Shown: positions 1 through 15,722 of the stretch, piece by piece
How positions within the stretch are numbered: position 1 is the first letter of the stretch
How the letters are laid out: each line of letters starts with the position of its first letter
Source of the DNA: a virus
Lineage: Duplodnaviria > Heunggongvirae > Uroviricota > Caudoviricetes
IMG/VR virus record: IMGVR_UViG_2602041549_000013
Coordinates: 1-15,722 of that record
Reading direction: 5' to 3' (one strand)
Length of the DNA: 15,722 nucleotides
Made by a program: the position numbers and the translations under genes
Notes under the pieces: generated by a model
Told to the model about the DNA's origin: nothing
Seen by the model: the letters and a program-made list of their open reading frames with translations, nothing else
The model's database searches: none

Positions 1-1059
1 TTATGCTCCGGCTTCTGCGGCGGCGGCGCTGAAGTCGCCAATCTGGATGTTTTCCACCAGTGCTGCGCAGCGGTAGTCCTCAACCACATAGGCTTCGTTA
101 ACGGATTCAAAGTTTTCAATCCGGTCACGTTTCGGGTTGTCGATAACCGAACGGCGGCGGGTGTCCTCCTGCCAGTAAATGGACAGGTTATCCAGACGGG
201 TGATCAGCAGCGCATTCGGCGGGAAGAACGGCGCACGCACGGCCTGCAGACCACCCATGCGTTTCTGACTGATGATCATATCGGCAGCCAGTTTTTCACT
301 GTTTTCCTGCTCTTTGTTGACCAGCGGGAAATACTTGTCAGACAGCAGTTCACGCCCGCAAATCACCACCAGATCGTCATCGTCCTGGTAGACCACGTCG
401 ATAAGCTCATTGACCGCATCCATCACCACAGCGTCCAGGTTGGCATATTCGCCACCTTTCCCGACTTTCACCGCACCCGGTGTGGTTTCGCCGCCCGTGG
501 TGGTGCTGCCCATGACGTGATCCGGTGCATCCTCACGGATTTTCTGCAACCAGCCTTTGTTCACATCCTGCAGCAGCGGGTTTTCACTACGGTTGGAGGT
601 TTTCGCACGCTTCACGCCGTTAAAGCCGATCATGATGCGGTCCAGTGCCTGACGTTTCACGATGGCGTCACGGATACGCACCTGGAAATCCTGAAACTTC
701 GCCCACAGGTCCAGCTTCGCGTAGGTCAGCACCGTGTCAAAGTTGGTCTGCTCGCATTTATATTCCACATCGACCATCAGCGTCGGATCGACAGGTTCAC
801 GCTCTTTCGCGGTGGTGTCAGTGGTTCCGGCAATGGTGCTGCCAACACCCAGCCCCAGCAGCTGACCGGACTGCTCAGTCACTGGCGTGACGTTAATCAG
901 CGTCAGGAAAGCGGCGGACTGCTGGATCTGGTCTTCCAGCGTCTGCTGCACAGACGGCTCCACAGTGAATTTGCTGGACAGTTCTTCAACTGCCACACCG
1001 TTCAGACGCGCCAGCTGCTGCAGGTAAGCGTTAAAAGCAAAGCGGGTATTCTTCTTCAT
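1..1059 (-). CDS. N: major capsid protein (P2 gpN-like), 352 aa
   Basis: Full ORF with ATG at 1059 and stop at 1-3; size and position immediately downstream of the scaffold gene match P2 gpN; recognised from the translated sequence. Confidence 0.85.
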   Translation of the reverse strand: MKKNTRFAFNAYLQQLARLNGVAVEELSSKFTVEPSVQQTLEDQIQQSAAFLTLINVTPVTEQSGQLLGLGVGSTIAGTTDTTAKEREPVDPTLMVDVEYKCEQTNFDTVLTYAKLDLWAKFQDFQVRIRDAIVKRQALDRIMIGFNGVKRAKTSNRSENPLLQDVNKGWLQKIREDAPDHVMGSTTTGGETTPGAVKVGKGGEYANLDAVVMDAVNELIDVVYQDDDDLVVICGRELLSDKYFPLVNKEQENSEKLAADMIISQKRMGGLQAVRAPFFPPNALLITRLDNLSIYWQEDTRRRSVIDNPKRDRIENFESVNEAYVVEDYRCAALVENIQIGDFSAAAAEAGA

Positions 1060-1075
1060 CAGGTTTTGTGCTCCA

Positions 1076-1909
1076 TCAGCAATTGGTCAGAGTGTCAGCG
1101 GGGGCGTTACCGCCTGTTGCACGCTGGCGGTAGTCCTGGCGGCTGTCTTCTTGACTCAGCTTATTCACCAGTTCGTTAAAGGCGGTTTGCTGCTCCTGCA
1201 GAGCAGTCTCCAGCTCAGACAGGCGTTCTTCCTGCTCAGACAGGGATTTTTCTGTGCGTGCGCTCAGGTTCTGCTGCTCAGTGGCGACCAGCTCCACGGC
1301 CTTATGCACATCAGAGAACCGGGCGTCATCGGACTGCTCTTTTTTGGTAAACAGCGCCGTGACACGGGCAAACAGGGACGGCTTGTCCTCCTGGATTTCT
1401 TCCAGTTCGATCACCGTTTCCTCTGCAGCGGTAAAAAGATTGGCGGGATTCTGCTTGCGGTTTGCCAGTGGGTTATGGGCTGCACTGGCGCTGAATGTCA
1501 GCATTTCAGTGCCCAGACTGGCAGGGTCATCAGTGGCAGCCAGGCCGACCAGGTAGGCTTTGCCCGTATCAGCGAACTTCGGGCTGACTTCCATAGAGGT
1601 GAATAATTTCTGGCCTTTTTTCACCAGTTCCACCAGGGACTCCGTTGGCTCAACGTCGGCATACAGCGCCATCTTGCCTGCCAGCGGACCTTCCGTGATT
1701 TCTTCAGCAAACAGCGCCGTCACCTTGCCGTAGCGGTTAAAGGTGCTGTCCGGCAGATAAGACTTGATGTGCTCAAGGTTAATCAGCGCGGTATACACCG
1801 CCGGGTTGTAGCTGGCTGCCATCTGTTCCAGCCATTCACGCTGGATTTCGCGTCCGTCGGTGGTGGCACCTTCCACCCCGATGCGAAAACGCTTTGTTTT
1901 CACTGTCAT
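1076..1909 (-). CDS. O: capsid scaffolding protein (P2 gpO-like), 277 aa
   Basis: ORF divergent from the terminase gene; acidic coiled-coil-like C-terminal half (EQ-rich) typical of scaffolds; position O then N as in P2. Confidence 0.8.
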   Translation of the reverse strand: MTVKTKRFRIGVEGATTDGREIQREWLEQMAASYNPAVYTALINLEHIKSYLPDSTFNRYGKVTALFAEEITEGPLAGKMALYADVEPTESLVELVKKGQKLFTSMEVSPKFADTGKAYLVGLAATDDPASLGTEMLTFSASAAHNPLANRKQNPANLFTAAEETVIELEEIQEDKPSLFARVTALFTKKEQSDDARFSDVHKAVELVATEQQNLSARTEKSLSEQEERLSELETALQEQQTAFNELVNKLSQEDSRQDYRQRATGGNAPADTLTNC

Positions 1910-1987
1910 GAGCCGTGCTCCGTTAGAAAAAACTTACTGGAGCCTTATGGTTGCGGTGATGGGGGCAGTGAAACAATGCGCGGTATT

Positions 1988-2005
1988 TGTACCGACAACC
2001 ACACA
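1988..2005. promoter_or_regulatory. TGT-N12-ACA dyad in the divergent O/P intergenic region; candidate Ogr/Delta-type late-promoter activator site
   Basis: Sequence TGTACCGACAACCACACA seen directly; P2-family late promoters are known to carry a TGT-N12-ACA element centred near -55. Its centre is about 55 nt upstream of a plausible start for the - strand O operon. Confidence 0.3.
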
Positions 2006-2051
2006 AATCGCAGGCGGGGAAAGCCTTCATTCAAGGCTGTAGGTTTGTGCC

Positions 2052-3818
2052 ATGAACACCACACTGACACCCGCAGATCTCGATCCCCGTCGGCAGGCCA
2101 TGCTGCTGTACTTTCAGGGATACCGCGTAGCCCGCATTGCTGAAATGCTGGGCGAGAAAGTTGCAACCGTTCACAGCTGGAAAAAACGCGACAAGTGGGG
2201 TGACTATGGGCCGCTGGATCAGATGCAGCTCACCACCGCCGCACGCTACTGCCAGCTCATCATGAAGGAGCATAAAGAAGGGAAAGATTTCAAAGAGATT
2301 GACCTGCTGGCGCGCCAGTCTGAGCGCCACGCGCGGATCGGCAAGTTTAACAATGGCGGCAACGAAGCCGACTTAAACCCTAACGTCGCCAACCGCAACA
2401 AAGGCCCACGCCGTCAGCCTGAAAAGAATGTTTTCACCGATGAACAGATTGAGAAGCTGGAAGAAATTTTCCATTCCTCCATGTTCAACTACCAGCGCCA
2501 CTGGTGGGAAGCCGGAAAAACCAACCGCATCCGCAACCTGCTGAAGTCACGCCAGATCGGCGCGACCTTCTATTTTGCCCGTGAAGCCCTGATTGACGCC
2601 CTGCTTACCGGACGTAACCAGATTTTCCTTTCTGCCAGTAAGGCACAGGCCCACGTCTTCAAACAGTACATCATCGACTTTGCCAAAGAAGTGGAGGTGG
2701 AGCTGAAAGGCGATCCGATGGTGCTTCCCAACGGGGCCACACTGTATTTCCTCGGCACCAATGCCCGCACTGCCCAGAGTTATCACGGCAACCTGTATCT
2801 GGATGAATATTTCTGGATACCGAAATTCCAGGAGCTGCGCAAAGTGGCTTCCGGTATGGCTATTCACAAAAAATGGCGACAAACCTATTTTTCCACGCCA
2901 TCCAGCCTGACACACAGTGCTTATCCGTTCTGGTCCGGTGCGCTGTTCAACCGTGGGCGCAACAAAGCCGATAAGGTGGACATCGACCTGTCCCACAGCA
3001 ATCTGGCCCCCGGCCTGCTGTGCGCAGACGGGCAATACCGCCAGATAGTCACCGTGGAAGATGCAGTGCGCGGCGGATGTAGCCTTTTCGACCTCGATCA
3101 GTTGCGCATGGAGTACAGCCCGGACGAATACCAGAACCTGCTGATGTGCGAGTTTGTGGACGATCTCGCGTCCGTGTTCCCGCTCAGCGAGCTGCAGGCA
3201 TGCATGGTGGACAGTTGGGAAGTCTGGACCGACTTTCATGCTCTGGCCCTGCGCCCGTTTGGCTGGCGCGAAGTGTGGATCGGTTATGACCCGGCAAAAG
3301 GTACGCAGAACGGCGACAGCGCCGGATGCGTGGTGGTGGCACCGCCAGCCGTGCCGGGCGGTAAGTTTCGCATTCTTGAGCGTCACCAGTGGCGCGGGAT
3401 GGACTTCCGCGCCCAGGCTGACGCAATCAAAAAACTGACCGAGCAGTACAACGTGACCTACATCGGCATCGACTCAACCGGCGTTGGTCACGGGGTTTAC
3501 GAGAACGTGAAAGCGTTCTTTCCTGCCGTCCGGGAGTTTGTCTACAACCCCAACGTTAAAAACGCCCTGGTTCTCAAGGCCTACGACATTATCAGCCACC
3601 GCCGTCTGGAGTTTGACGCCGGATATACCGACATTGCGCAGTCATTTATGGCAATCCGTCGCGCCACCACCGCCAGTGGCAACCGCCCGACCTATGAAGC
3701 CAGCCGCAGCGAAGAAGCCAGCCACGCCGATCTGGCATGGGCAACGATGCACGCACTGTTTAACGAACCGCTGCAGGGCGAATCCGCCAATACCAGCAAT
3801 ATTGTGGAGATTTTTTGA
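2052..3818 (+). CDS. P: terminase large (ATPase) subunit (P2 gpP-like), 588 aa
   Basis: Long ORF divergent from O; size and N-terminal sequence consistent with P2 gpP; its stop overlaps the start of the portal gene. Confidence 0.85.
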   Translation: MNTTLTPADLDPRRQAMLLYFQGYRVARIAEMLGEKVATVHSWKKRDKWGDYGPLDQMQLTTAARYCQLIMKEHKEGKDFKEIDLLARQSERHARIGKFNNGGNEADLNPNVANRNKGPRRQPEKNVFTDEQIEKLEEIFHSSMFNYQRHWWEAGKTNRIRNLLKSRQIGATFYFAREALIDALLTGRNQIFLSASKAQAHVFKQYIIDFAKEVEVELKGDPMVLPNGATLYFLGTNARTAQSYHGNLYLDEYFWIPKFQELRKVASGMAIHKKWRQTYFSTPSSLTHSAYPFWSGALFNRGRNKADKVDIDLSHSNLAPGLLCADGQYRQIVTVEDAVRGGCSLFDLDQLRMEYSPDEYQNLLMCEFVDDLASVFPLSELQACMVDSWEVWTDFHALALRPFGWREVWIGYDPAKGTQNGDSAGCVVVAPPAVPGGKFRILERHQWRGMDFRAQADAIKKLTEQYNVTYIGIDSTGVGHGVYENVKAFFPAVREFVYNPNVKNALVLKAYDIISHRRLEFDAGYTDIAQSFMAIRRATTASGNRPTYEASRSEEASHADLAWATMHALFNEPLQGESANTSNIVEIF

Positions 3819-4855
3819 TGGGAAAGAGTAAGAAGAACCGAGCTGCGGCGACGAAACAGATCCAGCTTAAAAGTCAAACTACAGCCGAAGCATTCAGCTT
3901 CGGCGATCCCGTTCCTGTTCTGGACCGCCGTGAACTGCTGGACTATGTGGAATGCGTACAGATGGACCGTTGGTATGAGCCGCCCGTCAGCTTTGACGGA
4001 CTGGCGCGCACCTTCCGCGCCGCCGTGCATCACAGTTCCCCGATTGCAGTAAAGTGCAACATTCTGACCAGTACCTATATCCCTCATCCGCTGCTCAGCC
4101 AGCAGGCTTTTTCGCGTTTTGTGCAGGACTATCTGGTATTTGGTAACGCCTACCTGGAGAAACGCACGAACCGATTCGGTGAAGTTATCGCCCTTGAGCC
4201 TGCCCTGGCAAAATACACCCGACGTGGATTAGACCTGGATACCTACTGGTTTGTGCAATACGGCATGACAACGCAACCGTATCAGTTCACGAAAGGCAGC
4301 ATTTTTCACCTGATGGAACCGGATATCAACCAGGAGATCTACGGCCTGCCCGGTTATCTTTCTGCCATTCCGTCAGCCCTGCTCAACGAGTCCGCCACGC
4401 TGTTCCGTCGAAAGTATTACATTAACGGCAGTCATGCAGGCTTCATCATGTACATGACCGACGCCGCGCAGAACCAGGAGGATGTAAACAACCTCCGTAA
4501 CGCGATGAAAAGCGCCAAAGGACCAGGTAACTTCCGCAATCTGTTTATGTACTCGCCTAACGGCAAAAAGGACGGACTTCAGATCATCCCATTGTCAGAA
4601 GTCGCGGCGAAGGATGAGTTTCTGAATATCAAAAATGTCAGCCGCGATGACATGATGGCAGCGCACCGTGTGCCACCGCAAATGATGGGGATTATGCCGA
4701 ATAATATTGGGGGGTTTGGGGATGTGGAGAAGGCAAGCCGTGTATTCGTCCGAAATGAGCTAATGCCACTACAAAAGCGATTACAGGAGATGAATGATTG
4801 GCTTGGCAAGGAGGCGATACGGTTTGATACCTACTCGCTAGATATAGCCCCATAA
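3818..4855 (+). CDS. Q: portal (capsid completion) protein (P2 gpQ-like), 345 aa from ATG 3818
   Basis: ATG at 3818 overlaps the P stop TGA (ATGA coupling); the ORF track starts 3 nt earlier at a TTG. Size and position match P2 gpQ. Confidence 0.85.
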   Translation: MGKSKKNRAAATKQIQLKSQTTAEAFSFGDPVPVLDRRELLDYVECVQMDRWYEPPVSFDGLARTFRAAVHHSSPIAVKCNILTSTYIPHPLLSQQAFSRFVQDYLVFGNAYLEKRTNRFGEVIALEPALAKYTRRGLDLDTYWFVQYGMTTQPYQFTKGSIFHLMEPDINQEIYGLPGYLSAIPSALLNESATLFRRKYYINGSHAGFIMYMTDAAQNQEDVNNLRNAMKSAKGPGNFRNLFMYSPNGKKDGLQIIPLSEVAAKDEFLNIKNVSRDDMMAAHRVPPQMMGIMPNNIGGFGDVEKASRVFVRNELMPLQKRLQEMNDWLGKEAIRFDTYSLDIAP

Positions 4856-4857
4856 TA

Positions 4858-4884
4858 AGAAAAGCCACCGTTTGGTGGCTTTTC
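4858..4884. terminator. bidirectional intrinsic terminator between convergent Q and the kinase operon
   Basis: GCCACC-GTTT-GGTGGC hairpin flanked by an A-run upstream and TTTTCTTC downstream, lying between the Q stop (4855) and the - strand stop at 4890. Confidence 0.6.
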
Positions 4885-4889
4885 TTCAT

Positions 4890-5630
4890 TTACTCAATAG
4901 GTTCAAACTCATCTTGAGGAATCAGCGTCGATTGACAGGCTTGGCTTAGTACCCCTGATAATTTACATAATAACCGATAGTTATGAGGAGCATCATCGCT
5001 AATCTTTTCGACCGTTAAAGTGATTGATTTTGGATCATCCAATAACATCTTCTTGATGTCATTACTTAAATACCTAGGGCAGTAACCAACGATTTCAGCT
5101 GGTTTATCTGCACGAACGACAACAGCATCCCCATCGTATTCATTTTGAAGATCCAAGCAAAGACGCAAAATTTGCCCCGGTTTCAATTCAGATACACGAG
5201 CATTAGCTAAGCTATTCAAGTAACCAAGTCCATGTAAGAAGAAAAAATGCTCAAAGTTACCATCAGAATCAAAATCAATTTTTTTGAAAATCTGCAGCTG
5301 ATCAGTGCTTCGTAAGCCTCCCGAGCGAGCAAGAATATCGATAGGATTTACCTTATCTTCTTCAAATCCAAGCCATTTAATGAAACTCGGATACTCTGGA
5401 CGTCTCGGTGATAAAAGGCGATTTTTAAAAAGAGGAAACAATTCTTCCGATACATAAGTTTCACGAACATCACTCATGCCGCTAAACTTTGTAAATTTAG
5501 AAGATTTAAGAGCACCTTTGGTATACCTGAAAACATACCCCGATTTGCGCTCTTGCAAGTTACCAACAACATGCCAGTCTCTGGTATCTGGTGCCTGCCA
5601 TGCGACGTAAACGGAGTTTGTATTAGTCAT
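4890..5630 (-). CDS. kinase partner protein, 246 aa: N-terminal HipA-N/HipS-like region (approx. aa 1-110) fused to a HIRAN-like domain (approx. aa 125-215)
   Basis: Start ATG overlaps the kinase stop (ATGA at 5627-5630). N-terminal VVGNL...YVFRY...LFPLFKNRLLSPRRPE resembles the HipA N-subdomain-1 / HipS pattern; C-terminal LGYL...LKPGQILRLCLDLQNEYDGDAVVV...VGYCPRYLS resembles the HIRAN pattern. Domain calls are from motif memory, not a search. Confidence 0.5.
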   Translation of the reverse strand: MTNTNSVYVAWQAPDTRDWHVVGNLQERKSGYVFRYTKGALKSSKFTKFSGMSDVRETYVSEELFPLFKNRLLSPRRPEYPSFIKWLGFEEDKVNPIDILARSGGLRSTDQLQIFKKIDFDSDGNFEHFFFLHGLGYLNSLANARVSELKPGQILRLCLDLQNEYDGDAVVVRADKPAEIVGYCPRYLSNDIKKMLLDDPKSITLTVEKISDDAPHNYRLLCKLSGVLSQACQSTLIPQDEFEPIE

Positions 5631-6541
5631 TCTAGTAACCTTCTGCGATTTTCCATTACCATTAACGTTGCAAATCTACGTGCACTGTCGGATATACACG
5701 ATGAAGGCACTTGGTTAAACACATCTGTAATGGAATCTTCTGTTAAAACGCTCAACTTACCTAACCAATGGTCGCGAGCGGCAACTCTCCCTTCAACTGC
5801 ATGTTGAAATGCTTCAACAGTCAGCAAGGGCTTTTTATCAGTTTTTGCTTTGAATAGCTCAGAGCGAGCTTTTCTTACAAAACATGGGATTTGTCGATTT
5901 TTATCTTTAGTATTAAGCCGTTCGCTACGCTCATCATCTAACATCTCCCTTCCTAAACTAGCGGCATGATCGTATGTTGGACACAAAAACTGCTCACCAG
6001 TTTCATTGTTAAGCATGATTGCCCAATTTTCATGGTGGCGATCTTGATTACTCACAAGTGCATCGAGCATCAAATATCCACAAAATACATCTGCTGCATT
6101 TAGCCCGGTTAGATCATATACACTCGGAGGAGGCTTGATAGATTCCCTATCTAAACAACCCAAGACCCTTGTGACAGTGTGTTCTCTGACCCTTACCGGC
6201 TTTTCCCCGGCTTGTAAAGGCCCAGGATAATCGAATGTCGAACTGTGAAGCACTTCATTTCCCATTACCATCCGGAAACCAGATGGAATGATATTCTGAG
6301 TCACCACACCGAATCGACCATTGTATCGCGCCAAATCATAGCTAGCATGTGGAATGTTAAGCAAATGACATAACTCAGCAGCACACTTTTCAGACCAATG
6401 CTCGCCAGTACCTGGCCTAGAGTACTTAAACAACTGCAAATTTACAGTGTCATCGGAGAAATAGAACCAAAACTTCTCTTTGGTTCCTAACTGTTCAAGA
6501 TCGTTAGCTACGGGGCTAAGCTCTACCAATTGGTATGGCAT
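5627..6541 (-). CDS. short HipA-family (HipT-like) Ser/Thr protein kinase, 304 aa
   Basis: Gly-rich loop GTKEK near the N-terminus (aa 19-23); catalytic motif D167-R-H-H-E-N172 and downstream LCPTYD191 match the HipA catalytic and Mg-binding aspartate motifs. Region is visibly AT-richer than the phage backbone. Confidence 0.75.
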   Translation of the reverse strand: MPYQLVELSPVANDLEQLGTKEKFWFYFSDDTVNLQLFKYSRPGTGEHWSEKCAAELCHLLNIPHASYDLARYNGRFGVVTQNIIPSGFRMVMGNEVLHSSTFDYPGPLQAGEKPVRVREHTVTRVLGCLDRESIKPPPSVYDLTGLNAADVFCGYLMLDALVSNQDRHHENWAIMLNNETGEQFLCPTYDHAASLGREMLDDERSERLNTKDKNRQIPCFVRKARSELFKAKTDKKPLLTVEAFQHAVEGRVAARDHWLGKLSVLTEDSITDVFNQVPSSCISDSARRFATLMVMENRRRLLE

Positions 6542-6693
6542 CTGACATCCCTGTTTAGCGGATTATGAATAAGTTAGGTTCCATTTTATCCAAACATTGT
6601 CAAATACCCTAAGATTTATTAGATGATAGAGCGATACTGTATGCATGTCCAGCAATCAAATCAATATATAACTCTTATATGGCTTAACGCGCG

Positions 6694-6712
6694 CTCGTAT
6701 CCCCGCCACGCC
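6694..6712. other. candidate cohesive-end (cos) site
   Basis: Reverse complement GGCGTGGCGGGGATACGAG shares its first 13 nt with the 186-type cohesive end as I recall it (GGCGTGGCGGGGAAAGCAT); orientation and position beyond Q are as expected. Recalled sequence, not verified. Confidence 0.35.
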
Positions 6713-6761
6713 TGCCCGCTTTATGTAGTGGTTTTCATGCAGGTGCATGATCTACGCAAAA

Positions 6762-6781
6762 GCCCGCCAGTTCTGGCGGGC
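6762..6781 (-). terminator. perfect 9-bp stem hairpin next to the cos candidate; possible - strand terminator or part of the cos/terminase region
   Basis: GCCCGCCAG-TT-CTGGCGGGC; on the - strand it is followed by TTTTGCG. Confidence 0.35.
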
Positions 6782-7054
6782 CTTAGCAAAAACGATCCTC
6801 AAACGATCATGCAATCTCATGCAGCATAGACATGCACAGACGAGTAAAGCGAATCGGACTTTACGCAAGGTGAACTCCTCAGCGGGTATAATCAGTATGT
6901 CGGAAAATCTCTAAAAATAAATAATTCGGTTAACAGGTATGCTTACAAAAGCATATATTTGATTAAAAATCATGTAAGGGGGAGGATCTCAAACTGAATC
7001 GCCACGGGTTTTGCAAATTTCGATAGTCTCTCTAACGTTTCGGCTGAGGTCAAA

Positions 7055-7480
7055 ATGAAAAGCTTTTACGTATTAATTTTAATTCTGGTTGCAAGCTTTG
7101 TTAGCGTCCCAGTTCAGGCGGTAACAGCTAAAAACTATGAGAAAGGAACTAAAGCTCAACAGAAATCAATAGCTTACCTTTCATGTGCATTCTATGGCAG
7201 TAGCACACAATTAGATCCTAGCTACACGGGGCAAGTACCTACAGCCGATATCAAGATATTACAGAAAGCAGCTTACCACGCTTACAACGATGCGCTCTCA
7301 TACTTAGGCTATGAGGAACCAGATCACGAACAACGCATAATTGATTATGCTGAATTTGTGGCGTCGCAAGAAGCTGTGTTATGGGATAAGCCGGGAATGA
7401 ATGGAAAGCAGGTAACACTAATTGCTCGTTCTCTCTACAATGAGAGTAACTGTAACTTGTTACTGGACTCAATTAAGTAG
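7055..7480 (+). CDS. secreted protein of unknown function, 141 aa, with a cleavable signal peptide
   Basis: RBS GAGGT upstream of the ATG; N-terminal MKSFYVLILILVASFVSVPVQA with AxA-type cleavage site; two Cys in the mature part; AT-rich gene and upstream region. Confidence 0.55.
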   Translation: MKSFYVLILILVASFVSVPVQAVTAKNYEKGTKAQQKSIAYLSCAFYGSSTQLDPSYTGQVPTADIKILQKAAYHAYNDALSYLGYEEPDHEQRIIDYAEFVASQEAVLWDKPGMNGKQVTLIARSLYNESNCNLLLDSIK

Positions 7481-7639
7481 GAAAAAGATGGTATTTTGCC
7501 CGTAGTTTCAACCTTAATCTCCGAACCTGTCGCAGAACGGGCGTTCACTCATCAAATAAACGCCACACCTAACGCCTCACTGTACTCGTTGTTCAACCTT
7601 GCTGACGCCAGAACCAAGTTCAGACGCCAGCAACTTTTC

Positions 7640-7873
7640 TTAATGCAGCCAGCTGTCGTCTTCCCACACCTTCTGCATAATTTTCATCACTTGTTTTCTT
7701 TCTTCGTCCAGTTGCAGTCCGGTCAGTTCCACACCGTTAGAGCTACCTTTGCGGATGCGAATTACCGTTTTGGGATACAGGGGGCGCAGATTGCGGTAAA
7801 GCTCTGATTCAAGGGCGTCCAGGGTAGACTGGTTAATCTTCTGCTCTTTATCGATCATTATTTCAATGCGCAT
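7640..7873 (-). CDS. DinI-family protein, 77 aa from ATG 7873
   Basis: MRIEIMIDK...LDALESEL...YP...WEDDSW aligns with the E. coli DinI pattern; GAGGTG RBS 6 nt upstream of the ATG; the longer ORF-track start at 7945 is not used. Confidence 0.8.
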   Translation of the reverse strand: MRIEIMIDKEQKINQSTLDALESELYRNLRPLYPKTVIRIRKGSSNGVELTGLQLDEERKQVMKIMQKVWEDDSWLH

Positions 7874-7883
7874 AAAAGTCACC

Positions 7884-8072
7884 TCAACTGATGACATCCA
7901 TTGAGCGGTTGTATTCGTGAGTTCTGATTTTTGCCATGAGTTCATCAGTCAACTCAGAAACCCACTGCAGAGCCAGCCCCTTCTCTTCATCACTACACTC
8001 ACTAGCCGCTACAAGCTTAAGAAAAAAATCAATGCGCTGGAGCTTCAAAGACTCCAAAAAATAGTCCTGCAT
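7884..8072 (-). CDS. small SOS-regulated protein, 62 aa; possible Tum-like antirepressor
   Basis: First gene downstream of the LexA box; AGGAGG RBS before ATG 8072; forms an operon with the DinI-like gene. The 97-aa version from 8177 would contain the LexA box and is rejected. Function is inferred by position only, by analogy with the 186 tum operon as I recall it. Confidence 0.45.
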   Translation of the reverse strand: MQDYFLESLKLQRIDFFLKLVAASECSDEEKGLALQWVSELTDELMAKIRTHEYNRSMDVIS

Positions 8073-8113
8073 CTTTCCTCCTATGACACCACACGCAACA
8101 CTGTATGTATAAC

Positions 8114-8133
8114 CACTGTTTATATTTACAGTA
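8114..8133 (-). promoter_or_regulatory. LexA (SOS) box in the promoter of the small-ORF/DinI operon
   Basis: CACTGTTTATATTTACAGTA has a perfect CTGT-N8-ACAG core and matches 17 of 20 positions of the consensus TACTGTATATATATACAGTA; an extra CTGT half-site at 8101-8104; a TTTACA -35-like hexamer lies at 8151-8156 on the - strand. Confidence 0.7.
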
Positions 8134-8225
8134 TATAATAATCTTACTGATGTAAAACGTTTTTTTACATTCATCACCCTGATATACCTGGTATTATTAA
8201 GAGCACGAATTGTTAACCCGCGTAA

Positions 8226-10640
8226 TTAATACAGGTTCCGCCACTGATCATCTTCCTGCAAACGCTGGTTCCGATAGAAGATACGCAGGCCTGCTCCTGA
8301 CGGAATACTGCCTCCGCGAAGGAGTAAATCGACCTCTTTCTCGCTGCCATCAAATCCTCTGGACTTCAGCTCATACACGAGCTGCAGTCGCTGATGGTCT
8401 GTAATTCGCTGTTTGTAGTCTTTACGCCGTTTCGGTTTCACCAGGCGTAACCTTGCAGCCAGTTCCCGGCGCTCTTTTTTGCTCATACTGTGCAGGTAAT
8501 CGTGCAACTCCTTGTCATCCATGCGGGTAATGTCCGTTCTGGTATCCCCATCAGCTGATTTGTCTTTCCCTTGTTGGTTCAAATTTTCAGCAAGGGGACA
8601 GTTATTGCCACGAGTCCAAGGGGCGCAAGCGCCCTGGTCGGCTGCCGCCTCCTGAACGTCAACGGCCTTACGAACCATTTTCCACTTCACTGCATGAGTG
8701 CAGATCTTGCCCTCTGCAATGGGTGACCAGATGCCATAAATACGAATACCGTGATCGCCATAGGCGGTTGGCTCTTCGTTGATTTCATAAGCGGTTCTGA
8801 TGAGGTGATATTTGCGGGAAACCAGTACGCCGCCCTGCTTCATGATGTAGGTGGCAAAACAACCAGCATCAGCAGCAGCCAGGATGGCATCAAGGCGCGG
8901 GTTATCCAGTACCGGCGCACCTGCTTTTTTGTCACCCTGTTGCCTTGCCGCCTGACCAGCCAGCAATCGCAGTTCACGGTAAGCCTGACGCCCCGGAATG
9001 CCAAAGAAGCGGAATTGCTGAACACGATGCAGAGACGCCCAGGCATTAACGTATTCAGCGTTATCACGCAGGGATTTACCCGTTTCCTTACTGATCTCGC
9101 CAGCCAGACCACACCCGTCAATATTCTTACTGATATATTTCGCAATGTAGCTTGTCGGCGTTCCTTTGCGCGGGTTTATCAGCTCAGACTTAAAGCGTGG
9201 CCCCGTGTTATTGCCCAGCTCCTCGCGGTCTTCACGGATGGCAAACTTACGCAACAATGCAGTAATGGCGCGGCGGTCTTTTTTACGCATGAAACACAAC
9301 AGGTGCCAGTGAACTGTGCCGTCATGATGCGGCTCAGCCACCCGCACGCCATACCAGCGCAACCCGGCTTTGTGCATAGCCTTACGAAATGCAGCAAACA
9401 TGCCGACCAGATAATCGCTGCTTTGTCTTACTGTCGCGTTGGTCCAGGTCGGGTTTGGCCTGCCGTTATTTAGCGTGGAATGGAAACGTGACGGACAGGT
9501 GATGGTGTAGAAAACGGCGCAGTCACCACGCATTTCCGCGATAAGCTCCAGGCCTTTAACACAGGCCATCATCTCATTGCGGCGATGCGCCGGGTTGCTG
9601 CTGCTGGCGTTTACCACATCCTCCATGTTCAGCGTGTCGCCGTCTTCGTTCACCAGTTCATGAGAACGGAAAAACTCCAGCGACTTACGGCGCTGCTCAC
9701 GTTTATGCATCACGGCTTCATAGCTGACATAGGGAGATGCTTTTTTGCTGACCAGGCAGACAGCACGCAACTGCTCTTCCCGCCATTCGCAACGCATCTT
9801 CCATAATTTCCGATACCACCAGTCGGCGCACAGCATACGCGCCAGCGAACCCGGAATGAGTTCATAGGGCACAGGTTTGCGGCGGTTTCTTTTCCGGCGG
9901 AGTTGCTCAAACGCAGGCGGTATGACATCCAGTCGCAGGGTTTCTGCAGCCACCTTTTCCCATGTCTTGCGGATTTCTTCTGGCTTAACATCATCGGAGG
10001 CGTACAAATCACCACAAGCGGCATCAAGACACATGCTCATATGCGCAGCGACAAGGGTAGACAGGCGTTTCACCTGATCCTGACTCATTTCAGGCAGGAT
10101 CAGCAGACCGTCCAGCCCTTCATGGCTTGCCATAAAACGAAAAGATGCAGATAGCTGGCTGTCGCGTACATGCTCCAGTCGTTCCAGACATGGCTTAATC
10201 GTCTCACGCAAATAGCGGGAATAAGCCTTTGGCCTGCCCAGGCTGCTGAAATATTCAATACGTTGCATCAGCGGCTTGCTGATATGGGAAGGCTGGGCGT
10301 TGACGTCGGCCAGAATGACCATGTCCGGATTAAAACGCTGCTGCTCATGCGCCATCTTTGCCCGGCTAATGAGCTTATCCTGCTCCATTTCGCGTTGGAC
10401 AGGATCACGGGATTCATTAAAGAAATAACGCTCCCAGACCTGATCACTCAGTGCCTCGCGGCGCAACTGTTCCTGCTCGTTATCGGCAGCGTACAGAGTG
10501 ATCAGGTTTGAAAGCGTAGAAACCGGCGCAACTTCCGCCGGGTCCAGATAAGGGTTAATGGCCTTTTTCGGGCTGTTCCATGAGAATGCTGCGGCAGCCT
10601 CGTTAAAGCCGCAGCAGTTGTTCATATCGGCATGACTCAT
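8226..10640 (-). CDS. A: rolling-circle replication initiator / endonuclease (P2 gpA-like), 804 aa
   Basis: HUH-type motif VHWHLL and active-site tyrosine motif YIAKYISK typical of gpA-type Rep proteins; start ATG overlaps the dam stop (ATGA). Confidence 0.85.
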
Positions 10641-11494
10641 GCACGTACTCCGTACACGGCAGAACTATCCACGCCACGCGAATAATCAAATCCCATCCAG
10701 CAGCGCGGCCCGGAAACAGCAATGATTTCTGTTGCTGATTTACCCTCGCCAGCTGCCACACCGATGCTGCGTTTTACCTTGATATAGTGGTGAGTAAAAT
10801 TGCGATACAGCGAACGGATCAGGGATGTGTCACTGTTAGAAACAATGACTGGATGTCCTTCTGATGACCGATGTTCAAGAACGGATGCCAGGTGATACTG
10901 GTCATCTTCAGTGAAACCATCAGTGTGATAGCCGGAAAACGTACCGTCATACGGCGGATCGCAATACACCACATCTCCCGCCTTCAACATCGCCAGCGTT
11001 TCATCAAAGCTGGCGCAGATAAACGTTGCTCGCTGGGCTTTTTCTGCAAATGTGCGAAGTTCTTTTTCAGGGAAATACGGATTTTTATAATTACCGTAGG
11101 GGATGTTGAAATGCCCGCTCTTGTTATAGCGACATAAACCACGGTAACCGTGACGATTAAGATACAGGAAATATACCGCTTTCATGAAATCAGTAATTTC
11201 AGTTGAGCAGTTAAACTCCTGCCTTATGTTGTAATAAGCCACCTCCCTGTTTGCGATCTCAAATAAAACTCTGGCGCGAGATATAAACGATTCACAATCA
11301 GCGGCAACCTTTTTATAGAGGTTGATTAAATCAGGATTAATATCCGCAACCAGATAGCTGGGATAATCCGTTTCCATCATCACAGCACAGGAACCCGCGA
11401 AAGGTTCAACCAGTCGCGGGCCAGCAGGAAGGTATTTTTTCAGTTCTGGCATAATGGCGGTTTTATTTCCCGCCCATTTCAGGATGGTGCTCAT
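10637..11494 (-). CDS. dam: DNA adenine methyltransferase (Dam family, orphan), 285 aa from ATG 11494
   Basis: N-terminal KWAGNK and FAGSCAV motifs and catalytic DPPY motif; ATG 11494 overlaps the upstream zinc-finger gene stop (ATGA) and follows a GGAGGTG RBS; the ORF-track start at 11554 is not used. Confidence 0.8.
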
Positions 11495-11718
11495 ACAGCA
11501 CCTCCGTTGTAATGTTTGCCTTTCAGTTCTGCGATTTCCTGACAGGTAATGCAAAGCTGCACTCCCGGAATGGCGCGGCGTCGTGCTGGCGGAATTGGCG
11601 CTTCACATTCAATGCAAAGTACGCGTGACACGCCCGGTGATTTGGCACGGGCTGCACGGATATGGCGCTGGCGTTCTTCTTCAACGCGCTGCTGTACGAG
11701 ATCCATTGCATCAGCCAT
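11491..11718 (-). CDS. TraR/DksA-family C4 zinc-finger protein, 75 aa
   Basis: Two CxxC pairs (CIECEAPIP ... CITCQ) in a small basic protein; common position in P2-like early operons. Confidence 0.7.
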   Translation of the reverse strand: MADAMDLVQQRVEEERQRHIRAARAKSPGVSRVLCIECEAPIPPARRRAIPGVQLCITCQEIAELKGKHYNGGAV

Positions 11719-11951
11719 TAGTGGATCTCCTGCGCTTCGTTCTGGATTGCTTCAGCAGTCACGCGCAGCAGTTCTGCCGCTTCCACGTGGTTTAGCTGGC
11801 GGGATGAGATATGACACGCCAGGCTATCAAGGCGAGCAGCCATTGCTTCAGCCCTTGCCCGGCGTTCTTCCAGACGAGCCTCTGTCAGTAAAATATTAAG
11901 CCCTGCGTCATCCGGTCCGGTTTTAGTCGTGAGGGTTTCAATATTACGCAT
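11718..11951 (-). CDS. hypothetical early-operon protein, 77 aa from ATG 11951
   Basis: ORF with AGGAGA RBS 7 nt upstream of ATG 11951; stop overlaps the next start by 1 nt. Confidence 0.45.
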   Translation of the reverse strand: MRNIETLTTKTGPDDAGLNILLTEARLEERRARAEAMAARLDSLACHISSRQLNHVEAAELLRVTAEAIQNEAQEIH

Positions 11952-12018
11952 AATCAATTCTCCTGAATTTAGATAAAGGGATGCCCGGCGGGTTTACGCC
12001 ATTAATTTCATTAGTTGG

Positions 12019-12360
12019 TTAATTCGGCATGGTTAGCCGTCTGGGAAATAAGCTCACCACTGCACGAAAATGATTCATTGCTTTAATCAGCTCCCGCTTT
12101 TCGTCAGTGGTCAGCTCATTAATGCTGATGCTATGACGTTCAGCTGGAATTTTTGCCATAAAGAATATGGCAGCCAGTGCCCGTTTATTTTGTTCATTAT
12201 TGATATCCCGTGGATCACGCATATCTTTAATAAACCGCTCAAGCTCTGACTCAATATTCAGGCCAAAAACTTTCGCCCTTAACTCTGCAATGTGATTAAG
12301 TCCATTCAGGCGTTCACCGGGGCTTAATGGAACAGTTGCTGCAGCGCCATTAATTGCCAT
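12019..12360 (-). CDS. hypothetical early-operon protein, 113 aa
   Basis: ORF in the operon with a purine-rich RBS; no recognisable motif. Confidence 0.45.
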   Translation of the reverse strand: MAINGAAATVPLSPGERLNGLNHIAELRAKVFGLNIESELERFIKDMRDPRDINNEQNKRALAAIFFMAKIPAERHSISINELTTDEKRELIKAMNHFRAVVSLFPRRLTMPN

Positions 12361-12382
12361 ACTTCATATCCCCCAAACGCAG

Positions 12383-12607
12383 CTATCGTTCTTTGTTCTT
12401 ACGGTAACGCTCAAGAGGAGATACATTTTTTCGTATCGTCTCTTTAACCTGCTCTCCCCGTAAAAACGTCCCATCCTTTAACGTGAAAAAGTAACTGCCA
12501 TCGCCCGACAATGACGGATAGCAACAGAGCAAATCATCTTCAGGTACTGAATAACTCTCCCCTCTGTAACGAAACTGATAAACCACTTCACTTTCTGCCG
12601 CATACAT
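12383..12607 (-). CDS. hypothetical early-operon protein, 74 aa
   Basis: GGAG RBS about 9 nt upstream of ATG 12607; aromatic-rich, protein-like composition; overlaps the upstream ORF out of frame. Confidence 0.4.
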   Translation of the reverse strand: MYAAESEVVYQFRYRGESYSVPEDDLLCCYPSLSGDGSYFFTLKDGTFLRGEQVKETIRKNVSPLERYRKNKER

Positions 12608-12774
12608 TTGGACTTTCTCCGTTTCCTCGTGGTCAATTCAGACAGCAATTCATCTTGTGAATGACATGGATGCCAGCGTTTTCCATCCTCACCCGTGATC
12701 CAGCCGTGACCGTAGTGCATTGTCGGGCTTTGTTTTACCAGCAGCGATGCAAATGATGGTTCTTTCGTCAGCAT
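12478..12774 (-). CDS. hypothetical early-operon protein, 98 aa from ATG 12774; 3' portion may be an out-of-frame read-through
   Basis: GAGGTG RBS overlapping the cII stop, ATG at 12774; the last ~45 codons overlap the next gene in another frame and are Lys/Arg-rich. Confidence 0.35.
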   Translation of the reverse strand: MLTKEPSFASLLVKQSPTMHYGHGWITGEDGKRWHPCHSQDELLSELTTRKRRKSKCMRQKVKWFISFVTEGRVIQYLKMICSVAIRHCRAMAVTFSR

Positions 12775-12781
12775 AAGCACC

Positions 12782-13291
12782 TCACAGCAAACCGAATGAA
12801 GCACCGAGGCCAGTCACGGTATCAACTGCACTCGCCATCGCAGGATTAGCCTGTAAACGGGCCTGCAATGAAACAGCAGCCAGCGCCATCAGTCGTGTTA
12901 CAGAGTTAATGCTGCTGATAGCATCACGACGACCGGCACTAGTTTTTACATCACCAGATACCGCACCTGCTGCAACACGCCCGATCTCTGCAGTTGCGCT
13001 CATGACGTAATGCGGCAGTTTCTCTTTTGCTACCTCATTAATCGGTACACATGGCAGACAATGAATCTGTGCCAGAAAACCATCTACCAACGTTGAATCT
13101 TCAGTCAGATCGGTAAGCAGCCAGATTTCTGGTGCGGTTAATAAATGAGGTTGAGCTGGGTTCAGCTTGTTCCGCAGAATCTGCACATTCATGCCCGCAC
13201 GTTCTGCCAGTTGCACCAGATTGTGGCGCAGTGCGAATGCACGACAGGCTTCATCAAAATGTGGATGTTTGGAAACTTGGTAATCAAACAT
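12782..13291 (-). CDS. cII: CII-like transcriptional activator (186 type), 169 aa from ATG 13291
   Basis: N-terminal helix-turn-helix ([30 protein letters not shown]); second gene of the lytic operon after apl; length matches 186 CII as I recall it; GGAG RBS before ATG 13291. Confidence 0.65.
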
Positions 13292-13355
13292 GGTTTTCAA
13301 CTCCGAACTTATCGCAAAATCGAACTCAGCGTCTTATTGCGAAAATAGACGTCTA

Positions 13356-13559
13356 TTAAGCAGACAAAGCATCAACAGTCAGAGCAGCCAGGTTAATCAT
13401 TACCTTTTCACGTTTTTTGTCTTTACGAAGACGATGACGAGGTAGTCGGCCATCAGCCAACATGTCGTTAATCGTATCAATAGAAAGGCCAGTCAGTTCG
13501 CTATAACGTTCGATTGTGACATGTGGTGTATTCAGAGTAATTGAAATGTTAGGTGTCAT
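13356..13559 (-). CDS. apl: Apl/Cox-like excisionase / transcriptional regulator, 67 aa
   Basis: First gene of the - strand lytic operon, divergent from cI; small HTH protein with basic C-terminal tail; AAGGA RBS. Confidence 0.6.
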
Positions 13560-13704
13560 AAGGCAACATTCCTTCTAGATATGGCTTGTGGCGAGCCGTT
13601 GTTTGTCGTGATTAGTAGTGAAGGCTCCAAAAGAACACTTCTGGTTCAACTTTAAGATCGCTTTTGGAATCTGTCAACGAATTTTGGATTTCTTTGGAGG
13701 ACTT
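13560..13704. promoter_or_regulatory. lysis-lysogeny switch region between apl and cI (candidate face-to-face pR/pL promoters and operators)
   Basis: Intergenic region between divergent apl and cI; - strand TTGACA (13673-13678) with TAAAGT 18 bp downstream is a candidate lytic promoter; direct TTTTGGA repeats at 13662-13668 and 13683-13689. Confidence 0.35.
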
Positions 13705-14274
13705 GTGGATTTCAATAGCGGCGGTAAGAAAGCCATAGAACGTTTAGTTGAAGCATATGGGTTCGGTACCCGTCAGGCTCTATGTGATCATTTAGGTGTT
13801 TCTAAGAGCACCATGGCAACGCGCTATATGCGTGATATTTTTCCAGCAGATTGGGTAATCCAGTGCGCCCTTGAAACGGGCACCTCGCTTAATTGGCTAA
13901 CAACAGGGCATGGTTCAAAGCAAGCATCAGCAAATACAAATACTATAGAAGTAGAAAAATATTTATTGTCTGATGGAGCATTGCAGAAAGACGGTTTTTA
14001 TATTTTTGATAAGGGATTTCTACCCTCTACGTTTAAAAAACCTTTTGTCATCACAGATAACAATTCTGAATTTATTTGTGATAAAGAATTTGATGATATA
14101 CGTGATGGTAAATGGGTAATAAGTATTGATGGCGAAATAACGATCCGTGACATTACTCGTTTACCCGGTGGAAGAATCTTCGTCGAGGGTGGAAACAGAG
14201 CCTTCGAATGCAAGATAGAAGACATTGAAATAATTGGTAAAATTATAAGTTTAACAGTCAAGTATGTTAAATAG
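13705..14274 (+). CDS. cI: immunity repressor CI (186 type), about 189 aa
   Basis: HTH RQALCDHLGVSKSTMATRY followed by ETGTSLNWLTTGHG, typical of XRE-type phage repressors; divergent from apl/cII and upstream of int. Start is ambiguous: GTG 13705 after GGAGG is preferred over GTG 13618 or TTG 13684. C-terminal half is AT-rich. Confidence 0.7.
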   Translation: MDFNSGGKKAIERLVEAYGFGTRQALCDHLGVSKSTMATRYMRDIFPADWVIQCALETGTSLNWLTTGHGSKQASANTNTIEVEKYLLSDGALQKDGFYIFDKGFLPSTFKKPFVITDNNSEFICDKEFDDIRDGKWVISIDGEITIRDITRLPGGRIFVEGGNRAFECKIEDIEIIGKIISLTVKYVK

Positions 14275-14289
14275 TACCGGGAGGAAACT

Positions 14290-14481
14290 ATGCTTGGTAA
14301 GGTATTTTTTGTGGTTTTGTCATGTTCTTTGTTATTAAACCCACTAACTACCTATGCTAGAAATTATCCCTGCTCAGGGAAAAAGGGAGGTGTTTCTCAC
14401 TGTACCTCAGATGGCAAATTCGTTTGCAATGATGGAACTATTAGTAAATCCAAAAAAATCTGTACTAAAAACTCACGATAA
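14290..14481 (+). CDS. small Cys-rich secreted peptide or lipoprotein, 63 aa, unknown function
   Basis: Strong RBS GGGAGGA; hydrophobic N-terminus with either a signal-peptidase I site (TYA) or a lipobox-like VLSC; four Cys in a roughly 40-aa mature part; AT-rich. Confidence 0.4.
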
Positions 14482-14669
14482 CTTTTGCTTTTATATCTGC
14501 GTCTAAAATAAAAATGAGCCGCAGGTTAACCGCAAAAGTTACATGCTCACATAGCAAAAAGAATAGCCAACTTAATTATGGCTTCAGTGAGATGTATGGT
14601 CGTAGGATTTCATACATTGACACTGGTTATACATACAGTGAAAATGCTCTCTACTGGAGGGCATTTTTT

Positions 14670-15722
14670 ATGGCAGTACGAAAACTCACCACTGGGAAAT
14701 GGCTTTGCGAATGTTACCCCGCCGGACGAAGTGGGCGTCGTGTGCGTAAACAATTCGTCACCAAAGGCGAAGCACTGGCTTTTGAGCGCCACACGATGGA
14801 AGAAACCGAAGCAAAGCCCTGGCTGGGTGAATCAGTGGATCGTCGAACACTGAAAGACGTGGTTGAGCTATGGTTCAAACTACATGGTAAATCTCTGACA
14901 GCTGGGCAGCATGTCTATGACAAATTGCTGTTGATGGTTGACGCTCTGGGCAATCCTCTTGCAACCGATCTCACCTCTAAAATGTTTGCCCACTATCGAG
15001 ATAAACGCCTGACAGGCGAGATCTACTTCAGCGAGAAATGGAAGAAAGGAGCAAGCCCGGTCACCATTAACCTGGAGCAAAGCTATCTAAGTAGTGTTTT
15101 TAGCGAACTATCCCGTCTGGGCGAATGGTCGTATCCGAACCCACTGGAGAACATGCGAAAATTCACCATCGCAGAAAAAGAGATGGCATGGCTTACCCAT
15201 GAGCAGATTGTTGAATTGCTGGCTGATTGCAAACGTCAGGACCCAATTCTGGCACTGGTAGTTAAGATATGCTTAAGCACAGGCGCACGCTGGCGTGAAG
15301 CCGTAAATCTTACCCGCTCACAGGTGACCAAATACCGAATTACCTTTGTCAGAACGAAGGGGAAGAAAAACAGAAGCATCCCTATCAGTAAAGAGCTTTA
15401 CGAAGAGATCATGGCGCTTGATGGGTTCAATTTCTTCACAGACTGCTATTTTCAATTTTTATCCGTGATGGAAAAAACGTCTATCGTGCTCCCTCGCGGT
15501 CAACTCACACACGTTCTGCGCCATACGTTTGCGGCGCACTTCATGATGTCGGGTGGAAACATTCTGGCCTTACAAAAAATTCTCGGACACCACGATATAA
15601 AAATGACTATGCGTTACGCACATCTGGCACCGGATCATCTGGAAACGGCGCTCCGTTTCAATCCTCTGGCAACGCTGCCAAGTGGCGACAAAGTGGCGGC
15701 AGCGGTTGGCATTACCCCGTAA
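14670..15722 (+). CDS. int: tyrosine integrase (P2/186 type), 350 aa from ATG 14670
   Basis: N-terminal MAVRKLTTGKW...GRSGRRVRKQF typical of P2-family integrases; C-terminal R...HxxR...Y catalytic pattern (LRHTFAAH ... MRYAHL); GGAGGG RBS 8 nt upstream of ATG 14670; the ORF-track extension from 14514 is rejected. Confidence 0.85.
   Translation: MAVRKLTTGKWLCECYPAGRSGRRVRKQFVTKGEALAFERHTMEETEAKPWLGESVDRRTLKDVVELWFKLHGKSLTAGQHVYDKLLLMVDALGNPLATDLTSKMFAHYRDKRLTGEIYFSEKWKKGASPVTINLEQSYLSSVFSELSRLGEWSYPNPLENMRKFTIAEKEMAWLTHEQIVELLADCKRQDPILALVVKICLSTGARWREAVNLTRSQVTKYRITFVRTKGKKNRSIPISKELYEEIMALDGFNFFTDCYFQFLSVMEKTSIVLPRGQLTHVLRHTFAAHFMMSGGNILALQKILGHHDIKMTMRYAHLAPDHLETALRFNPLATLPSGDKVAAAVGITP

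Follow-up and report, generated by a model that had tools for sequence, protein, structure and literature searches.

A Probable Instance of the cos-Proximal gpQ–gpA Hotspot, with Two Cargo Slots, in a 186/Fels-2-like Prophage

Introduction

In P2-like prophages, the gpQ–gpA (old/tin) region has been described as an anti-phage hotspot (Rousset et al., 2022, PMC9122126; citing Odegrip et al., 2006). Within that study, the entries of Table S5A include an arrangement of orf62, a kinase, a HIRAN protein, a 141-amino-acid protein and DinI, and the protein accessions given for these entries are the RefSeq accessions found in relatives of the DNA analyzed here. [quoted passage not shown]

Here we analyze the Q–A interval of a viral DNA of 15,722 nucleotides (IMGVR_UViG_2602041549_000013:1-15722; hereafter, the window). 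The interval lies between gpQ and gpA, contains a cos site as judged by homology, and has variable content beside near-identical core genes. It is thus, with good probability, one case of the cos-proximal gpQ–gpA hotspot, consisting of two cargo slots, a cos block and an SOS-type backbone operon. The hotspot and this gene arrangement are already known; the additions made here are modest, namely the two-slot structure and the placing of crossovers within the 3′ end of Q.

Borders, Gene Order and Composition of the Interval

By its sequence, the window is assigned to a 186/Fels-2-like, P2-type prophage of Escherichia coli, and the gene order flanking the interval agrees with those of 186, P2 and Fels-2. 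The portal gene Q (3818–4855, plus strand) is identified by Pfam Phage_portal and by the way RefSeq annotates it in L001, and the replication gene A (8226–10640, minus strand), which forms the right border, by Pfam Phage_GPA (E = 6.7e-127). Because the portal gene stops at 4855 and gene A ends at 8226, positions 4856–8225 represent the entire Q–A interval. The order of genes is that given in an earlier note on this DNA: the HIRAN and kinase genes (minus strand), a non-coding stretch between the kinase gene and the 141-amino-acid gene (6542–7054), the 141-amino-acid gene (plus strand), and the DinI-like gene and 62-amino-acid ORF (minus strand).

Separate transcription of the three blocks would follow from this order of strands (minus, plus, minus). 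The putative promoters are consensus matches, which occur at chance level in the scan (6 found vs. 7.8 expected); among them, within the cassette, is TGGACA-17-TATCAT (6623–6651, minus strand), which may be a sigma-70 promoter for the kinase operon. A perfect 13-bp hairpin with a run of A on one side and of T on the other (inverted repeat I1, 4857–4886) is probably a two-way terminator for the P–Q operon and the convergent kinase operon.

The GC content is 0.419 in 4856–8225, vs. 0.551 in 1–4833 and 0.489 in the whole window, and GC3 is 0.33–0.39 in the three cargo genes vs. 0.61–0.69 in N, O, P and Q. The interval is therefore AT-richer than the late-gene backbone, as had been proposed, and its composition is not uniform with it. 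AT-richness is not confined to cargo: the backbone immunity region is equally AT-rich (cI GC, 0.38).

The Kinase–HIRAN Pair

Two minus-strand genes occupy the slot next to Q. [quoted passage not shown] The kinase matches PADLOC PDC-M03A over its full length (E = 2.7e-122) and the partner matches PDC-M03B, and the pair thus corresponds to the PADLOC candidate system PDC-M03. The Pfam HipA_C score of the kinase (20.9 bits) is under the cutoff of 30.5, and a comparison of its sequence with the PDB gave no significant match; its motifs NQDRHHENW (DRHxxN) and YDH align with those of the HipA-like kinase CtkA. Both the HipS-like and the HIRAN fold were recognized in the partner protein. A HipI kinase is characterized by a HipA-family core with catalytic motifs and without N-subdomain 1, and a hipIN module by a two-gene operon that has the kinase first and stays together across contexts. 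The present pair has this two-gene order and is kept together in unrelated mobile elements; it occurs in Stutzerimonas and Aliivibrio loci and in L013.

We tentatively favor a defence mechanism for this pair, at somewhat less than even confidence. In the lysogen, the kinase would be kept in check by the HipS-like domain. Upon infection, it would be freed by a signal from the incoming phage, for which the likeliest candidates are DNA ends or single-stranded DNA that the HIRAN domain binds. It would then phosphorylate an essential translation factor, in the way that HipA and HipT act on aminoacyl-tRNA synthetases; growth arrest would follow and the infection would be aborted. Kinase toxicity and its neutralization by the partner are putative. 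Likewise, an anti-phage role of the pair, and with it the resistance to other phages that hotspot cargo may confer, is suggested by homology to the candidate system PDC-M03. If the mechanism holds, the kinase and its HipS–HIRAN partner would constitute a DNA-end-triggered kinase defence, which to our knowledge has not yet been demonstrated for any Hip module.

The principal alternative, which we consider possible and somewhat less probable, is that the pair is a plain toxin–antitoxin addiction module that stabilizes the prophage without acting against other phages. HipA-family modules are classical type II toxin–antitoxin systems (Gerdes et al., 2021, PMC8262856), the pair also occurs in other integrative elements, and neither a defence phenotype nor an experimental test of PDC-M03 or hipIN as a defence system was found in the searchable literature. 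In the accessible text of Rousset et al. (2022), who cloned only some of the hotspot systems, the pair is not among the validated systems named. However, the same slot holds retrons, PARIS-like, Old-like and other defence genes in sister prophages, and the PADLOC candidate was defined by association with defence islands; moreover, toxin–antitoxin and abortive-infection roles are compatible with each other. The pair is widespread in Gammaproteobacteria, and among 5426 complete E. coli genomes, about 1313 of which carry a Q–A interval, the kinase cassette is present at this site in 21, which makes the pair a reasonable candidate for phage-challenge experiments.

Two Exchangeable Slots and Their Cargo

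BLAST comparisons with four relatives (L002, L005, L006 and L008) delimit a variable cargo slot on the Q side of cos (slot 1, about 4815/4834–6687; GC, 0.407), and a second variable slot (slot 2, 6838–7568; GC, 0.409) lies on the A side. They are separated by a conserved cos block of 150 bp that belongs to the backbone (6688–6837; GC, 0.547). The breakpoints are reproducible and fall at 4805–4833 (inside the 3′ end of Q), 6685–6688, 6835–6851 and 7538–7569. The last ~15 codons of Q (from about 4815) move with the slot-1 cassette, the C-terminal residues of the portal protein being cassette-specific, and identity to relatives steps up within Q at about 4700, from 90–96% to 98–100%. Between the window and Fels-2 or E. 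coli relatives that differ in both flanks, the cos block has 94.6–98% identity; across other genera the range is 73–98%.

The variability of gene content that had been proposed for the interval is evident in the E. coli survey, in which at least 80% of the interval is present in only 13 of the approximately 1313 genomes that carry it. The slot-2 cassette is found in 102 of the 5426 genomes, and the two cassettes occur together in 13, vs. about 1.6 expected under independence. One kinase cassette is combined with five states of slot 2 (the 141-amino-acid gene, a 175-amino-acid gene, IS903B with a KAP NTPase, an empty slot, and SIR2 with an ATPase), and the same slot-2 cassette is also found beside a different slot-1 cassette (DUF4145). 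The two cassettes are thus linked yet separable. In one relative (L005), both slots are empty and 383 bp lie between the portal and DinI genes, with cos and the DinI operon retained. In other genomes, the slots contain retrons, AIPR, PIN, TIR, GmrSD-like, Old-like, PARIS AriA and PD-T4-9 genes, among others.

In slot 2 of the window, the 141-amino-acid protein (7055–7480, plus strand) has an N-terminus resembling a signal peptide and contains two cysteines (C44 and, in the five full-length sequences, C133). It matches phrog_7437, a group without assigned function, and has no match in Pfam, NCBIfam or PADLOC; its structural model is helical (pLDDT 72) and a fold search gave no match. Only six homologous clusters were found, and homologs are located in other prophage accessory loci. 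The slot-2 cargo may be a small exported protein of the lysogenic-conversion ‘moron’ type.

These features point to an interval composed of two exchangeable slots and three pieces of backbone: the 3′ portion of Q, the cos block, and the orf62–DinI operon, which is predicted to be under LexA control. Cassettes would be exchanged among related phages via homologous recombination in the conserved flanks, with the slot-1 crossover inside the 3′ end of Q, and the cos block would permit the slots to be exchanged independently. Entry of the cassettes by transposition or site-specific integration beside cos is improbable by comparison, even though the breakpoints are sharp and IS903B, IS1 and IS100 occur in the region in some relatives: both cassettes here lack transposase and integrase genes, a search for direct or inverted repeats flanking them found none, at the left junction identity changes in a gradual step within a homologous gene, and every cassette has a Q C-terminus of its own, homologous to the others. 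Recombination between phages is therefore the preferred reading.

The orf62–DinI Operon

The minus-strand operon adjacent to gene A begins with a 62-amino-acid ORF (orf62, 7884–8072; phrog_698, E = 3.6e-38), which is annotated in all relatives examined, and continues with a DinI-like gene (77 amino acids, 7640–7873; Pfam DinI, E = 2.3e-22). A LexA-type box, CTGTTTATATTTACAG (CTGT-N8-ACAG, 8116–8131), lies over a TATACT −10-like hexamer upstream of orf62; it is the single, perfect match to this pattern in the window (0.23 expected by chance per window), which by itself is not statistically significant, and its conservation extends to Fels-2 and Cartapus. Over residues 71–145 of phage 186 Tum, the C-terminal half, the DinI-like protein shows 41% identity (BLASTP, E = 3e-24). 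No alignment was obtained between orf62 and Tum, and no similarity was seen to the Tum N-terminal half, which occurs only in the full-length antirepressor form; orf62 is a candidate antirepressor partner and may be an analogue, though not a detectable homolog. By analogy with 186 tum, the operon would be the phage’s own SOS-induction module.

From 7569 on, identity is 94–98% in all E. coli relatives examined, and from 7642 on, Fels-2 is 87% identical. A homolog of DinI is detected in 22 of 52 species-level relatives, and the operon is therefore backbone of this sub-lineage only. The earlier note had regarded the whole interval as one horizontally acquired composite island with three cargo modules. 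Low GC across 4856–8225 and the three strand blocks fit that proposal, which is nevertheless very improbable: the cos block, with its normal GC, and the DinI operon are kept in relatives with other cargo or, as in the relative with empty slots, with none; the DinI gene and 186 tum are homologs at the same map position; and GC3 of the DinI-like gene and orf62 is 0.51–0.58, above the range of the true cargo. What stands of the proposal is the cargo nature of the kinase pair and of the secreted-protein gene, which are variable, and the AT-richness of the two slots; the LexA-box operon and the cos block belong instead to the conserved backbone.

The cos Site

The cos candidate noted earlier in the middle of the interval is borne out by homology. 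The cohesive end is predicted to be a 19-nt sequence, GGCGTGGCGGGGATACGAG as read on the minus strand (6694–6712), which equals the cos of phage 186 at 15 of 19 positions, and 6700–6778 aligns to the joined ends of 186 across its annotated cos, the right-hand flank being 81% identical over 80 aligned nt. The record of phage Cartapus opens with an annotated ‘putative cos’, which contains the identical 19-mer. The locus thus has both features of a P2-family cos, a 19-nt cohesive-end sequence and a conserved flank, and terminase is predicted to cleave at 6694–6712 with 19-nt 5′ overhangs, the cut positions being taken from 186. A GC-rich hairpin followed by TTTT within the cos block (inverted repeat I2, 6756–6787, minus strand) is a possible terminator for transcripts from the DinI side.

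With cos placed by homology to the mapped 186 site, the kinase pair falls on the side of Q, as the earlier note had supposed. The same note treated this placement as a departure from the classical one, a view that does not hold among relatives: the gap between portal gene and cos is at least 1 kb in 38 of the 52 species-level relatives, the Cartapus record is annotated alike, and Q-side cargo is the norm for this lineage. A true packaging site right after Q, as in P2 and 186, with the kinase pair on the old/tin side, is scarcely credible despite the four differences from the 186 19-mer and a cut predicted from homology, since no other P2-like cos sequence occurs in the window with up to three mismatches allowed, the 19-mer and its right-hand flank both align to 186, the block is conserved across genera between variable flanks, and the Cartapus record annotates the same sequence as cos.

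Comparison with Known Systems

The window mainly confirms known biology, a rapidly exchanged store of anti-phage genes beside the packaging site of P2-like prophages, of which it is a clean example. The exact slot borders allow hotspot surveys to be split at cos and cassettes to be delimited precisely. A more extensive proposal combines two parts: that HIRAN senses the DNA of an invading or replicating phage, in the form of free 3′ ends or single strands, and frees the kinase for abortive infection, and that the hotspot comprises two separately exchanged slots anchored on the cos block, with the Q-side slot being the main one in the 186/Fels-2 lineage and the portal C-terminus differing per cassette. 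Taken as a whole, this proposal is doubtful.

The interval resembles the described gpQ–gpA hotspot in its locus between the portal and replication proteins, beside cos, and in being highly variable and rich in defence genes. In P2, the segment from A to cos holds old and tin, and 167 bp separate Q from cos, whereas here the larger cargo, including the kinase pair, lies between Q and cos. The searchable literature, as far as its accessible text goes, treats the region as a single hotspot and makes no split at cos.

The cos sequence shares its first 13 nucleotides, GGCGTGGCGGGGA, with that of 186; in common with the P2 and 186 sites, it is followed toward Q by GCGCGC, and the flank CATGCA...CATAAAG.GGGCA is kept on the A side. 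Within the final six positions of the 19-mer, four differ from 186, and the distance between portal gene and cos is 1.8 kb vs. about 0.17 kb in P2 and 186.

The orf62–DinI operon resembles LexA-controlled 186 tum (p95) in its position between A and cos, in a candidate LexA-type box over the −10-like region, placed where 186 has the LexA site of p95, and in the similarity of its DinI-like protein to the C-terminal half of Tum. It differs in having two separate small genes in place of one 146-amino-acid Tum, the orf62 sequence being unrelated to the N-terminal half. The positional counterpart of slot 2 is 186 orf97, downstream of tum.

The kinase–HIRAN pair resembles hipIN and PDC-M03 in having a small putative HipA-family kinase upstream and an overlapping second gene; the HipI label used here describes the architecture rather than the phylogeny. 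HipBST of E. coli O127 comprises the HipT kinase and the HipS antitoxin; in contrast, the present locus has no HipB-like helix-turn-helix gene, and its HipS-like domain is fused to HIRAN.

Gene Order and Composition of the Q–A Interval

The window belongs to a P2-family phage and carries, in order, N, O, P and Q (head and packaging genes), the Q–A interval, gene A, early genes, the immunity region and the integrase gene. The prophages closest to it are of 186/Fels-2-like type and come from E. coli, Klebsiella and Salmonella (family Peduoviridae). A related element is present in 1375 of 5426 complete E. coli genomes, about a quarter.

The Q–A interval spans exactly 4856–8225, as the portal gene Q ends at 4855 and the minus-strand replication gene A at 8226. 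An inverted repeat forming a hairpin with A and T runs (4857–4886) lies next to Q. It is followed on the minus strand by a HIRAN-domain gene, identified by ORF and Pfam match (4890–5630), and a HipA-like kinase gene (5627–6541), the two overlapping at ATGA. A non-coding stretch of 513 bases separates the kinase gene from a plus-strand gene for a 141-amino-acid protein with a signal-peptide-like start (7055–7480), beyond which lie a DinI-like gene (7640–7873, minus strand), orf62, a 62-amino-acid ORF (7884–8072, minus strand), and a LexA-type box, CTGT-N8-ACAG (8116–8131). This is the gene order claimed in the earlier note. The note had also held the interval to be richer in AT than the backbone, and the composition check gave a GC content of 0.419 for the interval vs. 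0.551 for the late-gene side, and a GC3 of 0.33–0.39 for the kinase, HIRAN and secreted-protein genes vs. 0.61–0.69 for N, O, P and Q.

Two further ORFs were treated as spurious: 6623–6829 has no family match and overlaps the cos block, and 7496–7807 has no family match and overlaps the DinI gene. Matches in a promoter and terminator consensus scan occurred at chance level and have pointer value only.

Two Cargo Slots Flanking a Conserved cos Block

Borders between cargo and backbone were placed by comparing the window with relatives whose Q–A intervals contain other genes. Similarity is lost at 4805–4833, in the last codons of Q, returns at 6685–6688, is lost again at 6835–6851 and returns at 7538–7569. 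The 150-bp cos block between the two gaps (6688–6837; GC 0.547) is 94.6–98% identical in Fels-2 and the compared E. coli relatives and 73–98% identical across other genera. In the E. coli prophage L005 both gaps are empty, so that only 383 bp separate the portal and DinI genes, and the cos block is kept. The segment starting at 7569, with the DinI gene, orf62, the LexA-type box and A, is conserved (94–98% in E. coli), and Fels-2 is 87% identical to the window from 7642 on. Because of these breakpoints, the conserved cos block, the arrangement in L005 and the conservation from 7569 onward, the interval consists of two cargo slots, one on the Q side (slot 1) and one on the A side (slot 2), that flank a backbone cos block and are followed by a backbone SOS operon.

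The earlier note had described a region of three cargo modules. Its observation was borne out and its interpretation holds in part: the cargo is variable, with reproducible breakpoints and at least 80% of the interval shared by only 13 complete E. coli genomes, but the SOS operon is not among the cargo, since it is conserved in relatives with other cargo and in the empty-slot L005. More broadly, the operon is specific to its lineage: a homolog of DinI was detected in 22 of 52 species-level relatives.

The cos Site and the Q-Side Position of the Kinase Pair

A search of the window for the P2 cos 19-mer, allowing up to three mismatches, gave no match, and only an alignment to the 186 record, with its two ends joined and oriented like the window, located cos. 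Positions 6700–6778 align across the annotated 186 cos and on into its right-end flank, and the homologous 19-mer (6694–6712, minus strand, GGCGTGGCGGGGATACGAG) shares 15 of 19 positions with that of 186. On the Q side the 19-mer is followed by GCGCGC, which is also the case in P2 and 186, and on the A side it comes after the motif CATGCA..CATAAAG.GGGCA. The record of the closely related phage Cartapus opens with a "putative cos site" feature that holds the identical 19-mer, and a DUF4145 gene lies between this feature and the portal gene. These likenesses identify 6694–6712 as the probable cos 19-mer, the exact ends of which we infer.

The portal gene of P2 and 186 stops 167–176 bp short of cos, with the accessory genes (old and tin in P2, orf97 in 186) placed between A and cos. 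The kinase pair thus stands, as the earlier note had proposed, on the side opposite to the classical one; compared with P2 and 186 this is correct, but it is no exception in the present lineage. Among 52 loci from different species in which both cos and A could be placed, the distance between portal gene and cos is at least 1 kb in 38 and below 350 bp in only 8.

The Q-side slot is filled mainly on one strand, 77 of its 80 ORFs of at least 90 amino acids being convergent with Q. These ORFs match many PADLOC families, including PD-T4-9, PARIS AriA, Old-like ATPase-Toprim, AbiLi and bSEFIR; slot-2 ORFs match methyltransferases, PDC-M04 and PtuA. Annotations of the interval in E. coli include retrons Ec67 and St85, AIPR, PIN, TIR, DUF262, TIGR02391, SieB and DprA with PRTase.

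Exchange of the Cassettes

The kinase cassette is found in 21 complete E. coli genomes (all at least 99.2% identical) and the slot-2 cassette in 102; both occur together in 13, vs. about 1.6 expected. The kinase cassette accompanies the 141-amino-acid gene in the window and in locus L007, a different 175-amino-acid gene in L001, IS903B plus a KAP P-loop NTPase gene in L092, an empty slot 2 in L093, and genes for a SIR2 protein and an ATPase in L094. Conversely, the slot-2 cassette of the window is paired with a DUF4145 gene in slot 1 of L006. The two cassettes are linked but separable.

No transposase, integrase or flanking repeats were found in or around the cassettes, and a search for direct and inverted repeats revealed none at the slot borders that were att-like or of target-site type. 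Against four carriers of this kinase cassette (L001, L007, L092, L094), the window is 90–96% identical through Q and 98–100% from about 4700 on, and the last ~15 residues of the portal protein depend on the cassette, with the pattern kept. Because of this step and these C-termini, a recombination junction probably lies inside an essential structural gene. Both the identity step and the cassette-specific C-termini are what would be expected if related phages swapped cassettes via homologous recombination, crossing over once within the 3′ end of Q and once within the cos block. The kinase cassette has apparently also been inherited vertically for some time, because in L013, a more distant relative, the whole Q–cassette–cos stretch is 81% identical.

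Insertions of IS903B, IS1 and IS100/IS21-like elements are present in the Q–A interval of several E. coli relatives (L092, 7557–8525; matches H76, H90 and H33).

The SOS Operon

Residues 71–145 of Tum, the SOS-induction protein of 186, share 41% identity with the DinI-like protein; between orf62 and the N-terminal half of Tum no similarity was detectable. The LexA-type box lies over a TATACT hexamer in a promoter region conserved in Fels-2 and Cartapus, and 186 has p95 and a LexA site at the matching position. Fels-2 is induced on loss of LexA via a tum-like gene, and the same role in induction fits the operon of the window.

The conserved stretch downstream of the DinI gene (7569–7639) contains a direct repeat, GACGCCAG, at 7595–7602 and 7615–7622. 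No terminator hairpin is obvious in this stretch, so transcription induced by SOS may continue antisense across the slot-2 gene up to a hairpin at 6756–6787.

The Kinase/HipS–HIRAN Pair

The kinase and the HIRAN protein are full-length matches to PADLOC PDC-M03 (A, E = 2.7e-122; B, E = 6.8e-93) and also match PHROG families of unknown function. The kinase matches Pfam HipA_C only below threshold, and its DRHxxN and YDH motifs align with those of the HipA-like kinase CtkA. In the second protein, Pfam HIRAN covers residues 127–228. PDB sequence searches gave no significant match for either protein; for the HIRAN protein, information came from the fold search alone. The two genes are also kept as a pair in Stutzerimonas and Aliivibrio, where their mobile contexts are unrelated.

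The architecture is that of hipIN, which encodes the HipI kinase and the putative antitoxin HipN with HipS-like and HIRAN domains (Gerdes et al., 2021; PMC8262856). By analogy with HipBST and following suggestions of Gerdes et al. (PMC8262856), the HipS-like domain would keep the kinase in check, the HIRAN domain would sense DNA ends or single-stranded DNA, and the freed kinase would block translation. That the pair is a DNA-end-sensing abortive-infection system is a tentative and rather doubtful proposal; no functional study was found in the literature on PDC-M03 and HipN/HipI.

The 141-Amino-Acid Secreted Protein

The 141-amino-acid protein has a conserved N-terminal hydrophobic segment, the last residues of which are VQA. 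C44 never varies in its family, and the five full-length sequences all have C133. Only six homolog clusters were found among 5.8 billion proteins, and the protein has no family annotation besides one PHROG of unknown function. A structural model predicts a helical bundle with moderate confidence, and all Foldseek matches of the model in the PDB were non-significant. Homologs lie in accessory loci of other prophages (L095, 4001–4426; L097 and L098, 4001–4429): one between gpS (tail completion) and gpV (baseplate) in a P2-like prophage of Hafnia, and others behind a tail-spike gene where another prophage borders on host trp genes. The protein behaves as a mobile "moron"; a role in the cell envelope would be only a guess.

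Other Features of the Window

Position 1 of the window falls exactly on the stop codon of capsid gene N, and position 15,722 exactly on that of the integrase gene; gene borders evidently set where it was cut, which leaves the attachment site and the remainder of the prophage outside. Rfam and tRNA scans of the whole window gave no matches. For the portal gene, the mechanical ORF start is TTG at 3815; the next codon, ATG at 3818, is the start in RefSeq relatives and shares one base with the TGA stop codon of P, and 3818–4855 are the better coordinates.

A 63-amino-acid ORF in the gap between cI and int (14290–14481, plus strand) has a hydrophobic, signal- or lipoprotein-like start and the lowest GC content among the window genes (0.354); the L001 annotation lists it as hypothetical. 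There may be a secondary hotspot near the integrase gene, with this ORF as a further small cargo gene. A Dam-type adenine methylase gene (10637–11494, minus strand; GC 0.46, below its neighbors) lies immediately upstream of A. In L093 an additional DUF3850 gene (11383–11685) lies between the methylase and TraR-like genes, and 186 has other genes at the methylase position; the methylase region looks like another variable spot, within the early operon.

Relation to the Known gpA–gpQ Hotspot

In the survey by Rousset et al. (2022; PMC9122126), the gpA–gpQ region of P2-like prophages is a cos-proximal anti-phage hotspot with 1,650 arrangements in 18,150 loci. [quoted passage not shown] In RefSeq, WP_001154434 is orf62, WP_000185757 the HIRAN protein and WP_000834899 the 141-amino-acid protein of L007, and WP_023568565 is the kinase of L092. 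Later surveys likewise handle the region as a single known hotspot. The hotspot with the kinase-pair arrangement is therefore already known. Three points were not found in the searchable text of Rousset et al. (2022) or of the later surveys: that the cos block divides the region into two slots, that the Q-side slot dominates in this lineage, and that portal C-termini are specific to the cassette. They are refinements of this hotspot rather than a new kind of element.

Follow-up and report, generated by a model that had tools for sequence, protein, structure and literature searches.

Organization of the hipIN locus

A window of 15,722 nucleotides from a P2/186-like prophage was analysed. Open reading frame calls and translations defined a cassette of two minus-strand genes, hipI and hipN (together hipIN), which are listed with their associated features in Table 1. 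The 4 bp overlap between them is also the most frequent hipI/hipN arrangement in related genome and viral loci, and purine runs resembling Shine–Dalgarno sequences (AGGGA and GAAGG) are situated 5′ of the two starts. The G+C content is 0.38–0.44 over positions 4800 to 8400 or thereabouts, compared with 0.51–0.62 in the flanking phage genes and core. An earlier, sequence-only reading of this DNA had described two coupled genes that are richer in A+T than their flanks, and both observations were borne out.

Table 1. Positions in the window of the hipIN genes, their domains and motifs, and the features bordering them
Feature	Position	Strand	Remarks
hipI	5627..6541	-	304-aa short HipA-superfamily Ser/Thr kinase without HipA N-subdomain-1
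Gly-rich (ATP-binding) loop G19-T20-K21-E22-K23	6473..6487	-	From sequence; invariant in alignment
Catalytic motif D167-R-H-H-E-N172	6026..6043	-	Invariant; D167/H169/N172 fall on HipA D309/H311/N314 (hhalign)
Y190-D191, Mg-binding Asp motif	5969..5974	-	Invariant; D191 falls on HipA D332 (hhalign)
ATGA stop/start overlap of hipI and hipN	5627..5630	-	Translational coupling; read from sequence
hipN	4890..5630	-	246-aa two-domain partner, HipS-like plus HIRAN
HipS-like (HipA N-subdomain-1-like) domain of HipN	5286..5630	-	About residues 1–115
HIRAN domain of HipN	4947..5252	-	Residues 127–228
Bidirectional intrinsic terminator	4857..4886	.	Common to hipIN and the convergent Q (portal) gene; 13-bp stem, U-rich tails on both strands
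Candidate sigma-70 promoter of hipIN, TGGACA-17-TATCAT	6623..6651	-	10/12 consensus; ~80 nt upstream of the hipI ATG
cos cohesive-end sequence GGCGTGGCGGGGATACGAG	6694..6712	-	P2 match; upstream boundary of the cargo slot

The cassette is situated between the cos site and the stop codon of Q. The cos core and its flank have 20 of 22 bases as in P2, with the motif TGCATGAGATTGCAT also in common, and homology to the backbone of other P2-like phages restarts at about position 6688. On the Q side, where a bidirectional terminator had been predicted, folding established a hairpin that a simple terminator scanner missed; its energies are -21.2 and -20.4 kcal/mol on the two strands (z = -5.2 and -6.9 relative to shuffled sequences), and the annotation of P2 places the tQ terminator at the equivalent position. 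The promoter listed in Table 1 is a candidate identified by its match to the consensus, and such sites are not commoner than in shuffled sequences.

Between the kinase gene and the next conserved phage DNA the only open reading frame is one on the plus strand (6623–6829), for which no match was found in Pfam, PHROG or PADLOC. Searches of the slot's reading frames against the same three collections revealed no HTH or HipB-like protein, as the earlier reading had also concluded. Operator-like repeats, which would be a sign of autoregulation, were not found between cos and hipI, nor were tRNA genes found in the slot by a tRNA scan; the sole match in an Rfam scan of the slot was BSnc120, over the terminator and far below threshold. 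The possibility that hipI and hipN are pseudogenes or chance reading frames was rejected, as the frames are intact, the families comprise thousands of proteins and no residue of the active site varies. The window contributes a well-delimited native operon, comprising a candidate promoter, coupled genes and a terminator, whose position relative to cos is exact.

The HipI kinase

HipI differs from WP_001146828 by a single residue (S206N). It matches the PADLOC model PDC-M03A over its full length (E 2.7e-122) and phrog_8728 (E 9e-184). The match to Pfam HipA_C (PF07804) has an E value of 3e-4 and a score of 20.9 bits, under the gathering score of 30.5 bits; matches to PF07804 are precomputed for many close homologues of HipI. 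Useful PDB matches were absent from sequence-only searches with the single proteins or with a HipN profile, so that structure-based searches were needed. Foldseek comparison of the AlphaFold (AF2) model of HipI (pLDDT 83) gave matches to CtkA (E 1e-10), HipA (2e-6) and HipT, which are strong evidence for the fold.

An alignment of 30 HipI homologues, extending down to 57% identity, was used to assess conservation. The Gly-rich loop, K39, the D167–N172 motif and Y190–D191 are invariant throughout, including the GTKEK, DRHHEN and YD signatures that the sequence-only reading had picked out. The loop, K39, D167/H169/N172 and D191 also align with catalytic residues of HipA, and T20 of the loop is a candidate site of autophosphorylation. 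The equivalences to HipA in Table 1 derive from hhalign comparisons with a single HipA sequence, which had E values of about 0.08–0.1 and positionally sensible alignments, and which serve for residue equivalences only. Motifs and modelled fold together identify HipI as a compact Ser/Thr kinase of the HipA superfamily with an intact active site, in agreement with the original assignment.

The HipN partner

HipN is identical to WP_000185756, matches PDC-M03B over its full length (E 6.8e-93) and corresponds to phrog_8026; its AF2 model has a pLDDT of 88. The HIRAN domain was recognized by Pfam PF08797 with an E value of 1e-13 (51.3 bits; cut-off 24.7). Residues N163, Y165 and D166 align with N91, Y93 and D94 of the 3′-OH pocket of HLTF, and of these N163 and D166 show conservation of 90% or more in Proteobacteria, Cyanobacteria, Planctomycetes and Clostridia alike. 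A clear counterpart of the Trp65 wedge of HipS was not identified in HipN; the invariant loop R77-P78-E79-Y80 is a candidate for the part of HipN that would fill the pocket of the Gly-rich loop. HipN consists of a HipS-fold domain fused to a HIRAN domain, as the earlier description of a HipS/HIRAN partner had it, and the 3′-OH-pocket residues of the HIRAN domain are conserved across phyla.

N-subdomain-1 belongs to the active enzyme in HipA. HipN might, by the same token, be an obligate subunit and not an inhibitor, its HipS-like domain completing the HipA fold and its HIRAN domain recruiting the kinase to DNA ends, where a DNA-bound replication or recombination protein of phage or host would be phosphorylated. 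The kinase-first gene order and translational coupling are suggestive of such a stoichiometric complex, the HipS-like domains of HipN and HipL branch apart from true HipS, and single-chain HipL fusions occur naturally (PMC8262856); moreover, in the work on the HipBST structure its authors present HipS as a modulator that acts allosterically and not just as a plug. HipS nevertheless neutralizes the kinase in both solved HipS–HipT systems, via the kinase active site in HipBST, and in the validated system of a HipA-like kinase and a DUF3037 protein it is toxic to lose the partner. An obligate-subunit role is regarded as unlikely.

Distribution, pairing and mobility of hipIN

The kinase gene was followed by hipN in 79 of 80 species-level genome loci, the exception being cut by a contig end, and in all 55 viral contigs, i.e. 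in every complete locus among the 135 surveyed. The kinase-first order without HipB, which had been remarked upon for this prophage, is a trait of the family across the surveyed loci. No conserved third component was found across the 80 genome loci. The sole recurrent neighbour is a pfkB-family gene, beside which hipIN occupies a fixed chromosomal site in 17 loci of Nostocales; this represents synteny, and the gene is not part of the system.

In P2-like phages hipIN occupies the same slot, even where the A proteins are only 29–98% identical. It was also observed at a moron position in a lambdoid phage, adjoining the integrase in a PM2-like temperate phage, and in a cdi/P4-like island. Among complete E. 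coli genomes it is present in 21 of 5426. These results show that hipI and hipN move as one unit among islands and temperate phages that are unrelated to each other. Recognizable mobile elements do not carry all copies, the exceptions including those at the Nostocales site and, in Vibrio cholerae, a two-gene islet amid housekeeping genes, and these count against a reading of hipIN as mobile defence cargo.

Another reading is that HipI has nothing to do with phages and serves in lysogenic conversion or acts on the host, e.g. as an effector like CtkA or by regulating host dormancy. This would be in keeping with retention of the pair at a fixed site in Nostocales and with the nearest solved structure, that of the Helicobacter pylori pro-inflammatory kinase CtkA. 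No signal peptide was obvious, however, when the HipI sequence was judged by eye, the family spans free-living marine and soil bacteria as well as cyanobacteria, and this reading would give no reason for the tight linkage of the kinase with a domain that binds DNA ends. This explanation is considered very improbable.

The sequence-only reading had placed the pair in the A–Q interval. That interval is a published P2 hotspot, in which more than one-third of the cloned systems are antiviral, and the published table of P2 loci lists the hipIN accessions together with DarTG and Mrr (PMC9122126). The placement was upheld in general and refined in detail, to the cosL–Q side and not the A-side slot of tin and old. 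Presence in this hotspot counts against a plain addiction or stabilization system, in which HipI would kill or arrest cells after loss of the prophage or island and HipN would act merely as a labile antitoxin with no role in defence. A simple antitoxin would moreover not require a HIRAN domain with DNA-end-binding residues conserved across phyla, and the related pair of HipA-like kinase and DUF3037 protein defends against phage. The toxin–antitoxin-like architecture, strict pairing, presence on several kinds of mobile element and solitary chromosomal copies without defence neighbours all accord with addiction, and HipA-family modules first became known as toxin–antitoxin and persistence loci (PMC8262856). 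Addiction as the only function is judged unlikely, and addiction and defence roles are in any case not mutually exclusive.

Proposed function

hipIN is probably a toxin–antitoxin or anti-phage module, and it is reasonable to propose an abortive-infection or toxin–antitoxin function for it. The reading favoured here, which we hold to be somewhat probable, is that the cassette is accessory cargo of the hipIN (PDC-M03) type, which a P2/186-like prophage carries in the cosL–Q interval of its cos-proximal hotspot, and that it would operate as a DNA-end-triggered abortive-infection module. We infer that HipI would be toxic and would have a kinase target, that HipN would neutralize it and sense DNA ends, and that the pair would confer protection against phages.

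The HIRAN domain of HipN would, in this scheme, sense free DNA 3′ ends from an infecting phage, the sources of which could be linear DNA as it is injected, intermediates of replication or recombination, or host DNA that has been degraded. HipI, freed by DNA binding or by loss of HipN, would then phosphorylate an essential translation factor, by analogy with HipA (GltX) and HipT (TrpS). Growth and phage production would halt, resulting in abortive infection, and the prophage would benefit from the exclusion of competing phages.

Counting against this reading are the HipA_C score under the Pfam gathering threshold, the failure to identify a clear Trp65 counterpart and the separate branch formed by the HipS-like domains of HipN and HipL. 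P2/186-type phages, too, themselves generate free 3′-OH ends, through nicking by the A protein and cutting at cos; were 3′ ends alone the trigger, the carrier phage would have to be spared by some means. The more specific proposal that HipN senses the 3′ ends of foreign DNA directly and thereby activates a protein-kinase effector is put forward tentatively, and with some doubt. If true, no earlier immune module of prokaryotes would have a kinase toxin gated by a HIRAN domain, and the siting of hipIN beside cosL might reflect selection for keeping out phages and satellites of the cos or rolling-circle type. hipIN provides a clean handle on what triggers HipA-family kinases, as a nucleic-acid sensor (HIRAN) is fused to a kinase-regulating HipS fold; the P2-borne copy from E. 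coli is a convenient experimental object.

Comparison with known systems

The implication of the sequence-only reading that the architecture is novel was not sustained. hipIN modules, consisting of a short kinase (HipI) followed by a partner with HipS-like and HIRAN domains (HipN), were named by Gerdes, Baerentsen & Brodersen (2021, mBio), who studied 14 of them and at that time put forward the hypothesis of abortive infection set off by the sensing of DNA ends (PMC8262856). The present cassette agrees with their description in all features compared, with no difference in kind. At 304 aa the kinase lies within the 279–321 aa given for HipI, lacks N-subdomain-1 and has its Gly-rich loop near the N-terminus (GTKEK at 19–23); it carries the core motifs (Gly-rich loop, D-x-H-x-x-N and Mg-binding D), and the partner gene is directly downstream. 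The distribution of the family, in Proteobacteria plus Cyanobacteria, is consistent with that of their fourth HipI subclade, the HipI subclades belonging to main clade XI.

In PADLOC the same architecture is the two-gene phage defence candidate PDC-M03, described in one paper as HipA and HIRAN domain proteins, and the adjacent genes of the cassette match both of its models. Assignment to PD-T4, PD-T7, PD-Lambda or any other named PADLOC system was rejected, as the PDC-M03 models alone match. PDC-M03 has the status of a candidate, and the literature searched contained neither a validation of it nor an experimental study of hipIN; the earlier statement that no system of this architecture has been characterized still appears to be true. 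WP_001146828 and WP_000185756 are among the P2-encoded loci in Tables S5 and S6 of Rousset et al. (2022), where a Vibrio hotspot system is also labelled HIRAN-kinase; hipIN is not among the cloned and tested systems of their Table S2, in which the sole HipA entry is 'Exonuclease + HipA' (PMC9122126).

HipBST of E. coli O127:H6 and Legionella resembles hipIN in being a split HipA, with a short kinase and a separate HipS-fold protein. It has three genes in the order B-S-T, including the HTH protein HipB, whereas hipIN has two, with the kinase first, no HipB and the HipS fold fused to HIRAN. Membership of hipBST was rejected on these grounds, there being no free-standing HipS of ~100 aa, and that of canonical hipBA because the slot has no HTH reading frame and the kinase is 304 aa long, against about 440 aa for HipA with its N-subdomains. 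HipL has the kinase, HipS-like and HIRAN parts in the same order but in a single polypeptide; here a TGA stop and the ATGA overlap split the kinase from the HipS–HIRAN protein. In sequence HipI is nearer to CtkA than to HipT, and CtkA (H. pylori JHP940; PDB 3akj) is its best structural and profile match (TM 0.67–0.74; profile E 6e-4). Identity to CtkA is 13–16%, however, and the PDB entry, which describes a pro-inflammatory kinase, shows no HIRAN partner.

The pair of HipA-like kinase and DUF3037 protein (PDC-M66, also DS-6 or HipAD) likewise combines a kinase of the HipA superfamily with a partner other than HipB. Experiments have shown this system to be anti-phage, deletion of the kinase abolishing defence and deletion of the partner being toxic. 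Its partner domains are DUF3037 or DUF1829 and, unlike those of hipIN, do not include HIRAN, and HipI gave no match to the PDC-M66 models at E ≤ 1. As a validated sister system it makes a role of hipIN in defence credible.

The tin and old genes of P2 are non-essential exclusion cargo of the same cos-proximal hotspot, and encode unrelated proteins. They are found at the right end, on the A side of cos, whereas hipIN is on the Q side, where P2 has just 186 bp and the terminator. Earlier literature and databases thus contain the family with its architecture and hotspot location, as well as the hypothesis on its mechanism. What is added here is the cosL–Q location, which is absent from the description of hipIN by Gerdes et al., the survey of pairing, and the range of host elements, from P2-like, lambdoid and PM2-like phages to islands and the Nostocales site.

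Organisation of the cassette and its position relative to cos

The sequence-only reading had described two coupled minus-strand genes, and both open reading frames, hipI (the kinase) and hipN (its partner), were reproduced at the positions claimed, with the ATGA stop/start overlap at 5627-5630. Shine–Dalgarno-like purine-rich runs lie upstream of both start codons. The region is AT-rich, as had been noted: its G+C content is 0.38-0.44 over approximately 4800-8400, whereas the terminase, portal and replication genes on either side have 0.51-0.62. The bidirectional terminator is likewise present, as a 13-bp hairpin with U-rich tails on both strands, situated between the stop codons of hipN and the convergent portal gene, Q; it is much more stable than shuffled sequence (z values of -5.2 and -6.9 for the two strands). 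An Rfam match to the Brucella sRNA BSnc120 (36 bits, under the gathering score of 114) spans the 3′ end of Q and this hairpin, and is probably a mere resemblance to a terminator. A candidate promoter, TGGACA-17-TATCAT, was identified by sequence match 43-89 bp inside cosL, the cos end on the Q side. No operator-like repeats were found between cos and hipI.

Features of the window and methyltransferase-adjoining loci (L-numbers denote surveyed hipIN loci outside the window)
Feature	Position	Strand	Remarks
hipN	4890..5630	-	246 aa ORF
hipI	5627..6541	-	304 aa ORF
Terminator hairpin	4857-4886	both	13 bp
BSnc120 match	4802-4904	+	sub-threshold
cos site	6694-6712, flanks to ~6830	-	GGCGTGGCGGGGATACGAG vs P2 GGCGAGGCGGGGAAAGCAC
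Second variable slot	6837-7568		A side of cos, tin/old position; from comparison with two related prophages
ORF in A-side slot	7055-7480	+	141 aa, phrog_7437 match (unknown function)
DinI-like gene	7640-7945	-	Pfam E 2e-22
D12-class (Dam-like) adenine methyltransferase	10637-11554	-	early operon, adjoins gpA
Methyltransferase-adjoining locus	L094-L096 ~8873-9901		
Methyltransferase-adjoining locus	L138 6882-7982		
Methyltransferase-adjoining locus	L143 3391-4524		
Methyltransferase-adjoining locus	L145 7378-9045		

The window represents a P2/186-like prophage that carries capsid, scaffold, terminase, portal, hipIN, DinI, gpA, Dam-type methylase, CII, CI and integrase genes. Its cos core and flank match P2 at 20 of 22 bases, and the motif TGCATGAGATTGCAT on the A side of cos is common to both phages. 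Given this cos position, and since homology to other P2-like phages restarts at ~6688, hipIN fills the cosL-Q interval, which in the P2 annotation measures 186 bp and contains only the tQ terminator. The placement claimed earlier, in the Q-A variable region, matches the cos-proximal gpA-gpQ defence hotspot of Rousset et al. 2022 (PMC9122126). The cos site divides this hotspot into two slots, with hipIN in the Q-side slot, whereas P2 tin and old lie on the opposite side of cos.

The A-side slot is missing from both related prophages compared. Its ORF has no match in Pfam or PADLOC; by eye, the N terminus resembles a signal peptide (MKSFYVLILILVASFVSVPVQA), and the product may act in the periplasm, in lysogenic conversion or exclusion. 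The DinI-like gene, between this slot and gpA, is kept in related E. coli and Klebsiella P2-like phages. The methyltransferase matches the PADLOC 'orphan methyltransferase' model (E 1.6e-110).

Analysis of HipI and HipN

The kinase motifs proposed for HipI were located at residues 19-23 (GTKEK), 167-172 (DRHHEN) and 190-191 (YD), and are invariant across 30 homologues with identities down to 57 %. On the proposed HipA-family membership, the Pfam HipA_C profile gave an E value of 3e-4, but the score of 20.9 bits is below the 30.5-bit gathering score. The AlphaFold model (pLDDT 83) most closely resembles H. pylori CtkA (E 1e-10, TM ~0.7), also the sole significant PDB sequence-profile match (E 6e-4); next come the HipA proteins of E. 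coli and Shewanella (E ~1e-6 to 1e-5) and HipT of Legionella. HipI D167/H169/N172 and D191 align onto D309/H311/N314 and D332 of K-12 HipA, where the catalytic base and the Asp that binds Mg are found. HipI lacks the HipA N-terminal subdomain, and the Gly-rich loop is therefore at its N terminus. HipI is apparently a catalytically competent kinase of the HipA superfamily.

The HIRAN domain claimed for HipN was detected over threshold by Pfam (residues 127-228, E 1e-13) and occurs in all 28 homologues scanned, 19 of which also gave sub-threshold Couple_hipA matches in the N-terminal half. A profile of HIRAN alone, made with homologues from several phyla, was aligned to HLTF, and HipN Q162-N163-x-Y165-D166-x-x-A169 fell onto HLTF N90-N91-x-Y93-D94-x-x-A97; conservation reaches at least 90 % at N163, D166 and A169. 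In HLTF structures, D94 touches the DNA 3′-OH. HipN combines a HipS fold with a HIRAN domain retaining the residues of the 3′-end pocket. No clear counterpart of the HipS Trp65 wedge was found in HipN, which is a weak point of the abortive-infection proposal. That HipN is an activating or targeting subunit of HipI is judged improbable.

Distribution and genomic contexts of hipIN

HipN directly follows HipI in 79 of 80 species-representative genomes, the exception being interrupted by a contig end, and in 55/55 IMG/VR viral contigs; most often the two genes overlap by 4 bp. No conserved third gene was found in the neighbourhoods of the surveyed loci. The pairing is obligate and translationally coupled. 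That hipIN is purely an addiction module is considered unlikely. When 1.84 billion cluster representatives were searched with a HipN profile, 1618 matched, 313 of them at E <= 1e-30, and nearly all of the 150 best matches listed are two-domain proteins of ~240-270 aa. Of 5426 complete E. coli genomes, 21 carry a near-identical cassette.

Among the 55 viral contigs, 38 have the cassette immediately next to a P2-type portal gene. Portal proteins of the P2-like carriers are 62-99 % identical and A proteins 29-98 %, and the Q-side slot is therefore used across a broad range of P2-like phages. Elsewhere, hipIN is flanked by NinG/Q-like genes and the lysis cassette in a Serratia lambdoid prophage, and lies near lambda-P or Mu-F genes in other phages and beside the integrase in Vibrio phage 10N.222.46.E12_PE001, a PM2-like tailless temperate phage (Vinavirales) of 14.6 kb (L002 4935-6649; 37 % identity, same 4-bp overlap). 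The two genes of hipIN move together by horizontal transfer, reaching moron and hotspot positions in temperate phages that are unrelated. A DNA methyltransferase gene of the N6_N4_Mtase or Eco57I type is the immediate neighbour of the pair in four non-P2 phage contexts; this may be fortuitous, as morons cluster, or reflect a functional link.

Other copies lie outside such phages. A 71 %-identical E. coli variant occupies a genomic island (L085-L089 8001-9663), with a cdiBA locus for contact-dependent inhibition on one side and genes for AlpA, DUF3987 and an AEP primase on the other; the island is a P4-like or integrative element. In Vibrio cholerae (L091-L093 ~7001-8645), a bare two-gene islet is situated in housekeeping surroundings, flanked by AbrB-family and SpoU-methylase genes; no gene of a mobile element or of defence lies closer than 7 kb. 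In 17 loci of the heterocystous Nostocales (L050-L082, e.g. L059 7947-10593), hipIN occupies a fixed chromosomal site beside a pfkB-family sugar kinase gene, with a variable upstream neighbour, which looks like long-term vertical retention rather than carriage on mobile elements. Such stable chromosomal copies are a weak point of the abortive-infection proposal. A role unrelated to phage is regarded as very improbable.

Proposed function and comparison with known systems

In the abortive-infection proposal, HipN's HipS-like domain would keep HipI inactive, the model being HipS of HipS-HipT, which inhibits HipT by blocking its Gly-rich loop. Binding of foreign DNA 3′ ends by HIRAN, or loss of HipN, would lift the inhibition, and the freed HipI would phosphorylate an essential factor, aborting the infection. 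That P2/186-type phages themselves produce 3′ ends is a weak point of the sensing step. The proposal is supported by analogy with PDC-M66/DS-6/HipAD, a HipA-like kinase paired with a DUF3037 protein, which is phage-protective, requires the kinase and is toxic without the partner.

No demonstration of hipIN toxicity, DNA-end sensing or phage block was found in open-access papers and bioRxiv; the remaining value of hipIN is experimental. Gerdes, Baerentsen and Brodersen 2021 list no experimentally analysed members, and proposed that HIRAN detects phage DNA ends and switches on the kinase for abortive infection (PMC8262856). The pair is also absent from the table of cloned systems of Rousset et al. 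(PMC9122126).

Taken together, the feature in the window is real and was correctly read, and it is already catalogued. Both proteins have full-length PADLOC-DB v2 matches (PDC-M03A for HipI, E 2.7e-122; PDC-M03B for HipN, E 6.8e-93) and full-length PHROGs families of unknown function. Rousset et al. list WP_001146828 and WP_000185756 in P2 loci (Table S5), at times accompanied by DarT/Macro or Mrr_cat genes, and name a Vibrio "HIRAN-kinase" (Table S6) (PMC9122126). The HipN encoded in the window has the same sequence as WP_000185756, and the only change in HipI relative to WP_001146828 is S206N. The cassette is therefore the known hipIN, PDC-M03 or "HIRAN-kinase", in the same hotspot and under the same accessions. 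Its organisation is exactly that defined as hipIN by Gerdes et al.: the short kinase HipI leads, HipN with its HipS-like and HIRAN parts follows, and HipB is absent (PMC8262856).

Follow-up and report, generated by a model that had tools for sequence, protein, structure and literature searches.

The window analyzed here, a stretch of 15,722 nt, is a P2/186-like prophage of Escherichia coli, and it carries between its structural and replication genes a small minus-strand gene, hipN, whose product raises a question: can a putative restrainer of a HipA-type kinase also carry its own sensor of DNA ends? The original prediction, made from the letters of the DNA, was that the protein fuses a HipS-like domain to a HIRAN domain and might couple phage replication intermediates to the release of a neighboring kinase. 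The module itself is already known. Gerdes, Baerentsen, and Brodersen (2021, mBio; PMC8262856) predicted it by computer and named it hipIN, for a kinase (HipI) and a putative antitoxin (HipN), HipN being described as HipS-like plus HIRAN and HipI as a small kinase without N-subdomain 1. The idea of DNA-end sensing leading to abortive infection was published in the same paper, in a model by which the HIRAN domain recognizes the DNA ends or replication intermediates of an invading phage, whereupon the kinase is activated and the infection aborted (PMC8262856). The supposition that HipA-like kinases had been associated with HIRAN domains bioinformatically, and left uncharacterized, is thus correct (Gerdes et al., 2021; PMC8262856). 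Full-text literature searches, with subscription-only papers outside their scope, returned no experimental study of a HIRAN-Hip kinase pair, and that absence is therefore not proof. As the idea is already in print, the value of the present analysis lies in opening the way to initial experiments on the function of a Hip kinase that is coupled to HIRAN.

Results

Organization of the Gene Pair

The features of the window are collected in Table 1. hipI lies upstream of hipN, the hipI stop codon and the hipN ATG share a 4-nt overlap (ATGA), and the two genes are translationally coupled. In a consensus scan the promoter candidate upstream of hipI had 10 of 12 consensus matches, the count of sigma-70-like sites in the region being not above shuffled expectation. 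Between this promoter-like site and the ATG there is no operator-like (HipB-like) palindrome, inverted repeats occurring only in the cos block. At the opposite end of the pair, the hairpin separates the stop of hipN (4890) from that of the convergent portal gene Q (4855) and is likely a bidirectional terminator; it was not among the calls of a terminator scan.

Table 1. Features of the window in window order (positions are those of the whole stretch).
Feature	Position	Strand	Description
Capsid and scaffold genes			First in window order; P2/186-like prophage
Terminase ATPase gene	2052-3818		
Portal gene Q	3815-4855		Convergent with hipN; followed by the hipIN pair
GC-rich hairpin	4857-4879	none	GCCACC-AAAC-GGTGGC, T-runs on both strands; read directly from the sequence
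hipN	4890-5630	minus	ATG-initiated ORF, 246 aa; predicted two-domain partner of HipI
HIRAN domain of hipN	4947-5267	minus	Residues ~122-228
HipS-like domain of hipN	5277-5630	minus	Residues 1 to ~118; predicted HipA N-subdomain-1 fold, in trans
hipI	5627-6541	minus	Ser/Thr kinase core of the HipA superfamily, 304 aa, N-subdomain 1 absent; putative toxin/effector
Sigma-70-like promoter candidate	6623-6651	minus	Upstream of hipI; TGGACA-17-TATCAT; consensus match only
Presumed cos-region block	6679-6837	none	Adjoins the hipIN promoter region on its upstream side
141-aa ORF, then DinI-like gene			Between hipIN and replication endonuclease A
Replication endonuclease A gene	8226-10640		
Genes for Dam-type methylase, CI repressor, integrase			In that order, after gene A

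Prophage Setting

With a GC content of 0.40-0.43, against ~0.55 in the phage backbone and structural genes, the hipIN pair is low-GC foreign accessory cargo of a P2-like E. coli prophage. Of 5426 complete E. coli genomes, 21 have a near-identical cassette, the matches ending at 6837. A search of 50,697 deposited phage genomes gave no such copy and only six distant homologues at the protein level. Within 4700-7100, the sole stretch common to deposited P2-like phages (Fels-2, Klebsiella phages) is the block at 6679-6837, which we take to be cos on the basis of the P2/186 cohesive-end sequence. The P2 sequence itself had no match even with 3 mismatches allowed; this block contains, at 6701-6712 on the minus strand, the single copy of a variant core, GGCGTGGCGGGG. 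If the block is so interpreted, the cassette is flanked by cos and by the 3′ end of Q. hipIN occupies the cos-proximal gpA-gpQ hotspot, with portal gene Q on one side and replication gene A on the other.

This hotspot is known to hold many defense systems, several of them new and validated, and is the location of P2 old and tin (Rousset et al., 2022). Table S5A of that study places WP_000185757, the exact HipN, in the P2 gpA-gpQ hotspot, in the arrangement “hypothetical + hypothetical + HIRAN + hypothetical + DinI,” and another of its tables has a Vibrio prophage entry annotated “HIRAN-kinase: HipA_C + Couple_hipA/HIRAN” (Rousset et al., 2022). There is no HIRAN entry among the constructs cloned in that work, and HipA and HIRAN appear in its supplementary tables only, not in the main text.

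Two Domains in HipN

Every motif on which the two-domain reading had been based is present in the hipN translation (VVGNL...YVFRY, LFPLFKNRLLSPRRPE, LGYL, LKPGQILRLCLDLQNEYDGDAVVV, and VGYCPRYLS). The proposed division into two domains stands, whereas the lengths first given for them, ~110 and ~90 aa, were slightly short: the limits fall at ~1-118 and ~122-228, followed by an 18-aa tail.

Residues 127-228 score 51.3 bits with Pfam HIRAN (PF08797), whose cut-off is 24.7 (E 1e-13); the match covers positions 3-95 of the 96 in the profile, and the same family matches all 28 of the aligned HipN homologues. An AlphaFold2 model built on this 28-sequence alignment (pLDDT 88.9, pTM 0.83) retrieved lp_0118 and six HLTF HIRAN entries in Foldseek, at E-values of 3e-5 to 1e-3, and its predicted HIRAN fold is of the type seen in HLTF, Rad5, and lp_0118. 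By sequence alone, a profile of 98 family representatives, which are 30-62% identical to the window protein and also served for the conservation counts, reached lp_0118 at E 1.9e-5 and HLTF at E 0.014; run against the PDB, the same profile matched HIRAN structures and not HipS. Domain search, fold comparison, and family profile thus agree that the C-terminal half is a HIRAN domain, and the comparison of an AlphaFold model with the HLTF fold, which had been suggested as a check, came out as anticipated.

The pocket of HLTF that receives the 3′-OH or 3′ end is formed by R71, Y72, N90/N91, Y93, D94, and K113. In the 98-sequence profile alignment, HipN Q162-N163-E164-Y165-D166 falls on HLTF N90-N91-P92-Y93-D94, and G182-Y-C-P-R186 on G109-H-L-K-K113, while an extension by eye of the HG-x-R-x-L motif sets Y137 opposite HLTF Y72 and G136 opposite HLTF R71. 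Across the 98 relatives, Asn is kept at residue 163 in 94, Asp at 166 in 90, Gly at 182 in 96, and Arg or Lys at 186 in 80; position 137 (Y72, by eye) is His, Tyr, or Phe in 87, position 165 (Y93) is Tyr, Phe, or His in 54, and position 136 (R71, by eye) is Arg in 57 and Gly in the window protein. To judge from these counts, the putative 3′-end pocket is kept largely, not completely; it is similar to that of HLTF and not identical, because the R71 equivalent is Gly136 and the Y93 equivalent is variable (54/98). DNA-binding motifs are reported to be kept in most bacterial HIRAN domains (PMC8262856). The pTM of 0.83 suggests that the two domains of the HipN model pack rigidly, a feature that is neutral on DNA-induced release and speaks neither for nor against it.

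The N-terminal half is a more distant match. Pfam Couple_hipA (PF13657) aligned with residues 20-72 at 16.3 bits, below the cut-off of 22.5 (E 0.014), and gave weak matches in 22 of 28 homologues (best E 7.3e-4), so that the proposed Pfam search of both halves returned HIRAN above its cut-off and Couple_hipA beneath it. With hhalign, a 98-sequence profile of the N-domain aligned with HipS(O127) plus HipA-N at a probability of 91% (E 1e-6, 89 columns), pairing HipN 20-117 with HipS 12-101, and with HipS alone at E 3.8e-5, the HipS sequence being from E. coli O127:H6 (E2348/69) and the HipA sequence from K-12; a shallow HipN profile against HipA alone was not significant (E 0.1). HipS and HipA were also among the Foldseek matches of the HipN model, and the HipS / HipA N-subdomain-1 fold extends across the whole N-domain. 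The HipS-like assignment was accordingly upheld by profile alignment and fold match; the evidence from the predicted fold is strong, and Pfam alone would fail. Crystallin matches, obtained when a profile of close HipN homologues was run against the PDB, were rejected as spurious.

Of the two domains, the HipS-like one is the better conserved, with a mean top-residue frequency of 0.52 among the 98 relatives vs. 0.45 for HIRAN. Its best-conserved block in these relatives is L64-F65-P66-x-F68-x-N70-R71...R77-P78-E79-Y80, and the loop N70-R71-L-L-S-P-R-R77-P78-E79-Y80 corresponds to the HipS loop of Glu63 and Trp65, the alignments being gapped there and singling out no HipN residue as the counterpart of Trp65. 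In HipS, these two residues are inserted beside the Gly-rich loop of HipT, by which means HipS neutralizes the kinase (PMC10627512).

The Neighboring Kinase

For the product of hipI, Pfam HipA_C scored 20.9 bits, below the cut-off of 30.5, and hhalign of a shallow kinase profile against a single HipA was not significant (E 0.058). For the single HipN and HipI sequences, phmmer against PDB sequences gave no meaningful match, and NCBIfam has no model for either protein. The AlphaFold2 model of HipI has a pLDDT of 83.5 and a pTM of 0.85, and the protein presents a core of the HipA/HipT/CtkA type from which N-subdomain 1 is absent and in which the catalytic motifs are kept. Across 28 homologues no variation occurs in the Gly-rich loop (E16-QLGTKEK-23), at K39, in the catalytic segment N165-QDRHHENW-173, or in Y190-DHAAS-195; D167, N172, and D191 align with HipA D309, N314, and D332, and the catalytic residues align with HipT D210 and D233. 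At the level of these motifs, HipI is predicted to be catalytically competent. An alignment of the Gly-rich loop by eye puts the invariant Glu16 at the position of the autophosphorylated HipA Ser150 / HipT Ser57; Thr20, also invariant, lies inside the loop.

A kinase core without N-subdomain 1, next to a gene that supplies such a subdomain in trans, means that the logic of a split HipA holds. The gene adjoining hipN codes for just such a HipA-superfamily core, in accord with the view of HipN as the partner of a kinase, and since both of its domains passed sequence and fold tests and its neighbor is a kinase core, HipN is read as a HipS-like plus HIRAN kinase partner acting in trans. The kinase is small, its Gly-rich loop sits close to the N-terminus, its core motifs are in place, and the downstream gene encodes HipS-like and HIRAN domains; by kinase type and partner-gene architecture, the window pair is assigned to the hipIN modules.

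Distribution and Co-inheritance

A word-indexed search of 5.8 billion proteins found 535 HipN homologues, and an exhaustive profile search found 1599 clusters at 50% identity, 1001 of them at E ≤ 1e-10 and 310 at E ≤ 1e-30; among the best 150 of the 1599 clusters, nearly all were full length, at 235-270 aa. hipN is a conserved, real gene and not a chance ORF. Two longer members of the family were seen, one joining a secretin to HIRAN, probably a chimeric gene call, and one with a weak, below-threshold, nuclease-like C-terminal extension.

In homologue searches, HipN and the kinase diverge in parallel, on contigs of the same size, in many taxa: Pectobacterium versatile (83% identity for HipN and 83% for the kinase; contigs of 85,286 bp), Serratia quinivorans (76 and 77%; 5,027,226 bp), Pantoea agglomerans (73 and 73%; 687,531 bp), Buttiauxella sp. 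(61 and 61%; 888,547 bp), and Vibrio coralliilyticus (56 and 60%; 481,739 bp). hipI and hipN are co-inherited across the Gammaproteobacteria. The order of kinase then HIRAN was found at all six of the other loci inspected. Adjacent or overlapping, the two genes recur within an integrase island of Stutzerimonas, next to a filamentous prophage of Vibrio, in the temperate Clostridioides difficile phage phiCDKH02, where they lie between the lysogeny module and the integrase, and in a 14-kb Vibrio Vinavirales element, where they adjoin its integrase.

Discussion

A Model for hipIN

The present data permit the assembly of a model of how hipIN may act, to which we assign a probability of about one half: restraint of HipI by the HipS-like domain, sensing of 3′ ends by HIRAN, release of the kinase, and abortive infection. 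In the lysogen, the HipS-like domain would dock on HipI near its Gly-rich loop and hold the kinase off, much as HipS does on HipT. A superinfecting phage would yield free DNA 3′ ends, possibly from the injected linear genome, from rolling-circle or recombination intermediates, or from degraded host DNA, and these ends could be bound by the HIRAN domain of HipN. Binding may then change or release the HipN-HipI complex, and the freed HipI would phosphorylate an essential translation factor, by analogy with HipA and HipT an aminoacyl-tRNA synthetase. The resulting growth stop would abort the infection and so protect the lysogen population together with its prophage. Residence in the hotspot, carriage by temperate phages, and low GC make an anti-phage defense role of hipIN plausible. 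Free 3′ ends also arise when the host replicates and repairs its DNA, as well as from the DNA of the prophage, and how self-triggering would be avoided is a difficulty shared by all sensing models.

The HipS-like fold alone does not imply inhibition, because the same N-subdomain belongs to the active full-length HipA kinase. HipN could instead complete HipI, as N-subdomain 1 does in HipA, with the HIRAN domain tethering the holo-kinase to 3′ ends, where its substrates would be DNA-bound proteins, either from the invader or from the replication or repair machinery of the host. Such recruitment in place of release is unlikely: in the two split-HipA systems for which HipS-HipT structures are solved, HipS serves to neutralize the kinase, and no DNA-associated substrate of a HipA-family kinase was found in the literature searched. 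A further possibility is that the pair is a plain addiction or stabilization toxin-antitoxin module, one that would maintain the prophage or its hotspot cargo by post-segregational killing and in which HIRAN would bind DNA for autoregulation or localization in place of the HTH antitoxin HipB, with no phage sensing involved. In the window, the pair is not accompanied by an adjacent HTH gene of the HipB type, so that another DNA-binding function might be needed; toxin-antitoxin modules are also common on mobile elements, and the pair was on mobile DNA at every locus inspected. However, characterized HIRAN domains bind DNA ends (PMC8262856). The region between the promoter-like site and the ATG likewise offers nothing like an operator palindrome, and the defense-rich hotspot, with other defense genes nearby such as DarT/Macro, favors a role in defense. 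We know of no sequence-specific operator binding by a HIRAN domain. Addiction as the whole account is therefore quite improbable, although stabilization and defense are not mutually exclusive roles for hipIN.

A related scheme keeps the sensor and changes its ligand. The HIRAN pocket might sense short 3′-OH deoxy-oligonucleotides or dinucleotides from DNA breakdown, and not the ends of long phage DNA, so that hipIN would respond to nuclease activity during infection and ligand binding would switch HipI on. It derives from the finding that about one-third of the dedicated deoxydinucleotide nucleases (diDNases) of Actinobacteria directly adjoin HipA-plus-HIRAN pairs, a link that the 2025 NAR paper calls uninvestigated (PMC11706625); these diDNases would then be signal-clearing enzymes. 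The conservation of the residues aligned with the HLTF N91/D94 motif is in keeping with such a ligand. However, a diDNase gene is absent from the window and from the loci inspected, and the reported association concerns a remote branch of the family, which leaves fragment sensing by this pair highly improbable. If it were true, hipIN would be a kinase-based analogue of nucleotide-signal immune pathways, with DNA breakdown products as the alarm.

Should the model of restraint and 3′-end-triggered release prove true, hipIN would be a defense system whose antitoxin carries its own DNA-end sensor, a eukaryotic-type fork-remodeling domain would be linked to a persistence-type kinase of the HipA family, and HIRAN domains, widespread but unstudied in bacteria, would gain a first bacterial function. 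The copy described here is a convenient test case, because it comes from E. coli, measures only ~1.8 kb, and brings along a promoter region and a terminator. To the existing literature the analysis adds structure-level confirmation, from predicted models, of both HipN domains and the kinase; it also maps the HIRAN motif residue by residue, shows the family to be far larger than the 14 modules sampled before, and places the cassette precisely, with cos and Q on either side.

Relation to Known Systems

Among the closest known systems are the HipBST systems of E. coli O127:H6 and Legionella pneumophila, with HipS as antitoxin and HipT as kinase. hipIN differs from these in having no HipB-like HTH gene, in the reversed gene order (kinase first), and in the fusion of the HipS-like domain to HIRAN, the sequence similarity of that domain being marginal and its Pfam match below the cut-off; in addition, the position of HipT Ser57 / HipA Ser150 appears, by eye, as the invariant Glu16 of HipI. 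The kinase CtkA of Helicobacter pylori (PDB 3akj), a secreted pro-inflammatory kinase, is also among the closest known systems to HipI. In the HipL kinases, the order of kinase core, HipS-like domain, and HIRAN equals that of the hipI-hipN pair, but in one polypeptide, whereas hipIN is two genes with a 4-nt overlap.

For the HIRAN half, the comparisons are with HLTF, Rad5, and lp_0118 (PDB 3k2y), a bacterial stand-alone HIRAN protein. In HLTF and Rad5, the HIRAN domain is joined to SNF2 translocase and RING ligase modules and functions in fork reversal; in hipIN, unlike these, the partner of HIRAN is a kinase regulator, and the R71 equivalent is Gly in HipN. The position of HLTF Phe142 (NAF), which serves duplex binding, is reported to be missing in most bacterial HIRAN domains (PMC8262856).

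The pair has also entered catalogs of defense candidates, as PADLOC PDC-M03 and as the “HIRAN-kinase” of Rousset et al. (2022). Both genes of the window match the PADLOC candidate over their full length (PDC-M03A, E 2.7e-122; PDC-M03B, hipN, E 6.8e-93), and in PHROGs both fall in families of unknown function, hipN in phrog_8026. As for hipIN as first defined, HipI, at 304 aa, falls within the family range of 279-321 aa, and proteobacterial members exist (PMC8262856). That survey comprised 14 modules, compared with at least 310 HipN clusters (E ≤ 1e-30) and up to 1599 here, and the copy in the window sits in a defined prophage hotspot.

Sequence features of HipI and related cassettes

The Gly-rich loop of the HipI kinase (5627-6541, minus strand) spans residues 16-23 (E16-Q-L-G-T20-K-E-K23) and includes an invariant Thr20. 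By-eye alignment apparently places an invariant Glu at the position of the serine autophosphorylated in HipA (S150) and HipT (S57), and HipI may be regulated by autophosphorylation in a different way from these two kinases. Supplementary file 6 of Rousset et al. (2022) contains E. coli P2 hotspots that carry hipIN together with DarT/Macro (DarTG), as well as P2 hotspot loci with a second, divergent variant annotated as 'DUF5051 + HipA_C + HIRAN', which is possibly the one represented by kinase cluster P0156 (71% identity; 146 sequences in the cluster). The kinase-HipN pair in the Stutzerimonas contigs L003-L006 has two genes immediately upstream, one of the HTH_3 type and one resembling a PhdYeFM antitoxin (~6480-7010 in L004); they may form a toxin-antitoxin module of their own or supply a third component akin to HipB, and neither gene is present in the window. 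Two longer proteins were recovered by the representatives search. The first, P0255, has 408 aa and continues beyond its HipS-HIRAN part for ~180 aa at the C-terminus; the match of this extension to the restriction-endonuclease-like domain pPIWI_RE_REase is weak and below threshold (E 0.0017). The second, P0267, in which secretin domains are fused to a HIRAN domain, is probably a chimeric gene call.

Hotspot organization and placement of hipIN

The 141-aa ORF is a second cargo gene of the hotspot, independent of hipIN; its N-terminus is signal-peptide-like (MKSFYVLILILVASFVSVPVQA), and Pfam and PADLOC returned no match for it. This ORF is missing from most other hipIN-carrying genomes, because the matches of those genomes end at 6837. 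Elsewhere in the window, a second low-GC stretch (~13500-14700, GC 0.37-0.39) contains the repressor gene. The hairpin between Q and hipN looks like a bidirectional terminator that would serve both genes, and it is missing from the output of the automatic terminator scan.

Sequence features of the window
Feature	Position	Strand	Remarks
Hairpin GCCACC-AAAC-GGTGGC	4857-4879		T-runs on both strands; separates Q (stop at 4855) from the convergent hipN (stop at 4890)
GGCGTGGCGGGG	6701-6712	-	Inside conserved block
15-nt inverted repeat	6756-6787		Inside conserved block
141-aa ORF (WP_000834899)	7055-7480	+	GC ~0.40; phrog_7437 (function unknown)
DinI-like protein gene	7640-7945	-	In hotspot
D12-class (Dam-type) adenine methyltransferase gene	10637-11554	-	Downstream of replication gene A
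CI-type repressor gene	13618-14274	+	In second low-GC stretch
Integrase gene	14514-15722	+	Continues past window end

Within 4700-7100, the sole part common to other P2-like phages is a conserved block of ~160 bp (6679-6837). This block is probably the cos region, a label that rests on the P2/186 cohesive-end sequence. The cassette would therefore have cos on one side and the 3' end of the portal gene Q on the other. In P2, old and tin are located on the gpA side, whereas hipIN in the present prophage is not.

Follow-up and report, generated by a model that had tools for sequence, protein, structure and literature searches.

In the 15,722-nt stretch of viral DNA analysed here (the window; IMG/VR record IMGVR_UViG_2602041549_000013), a short segment lies between the head genes and the replication genes of a P2-type phage, bordered by cargo on both sides, and the question arises as to what this segment is. 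An initial annotation had proposed a candidate cos site with an adjacent hairpin, a proposal that is supported by alignment with P2 and 186 including the flanks, by identity to the annotated sites of the phages SEN8 and Cartapus, and by the same gene neighbourhood in about 100 loci. We conclude, with a probability of roughly 0.88, that a Fels-2-like prophage of the P2 family (Peduoviridae) has its cos packaging site at window 6687-6837, and that the hairpin within it is most likely the terminator of the early operon. The identity of the site as cos is already known, in that the same sequence is annotated as cos in public phage records, and it is widespread in E. coli and its relatives.

Gene context of the site

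Genes in the window were assigned by Pfam. A P2-type major capsid protein (1-1059) and a gpO scaffold (1076-1909), both on the minus strand, are followed on the plus strand by a gpP-like terminase large subunit (2052-3818; Terminase_6N 5e-65, Terminase_6C 8e-49, Terminase_5 (gpP-like) 3e-27), the expected cutter of cos, and by a gpQ-like portal (3815-4855; Phage_portal 6e-19), which marks the left-end side of cos. On the far side of the site, two minus-strand genes follow: a dinI-like gene (7640-7945; DinI 2e-22), the last of the A-side early operon and reading toward cos, and a gpA-like replication initiator (8226-10640; Phage_GPA 7e-127), which marks the right-end side. The resulting arrangement, N-O-P-Q-[cargo]-site-[cargo]-dinI-A, corresponds to that of a P2 prophage, in which the junction of the circular genome comes to lie centrally, and the succession P, Q, cargo, cos, cargo, dinI, A has the same layout in about 100 loci, in P2 and in 186. 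The orientation is likewise the one that had been expected beyond Q, since along the minus strand cos is followed by cargo and then by Q, the latter encoded on the other strand, which matches P2 (cosL 1-19; Q 187-1221, complement). Compared as a whole, the window aligns over about 75% of its length with two Peduoviridae, Escherichia phage vB_EcoM-813R9 and Klebsiella phage 4LV2017, at 96-97% identity.

A cohesive-end sequence in register with those of P2 and 186

The minus strand of window 6694-6712 reads GGCGTGGCGGGGATACGAG (plus strand, CTCGTATCCCCGCCACGCC), letter for letter as initially annotated. Also borne out, by comparison with the 186 record (NC_001317), was the claim that 13 contiguous nucleotides are shared with the 186-type cohesive end: nucleotides 1-13 of the 19-mer, GGCGTGGCGGGGA (6712 to 6700), are the first 13 of the 186 sequence GGCGTGGCGGGGAAAGCAT. 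In the GenBank records of both P2 and 186, bases 1-19 are annotated as the cohesive end, and a gapless comparison in the same register as these record ends yields 15/19 identical positions with 186 and 14/19 with P2 (GGCGAGGCGGGGAAAGCAC; NC_001895). The pattern GGCGNGGCGGGGA has a single exact match in the window, at the 19-mer, while arithmetic gives a chance expectation of about 0.002 per 15.7 kb on two strands for a pattern of 12 specified bases.

Junction sequences, made by fusing the right end of each of the P2, 186 and SEN8 records to its left end, were then aligned with the minus strand of the window. The 19-mers fell into register, base for base with the annotated ends, and the flanks were conserved too, with TGCAT(G/T)AAAACC...AAGCGGGC(A/G) before and (C/T)GCGCG after the 19-mer. 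In Salmonella phage SEN8, the 'putative cos site' (bases 1-19) is identical to the window 19-mer, which is also printed as the cos site in the SEN8 genome announcement (PMC5427200), and the same 19-mer is part of the 59 bp at the start of the Escherichia phage Cartapus record, which are labelled 'putative cos site, homologous to the cos of P2'; both annotations, being 'putative', are homology-based. Several records end at corresponding positions, those of SEN8 and EtG at the equivalent of 6712/6713, and fiAA91-ss cosR and the P37 start at that of 6694. Thus, related phages place their cos at this position of the window rather than elsewhere. Our literature search with the 19-mer and its reverse complement retrieved the SEN8 announcement as the sole user of the sequence, by annotation, and no paper with measured virion ends for the type ending in ATACGAG.

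Given the register with the P2 and 186 ends and the identity to SEN8 and Cartapus, we assign the 19-nt cohesive-end sequence, cosN, to 6694-6712 on the minus strand. By analogy with P2 and 186 we infer nicks between 6713 and 6712 on the minus strand and between 6693 and 6694 on the plus strand, which would give 5' overhangs.

Extent and occurrence of the conserved block

Of 50,697 phage records searched by BLAST with the region, 104 match; the matches cover only window 6679/6688-6837, and among them the sequence on either side of this 150-bp island is unrelated. The same limits emerge from 43 Fels-2-type regions, in which identity climbs sharply at 6837 and falls after about 6688. When a 2-kb query spanning the site (window 5600-7600) was compared with complete E. 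coli genomes, 1275 of 5426 matched, and in most of the rows listed the homology, including the left-hand cargo, ends exactly at 6837. The BLAST matches and the conservation profile thus delimit the whole conserved cos block to 6687-6837, about 150 bp of non-coding sequence, read on the minus strand, with variable cargo on both sides. Its conservation is asymmetric, extending over about 125 bp on the A (replication) side of the 19-mer and about 7 bp (GCGCGC) on the Q (portal) side.

To sample such sites more broadly, IMG/VR was scanned with GGGCNGGCGNGGCGGGGA, which retrieved at least 119 contigs. Five of the matches (L015, L060, L092, L106 and L107) were GC-rich sequences that match by chance and lack the flanks; they were left out of the alignment, which comprises 114 non-identical cos regions and in which the GGGC...GGGGA positions are invariant by construction, as they belong to the search pattern. 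Among the 119 matches listed, the window type of 19-mer, ending in ATACGAG, accounts for 40, the P2 type for 29, a type ending in ATAGCAT for 18 and the 186 type for 11, the remainder being several rarer types; endings in AGACGAG and GAACGAG have been published for Smp131 (PMC3931495) and for SEN4 and SEN5 (PMC5261728), respectively. The initial suggestion of a variant cos is therefore correct in that the 3' part differs from P2 and 186, but it overstated the novelty, as the standard Fels-2-type ending is ATACGAG, which is more frequent than any other among the matches listed and has close published relatives. The type of 19-mer follows the head-gene lineage, with a Q that is 75-99% identical to the window Q in ATACGAG loci, compared to about 62% in the other types.

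Where these matches have sufficient flanking sequence, in roughly 100 loci, A lies upstream and reads toward the site, while Q lies downstream on the other strand. A further nine loci among the matches have neither A nor Q and are P4-like satellites, in which the block is found just after psu, as in P4. Cos is the only region common to P2 and P4 (PMC9122126), so that the position of the satellite block beside psu fits a packaging signal borrowed from the helper.

An ORF of 68 aa on the plus strand (6623-6829) spans the block, and some GenBank records place a 'hypothetical protein' over the homologous stretch; the five GC-rich contigs mentioned above, in turn, illustrate that the core pattern can be matched by chance. 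That the segment is coding, or owes its resemblance to cos to GC-richness and chance, can nevertheless be practically dismissed. Homology begins at 6687, about 21 codons past the start of the ORF; this start is not conserved and lies outside the conserved block, for which reason we rejected the coding explanation, and the ORF product has no conserved features. Furthermore, the block is common to satellites and distant lineages, with indels and motif-wise conservation, and the flanks, the synteny and the register are all in keeping with cos.

A different matter is whether a site that is cos by descent is still in use. P2-like prophages in enterobacteria are often cryptic, and the 15.7 kb of the window contain only part of this prophage: gpM would sit beyond the capsid gene and thus outside the window, where the genes for tail, lysis and ogr would also be located. 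It could therefore be that the phage is inactive and, with it, the site, a dead relic in a defective prophage that is never cut. We regard this as quite unlikely, because the visible phage genes are all full-length with strong family matches, because the cos block is 92-97% identical to the blocks of induced or isolated phages, and because none of the conserved motifs of the block was seen to be disrupted in the window.

Motifs within the block

Read on the minus strand from the A side toward Q, the block consists of three TGCATG boxes (6836-6808), a GATC pair (6808-6794), the hairpin and its TTTT (6761 to 6758), an ATGCA-cc-TGCAT element (6749-6736), AAAACC...AAAGCGGGCA, the 19-mer (6712-6694) and CGCGCG (6693-6688). 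On the Q side of the 19-mer, the (C/T)GCGCG(C/T) box (6687-6693, minus strand) comprises alignment columns G171-C176, each of them invariant or with a conservation of at least 90% across the 114 regions. On the right-end side, the same alignment defines a proximal core (6713-6743, minus strand; cTGCATGAAAACC...AAAGCGGGCA) that includes a TGCATG box at 6736-6741; its TGCAT, AAAA and AAGC columns either do not vary or are conserved in at least 90% of the sequences. The core motifs TGCATnAAAACC...AAGCGGGCr and yGCGCGC are all present at 6687-6743, in columns that are at least 90% conserved in the 114 regions and align with P2 and 186. The 55-bp cos core of Ziermann and Calendar (1990), in the form in which it is cited in PMC3931495 and PMC5694545, corresponds to about 6687-6744, that is, to the 19-mer, the GCGCGC box and the proximal core; the distal boxes and the hairpin fall outside this cited core, yet are conserved. 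The Cartapus record, for comparison, begins at the equivalent of 6745 and labels bases 1-59 as cos.

The sequence TGCATG occurs five times in 6713-6837, against 0.056 occurrences expected from the rest of the window (Poisson P = 4e-9). Besides the box in the proximal core, there is an inverted copy on the plus strand (6744-6749; columns T116, G117 and C118 at least 90% conserved), which together with the former makes up the ATGCA-cc-TGCAT pair (6749-6736) and overlaps a GATC at 6749-6752. The other three are direct copies on the minus strand, delineated by enrichment and conservation (6831-6836, 6818-6823 and 6808-6813, together 6808-6836) and spaced by 13 and 10 bp. The columns of the TGCATG boxes show no variation or at least 90% conservation across P2-, 186-, Fels-2- and P4-type regions. 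Conservation of at least 90% in the 114 regions extends to the TGCAT boxes, AAAACC and GCGCGC, none of which is part of the search pattern. We infer that the long A-side arm is the terminase-binding part of the site, comparable in role to cosB of lambda, and regard the TGCATG boxes as candidate binding sites of the terminase small subunit (gpM).

Between the direct boxes and the hairpin lies a GATC-N7-GATC pair (6794-6808, direct repeat of AAACGATC x2), two Dam sites 11 bp apart. It is present, with differing spacers, in 38 of 41 ATACGAG-type regions and rare in the other types; it is absent from 28 of 28 P2-type phage regions and from 7 of 7 AGAGCAT-type satellite regions counted.

A hairpin at a fixed position within the block

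The perfect 9-bp-stem hairpin that had been noted at 6762-6781, about 50 bp off the 19-mer, is indeed present, with the stem starting 50 bp from 6712. On the plus strand it reads GCCCGCCAG-TT-CTGGCGGGC; on the minus strand, GCCCGCCAG-AA-CTGGCGGGC (6781 to 6762) is directly followed by TTTT (6761 to 6758), so that fold and conservation delimit the feature to 6758-6781. Perfect stems of at least 9 bp arise in 0.08% of shuffles of equivalent 60-nt regions; neither the hairpin nor the 19-mer is plausibly due to chance. The minus-strand RNA is predicted to fold at -27.6 kcal/mol (z = -5.1 relative to shuffles) into a stem of 8-11 bp with a GAAC loop, next to UUUUG, while the plus-strand version is without a U-run. 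In the U tract UUUUGCGU, four U are consecutive and five of eight positions are U; UUUU is followed by GCGU, and the tract can pair with the A's upstream. A scan for consensus terminators did not flag the hairpin at 6762-6781. The same scan flagged a weak 5-bp hairpin at 6716-6731 on the plus strand, which lies inside the conserved core and which we judged not meaningful. A search of 6300-7200 against Rfam (E <= 1) returned nothing, the hairpin thus not being a described RNA family.

The hairpin recurs in relatives of the window. Perfect stems in 42 Fels-2-type regions have a median length of 9 bp, at position -69, and at least four T are found in the next 8 nt in 37 of the 42. Across the 114 sequences, 73.7% of cells pair, compared to 27-44% with slid partners, and there is covariation at the outer pairs, the outermost of which alternates between G-C and C-G. 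Outside the Fels-2 lineage, weaker inverted repeats with different arms and without a T-run occupy the same position (-70 to -50) in 186 (6 bp), P4 (8 bp) and P4-like satellites (5-6 bp), while P2 itself has no repeat and a stem of at least 6 bp occurs in only 1 of 28 P2-type phage regions. The long GC stem with a T-run is found in the Fels-2 lineage only.

Its placement relative to the early operon is equally regular. In vB_EcoM-813R9 and many IMG/VR loci, the dinI stop lies about 135 nt upstream of the hairpin and about 204 nt before the 19-mer, which makes the hairpin the first strong one past the last early gene. In the window, dinI ends 860 bp upstream of the hairpin, the two being split by a 0.86-kb insert with an opposite-strand ORF (7055-7480). 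This insert, the short U-run and the miss in the terminator scan are features that speak against a terminator.

Since the U-run is present on the minus strand only, the hairpin would terminate only leftward transcripts, that is, those from the A-dinI operon. Both roles initially proposed for the hairpin, termination of leftward transcription and a part in terminase recognition, retain some support. We lean towards the view that its main role is that of an intrinsic terminator of the A-orf-dinI early operon, embedded in cos. The presence of the repeat in 186 and P4-like satellites without a T-run, however, can be used to argue for a role in packaging or DNA structure. The hairpin of what would be the same cos site could then be primarily a packaging element, either a symmetric binding site or extruded DNA for terminase or a host bending protein, and its likeness to a terminator would be incidental or secondary. 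Consistent with this, the satellites have only the packaging signal in common with their helpers, pairing over the 114 sequences exceeds both the shuffle and the slide controls, with changes on both sides at the outer pairs, and the core of the hairpin, CCAG-NN-CTGG, is conserved in sequence, as would be the case for a protein site. We nevertheless consider a primarily packaging-related hairpin possible but clearly less likely than a terminator. The repeat is mostly absent from P2-type regions, so that at least one terminase of the family can do without it; P2 terminase nevertheless packages P4 DNA (PMC9122126), in which an 8-bp stem is found at this place. Moreover, the Fels-2-type version adds exactly the features of a terminator, a long GC stem and the T-run, on the strand of the incoming operon only, and the shuffle control of the pairing provides no probability for related sequences.

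Terminator and recognition or structural roles are not mutually exclusive. In our reading, the cos arm has long carried an inverted repeat that it can do without, and in the Fels-2 lineage this repeat was built up into a terminator. Its position is a family feature; its terminator-like form is lineage-specific.

A more far-reaching proposal would be that the distal 95 bp, with the three TGCATG boxes, the GATC pair and a dual-role hairpin, are more than linked sequence and make up a composite module for regulation and recognition that is peculiar to the Fels-2 lineage, in which the small subunit would sit on the boxes, the hairpin would tie terminase access to the end of early transcription, and Dam methylation of the paired GATCs would gate cutting. 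GATC methylation does gate cutting at the pac site of phage P1. From our searches and to our knowledge, such a module is undescribed for P2-like phages, and we rate it as rather unlikely.

Discussion

By analogy with P2 and 186, packaging at this site could proceed as follows. Terminase (gpP, 2052-3818, together with gpM) would recognise the block on replicated phage DNA, the small subunit presumably binding the TGCATG boxes on the longer A-side arm, and would introduce two nicks 19 nt apart, at 6713/6712 (minus strand) and 6693/6694 (plus strand). The 5' single-stranded ends, GGCGTGGCGGGGATACGAG and its complement, would re-anneal after injection. The hairpin, fixed inside the cos block of this lineage, would end the early A-orf-dinI transcript before it reaches the cleavage site, the cargo and the head genes; additionally, or instead, it might be a structural element read by terminase.

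The site would fix the genome ends of the prophage and is at the same time the boundary between two known hotspots of cargo and defence genes in P2-like phages. The comparative cos map obtained here, with five TGCATG boxes, a position-fixed repeat and a lineage-specific GATC pair, is a small by-product that leaves the overall picture unchanged, but it does provide targets for work on recognition by P2-type terminases and for P2/P4-style cosmids with Fels-2-type helpers.

The sites closest to that of the window are those of SEN8 (KT630647.2; Felsduovirus) and Cartapus (OV696611.1; Elveevirus), which share with it the 19-mer, its flanks (preceding AAAGCGGGCA and following CGCGCG), the TGCATG boxes, the hairpin and the position relative to the portal; they differ in the flanking cargo and in a few block substitutions, the SEN8 stem, for example, being GCTCGCCAG/CTGGCGGGC with one mismatch. 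Phage 186 (NC_001317) and PSP3-type sites agree with the window in the 19-nt length, the flanking core, and the three distal and two proximal TGCAT boxes. The 186 overhang differs at positions 14, 16, 17 and 19 (AAAGCAT, as against ATACGAG in the window), and its inverted repeat, CGCCAG-AG-CTGGCG, is found at the same distance as the window hairpin, but with only 6 bp and no T-run; the annotated terminator t95b of 186 lies further upstream, outside the block. P2 (NC_001895) and P4 (NC_001609) have the same kind of site, with a 19-nt, GC-rich 5' overhang and a conserved core, and P2 cos likewise lies between the A-side accessory genes and Q, flanked by hotspots of accessory and defence genes. 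Unlike the window, P2, which matches it at 14 of 19 positions, lacks a central hairpin, and the one in P4 is different, with 8 bp and no T-run.

With lambda cos (cosQ-cosN-cosB) the analogy is functional only. Both consist of a nicking site and a longer, asymmetric arm of short repeats, which in lambda binds the small terminase subunit, but there is no sequence similarity, and the overhang has 12 nt in lambda compared to 19 nt here. In the window, moreover, the conserved arm is located on the chromosome end that lies away from the terminase and head genes, unlike that of lambda.

Sequence variation within the cos block

Seven P4-like satellites (IMG/VR loci L009, L026, L036, L056, L087, L089 and L104) carry cohesive-end 19-mers of the form GGCG(T/G)GGCGGGGAGAGCAT, ending in AGAGCAT, an ending found in none of the helper-type loci, that is, those bearing A and Q, among the matches listed. 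This confinement of the AGAGCAT ending to satellites in the loci listed suggests, from sequence comparison, that the terminase is not strict about the 3' part of the overhang.

The cos arm, the 125 bp of the cos block on the gene A side (6713-6837), contains three GATC (Dam) sites, compared to about 0.5 expected: one at 6749-6752 and a pair, GATC-N7-GATC, at 6794-6808. Among the matches listed, this pair is kept in 38 of the 41 cos regions with the ATACGAG-type 19-mer of the window, while its 7-nt spacer varies between these regions (GTTTGAG, CAAAAAG, CAAATTG and others). Only one of twelve 186-type cos regions among the matches listed has the pair, and it occurs in none of the P2-type phage or AGAGCAT-type satellite cos regions counted. 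The GATC pair might be a hint of methylation-sensitive recognition.

The loop of the hairpin at 6762-6781 (window 6771-6772; columns 114-115 of A1, our alignment of 114 cos regions) varies among Fels-2-type regions between AA and TT, the second form occurring in, among others, L022, the closest relative of the window among the matches listed, while the stem of the perfect palindrome stays the same; L022, L024, L041, L062, L080 and L119 exemplify this variation. Such a swap is what inversion of the whole hairpin would be expected to produce and could have arisen in this way, but two point changes could also account for it. Two long-range inverted repeats also bracket the cos block, one of 17 nt with 82% complementarity (6550-6566/6921-6937, 354 nt between the arms) and one of 8 nt that is perfect (6642-6649/6829-6836, 179 nt between the arms). 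The arms of the latter are simply two octamers containing TGCATG, and both repeats are probably due to chance or motif-driven.

Genes on either side of cos

Between dinI and cos lies an inserted ORF of 141 residues (7055-7480, + strand) with a clear signal peptide (MKSFYVLILILVASFVSVPVQA) and a promoter-like site at 6930-6959; it is transcribed away from cos and yielded no match in Pfam, NCBIfam or PADLOC. The 2-kb stretch of the window that includes this ORF (5600-7600) has some match in 1275 complete E. coli genomes, of which LR-71-1 alone matches 80% or more of the stretch; in the other E. coli genomes among the matches listed, homology ends at 6837. The overlap of two mechanically called ORFs, the dinI-like 7640-7945, whose Pfam DinI match spans residues 39-100 only, and 7884-8177, contains a hairpin (7878-7895, - strand) that resembles a terminator, has a T-run and lies upstream of the DinI domain. 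This hairpin may be a spurious consensus match.

The interval between the portal gene Q and cos is occupied by a low-GC cassette of two genes (4890-6541, - strand); its match in PADLOC is PDC-M03, a candidate defence system. PDC-M03A (5627-6541, - strand; PADLOC E = 2.7e-122) has a weak HipA_C-like match in Pfam, and PDC-M03B (4890-5630, - strand; E = 6.8e-93) a HIRAN domain. P2-like phages possess a hotspot for anti-phage systems adjoining cos (PMC9122126), and it is within this hotspot that the PDC-M03 cassette is located.

Follow-up and report, generated by a model that had tools for sequence, protein, structure and literature searches.

A probable SOS-induction operon of the split tumA-tumB form in a Fels-2-like P2-family prophage

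Gene organization and control signals of the locus

Two small genes on the minus strand, a 62-aa ORF (tumA) and a DinI-family ORF (tumB), lie directly downstream of the P2 gpA-type replicase gene and before the cos/portal end of the genome in the window, by which we mean the whole analysed stretch of 15,722 nucleotides (Table 1). This gene order is shared with phages 186, PSP3, Fels-2 and DuoHS. The positions, strand and sizes that the initial annotation had given for the two ORFs are correct, and its statement that 186 carries a LexA-repressed tum operon at the equivalent map position agrees with the 186 record, in which tum and its LexA-repressed promoter p95 come right after gene A and the -10 hexamer TACTGT is placed inside the LexA site. 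A 97-aa version of the upstream ORF, beginning at GTG 8177 in the mechanical ORF list, was rejected: it would cross the promoter and the LexA box, and the complete orthologues are annotated with 62 aa.

Table 1. Features of the SOS module and of the surrounding genes discussed in the text (window coordinates)
Feature	Position	Strand	Basis or remark
Portal gene	3815-4855	+	
GC-rich stem-loop, 6 nt past the tumB stop, without U tract	7599..7633	-	RNA fold; z-score not significant
tumB, 77 aa, DinI family	7640..7873 (ATG 7873)	-	Corresponds to the 186 Tum C-terminal half
Weak hairpin over tumA stop and GAGGTGA	7878..7895	-	Terminator-like scan; -10.7 kcal/mol, z -1.4, not significant
tumA, 62 aa	7884..8072 (ATG 8072; TGA 7886-7884)	-	Homologous to the 186 Tum N-terminal half, by alignment and profile comparison
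Shine-Dalgarno AGGAGG of tumA	8077..8082	-	Read from the sequence; invariant in relatives
LexA box TACTGTAAATATAAACAGTG	8114..8133 (read 8133..8114)	-	17/20 matches to the E. coli consensus
-10 hexamer TACTGT	8128..8133	-	Left arm of the LexA box; same hexamer and position annotated for 186 p95
-35 hexamer TTTACA	8151..8156	-	Counterpart of 186 p95; read from the sequence
Replicase, P2 gpA-type	8226-10640	-	PF05840, E 7e-127
cI, 186-type immunity repressor	13705..14274	+	PF07022, E 3e-31; PF16452, E 5e-29

The prophage in the window also encodes Dam methylase and gpA, and the portal, terminase, scaffold and capsid genes are located on its other side. Its immunity genes are of the 186 type and not of the P2 type, namely CI (PF07022 and PF16452), CII (CP76) and Fil, and the 186-type cI, cII, replication, portal, terminase and capsid genes are apparently intact. 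The nearest phage records are Felsduovirus-like Peduoviridae of Escherichia, Klebsiella and Salmonella, Fels-2 among them. The start codon of cI is GTG, with GGAGG just before it, and its product shares 87% identity with the CI of DuoHS, the C-terminal ~75 residues being identical and the differences lying in the N-terminal domain and the linker, while the identity to 186 CI is 33%. Peptidase_S24 matched the CI of the window at E 0.009 only, which is under the cut-off, so that this repressor is not of the autocleaving S24 type. Scanning the whole window for Rfam families and tRNAs gave no match.

The near-consensus LexA box with 17 of 20 matches, on which the initial annotation had built its case, was confirmed when the 15.7-kb window was searched with TACTGTATATATATACAGTA and up to three mismatches were allowed. 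A single site was found, at 8114-8133 with three mismatches (expected number 0.00), and a site of such quality occurred in none of 200 dinucleotide-preserving shuffles of the window. The bare CTGT-N8-ACAG core has its sole copy in the same box, yet it is present in 44 of the 200 shuffles, and thus the core by itself is weak evidence. The -35 hexamer TTTACA lies ~70 nt downstream of the replicase end (8226) and is separated from the -10 hexamer in the spacing TTTACA-N17-TACTGT, and the distance from the box to the ATG of the 62-aa ORF is 41 nt. A generic sigma-70 scan did not call this promoter because TACTGT agrees with TATAAT at just three of six positions; it was recognised via comparison with the annotated p95 of 186.

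Moreover, the TTTACA hexamer, the spacer, the LexA box, the leader and the ribosome-binding site are identical across the window, Fels-2 and DuoHS, and the hexamer and the LexA box are also unchanged in 813R9. Nine related Peduoviridae loci were compared (186, PSP3, Fels-2, DuoHS, 813R9, Cronobacter ESSI-2, Escherichia ESSI2_ev015, Yersinia MLG42 and Yersinia 06.16-2), and all nine have a LexA box (16-19/20) located 18-47 nt 5' of a tumA-type start codon. The architecture therefore recurs in ten loci including the window, from at least seven Peduoviridae genera, and the flanks are not alignable between the groups. In most of the loci, the window included, a TT(T/C)ACA-like hexamer is found 17-18 nt before TACTGT, and the TT(T/C)ACA-N17/18-TACTGT geometry is also present in 186, ESSI-2, ev015 and MLG42. 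Such retention of the LexA box across diverged loci may be regarded as good phylogenetic footprinting for a functional site.

Relationship of the two cistrons to 186 Tum

The assignment of the downstream ORF as a clear DinI homologue, already made in the initial annotation, is borne out by its match to Pfam DinI PF06183 (E 1.2e-22, 80.4 bits against a cut-off of 24.2, profile positions 2-63 of 63). The same protein matches phrog_189 (E 2e-29, profile positions 71-148 of 151) and residues 71-145 of 186 Tum (41% identity, E 3e-24), and it aligns over the full length with the E. coli DinI structure 1GHH (E 3.6e-6), where the acidic C-terminal helix, ending in W-E-D-D-S-W, is conserved. Its score on the NCBIfam DinI equivalog NF007893 is 42.5 bits, under the 111-bit cut-off, and TumB is therefore a phage DinI-like paralogue and not an orthologue of the host DinI.

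The 62-aa protein shows 98% identity to Fels-2 STM2728, 98% to ECHS_RS04495 of E. coli HS and 100% to the ORF of 813R9. It matches phrog_698 (E 4e-38), which is labelled 'unknown function' in PHROGs, and searches of Pfam, NCBIfam, PADLOC and PDB sequences with it found nothing. The alignment with 186 Tum that the initial annotation had put forward as a check gave a blank by BLASTP, as did the BLASTP comparisons of the 62-aa ORF with PSP3 TumA and of PSP3 TumA with 186 Tum. These blanks were judged to be a limitation of seeding on very short and diverged proteins, because Smith-Waterman alignment with shuffling and the profile methods were clearly positive. The Smith-Waterman score of the 62-aa ORF against residues 1-70 of 186 Tum was 57, while the shuffles gave 21 +/- 4 and 0/2000 of them reached that score (z ~9), and the alignment is ungapped and covers residues 6-41 in both proteins, with only ~20% identity between TumA and the Tum N-terminal half. 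For the profile comparison, the 62-aa family was gathered by scanning the complete set of 1.8 billion cluster representatives with HMMER, and the family of the 186 Tum N-terminal half was gathered separately. The scan gave 66 matches, nearly all of them stand-alone proteins of ~35-135 aa, mostly 50-100 aa; many of the 186-type TumN homologues are likewise stand-alone proteins (63-78 aa), some of which are named 'Tum protein'. A first hhalign run with close homologues only (Neff 1.45) was weak (P 0.0011, probability 20%), and the comparison became decisive only after diverse 50%-cluster representatives had been added, when the two profiles aligned at positions 4-44 of each with 96.8% probability (E 2.8e-10). 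In addition, the HMM of the 62-aa family scored 35.7 bits on residues 5-48 of 186 Tum and ~40 bits on many 186-type proteins, and the joint alignment revealed four near-invariant residues (E7, R13, C26 and A34) common to both families. These alignments and profiles identify the 62-aa ORF as a homologue of the 186 Tum N-terminal half.

AlphaFold2 predicted a two-helix hairpin for the 62-aa protein (helices 2-23 and 28-61, pLDDT 88) and placed C26, the conserved cysteine, in the loop joining the helices. A Foldseek search of this model against the PDB returned non-specific helical hairpins only (best E 1.3), and so simple a predicted fold leaves nothing for structure searches to contribute.

As the two ORFs match the two halves of Tum, tum is split here into separate cistrons. 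The initial annotation had proposed a short antirepressor next to a DinI homologue; the first part holds in so far as the 62-aa ORF is homologous to the Tum N-terminal half, but it was missed that the C-terminal half of Tum is itself DinI-like. In 186, Tum is one polypeptide of 146 aa, with the entry in the record 'expression repressed by LexA; inhibits CI DNA binding', and later papers cite Shearwin et al. 1998 for the biochemical evidence that Tum binds CI and inhibits its DNA binding. Internal starts in 186 yield the C-terminal ~77 aa alone, which is DinI-like and annotated 'modulates SOS induction'. The window resembles 186 in the map position, in the layout of a LexA box over the -10 hexamer and in the CI type, and differs from it in that its Tum is not a single fusion of ~146 aa, since the TGA of tumA and a 10-nt spacer separate the halves, and in that orf97, carried downstream in the 186 operon, is lacking in the window.

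The same split is recorded for PSP3, where tumA (NP_958094) is described as 'similar to 5' end 186 tum; UV induction of prophage' and tumB (NP_958095) as 'similar to dinI and 3' end of 186 tum'. Like the window, PSP3 has a ~60-aa cistron followed by a DinI-like cistron after gene A, with a LexA box overlapping the TACTGT -10 hexamer; its box has 19/20 matches and is 20 nt from the start codon, compared with 17/20 and 41 nt in the window. PSP3 TumA belongs to the 186 subtype (Smith-Waterman score of 55 against the 186 Tum N-terminal half), and its relation to the 62-aa ORF of the window is marginal (Smith-Waterman score of 33, p 0.03; 4 bits on the family HMM). Fels-2 (STM2728 / STM2726.1) and DuoHS (ECHS_RS04495 / ECHS_RS04500) have the same organization as the window, that is, the replicase gene A, the LexA-boxed promoter, a 62-aa ORF, 10 nt and a 77-aa DinI-like ORF, and the split tum arrangement has been discussed for Fels-2 (PMC3121763). 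The tumA/tumB arrangement is thus real but already known.

The GAGGTGA ribosome-binding site of tumB overlaps the stop codon of tumA, and the weak hairpin at this place possibly takes part in translational coupling with tumB. A generic terminator scan after tumB found no canonical intrinsic terminator; the stem-loop behind the tumB stop codon possibly marks the end of the conserved operon. The homology to Fels-2 and DuoHS stops at the tumB stop codon, and the stem-loop segment is shared with 813R9. Behind tumB, the window holds a 141-aa ORF and a PDC-M03 pair, while Fels-2 and DuoHS carry unrelated cargo genes that differ from those of the window. STM2726 of Fels-2 was considered as a counterpart of 186 orf97, both being of 243 aa, and the two turned out to be unrelated on comparison; thus the gene after tumB is variable cargo outside the conserved operon.

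Proposed induction mechanism and alternative explanations

Taken together, the findings make it very probable that a P2-family prophage of Fels-2-like (Felsduovirus / 186-type) character has its SOS-induction operon here, with tum split into tumA and tumB. Genetic data exist for DuoHS, in which the 2025 Phollow study deleted ECHS_RS04495 as 'tum' (PMC12055606, Supplementary Data 1); this gene is the 62-aa ORF directly 5' of the DinI-like gene in E. coli HS. With the in-frame deletion, mitomycin C no longer caused lysis or the formation of DuoHS virions, and the non-cleavable allele lexA(Ind-) had the same effect, while the host SOS reporter remained responsive (PMC12055606). In effect, the experiments proposed in the initial annotation have already been carried out on the near-identical DuoHS locus, with the outcome that it had predicted.

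In a lysogen, host LexA bound at 8114-8133 would cover the -10 hexamer TACTGT and block transcription. Upon DNA damage, RecA would become active, LexA would cleave itself and the promoter would fire, so that TumA, the predicted two-helix hairpin, would be made and, by analogy with 186, would bind the non-autocleaving 186-type CI. The sequestration of CI would then derepress the lytic promoter, turn on the lytic genes and induce the prophage. TumB, made from the same transcript, probably acts on RecA filaments and tunes the strength or duration of the SOS response, and would not be the antirepressor itself. CI is the presumed target of TumA, and cognate recognition between the two, given that CI differs from that of DuoHS in the N-terminal domain and linker, is likely rather than certain; the pattern of divergence in CI and TumA sequences is compatible with co-diverging repressor-antirepressor pairs. 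For the prophage in the window we only infer the contact between TumA and CI, the role of TumB and the translational coupling. A comparable logic is known from Gifsy-1/2/3 of Salmonella, which have LexA-controlled dinI-antirepressor (gfoA/gftA)-irsA operons (PMC3121763). These resemble the window in the LexA box, in a small antirepressor acting on a non-cleavable repressor and in a co-transcribed DinI homologue; unlike in the window, dinI comes first, the prophages are lambdoid and the repressor is of another family.

It is quite unlikely that TumB is the induction effector, or that both proteins are needed as a complex, with the 62-aa ORF being a mere leader or coupling cistron. In 186 both parts form one polypeptide, and the 10-nt gap with the ribosome-binding site over the tumA stop codon suggests coupled translation, whereby the in-frame deletion in DuoHS might also lower the coupled DinI cistron, and this deletion alone does not separate the two genes. 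However, the upstream cistron of PSP3 is reported to carry the antirepressor activity, in a personal communication relayed in PMC3121763, and the 186 record calls the DinI-only truncated Tum a modulator and not a CI inhibitor. Non-polar dinI deletions left induction unchanged in Gifsy prophages (PMC3121763), and many of the 186-type TumN homologues, as described above, stand alone. Furthermore, ESSI-2, ev015 and Yersinia 06.16-2 keep a LexA-boxed tumA-type ORF but lack a following DinI gene, an indication that the small protein is what the module cannot do without.

Still less probable is that the operon is an SOS-regulated 'moron' of benefit to the host, for example a DinI copy that damps or prolongs the SOS response, and that the prophage is not damage-inducible through it. 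LexA-controlled DinI-family genes are widespread in prophages, where their role is unclear (PMC3121763), and BTP5, a Salmonella prophage with a strongly expressed tum, gave no infectious phage that could be detected. Against it, DuoHS needs its near-identical locus in order to be induced (PMC12055606), Fels-2 is regarded as strongly analogous to the antirepressor-regulated 186 (PMC3121763), and the prophage in the window retains the apparently intact set of 186-type phage genes described above. A LexA-like palindrome that matches by chance in AT-rich sequence, next to ORFs with constitutive expression or none, is hardly credible, for although the bare core arises readily in the shuffles, the 20-mer with up to three mismatches never does, and the site is invariant in close relatives and stands at the same place in diverged genera with non-aligning flanks. 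The lethality of a lexA-null in Salmonella was reportedly traced to Fels-2 by Bunny and co-workers in 2002, which likewise speaks against the 'moron' reading.

The preferred reading, an SOS-induction operon with TumA as antirepressor, leaves room for the speculative proposal that split and fused Tum differ in function, through separate dosing of TumA and TumB or through a stress-sensitive antirepression depending on C26; judged from conservation, we regard this as unlikely. The uncoupling of TumA and TumB could let the phage set the antirepressor dose and the modulation of RecA filaments separately. As to C26, it is near-invariant across the 186, PSP3 and Fels-2 subtypes of TumA and, given this conservation, might let antirepression respond to oxidative or nitrosative stress; high expression of a Salmonella tum has been reported after nitric-oxide shock.

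Prevalence, annotation and significance

Among 5426 complete E. coli genomes, 1083 carry the 521-bp module with at least 80% coverage. Essentially every record has the small gene either as 'hypothetical protein', the PGAP label, or, wrongly and in some cases, as 'levan regulatory protein', and neither Pfam nor NCBIfam has a model covering the 62-aa antirepressor. The 62-aa gene has nonetheless been deleted and phenotyped as tum. This annotation gap is the sole remaining point, and the profile match with the 186 Tum N-terminal half would justify one family model for TumA of the Fels-2 type and the 186 type. The prophages with this module, in ~20% of the complete E. coli genomes, should be DNA-damage inducible via LexA and a small antirepressor, which has a bearing on antibiotic-triggered phage release.

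Downstream edge of the tum operon and the cargo slot

The homology of Fels-2 and of DuoHS, a prophage of E. coli HS, to the window ends precisely at the stop codon of tumB, the DinI-like gene (window positions 7636-7642; alignment column ~592), while phage 813R9 still matches the window beyond it. This break marks the boundary of a cargo hotspot. The genes next after the tum locus are orf97 in phage 186 and STM2726 in Fels-2, which are equal in size (243 aa each), yet proved unrelated on comparison. Just past the tumB stop, RNA folding gave a stem-loop with an 11-bp stem, UUGCUGGCGUC...GGCGUCAGCAA, including two G-U pairs; there is no U tract after it, and the fold energy of this region is not significantly lowered relative to shuffled sequences (z -1.6).

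The convergent 141-aa ORF has a hydrophobic, signal-peptide-like N-terminus (MKSFYVLILILVASFVSVPVQA) and is similar to phrog_7437, a family of unknown function (E 3e-97), and searches of Pfam, NCBIfam and PADLOC with it gave no matches. In addition, the pair of overlapping genes encodes a HipA-like protein of 304 aa, whose match to HipA_C in the profile search is weak, and a HIRAN-domain protein of 246 aa, which match PDC-M03 A and B, respectively, of a candidate defence system in PADLOC (E 3e-122 and 7e-93). The entire arrangement at 4800-8300 occurs in one of 5426 complete E. coli genomes, and 79% of this region is covered in many others.

Features in and around the tum operon and tumA-type loci of other phages
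Feature	Position	Strand	Remark
Two overlapping genes	4890-6541	-	variable cargo slot, tumB to portal gene
141-aa ORF	7055-7480	+	convergent with tum operon
Stem-loop	7599-7633	-	6 nt past tumB stop; RNA fold
Second ACAGT half-site, GGTTATACATACAGTG	8096-8113	-	directly downstream of LexA box
Perfect palindrome, AAAACGTTTT	8150-8170	-	just upstream of, and overlapping, -35 hexamer
tumA-type locus without DinI-like gene, ESSI-2	661-868 of extracted locus L007
tumA-type locus without DinI-like gene, ev015	658-913 of extracted locus L008
tumA-type locus without DinI-like gene, Yersinia 06.16-2	629-859 of extracted locus L010

Sequences around the promoter and the LexA box

The 10-mer palindrome next to the promoter, which in the window sits inside a longer inverted repeat, ATGTAAAA-N5-TTTTACAT, is kept in Fels-2, DuoHS and 813R9, and it might weakly terminate transcription of gene A or serve as a binding site. 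As for the second ACAGT half-site, it has no CTGT left arm and the bases preceding it differ between close relatives; this half-site is unlikely to be another LexA box.

TumA and its stand-alone homologues

Mechanical ORF calling extended both genes of the operon upstream, the small one to 97 aa from a GTG start (7884-8177, - strand) and the DinI-like one to 101 aa from an ATG start (7640-7945, - strand). Public annotations that give the small protein 84-123 aa carry this upstream-extension artefact too. Cys26 of the 62-aa ORF (codon at 7995-7997), which lies in an inter-helix loop of the predicted structure, is near-invariant across the TumA proteins of the Fels-2 type, the 186 type and PSP3, as are E7, R13 and A34.

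Moreover, a LexA-boxed tumA-type ORF without a downstream DinI-like gene is present in ESSI-2, ev015 and Yersinia 06.16-2, and in the ESSI-2 record it is wholly unannotated. Many close homologues of the N-terminal half of 186 Tum (proteins P0121-P0240 of our homologue collection) are stand-alone proteins of 63-78 aa, some of which bear the name 'Tum protein'. The 186 subtype thus includes the split form as well, and fused Tum of 146 aa may be the less common form.

What the first reader, a model, noticed from the sequence alone, without database searches (positions are those of the whole stretch)
10637..11494. Orphan Dam-family adenine methyltransferase translationally coupled between the zinc-finger gene and replication gene A
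A DPPY-motif methyltransferase with no adjacent restriction endonuclease gene, embedded in the early lytic operon with ATGA overlaps on both sides. In a phage this is most simply an anti-restriction or self-marking function expressed early in infection. It could also modulate GATC-dependent host processes or the phage's own replication origin.
Basis: partly seen in the sequence, partly recalled or inferred. Interest (0 to 1): 0.4.

Follow-up and report, generated by a model that had tools for sequence, protein, structure and literature searches.

The report
Prophage Dam methylase upstream of replication gene
This is a real but ordinary and already annotated gene: a Dam-type DNA adenine methylase that Fels-2/186-like (P2-family) prophages of enteric bacteria carry just upstream of their replication gene, found in about a quarter of complete E. 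coli genomes.

Summary
Window 10637-11494 (minus strand) encodes a 285-aa Dam-family (D12 class) N6-adenine methyltransferase with a DPPY motif. It shares ATGA start/stop overlaps with the TraR/DksA zinc-finger gene upstream and replication gene A downstream. No nuclease partner lies nearby.

The gene is not new. The protein is 100% identical to the annotated methylase of Escherichia phage vB_EcoM-813R9. Near-identical DNA occurs in 1239 of 5426 complete E. coli genomes. Its 90% cluster includes a protein labelled "retron EC67 DNA adenine methylase", a name from a 1990 paper.

It is 47% identical to E. coli Dam and keeps six of seven DNA-recognition residues, so GATC specificity is very likely, though untested here.

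The overlap with A belongs to the slot upstream of A rather than to Dam. Other P2-family phages carry a cytosine methylase, a PAPS-reductase-domain gene or a small ORF there, each overlapping A.

The anti-restriction reading is plausible but unproven, because the hosts already have Dam and GATC is not avoided. I favour topping up GATC methylation on fast-replicating phage DNA.

One unexpected side result emerged. The early promoter pR, which drives dam, carries a GATC at a fixed position in many heteroimmune relatives, and this co-occurs with phage Dam.

The parts
10637..11494 (-). dam: 285-aa Dam-family (D12/alpha class) N6-adenine DNA methyltransferase, predicted GATC-specific
   Evidence: PF02086 E 2.2e-75. 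TIGR00571 318 bits. 47% identity to E. coli Dam. phmmer E 3e-73 to PDB 2g1p/4gol Dam chains. 100% identical to the phage vB_EcoM-813R9 methylase.
10949..10960 (-). Codons for the catalytic motif IV, DPPY (residues 179-182). The DNA here itself contains a GATC at 10957-10960.
11501..11505 (-). Shine-Dalgarno GGAGG, 6 nt upstream of the dam ATG, inside the end of the zinc-finger gene
   Evidence: read
11491..11718 (-). TraR/DksA-type C4 zinc-finger gene (equivalent to 186 orf80 / P2 orf82). Its TGA stop overlaps the dam ATG (ATGA).
   Evidence: PF01258 and TIGR02419. phrog_54. Same Pfam family as 186 Orf80.
8226..10640 (-). Replication gene A (rolling-circle initiator/endonuclease). Its ATG overlaps the dam TGA (ATGA).
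   Evidence: PF05840 E 6.7e-127. 98.8% identical to the Klebsiella phage KP12 replication protein.
10649..10652 (-). GGAG, 8 nt upstream of the A start codon, inside the end of dam
   Evidence: read
13649..13677 (-). Predicted early lytic promoter pR (TTGACA-17-TAAAGT), which would drive apl/cox, cII, fil, DUF5347, DUF2732, zf, dam and A
   Evidence: The only promoter-like site on the minus strand in 8000-13700. The same scan recovers the annotated pR of phage 186.
13656..13659 (.). GATC in the pR spacer, one base upstream of the -10 hexamer. Its position is conserved in many heteroimmune relatives.
8600..8640 (-). ori-like sequence inside gene A (GGGCGCTTGCGCCCCTTGGACTCGTGGCAATAACTGT), aligned to the annotated 186 origin. 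It contains no GATC.

Best explanation
The gene encodes a catalytically competent orphan Dam-family m6A methyltransferase that almost certainly targets GATC. It belongs to a Fels-2/186-like (Peduoviridae) prophage.

It is a distal gene of the CI-repressed early lytic operon transcribed from pR. It would therefore be made only during lytic growth or induction, not in the lysogen.

Ribosomes finishing the zinc-finger gene restart on dam, and ribosomes finishing dam restart on gene A. Dam and the replication initiator would thus appear together.

The most likely job is to supplement the limiting host Dam while the phage genome is amplified by rolling-circle replication. That would keep progeny and virion DNA fully methylated at GATC. 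Full methylation would have three effects:
- It protects against m6A-sensitive GATC restriction in the next host.
- It avoids the hemimethylated state read by SeqA and MutH.
- It fixes the methylation state of regulatory GATCs such as the one in pR.

Shown here: the identity, the motifs, the gene order, the overlaps and the distribution. Inferred: the GATC specificity (from homology), the expression timing (from operon position), the functional coupling (by analogy with 186 orf84) and the physiological benefit.
For: Family and motifs.

Recognition residues: their roles in E. coli Dam are taken from PMC4417163. The equivalents of K9, Y119, L122, R124, P134 and Y138 are conserved in the alignment.

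Operon position: the gene order matches the 186 early operon. pR is the only minus-strand promoter-like site upstream.

Overlaps. The 186 GenBank note says that 'translation to end of orf84 appears necessary for translation of A protein' for the gene in the same slot.

Silence in lysogens: a prophage-borne D12 Dam homologue in E. coli EC958 was transcriptionally silent (PMC4659465). I did not verify that it is the same gene.

GATC density: slightly higher in Dam-carrying early regions than in Dam-less relatives (3.6 versus 3.0 per kb). This is a weak result and is confounded by ancestry.
Against: - No activity, specificity or expression data exist for this exact protein in what I could read.
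- One base-contacting residue of E. coli Dam differs (N120 to R), and so does one residue I recall as a phosphate contact (R137 to N).
- Motif I is FAGSC rather than FxGxG.
- The NCBIfam equivalog for housekeeping Dam is not reached (287 bits against a cutoff of 441).
- Many related phages do without Dam (186, P2, Wphi), so the function is dispensable.
- A review-type statement says the role of phage Dam enzymes 'is still not well understood' (PMC7556043).
Confidence: 0.75

Rival explanations
1. Anti-restriction is the primary role. The enzyme exists to protect phage DNA from GATC-cutting, m6A-sensitive restriction enzymes such as the MboI/DpnII type.
For: It is an orphan methylase made early from a phage operon. 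Reviews list phage orphan methylases and Dam homologues as anti-restriction tools (PMC12707154). GATC is not counter-selected in the window.
Against: All identified hosts are Dam+ enterobacteria, so incoming phage DNA is already largely protected, and resident m6A-sensitive GATC systems are not known to be common there (my knowledge). No such nuclease is in the window. Dam-less siblings with the same host range are common.
Confidence: 0.3
2. Epigenetic control of the phage's own switch. Dam methylates a conserved GATC in the spacer of pR, the promoter that transcribes dam itself. This changes RNA polymerase or CI binding and so feeds back on early transcription or on the lysis-lysogeny choice of progeny genomes.
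For: The arrangement is TTGACR-N12-GATC-N-TAnnnT.
- It is present in 74 of 79 close Dam+ loci.
- It occurs in 12 of 21 promoter types, which fall into at least 8 groups with only about 30% identity outside the constrained columns.
- In a one-genome-per-species sample, 22/26 Dam+ loci and 7/31 Dam- loci carry it. In the distant subset the counts are 5/8 and 1/25.
- Other GATCs in the same regions do not differ between groups.
Against: - The counts are not phylogenetically independent, and pR and dam are only about 2 kb apart, so linkage could produce the association.
- Dam-less members of the same clade keep the GATC, so host Dam would suffice.
- Some Dam+ phages lack it: ESSI2_ev015 and SopEPhi, which has GATT.
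- The promoter is predicted, not mapped.
- No effect of methylation has been measured.
Confidence: 0.25
3. Host takeover. A burst of Dam during lytic growth hypermethylates the host chromosome. That removes the hemimethylation signals used by MutH and SeqA, disturbing mismatch repair and oriC sequestration to the phage's benefit.
For: The same early operon carries other host-directed genes: a Fil-like cell-division inhibitor, and in 186 Dhr, which inhibits host replication. Dam overproduction is known to disturb repair (my knowledge).
Against: There is no direct evidence. The effect would be slow relative to a lytic cycle.
Confidence: 0.1
4. Lysogenic conversion. The gene is expressed in the lysogen and reprograms host gene expression.
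For: Prophage methylases can change host phenotypes in other systems (title list).
Against: No promoter-like site on the coding strand lies between pR and dam. The gene sits deep in the CI-repressed operon. A prophage Dam homologue in EC958 was silent. A host Dam with the same predicted specificity is already present.
Confidence: 0.05
5. The enzyme is inactive or has a specificity other than GATC.
For: N120R and R137N substitutions, and motif I FAGSC. It scores below the housekeeping-Dam equivalog cutoff. The ST131 paper notes that no recognition site had been determined for close homologues of its prophage Dam.
Against: R124, L122, P134, Y119, K9 and Y138 equivalents and DPPY are intact. The sequence is strongly conserved across thousands of copies. 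The title of the 1990 paper on the Ec67 element attributes 'Dam methylase functions' to it (reference quoted).
Confidence: 0.05

Closest known systems
'Retron Ec67' DNA adenine methylase (Hsu, Inouye & Inouye 1990), which lies in a 186-related prophage (Dodd & Egan 1996). Equivalent genes are annotated in Fels-2-type phages: RE-2010, SopEPhi orf8, Klebsiella KP12 and vB_EcoM-813R9.
   Same: Same 285-aa protein family. A member of the same 90% cluster carries that name, and SopEPhi orf8 is annotated as similar to it. The position is the same: zf, dam, A, with 4-nt overlaps. A K. pneumoniae prophage has the same gene order (PMC7826664).
   Different: Nothing of substance. The window copy is an allele, 100% identical to the 813R9 protein. 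I could not read the 1990 paper, so I know the activity claim only from its title.
E. coli housekeeping Dam (PDB 2G1P, 4GOL)
   Same: 47% identity over 268 residues. Same fold family. DPPY, the SAM-binding D in ADIN, and the DNA-recognition residues K9, Y119, L122, R124, P134 and Y138 are conserved.
   Different: It is phage-borne, sits in a repressed lytic operon and is below the equivalog cutoff. It has N120R and R137N, a 5-residue deletion after DPPY and a 22-aa C-terminal tail.
Other phage Dam enzymes: P1 Dmt/Dam, T2/T4 Dam, HP1 Dam, VT-2/933W Dam
   Same: All are orphan GATC m6A methylases encoded by phages of Dam+ hosts. Their role is generally described as poorly understood (PMC7556043). 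P7/P1 Dam is 35% identical and T4 Dam 25% identical.
   Different: Different lineages and genome positions. P1 uses Dam for pac cleavage (my knowledge). No packaging link is evident here, although three GATCs lie within about 100 bp of the cos-like site.
Phage 186 orf84, the gene in the slot upstream of A
   Same: Same position, a 4-nt overlap with A, and non-essential. Its translation is reported as needed for A translation.
   Different: It is a PAPS-reductase-domain protein, not a methylase. Some genomes carry both Dam and this gene.

Membership tests
Dam family / D12-class (alpha) N6-adenine DNA methyltransferases | Full-length match to the family profile above the curated cutoff | tested here: met
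   PF02086: 254 bits against a cutoff of 22, profile positions 1-253 of 253. TIGR00571: 318 bits against 114.85.
Dam family / D12-class (alpha) N6-adenine DNA methyltransferases | Catalytic motif IV, (D/N)PP(Y/F) | tested here: met
   DPPY at residues 179-182
Dam family / D12-class (alpha) N6-adenine DNA methyltransferases | SAM-binding motif I (FxGxG) and the acidic residue of motif II | tested here: inconclusive
   EPFAGSC (F-A-G-S-C; the last G is replaced by C) at residues 30-36. ADIN is conserved at residue 50. From my memory, T4 Dam also lacks the last G.
GATC-specific Dam enzymes | Residues that read GATC in E. coli Dam: R124 (4th bp), L122 and P134 (3rd bp), Y119 (intercalation), N120, and K9 and Y138 (1st bp) | tested here: met
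   Six of seven are identical in the alignment; N120 is R. Residue roles are from PMC4417163.
GATC-specific Dam enzymes | Demonstrated Gm6ATC methylation | not testable with these tools
   Needs a DpnI/MboI assay or SMRT/nanopore sequencing after expression in a dam-negative host.
Housekeeping Dam orthologue (NF008152 / PRK10904 equivalog) | Score above the equivalog cutoff | tested here: not met
   287 bits against a cutoff of 441. It is a paralogous phage clade, not the chromosomal dam.
Orphan (solitary) methyltransferase | No cognate restriction endonuclease adjacent | tested here: met
   The neighbours are the zf gene and gene A. All operon ORFs are otherwise assigned. The best PADLOC model is oMTase.
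186/Fels-2-type early lytic operon gene | Same strand and order as apl, cII, fil ... zf ... A, downstream of pR and divergent from cI-int | tested here: met
   Window map compared with the annotated 186 region and RE-2010.
Translationally coupled gene pair | Overlapping stop/start codons, plus evidence that upstream translation is needed | tested here: inconclusive
   The overlaps are present and conserved. The functional requirement is documented only for 186 orf84-A, not for dam-A.

The most novel reading that the evidence does not exclude
Dam and the early promoter pR form an epigenetic circuit. The promoter that transcribes dam carries a GATC at a fixed position, one base upstream of the -10 hexamer. 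That position is kept across heteroimmune phages whose operators and -10 hexamers have diverged to random-level similarity, and it co-occurs with carriage of the phage Dam. Methylation by the phage enzyme on newly replicated genomes, or hemimethylation after host replication of the prophage, would then tune early transcription, CI binding or the lysis-lysogeny choice of progeny phage.
Probability: 0.2. Interest if true: 0.55.

Novelty: already known. Interest (0 to 1): 0.15.

Why it matters
The gene itself matters little. It is a routinely annotated accessory gene of a very common prophage family.

Two points are useful:
- The 'translational coupling' is a feature of how gene A is expressed. 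It turns the position upstream of A into a slot that different phages fill with different DNA-modification genes.
- If the conserved promoter GATC proves to be methylation-sensitive, it would give a concrete, testable function for a phage Dam in a Dam+ host. The literature I read still calls that question open.

Tried and rejected
- **GATC avoidance or enrichment in the window.** None was found: 62 observed against 61-76 expected, similar to other palindromes.
- **GATC cluster at the replication origin.** The ori-like sequence was located by alignment to 186, and it has no cluster.
- **Link to the reported Dam dependence of SopEPhi excision.** SopEPhi has GATT, not GATC, at the pR position, so this does not explain it.
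- **Internal promoter for dam.** None was found on the coding strand.
- **A 186 tM1-like terminator early in gene A.** A 9-bp hairpin is present, but it has no U-run and the fold z-score is only -1.5.
- **Antisense ORFs and Rfam families.** Nothing was found.
- **Reading Hsu et al. 1990.** The paper is not held.
- **Locating M.EcoMIV in EC958, to tie the 'silent in lysogen' result to this gene.** My coordinate guess missed the prophage and I did not pursue it.
- **Literature on a pR GATC or on the function of P2-family Dam.** Nothing was found.
Full report
**What is in the sequence**

The window is the early region and part of the head-gene region of a P2-family prophage. Its lytic operon runs on the minus strand.

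ORF listing and family scans give this map:

| Coordinates | Strand | Assignment |
|---|---|---|
| 1-1909 | - | two ORFs not scanned; by position in the P2 gene order, capsid (N) and scaffold (O) |
| 2052-4855 | + | two ORFs not scanned; by comparison with the 813R9 annotation, terminase (P) and portal (Q) |
| 4890-6541 | - | two-gene cargo |
| 7055-7480 | + | phrog_7437 gene |
| 7640-7945 | - | DinI-like gene |
| 7884-8177 | - | small ORF |
| 8226-10640 | - | replication gene A |
| 10637-11494 | - | dam |
| 11491-11718 | - | TraR/DksA zinc-finger gene |
| 11718-11957 | - | DUF2732 |
| 12019-12360 | - | DUF5347 |
| within 12478-12804 | - | Fil-like cell-division inhibitor |
| 12782-13300 | - | CII |
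| 13356-13559 | - | Apl/Cox |
| about 13678-14274 | + | CI (divergent) |
| 14290-14481 | + | small ORF |
| 14514-15722 | + | integrase |

This is the gene order of the phage 186 early operon and of Fels-2-type phages such as RE-2010 and vB_EcoM-813R9.

- The 285-codon ORF is open.
- It matches PF02086 end to end (E 2.2e-75) and TIGR00571 'dam' at 318 bits.
- It contains DPPY at residues 179-182.
- Both ATGA junctions can be read, each with a Shine-Dalgarno sequence inside the upstream gene.
- In relatives of 70% identity or more, the 4-nt overlap is present at the dam start in 126 of 126 loci and at the dam stop in 124 of 126.
- No nuclease is adjacent, and PADLOC's best model is 'orphan methyltransferase'.

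**What the protein is**

It is 47% identical to E. coli Dam, and its best solved relatives are the E. coli Dam structures (E 3e-73).

PMC4417163 gives the residue roles in E. coli Dam:
- R124 reads the fourth base pair.
- L122 and P134 contact the third base pair.
- Y119 intercalates.
- N120 hydrogen-bonds a base.
- K9 and Y138 read the first base pair.

In the alignment all of these are identical here except N120, which is R. R137 is N. Motif I is FAGSC rather than FxGxG.

GATC specificity and activity are therefore very likely but inferred. The score against the housekeeping-Dam equivalog is below its cutoff (287 against 441), so this is a phage paralogue and not a displaced chromosomal dam.

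**It is already known and very common**

- The protein is 100% identical to the annotated methylase of Escherichia phage vB_EcoM-813R9.
- The DNA is at least 95% identical in 34 phage records, mostly from Klebsiella and Escherichia.
- A copy occurs in 1239 of 5426 complete E. coli genomes. It is annotated 'DNA adenine methylase' between 'TraR/DksA family transcriptional regulator' and 'replication endonuclease'.
- The exact sequence was seen on at least 1000 contigs, and its 90% cluster has 4038 members. One member is labelled 'retron EC67 DNA adenine methylase'.
- SopEPhi orf8 is annotated as similar to that protein.
- A Klebsiella prophage with the same gene order is described in PMC7826664, which cites Hsu et al. 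1990 and Dodd & Egan 1996.

**Coupling belongs to the slot, not to Dam**

The gene directly upstream of A differs between phages, but it always overlaps A's start:

| Phage | Gene upstream of A | Overlap with A |
|---|---|---|
| RE-2010 | Dam | 4 nt |
| ESSI2_ev015 | Dam, 48% identical | 4 nt |
| SI7 | C5-cytosine methylase | 8 nt |
| 186 | orf84, PAPS-reductase domain | 4 nt |
| Wphi | gp83 (similar to P2 orf83) | 11 nt |

The 186 record states that translation to the end of orf84 appears necessary for translation of A. It also annotates a terminator early in A that acts when A is not translated.

It reflects how A is expressed, and it makes this position a slot for accessory DNA-modification genes. 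SI7 carries three methylases in the region, and some genomes carry both Dam and the PAPS-reductase gene.

**Expression**

The only promoter-like site on the coding strand between 8000 and 13700 is TTGACA-17-TAAAGT at 13677-13649, upstream of apl/cox. The same scan recovers the annotated pR of 186.

Dam should therefore be made only when CI repression is lifted. A prophage D12 Dam homologue in E. coli EC958 was reported silent in the lysogen (PMC4659465). I did not confirm that it is this gene.

**Function**

Nothing I could read tests the role of this clade. One paper says the function of phage Dam enzymes 'is still not well understood' (PMC7556043).

Points against a simple anti-restriction reading:
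- The hosts are Dam+.
- GATC is not avoided.
- Dam-less siblings are common.

Points for a top-up role:
- P2-family genomes are amplified by rolling-circle replication from the A-dependent origin.

The origin itself shows no GATC cluster. A possible cost is that Dam overproduction, including by P1 Dam, triggers the Retron-Sen2 toxin by methylating the GATC in msDNA.

I therefore favour supplementing host Dam during replication. Protection, avoidance of hemimethylation and promoter marking would be consequences of that. This step is inference.

**An unexpected regularity**

The GATC at 13656-13659 lies in the pR spacer, one base upstream of the -10 hexamer.

- Among 79 close Dam+ loci from IMG/VR, 74 have TTGACR-N12-GATC-N-TAnnnT, although their spacers and -10 hexamers differ.
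- After clustering at 75% identity, 12 of 21 promoter types carry it. Those 12 fall into at least 8 groups whose identity outside the -35, -10 and GATC columns is about 30%. The next most frequent fixed 4-mer occurs 7 times and overlaps it.
- The GATC is not part of the repeated operator half-sites visible in each type.
- In a one-genome-per-species sample found with a CII alignment, 22 of 26 Dam+ loci and 7 of 31 Dam- loci have it. Among loci whose CII is under 75% identical to the window's, the counts are 5 of 8 and 1 of 25.
- Other GATCs in the same regions are equally frequent in both groups.

Caveats:
- The counts are not phylogenetically independent.
- pR and dam are only about 2 kb apart.
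- Dam-less members of the Fels-2-like clade keep the site.
- 186, ESSI2_ev015 and SopEPhi (GATT) lack it.
- The promoter is predicted, not mapped.

I found no report of this in the searches I ran.

**Verdict**

The finding is real, correctly identified and ordinary. It is an already annotated orphan Dam of a very common prophage family. Interest in the finding as given is low. The promoter GATC is the only part worth a follow-up experiment.

Noticed in passing
window 13649-13677 (GATC at 13656-13659); also L001 3850-3880, L002 218-246 and many loci from L008 to L250: The predicted early promoter pR carries a GATC at a fixed position (TTGACR-N12-GATC-N-TAnnnT). It appears in 12 of 21 heteroimmune promoter types that are otherwise unrelated. 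In a species-dereplicated sample it co-occurs with phage Dam (22/26 Dam+ loci against 7/31 Dam- loci). Natural variants GAAC, GATT and GAAT exist.
   Followed up: yes
window 4890-6541 (minus strand): A two-gene cargo matches the PADLOC candidate defence system PDC-M03: a HipA_C-like protein (PDC-M03A, E 3e-122) and a HIRAN-domain protein (PDC-M03B, E 7e-93). It lies between the hairpin after the 3815-4855 gene (portal by position) and the cos-like site. RE-2010 has an AIPR gene and 813R9 a Hypoth_Ymh gene in the corresponding region between gene A and the portal gene. Dodd & Egan's title places retrons Ec67 and Ec86 next to cos.
   Followed up: partly
A terminator-like hairpin lies at about 6762-6789 and three GATC sites lie within about 100 bp. 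I did not check whether methylation matters for packaging.
   Followed up: no
L003 (Salmonella phage SI7) 878-3008 and 6032-6724; L005 (phage 186) 2104-3108; L174, L175, L232: The position directly upstream of gene A is a variable slot holding Dam, a C5-cytosine methylase, a PAPS-reductase-domain gene or a small ORF, and each overlaps A's start. SI7 has three methylase genes around A. Some genomes carry both Dam and the PAPS-reductase gene.
   Followed up: partly
window about 10588-10617 (minus strand): A 9-bp GC-rich hairpin (CUGCUGCGG...CUGCCGCAG) lies about 24 nt into gene A. Phage 186 has a terminator (tM1) early in A that acts when A is not translated. This hairpin has no U-run and the fold z-score for the region is only -1.5.
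   Followed up: no
proteins P0006 and P0009: E. coli records hold 472- and 496-aa proteins that join about 86-90% of this Dam to a Phage_GPD (late control D) domain. These probably come from rearranged or degraded prophages or from gene-calling artefacts.
   Followed up: no
window 2076-2085: Two GATC sites 6 bp apart lie just inside the start of the 2052-3818 gene (terminase by position). They sit next to the divergent gap at 1909-2052, where P2-family phages have late promoters by my recollection.
   Followed up: no
window 10949-10960: The codons for the catalytic DPPY motif (GAT CCG CCG TAT) themselves contain a GATC site.
   Followed up: no

Follow-up and report, generated by a model that had tools for sequence, protein, structure and literature searches.

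Small proteins that are made by a resident phage and block entry at the cell envelope include Cor of phi80 and N15, Llp of T5, Ltp of TP-J34, and Imm and Sp of T4; all of these are either lipoproteins or membrane proteins, and their receptor or tape-measure targets are known. In the P2-like (Peduoviridae) Vibrio phage K139, the lysogenic operon has the order cI-orf2-glo-int, and the record for this phage calls glo 'periplasmic protein; involved in phage exclusion'. In phage 186, the stop codon of cI and the start of int share position 22433, with nothing between them. The closest described host protein for the present work is YdcA of E. coli K-12 (b1419), which the literature describes as a 57-aa predicted periplasmic protein and which is encoded in the chromosomal cybB-rydC-ydcA locus.

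The DNA analysed here, a stretch of 15,722 nucleotides referred to below as the window, represents the right part of a prophage of the 186-like type (Peduoviridae), which is integrated beside rcdA/ybjJ. Its genes run in the order capsid/terminase/portal genes, a cargo slot, a DinI-like gene, a replication endonuclease gene, Dam, Fil, cII, an apl-like gene, cI, the open reading frame (ORF) studied here and int, and rcdA is the next gene after int in the chromosome. A first-pass annotation of this DNA had described a 63-aa ORF with a strong ribosome binding site inserted between cI and int. The features of this interval are as follows.

13705..14274, + strand: 186-type cI repressor gene with a GTG start, directly 5′ of the ORF (Phage_CI_repr, 3.3e-31; Phage_CI_C, 4.7e-29; 'phage repressor protein CI' in RefSeq)
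14280..14284, + strand: Shine-Dalgarno sequence GGAGG, 5 nt 5′ of the ORF ATG, read off the sequence
14290..14481, + strand: YdcA-family gene of 63 codons plus stop, with an ATG start (matches to NF007463, PHROG 6000 and PF27300)
14290..14358, + strand: signal peptide, residues 1-23, with predicted signal peptidase I cleavage between TYA and RN (conservation of Ala23, variability of Cys12)
14359..14478, + strand: basic mature peptide of 40 aa in which all four Cys are invariant, the motif ending in.iSKSKk.C (homologue alignments, pI, AF2)
14670..15722, + strand: tyrosine integrase gene int, the last prophage gene (Int_N, 3e-32; Phage_integrase, 1e-21; RefSeq CDS)

The reading frame was recovered at exactly the coordinates first given for it. 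Because phage 186 carries no gene between cI and int, the ORF is cargo relative to 186, in keeping with its description as an insertion. A megablast search with the cI-ORF-int interval against cultured phages returned none with the interval, and only the 5′ end of int was matched, in Klebsiella phages.

The ORF product consists of a Sec signal peptide and a single domain of ~36 residues with the motif PCSG.KGG...C...F.C.DG..S.SK..C, as in the YdcA family. The signal peptide has one Lys followed by a 12-residue hydrophobic core, with T-Y-A at positions -3 to -1. A choice between a signal peptide and a lipobox had been left open by the first-pass annotation. Among the homologues (alignments of 24 and 38 sequences), Ala23 at position -1 shows no or almost no variation and is part of the conserved cleavage motif ..A23|R/K, whereas other members have L, F, G or S in place of Cys12; the sole lipobox candidate, VLS-C12, lies within the hydrophobic core and too near the N-terminus. 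For these reasons the segment is assigned as a plain signal peptidase I signal, so that the signal-peptide half of the earlier proposal stands and the lipobox half falls. The mature part comprises 40 aa with a pI of 9.7 (9 K/R versus 2 D/E), and the four cysteines previously noted in it (Cys28, Cys38, Cys46 and Cys58) are all invariant in the homologue alignments. Across the family alignments (24 and 38 members), the full invariant set is P27, C28, S29, K32, G33, G34, C38, F44, C46, G49, S52, S54, K55 and C58.

Family membership is supported by curated models. The ORF product scores 115.8 bits against NCBIfam NF007463 (PRK10040.1-2), for which the curated cut-off is 93 (E 5e-34), and matches PHROG 6000 with E 1.9e-34; PF27300 ('YdcA') is precomputed on a 98%-identical representative of its 90% cluster as well as on allelic copies. 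A Pfam scan of the ORF returned only a chance GULLO2-like match (E 0.075), because the Pfam set used lacked PF27300. In RefSeq, the gene is named 'YdcA family protein' or 'hypothetical protein' (WP_000900883.1), and at least 1000 public contigs, which come from E. coli, Salmonella Typhi and Klebsiella, encode the identical protein. Conservation in related prophages, a point raised by the first-pass annotation, is evident from the presence of the gene in 628 of 5426 complete E. coli genomes, strains HS and NC101 among them, with an annotated CDS in every entry listed, and from relatives encoded on 508 IMG/VR viral contigs. For most of the best 80 of these 508 loci, the contig ends 1244 nt past the gene, which is therefore the penultimate prophage gene.

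A short, AT-rich frame that yields no significant match in a Pfam set without PF27300 could be a spurious or decaying ORF without function, as had been allowed for from the start. The substitution pattern decides against this. In the mature part (residues 24-59), E. coli alleles differ by 8-12 synonymous versus 1-3 non-synonymous changes (dN/dS 0.025-0.04), and comparison with a second E. coli allele type and with Yersinia alleles gives pN 0.05-0.10 and pS 0.89-0.95, so that the peptide has been retained in spite of saturation at synonymous sites. Together with the curated family matches and with intact copies in hundreds of genomes and across genera, these values exclude the idea of a spurious frame, to which we give practically no credence. 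In comparison with the Yersinia alleles, the signal peptide has a dN/dS of ~1; a fast signal segment joined to a fixed mature part is the signature expected when a peptide is exported and function constrains what remains after cleavage. The product is predicted to reside in the envelope, on the basis of this pattern and of the conserved Ala at position -1. These data show that the ORF is a real, secreted and strongly constrained YdcA-family gene carried as cargo behind cI. It is already catalogued (RefSeq, PF27300, NF007463 and PHROG 6000) and is not a new kind of element; the family is functionally uncharacterised, and a literature search on YdcA, the accessions and the family identifiers found no functional study of the phage copies and no function for the family.

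The first-pass annotation also remarked that the ORF is AT-rich like the C-terminal half of cI, and the two have GC contents of 0.354 and 0.33, respectively; the downstream spacer is similar (0.365), whereas int has a value of 0.49 and the window as a whole one of 0.489. In two other E. coli prophages (L006 and L007), the segment covering apl and the N-terminal part of cI is only 53-75% identical to the window, whereas the C-terminal half of cI and the ORF are 86-100% identical. This split of identity within cI indicates that the AT-rich C-terminal half of the repressor gene and the ORF travel together across immunity types. The mosaic boundary within cI was seen in comparison of window positions 13341-13825 with L006 and L007, and the N-terminal half of the repressor is its DNA-binding half.

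Variation is also found on the other side of the ORF. E. coli NC101 (L008) shares its immunity region with the window and has an ORF allele that is 91% identical, with an extra gene for a KAP-family NTPase between the ORF and int (L008 2712-4043). A further allele, whose 61-aa product has an unrelated signal peptide, occurs in the same order cI-YdcA-KAP-int. The KAP NTPase of these variant prophages matches the PADLOC candidate PDC-S20 (2e-171), with weaker similarity to PifA and QatA; the cI-int interval therefore also houses candidate defence genes. KAP-family P-loop NTPase genes of this kind were seen in some 186-like prophages, namely that of NC101 and the loci L093-L097 (5198-6529).

Elsewhere in the window, two overlapping genes on the minus strand (4890-6541) match the PADLOC candidate defence system PDC-M03. 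The 303-aa product of one matches PDC-M03A (5e-122) with a weak HipA_C match, and the 245-aa product of the other matches PDC-M03B (4e-92) and has a HIRAN domain (1e-13). The pair occupies the cargo slot that is flanked by the portal gene on one side and the DinI/replication genes on the other; another E. coli strain has a DUF262 gene there. A 141-aa ORF of the cargo region (7055-7480, + strand) had no match in Pfam or PADLOC.

Placement of the ORF in the lysogenic operon, as first proposed, agrees with the local arrangement. The cI stop codon lies at 14272-14274 on the same strand, which leaves a 15-nt gap before the ORF, and a consensus scan of the + strand found no terminator-like site between cI and the ORF. 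The 188-nt spacer 3′ of the ORF has an RNA minimum free energy of -62 kcal/mol, compared with -39.9 ± 3.9 kcal/mol in shuffles (z -5.65); an Rfam search of the whole window returned nothing at gathering score. The spacer contains the following elements.

14479..14541, + strand: long RNA hairpin starting at the ORF stop codon (fold -20.5 kcal/mol, z -4.8 versus shuffles)
14617..14645, + strand: promoter-like TTGACA-17-GAAAAT in the int leader (consensus scan, 10/12 matches)
14640..14668, + strand: 13-bp terminator-like hairpin with A-tract, stem and U6 (fold -18.1 kcal/mol, z -4.1)

The hairpin at the ORF stop codon is not followed by a U-run and may be a 3′-end stabiliser or a processing site. 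In the terminator-like hairpin, the Shine-Dalgarno sequence of int (GGAGGG) lies in the 3′ arm and the U-run abuts the int ATG at 14670, an arrangement that suggests insulation of int from the cI message or masking of int translation. Analogous hairpins with a different stem sequence precede int in Yersinia prophages and in NC101. The int-leader hairpins were folded individually, and the Yersinia 3′ arm has a bulged A and is out of register in the MAFFT alignment; the segments compared with the window were L013 2486-2600, L028 5154-5270 and L008 4044-4135. E. coli, Klebsiella phage 4LV2017 and Yersinia prophages have a conserved int leader in common, which contains a -35-like box (TTGACA) and the inverted repeat ACTG..CAGT. 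Promoter-like matches in the region are no more frequent than chance (3 found versus 3.9 expected). A near-consensus TTAACA-17-TATAAT was also seen on the minus strand (14270-14242) at the 3′ end of cI, reading antisense into cI.

The ORF is predicted to be co-transcribed with cI because the gap between them is only 15 nt, the ORF has its own strong Shine-Dalgarno sequence, no terminator intervenes and a terminator-like hairpin is found only after the ORF. The maintenance transcript would then consist of cI and the ORF and would stop, or have the int ribosome site masked, before int. Such a reading of the spacer would strengthen, without proving, the case for ORF expression in lysogens.

The position behind cI is not peculiar to E. 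coli prophages. YdcA-family genes also lie behind cI genes only 36-40% identical to that of the window in three Yersinia species and one Pasteurellaceae genome, and in Yersinia int comes after this pair. The Haemophilus phages HP2 and S2 contain an unannotated 60-aa homologue in the gap between cI and orf1/int (NC_003315 2486-2668, minus strand); in HP2 the first base of its ATG is also the final base of the stop codon of cI, an overlap that suggests translational coupling. A YdcA-family gene thus recurs behind cI across distant P2-like phages. The slot also holds unrelated genes, including glo in K139 and a different, 350-aa gene in Klebsiella phage 4LV2017. BLASTP of the ORF product against K139 Glo gave no homology (E 0.17, 7/30 identities), and the parallel with Glo is one of position (and of annotated function) and not of sequence kinship. 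The contents of the interval in Yersinia, HP2/S2, K139 and 4LV2017 thus identify the cI-int interval of P2-like phages as a variable cargo slot that repeatedly carries exported proteins.

The family extends well beyond this slot. A profile search of 5.8 billion proteins found at least 1069 clusters (90% identity), nearly all of which are stand-alone proteins of 46-78 aa, and the best 120 matches listed were short stand-alone members only. At 50% identity there were 450 representatives, and these were informative on domain architectures. At least 140 species-level genomes of gamma-, beta- and alpha-proteobacteria carry the family. Family members lie among structural genes in Moraxella and Acinetobacter prophages. 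In A. baumannii prophages, the gene sits in a variable island between tail tube and tape measure together with Panacea, HicAB, Arc/KilA-N, antirepressor and YedD genes, and a DUF4236 gene is always located 9 to 92 nt downstream of it (L098-L102, 5001-5600). The family also occurs on 58 plasmid records. In the A. pittii plasmid pApiMCR53a (3916 bp, MOBQ), a 58-aa family gene (728-904) is one of five genes and adjoins a traD-like gene, a context that may be the source of the UniRef label 'conjugal transfer protein' on the E. coli phage protein.

The same family has a clear chromosomal side. The paralogue ydcA, beside cybB, is present in 5416 of 5426 E. coli genomes and is thus a core gene, and the mature parts of the phage and host proteins are roughly 70% identical (pN 0.17). 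Deletion of ydcA renders E. coli W sensitive to 300 mM 3-hydroxypropionate, and the gene is reported to be acid-induced through YdcI (PMC7642389). Chromosomal, non-mobile copies occur in other genera, for example in Moraxella bovoculi. The phage gene could therefore be host-fitness cargo, a constitutively expressed extra copy of periplasmic YdcA that strengthens or buffers the envelope under acid, organic-acid or other envelope stress and leaves incoming DNA untouched. The core host gene and the M. bovoculi copy fit such a housekeeping envelope role and count against hindrance of DNA entry, as does the fact that 3-hydroxypropionate sensitivity, with acid induction, is the sole ydcA phenotype on record. 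A stress role does, however, leave unexplained why phages and small plasmids carry the family so frequently, why it lies among cargo of the defence or toxin-antitoxin type and why it has repeatedly been fused to nucleases (see below), and lysogens already possess the host copy. Taken by itself, the envelope-stress role is possible but somewhat unlikely; it is nearly as likely as hindrance of DNA entry.

Domain fusions provide a further view of what the YdcA domain may do. Following a signal peptide, the domain is fused N-terminally to nucleases of three unrelated superfamilies, with seven examples found.

Staphylococcal nuclease (SNase), PF00565: two examples (1e-29 and 5e-24)
DNA/RNA non-specific endonuclease (Endonuclease_NS), PF01223: three scanned examples (7e-35, 8e-33 and 6e-24) plus the unscanned fragment P0294
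PLD-type nuclease (PLDc_2), PF13091: one example (5e-19)

Fused members are encoded at L048 1732-2655 and L084 4569-5321 and include the proteins P0211, P0274, P0279 and P0286. An HNH match in one fused member (E 0.009) was below the cut-off and was not counted. Other forms of the domain have 2-3 tandem repeats, a PBCV basic adaptor (PBCV_basic_adap), VasL (T6SS) or Lys-rich repeats. The domain is consistently basic: its median net charge is +5 over ~35 residues, and 44 of 47 distinct domains have a charge of +2 or more.

A small, cationic, disulfide-rich peptide that is predicted to be exported could also be a secreted antimicrobial or bacteriocin-like peptide directed at competitors. Sec export ends in the periplasm, however, and the flanking genes are cI and int only, with no adjacent immunity, processing or export/maturation genes. 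Nearly all E. coli have a core chromosomal paralogue, and in many cases the family member is the N-terminal module of a larger enzyme, all of which makes an antimicrobial role very improbable.

An AF2 model of the ORF product has a small beta-hairpin core (pLDDT 84-91 at residues 31-60), and a structure search with this model found no significant neighbour. The Foldseek top match, itself non-significant (38% identity, probability 0.75), is the Legionella Dot/Icm protein Dis2, which is also the one match of the family profile among PDB sequences (Lpg0823, 7MUC chain AN; E 2.6e-4, two tandem matches). Dis2 has two similar lobes and five disulfides, lies beside the outer membrane, contacts the lipoproteins DotK, DotC and DotD and is dispensable for Dot/Icm assembly; it has been described as Legionellales-specific, with no structural relatives and no obvious homologues in organisms with prototypical T4SSs. 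Each of its lobes (7MUC/7MUD) carries CS.K.GGI..C....G..VCN[ND]G..S, the pattern common to the two tandem profile matches; the putative homology to the YdcA family is weak, and Dis2 may consist of two divergent tandem YdcA-like lobes.

These matches raise the alternative that the ORF product is a Dis2-like accessory subunit, which docks on outer-membrane lipoproteins or on a trans-envelope machine (T4SS, T6SS, pilus or DNA uptake) and modulates it, with a ligand other than DNA. In addition to the profile and Foldseek matches, the disulfide-pinned lobes of Dis2 near the outer membrane with their DotK, DotC and DotD contacts, the members with 2-3 tandem repeats and the one VasL fusion would fit such a role. 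The ORF product differs from Dis2 in having a single lobe and in its neighbours, cI and int, without a type IVB secretion system association; the window contains no T4SS genes. We consider a role as an accessory subunit rather unlikely.

Taken together, the evidence suggests a small binding module that operates on the periplasmic side of the envelope and the ligand of which would be DNA or another polyanion if the fusions and the charge are the better guide, or outer-membrane proteins if Dis2 is. A mechanism is proposed in which the ORF would be transcribed with cI from the lysogenic promoter and its product exported by Sec and cleaved after Ala23. The mature peptide would be oxidised to a two-disulfide, 40-residue, strongly cationic periplasmic mini-domain, which could bind a polyanionic or outer-membrane-proximal target, with DNA as our first guess. 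Such binding would hinder the entry of foreign DNA into the lysogen, either as superinfection exclusion or in competition between mobile elements. The points that favour hindrance of entry are the cargo status of the gene, its linkage to cI across two immunity types, the company it keeps (KAP genes, prophage islands and plasmids), the nuclease fusions and the charge; by analogy, the proposed lysogenic-conversion or exclusion function draws on the position shared with K139 glo, on the cargo neighbours and on the fusions. No PADLOC-DB 2.0 model matched the ORF at E ≤ 0.01. The nuclease fusions are few (seven) and could mean enzyme anchoring instead of DNA binding, and the sole solved candidate relative, Dis2, binds outer-membrane lipoproteins and not DNA. 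Our preferred reading, that the ORF encodes a lysogen-expressed periplasmic binding protein that hinders foreign DNA entry, is accordingly tentative, and as a whole statement we hold it somewhat more likely to fail than to stand.

A broader form of this reading would cover the whole family. The YdcA domain would be an unrecognised periplasmic or extracellular disulfide mini-domain that binds DNA (or polyanions), which bacteria use to tether secreted nucleases and which phages and plasmids use as a free domain, produced together with the repressor, to intercept DNA crossing the envelope by phage injection, conjugation or natural transformation; the lobes of Dis2 would be divergent copies of the fold. 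We regard this generalisation as unlikely.

If the ORF product blocks entry or modifies the envelope, this would be the first function for a very widespread small-protein family, which belongs to the E. coli core genome and is frequent in Acinetobacter, Moraxella, Neisseria, Haemophilus and Yersinia, and the cI-int interval of 186-, HP1- and K139-like phages would join the known P2-like cargo and defence slots. The present yield is mainly one of annotation: the ORF is real, is not a lipoprotein gene and is already catalogued, and the records of HP2 and S2 miss a homologue.

In comparison with described systems, the ORF product stands apart from Cor, Llp, Ltp and Imm/Sp in being a predicted soluble periplasmic mini-domain without a lipobox. 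It resembles E. coli K-12 YdcA in its architecture of a signal peptide and a ~36-residue domain, PCSG.KGG[VI]SHC..GKFVC.DGS.S.SKK.C, with four invariant cysteines, but the two signal peptides are unrelated, the ORF is phage-borne behind cI rather than chromosomal, and it fits the sub-model NF007463 and not the K-12 equivalog NF007462 (68.5 bits versus a cut-off of 118). With K139 Glo it shares the cI-int slot of a P2-like (Peduoviridae) lysogenic operon and a periplasmic location, which for the ORF product is predicted; Glo is larger (136-137 aa, 414-nt CDS) and is not Cys-knotted. A counterpart in described P2-like phages is the homologue in HP2 and S2, which also belongs to the YdcA family and lies on the lysogenic strand directly behind cI, although its start overlaps the cI stop codon and it is followed by the secreted-protein gene orf1 and then by int.
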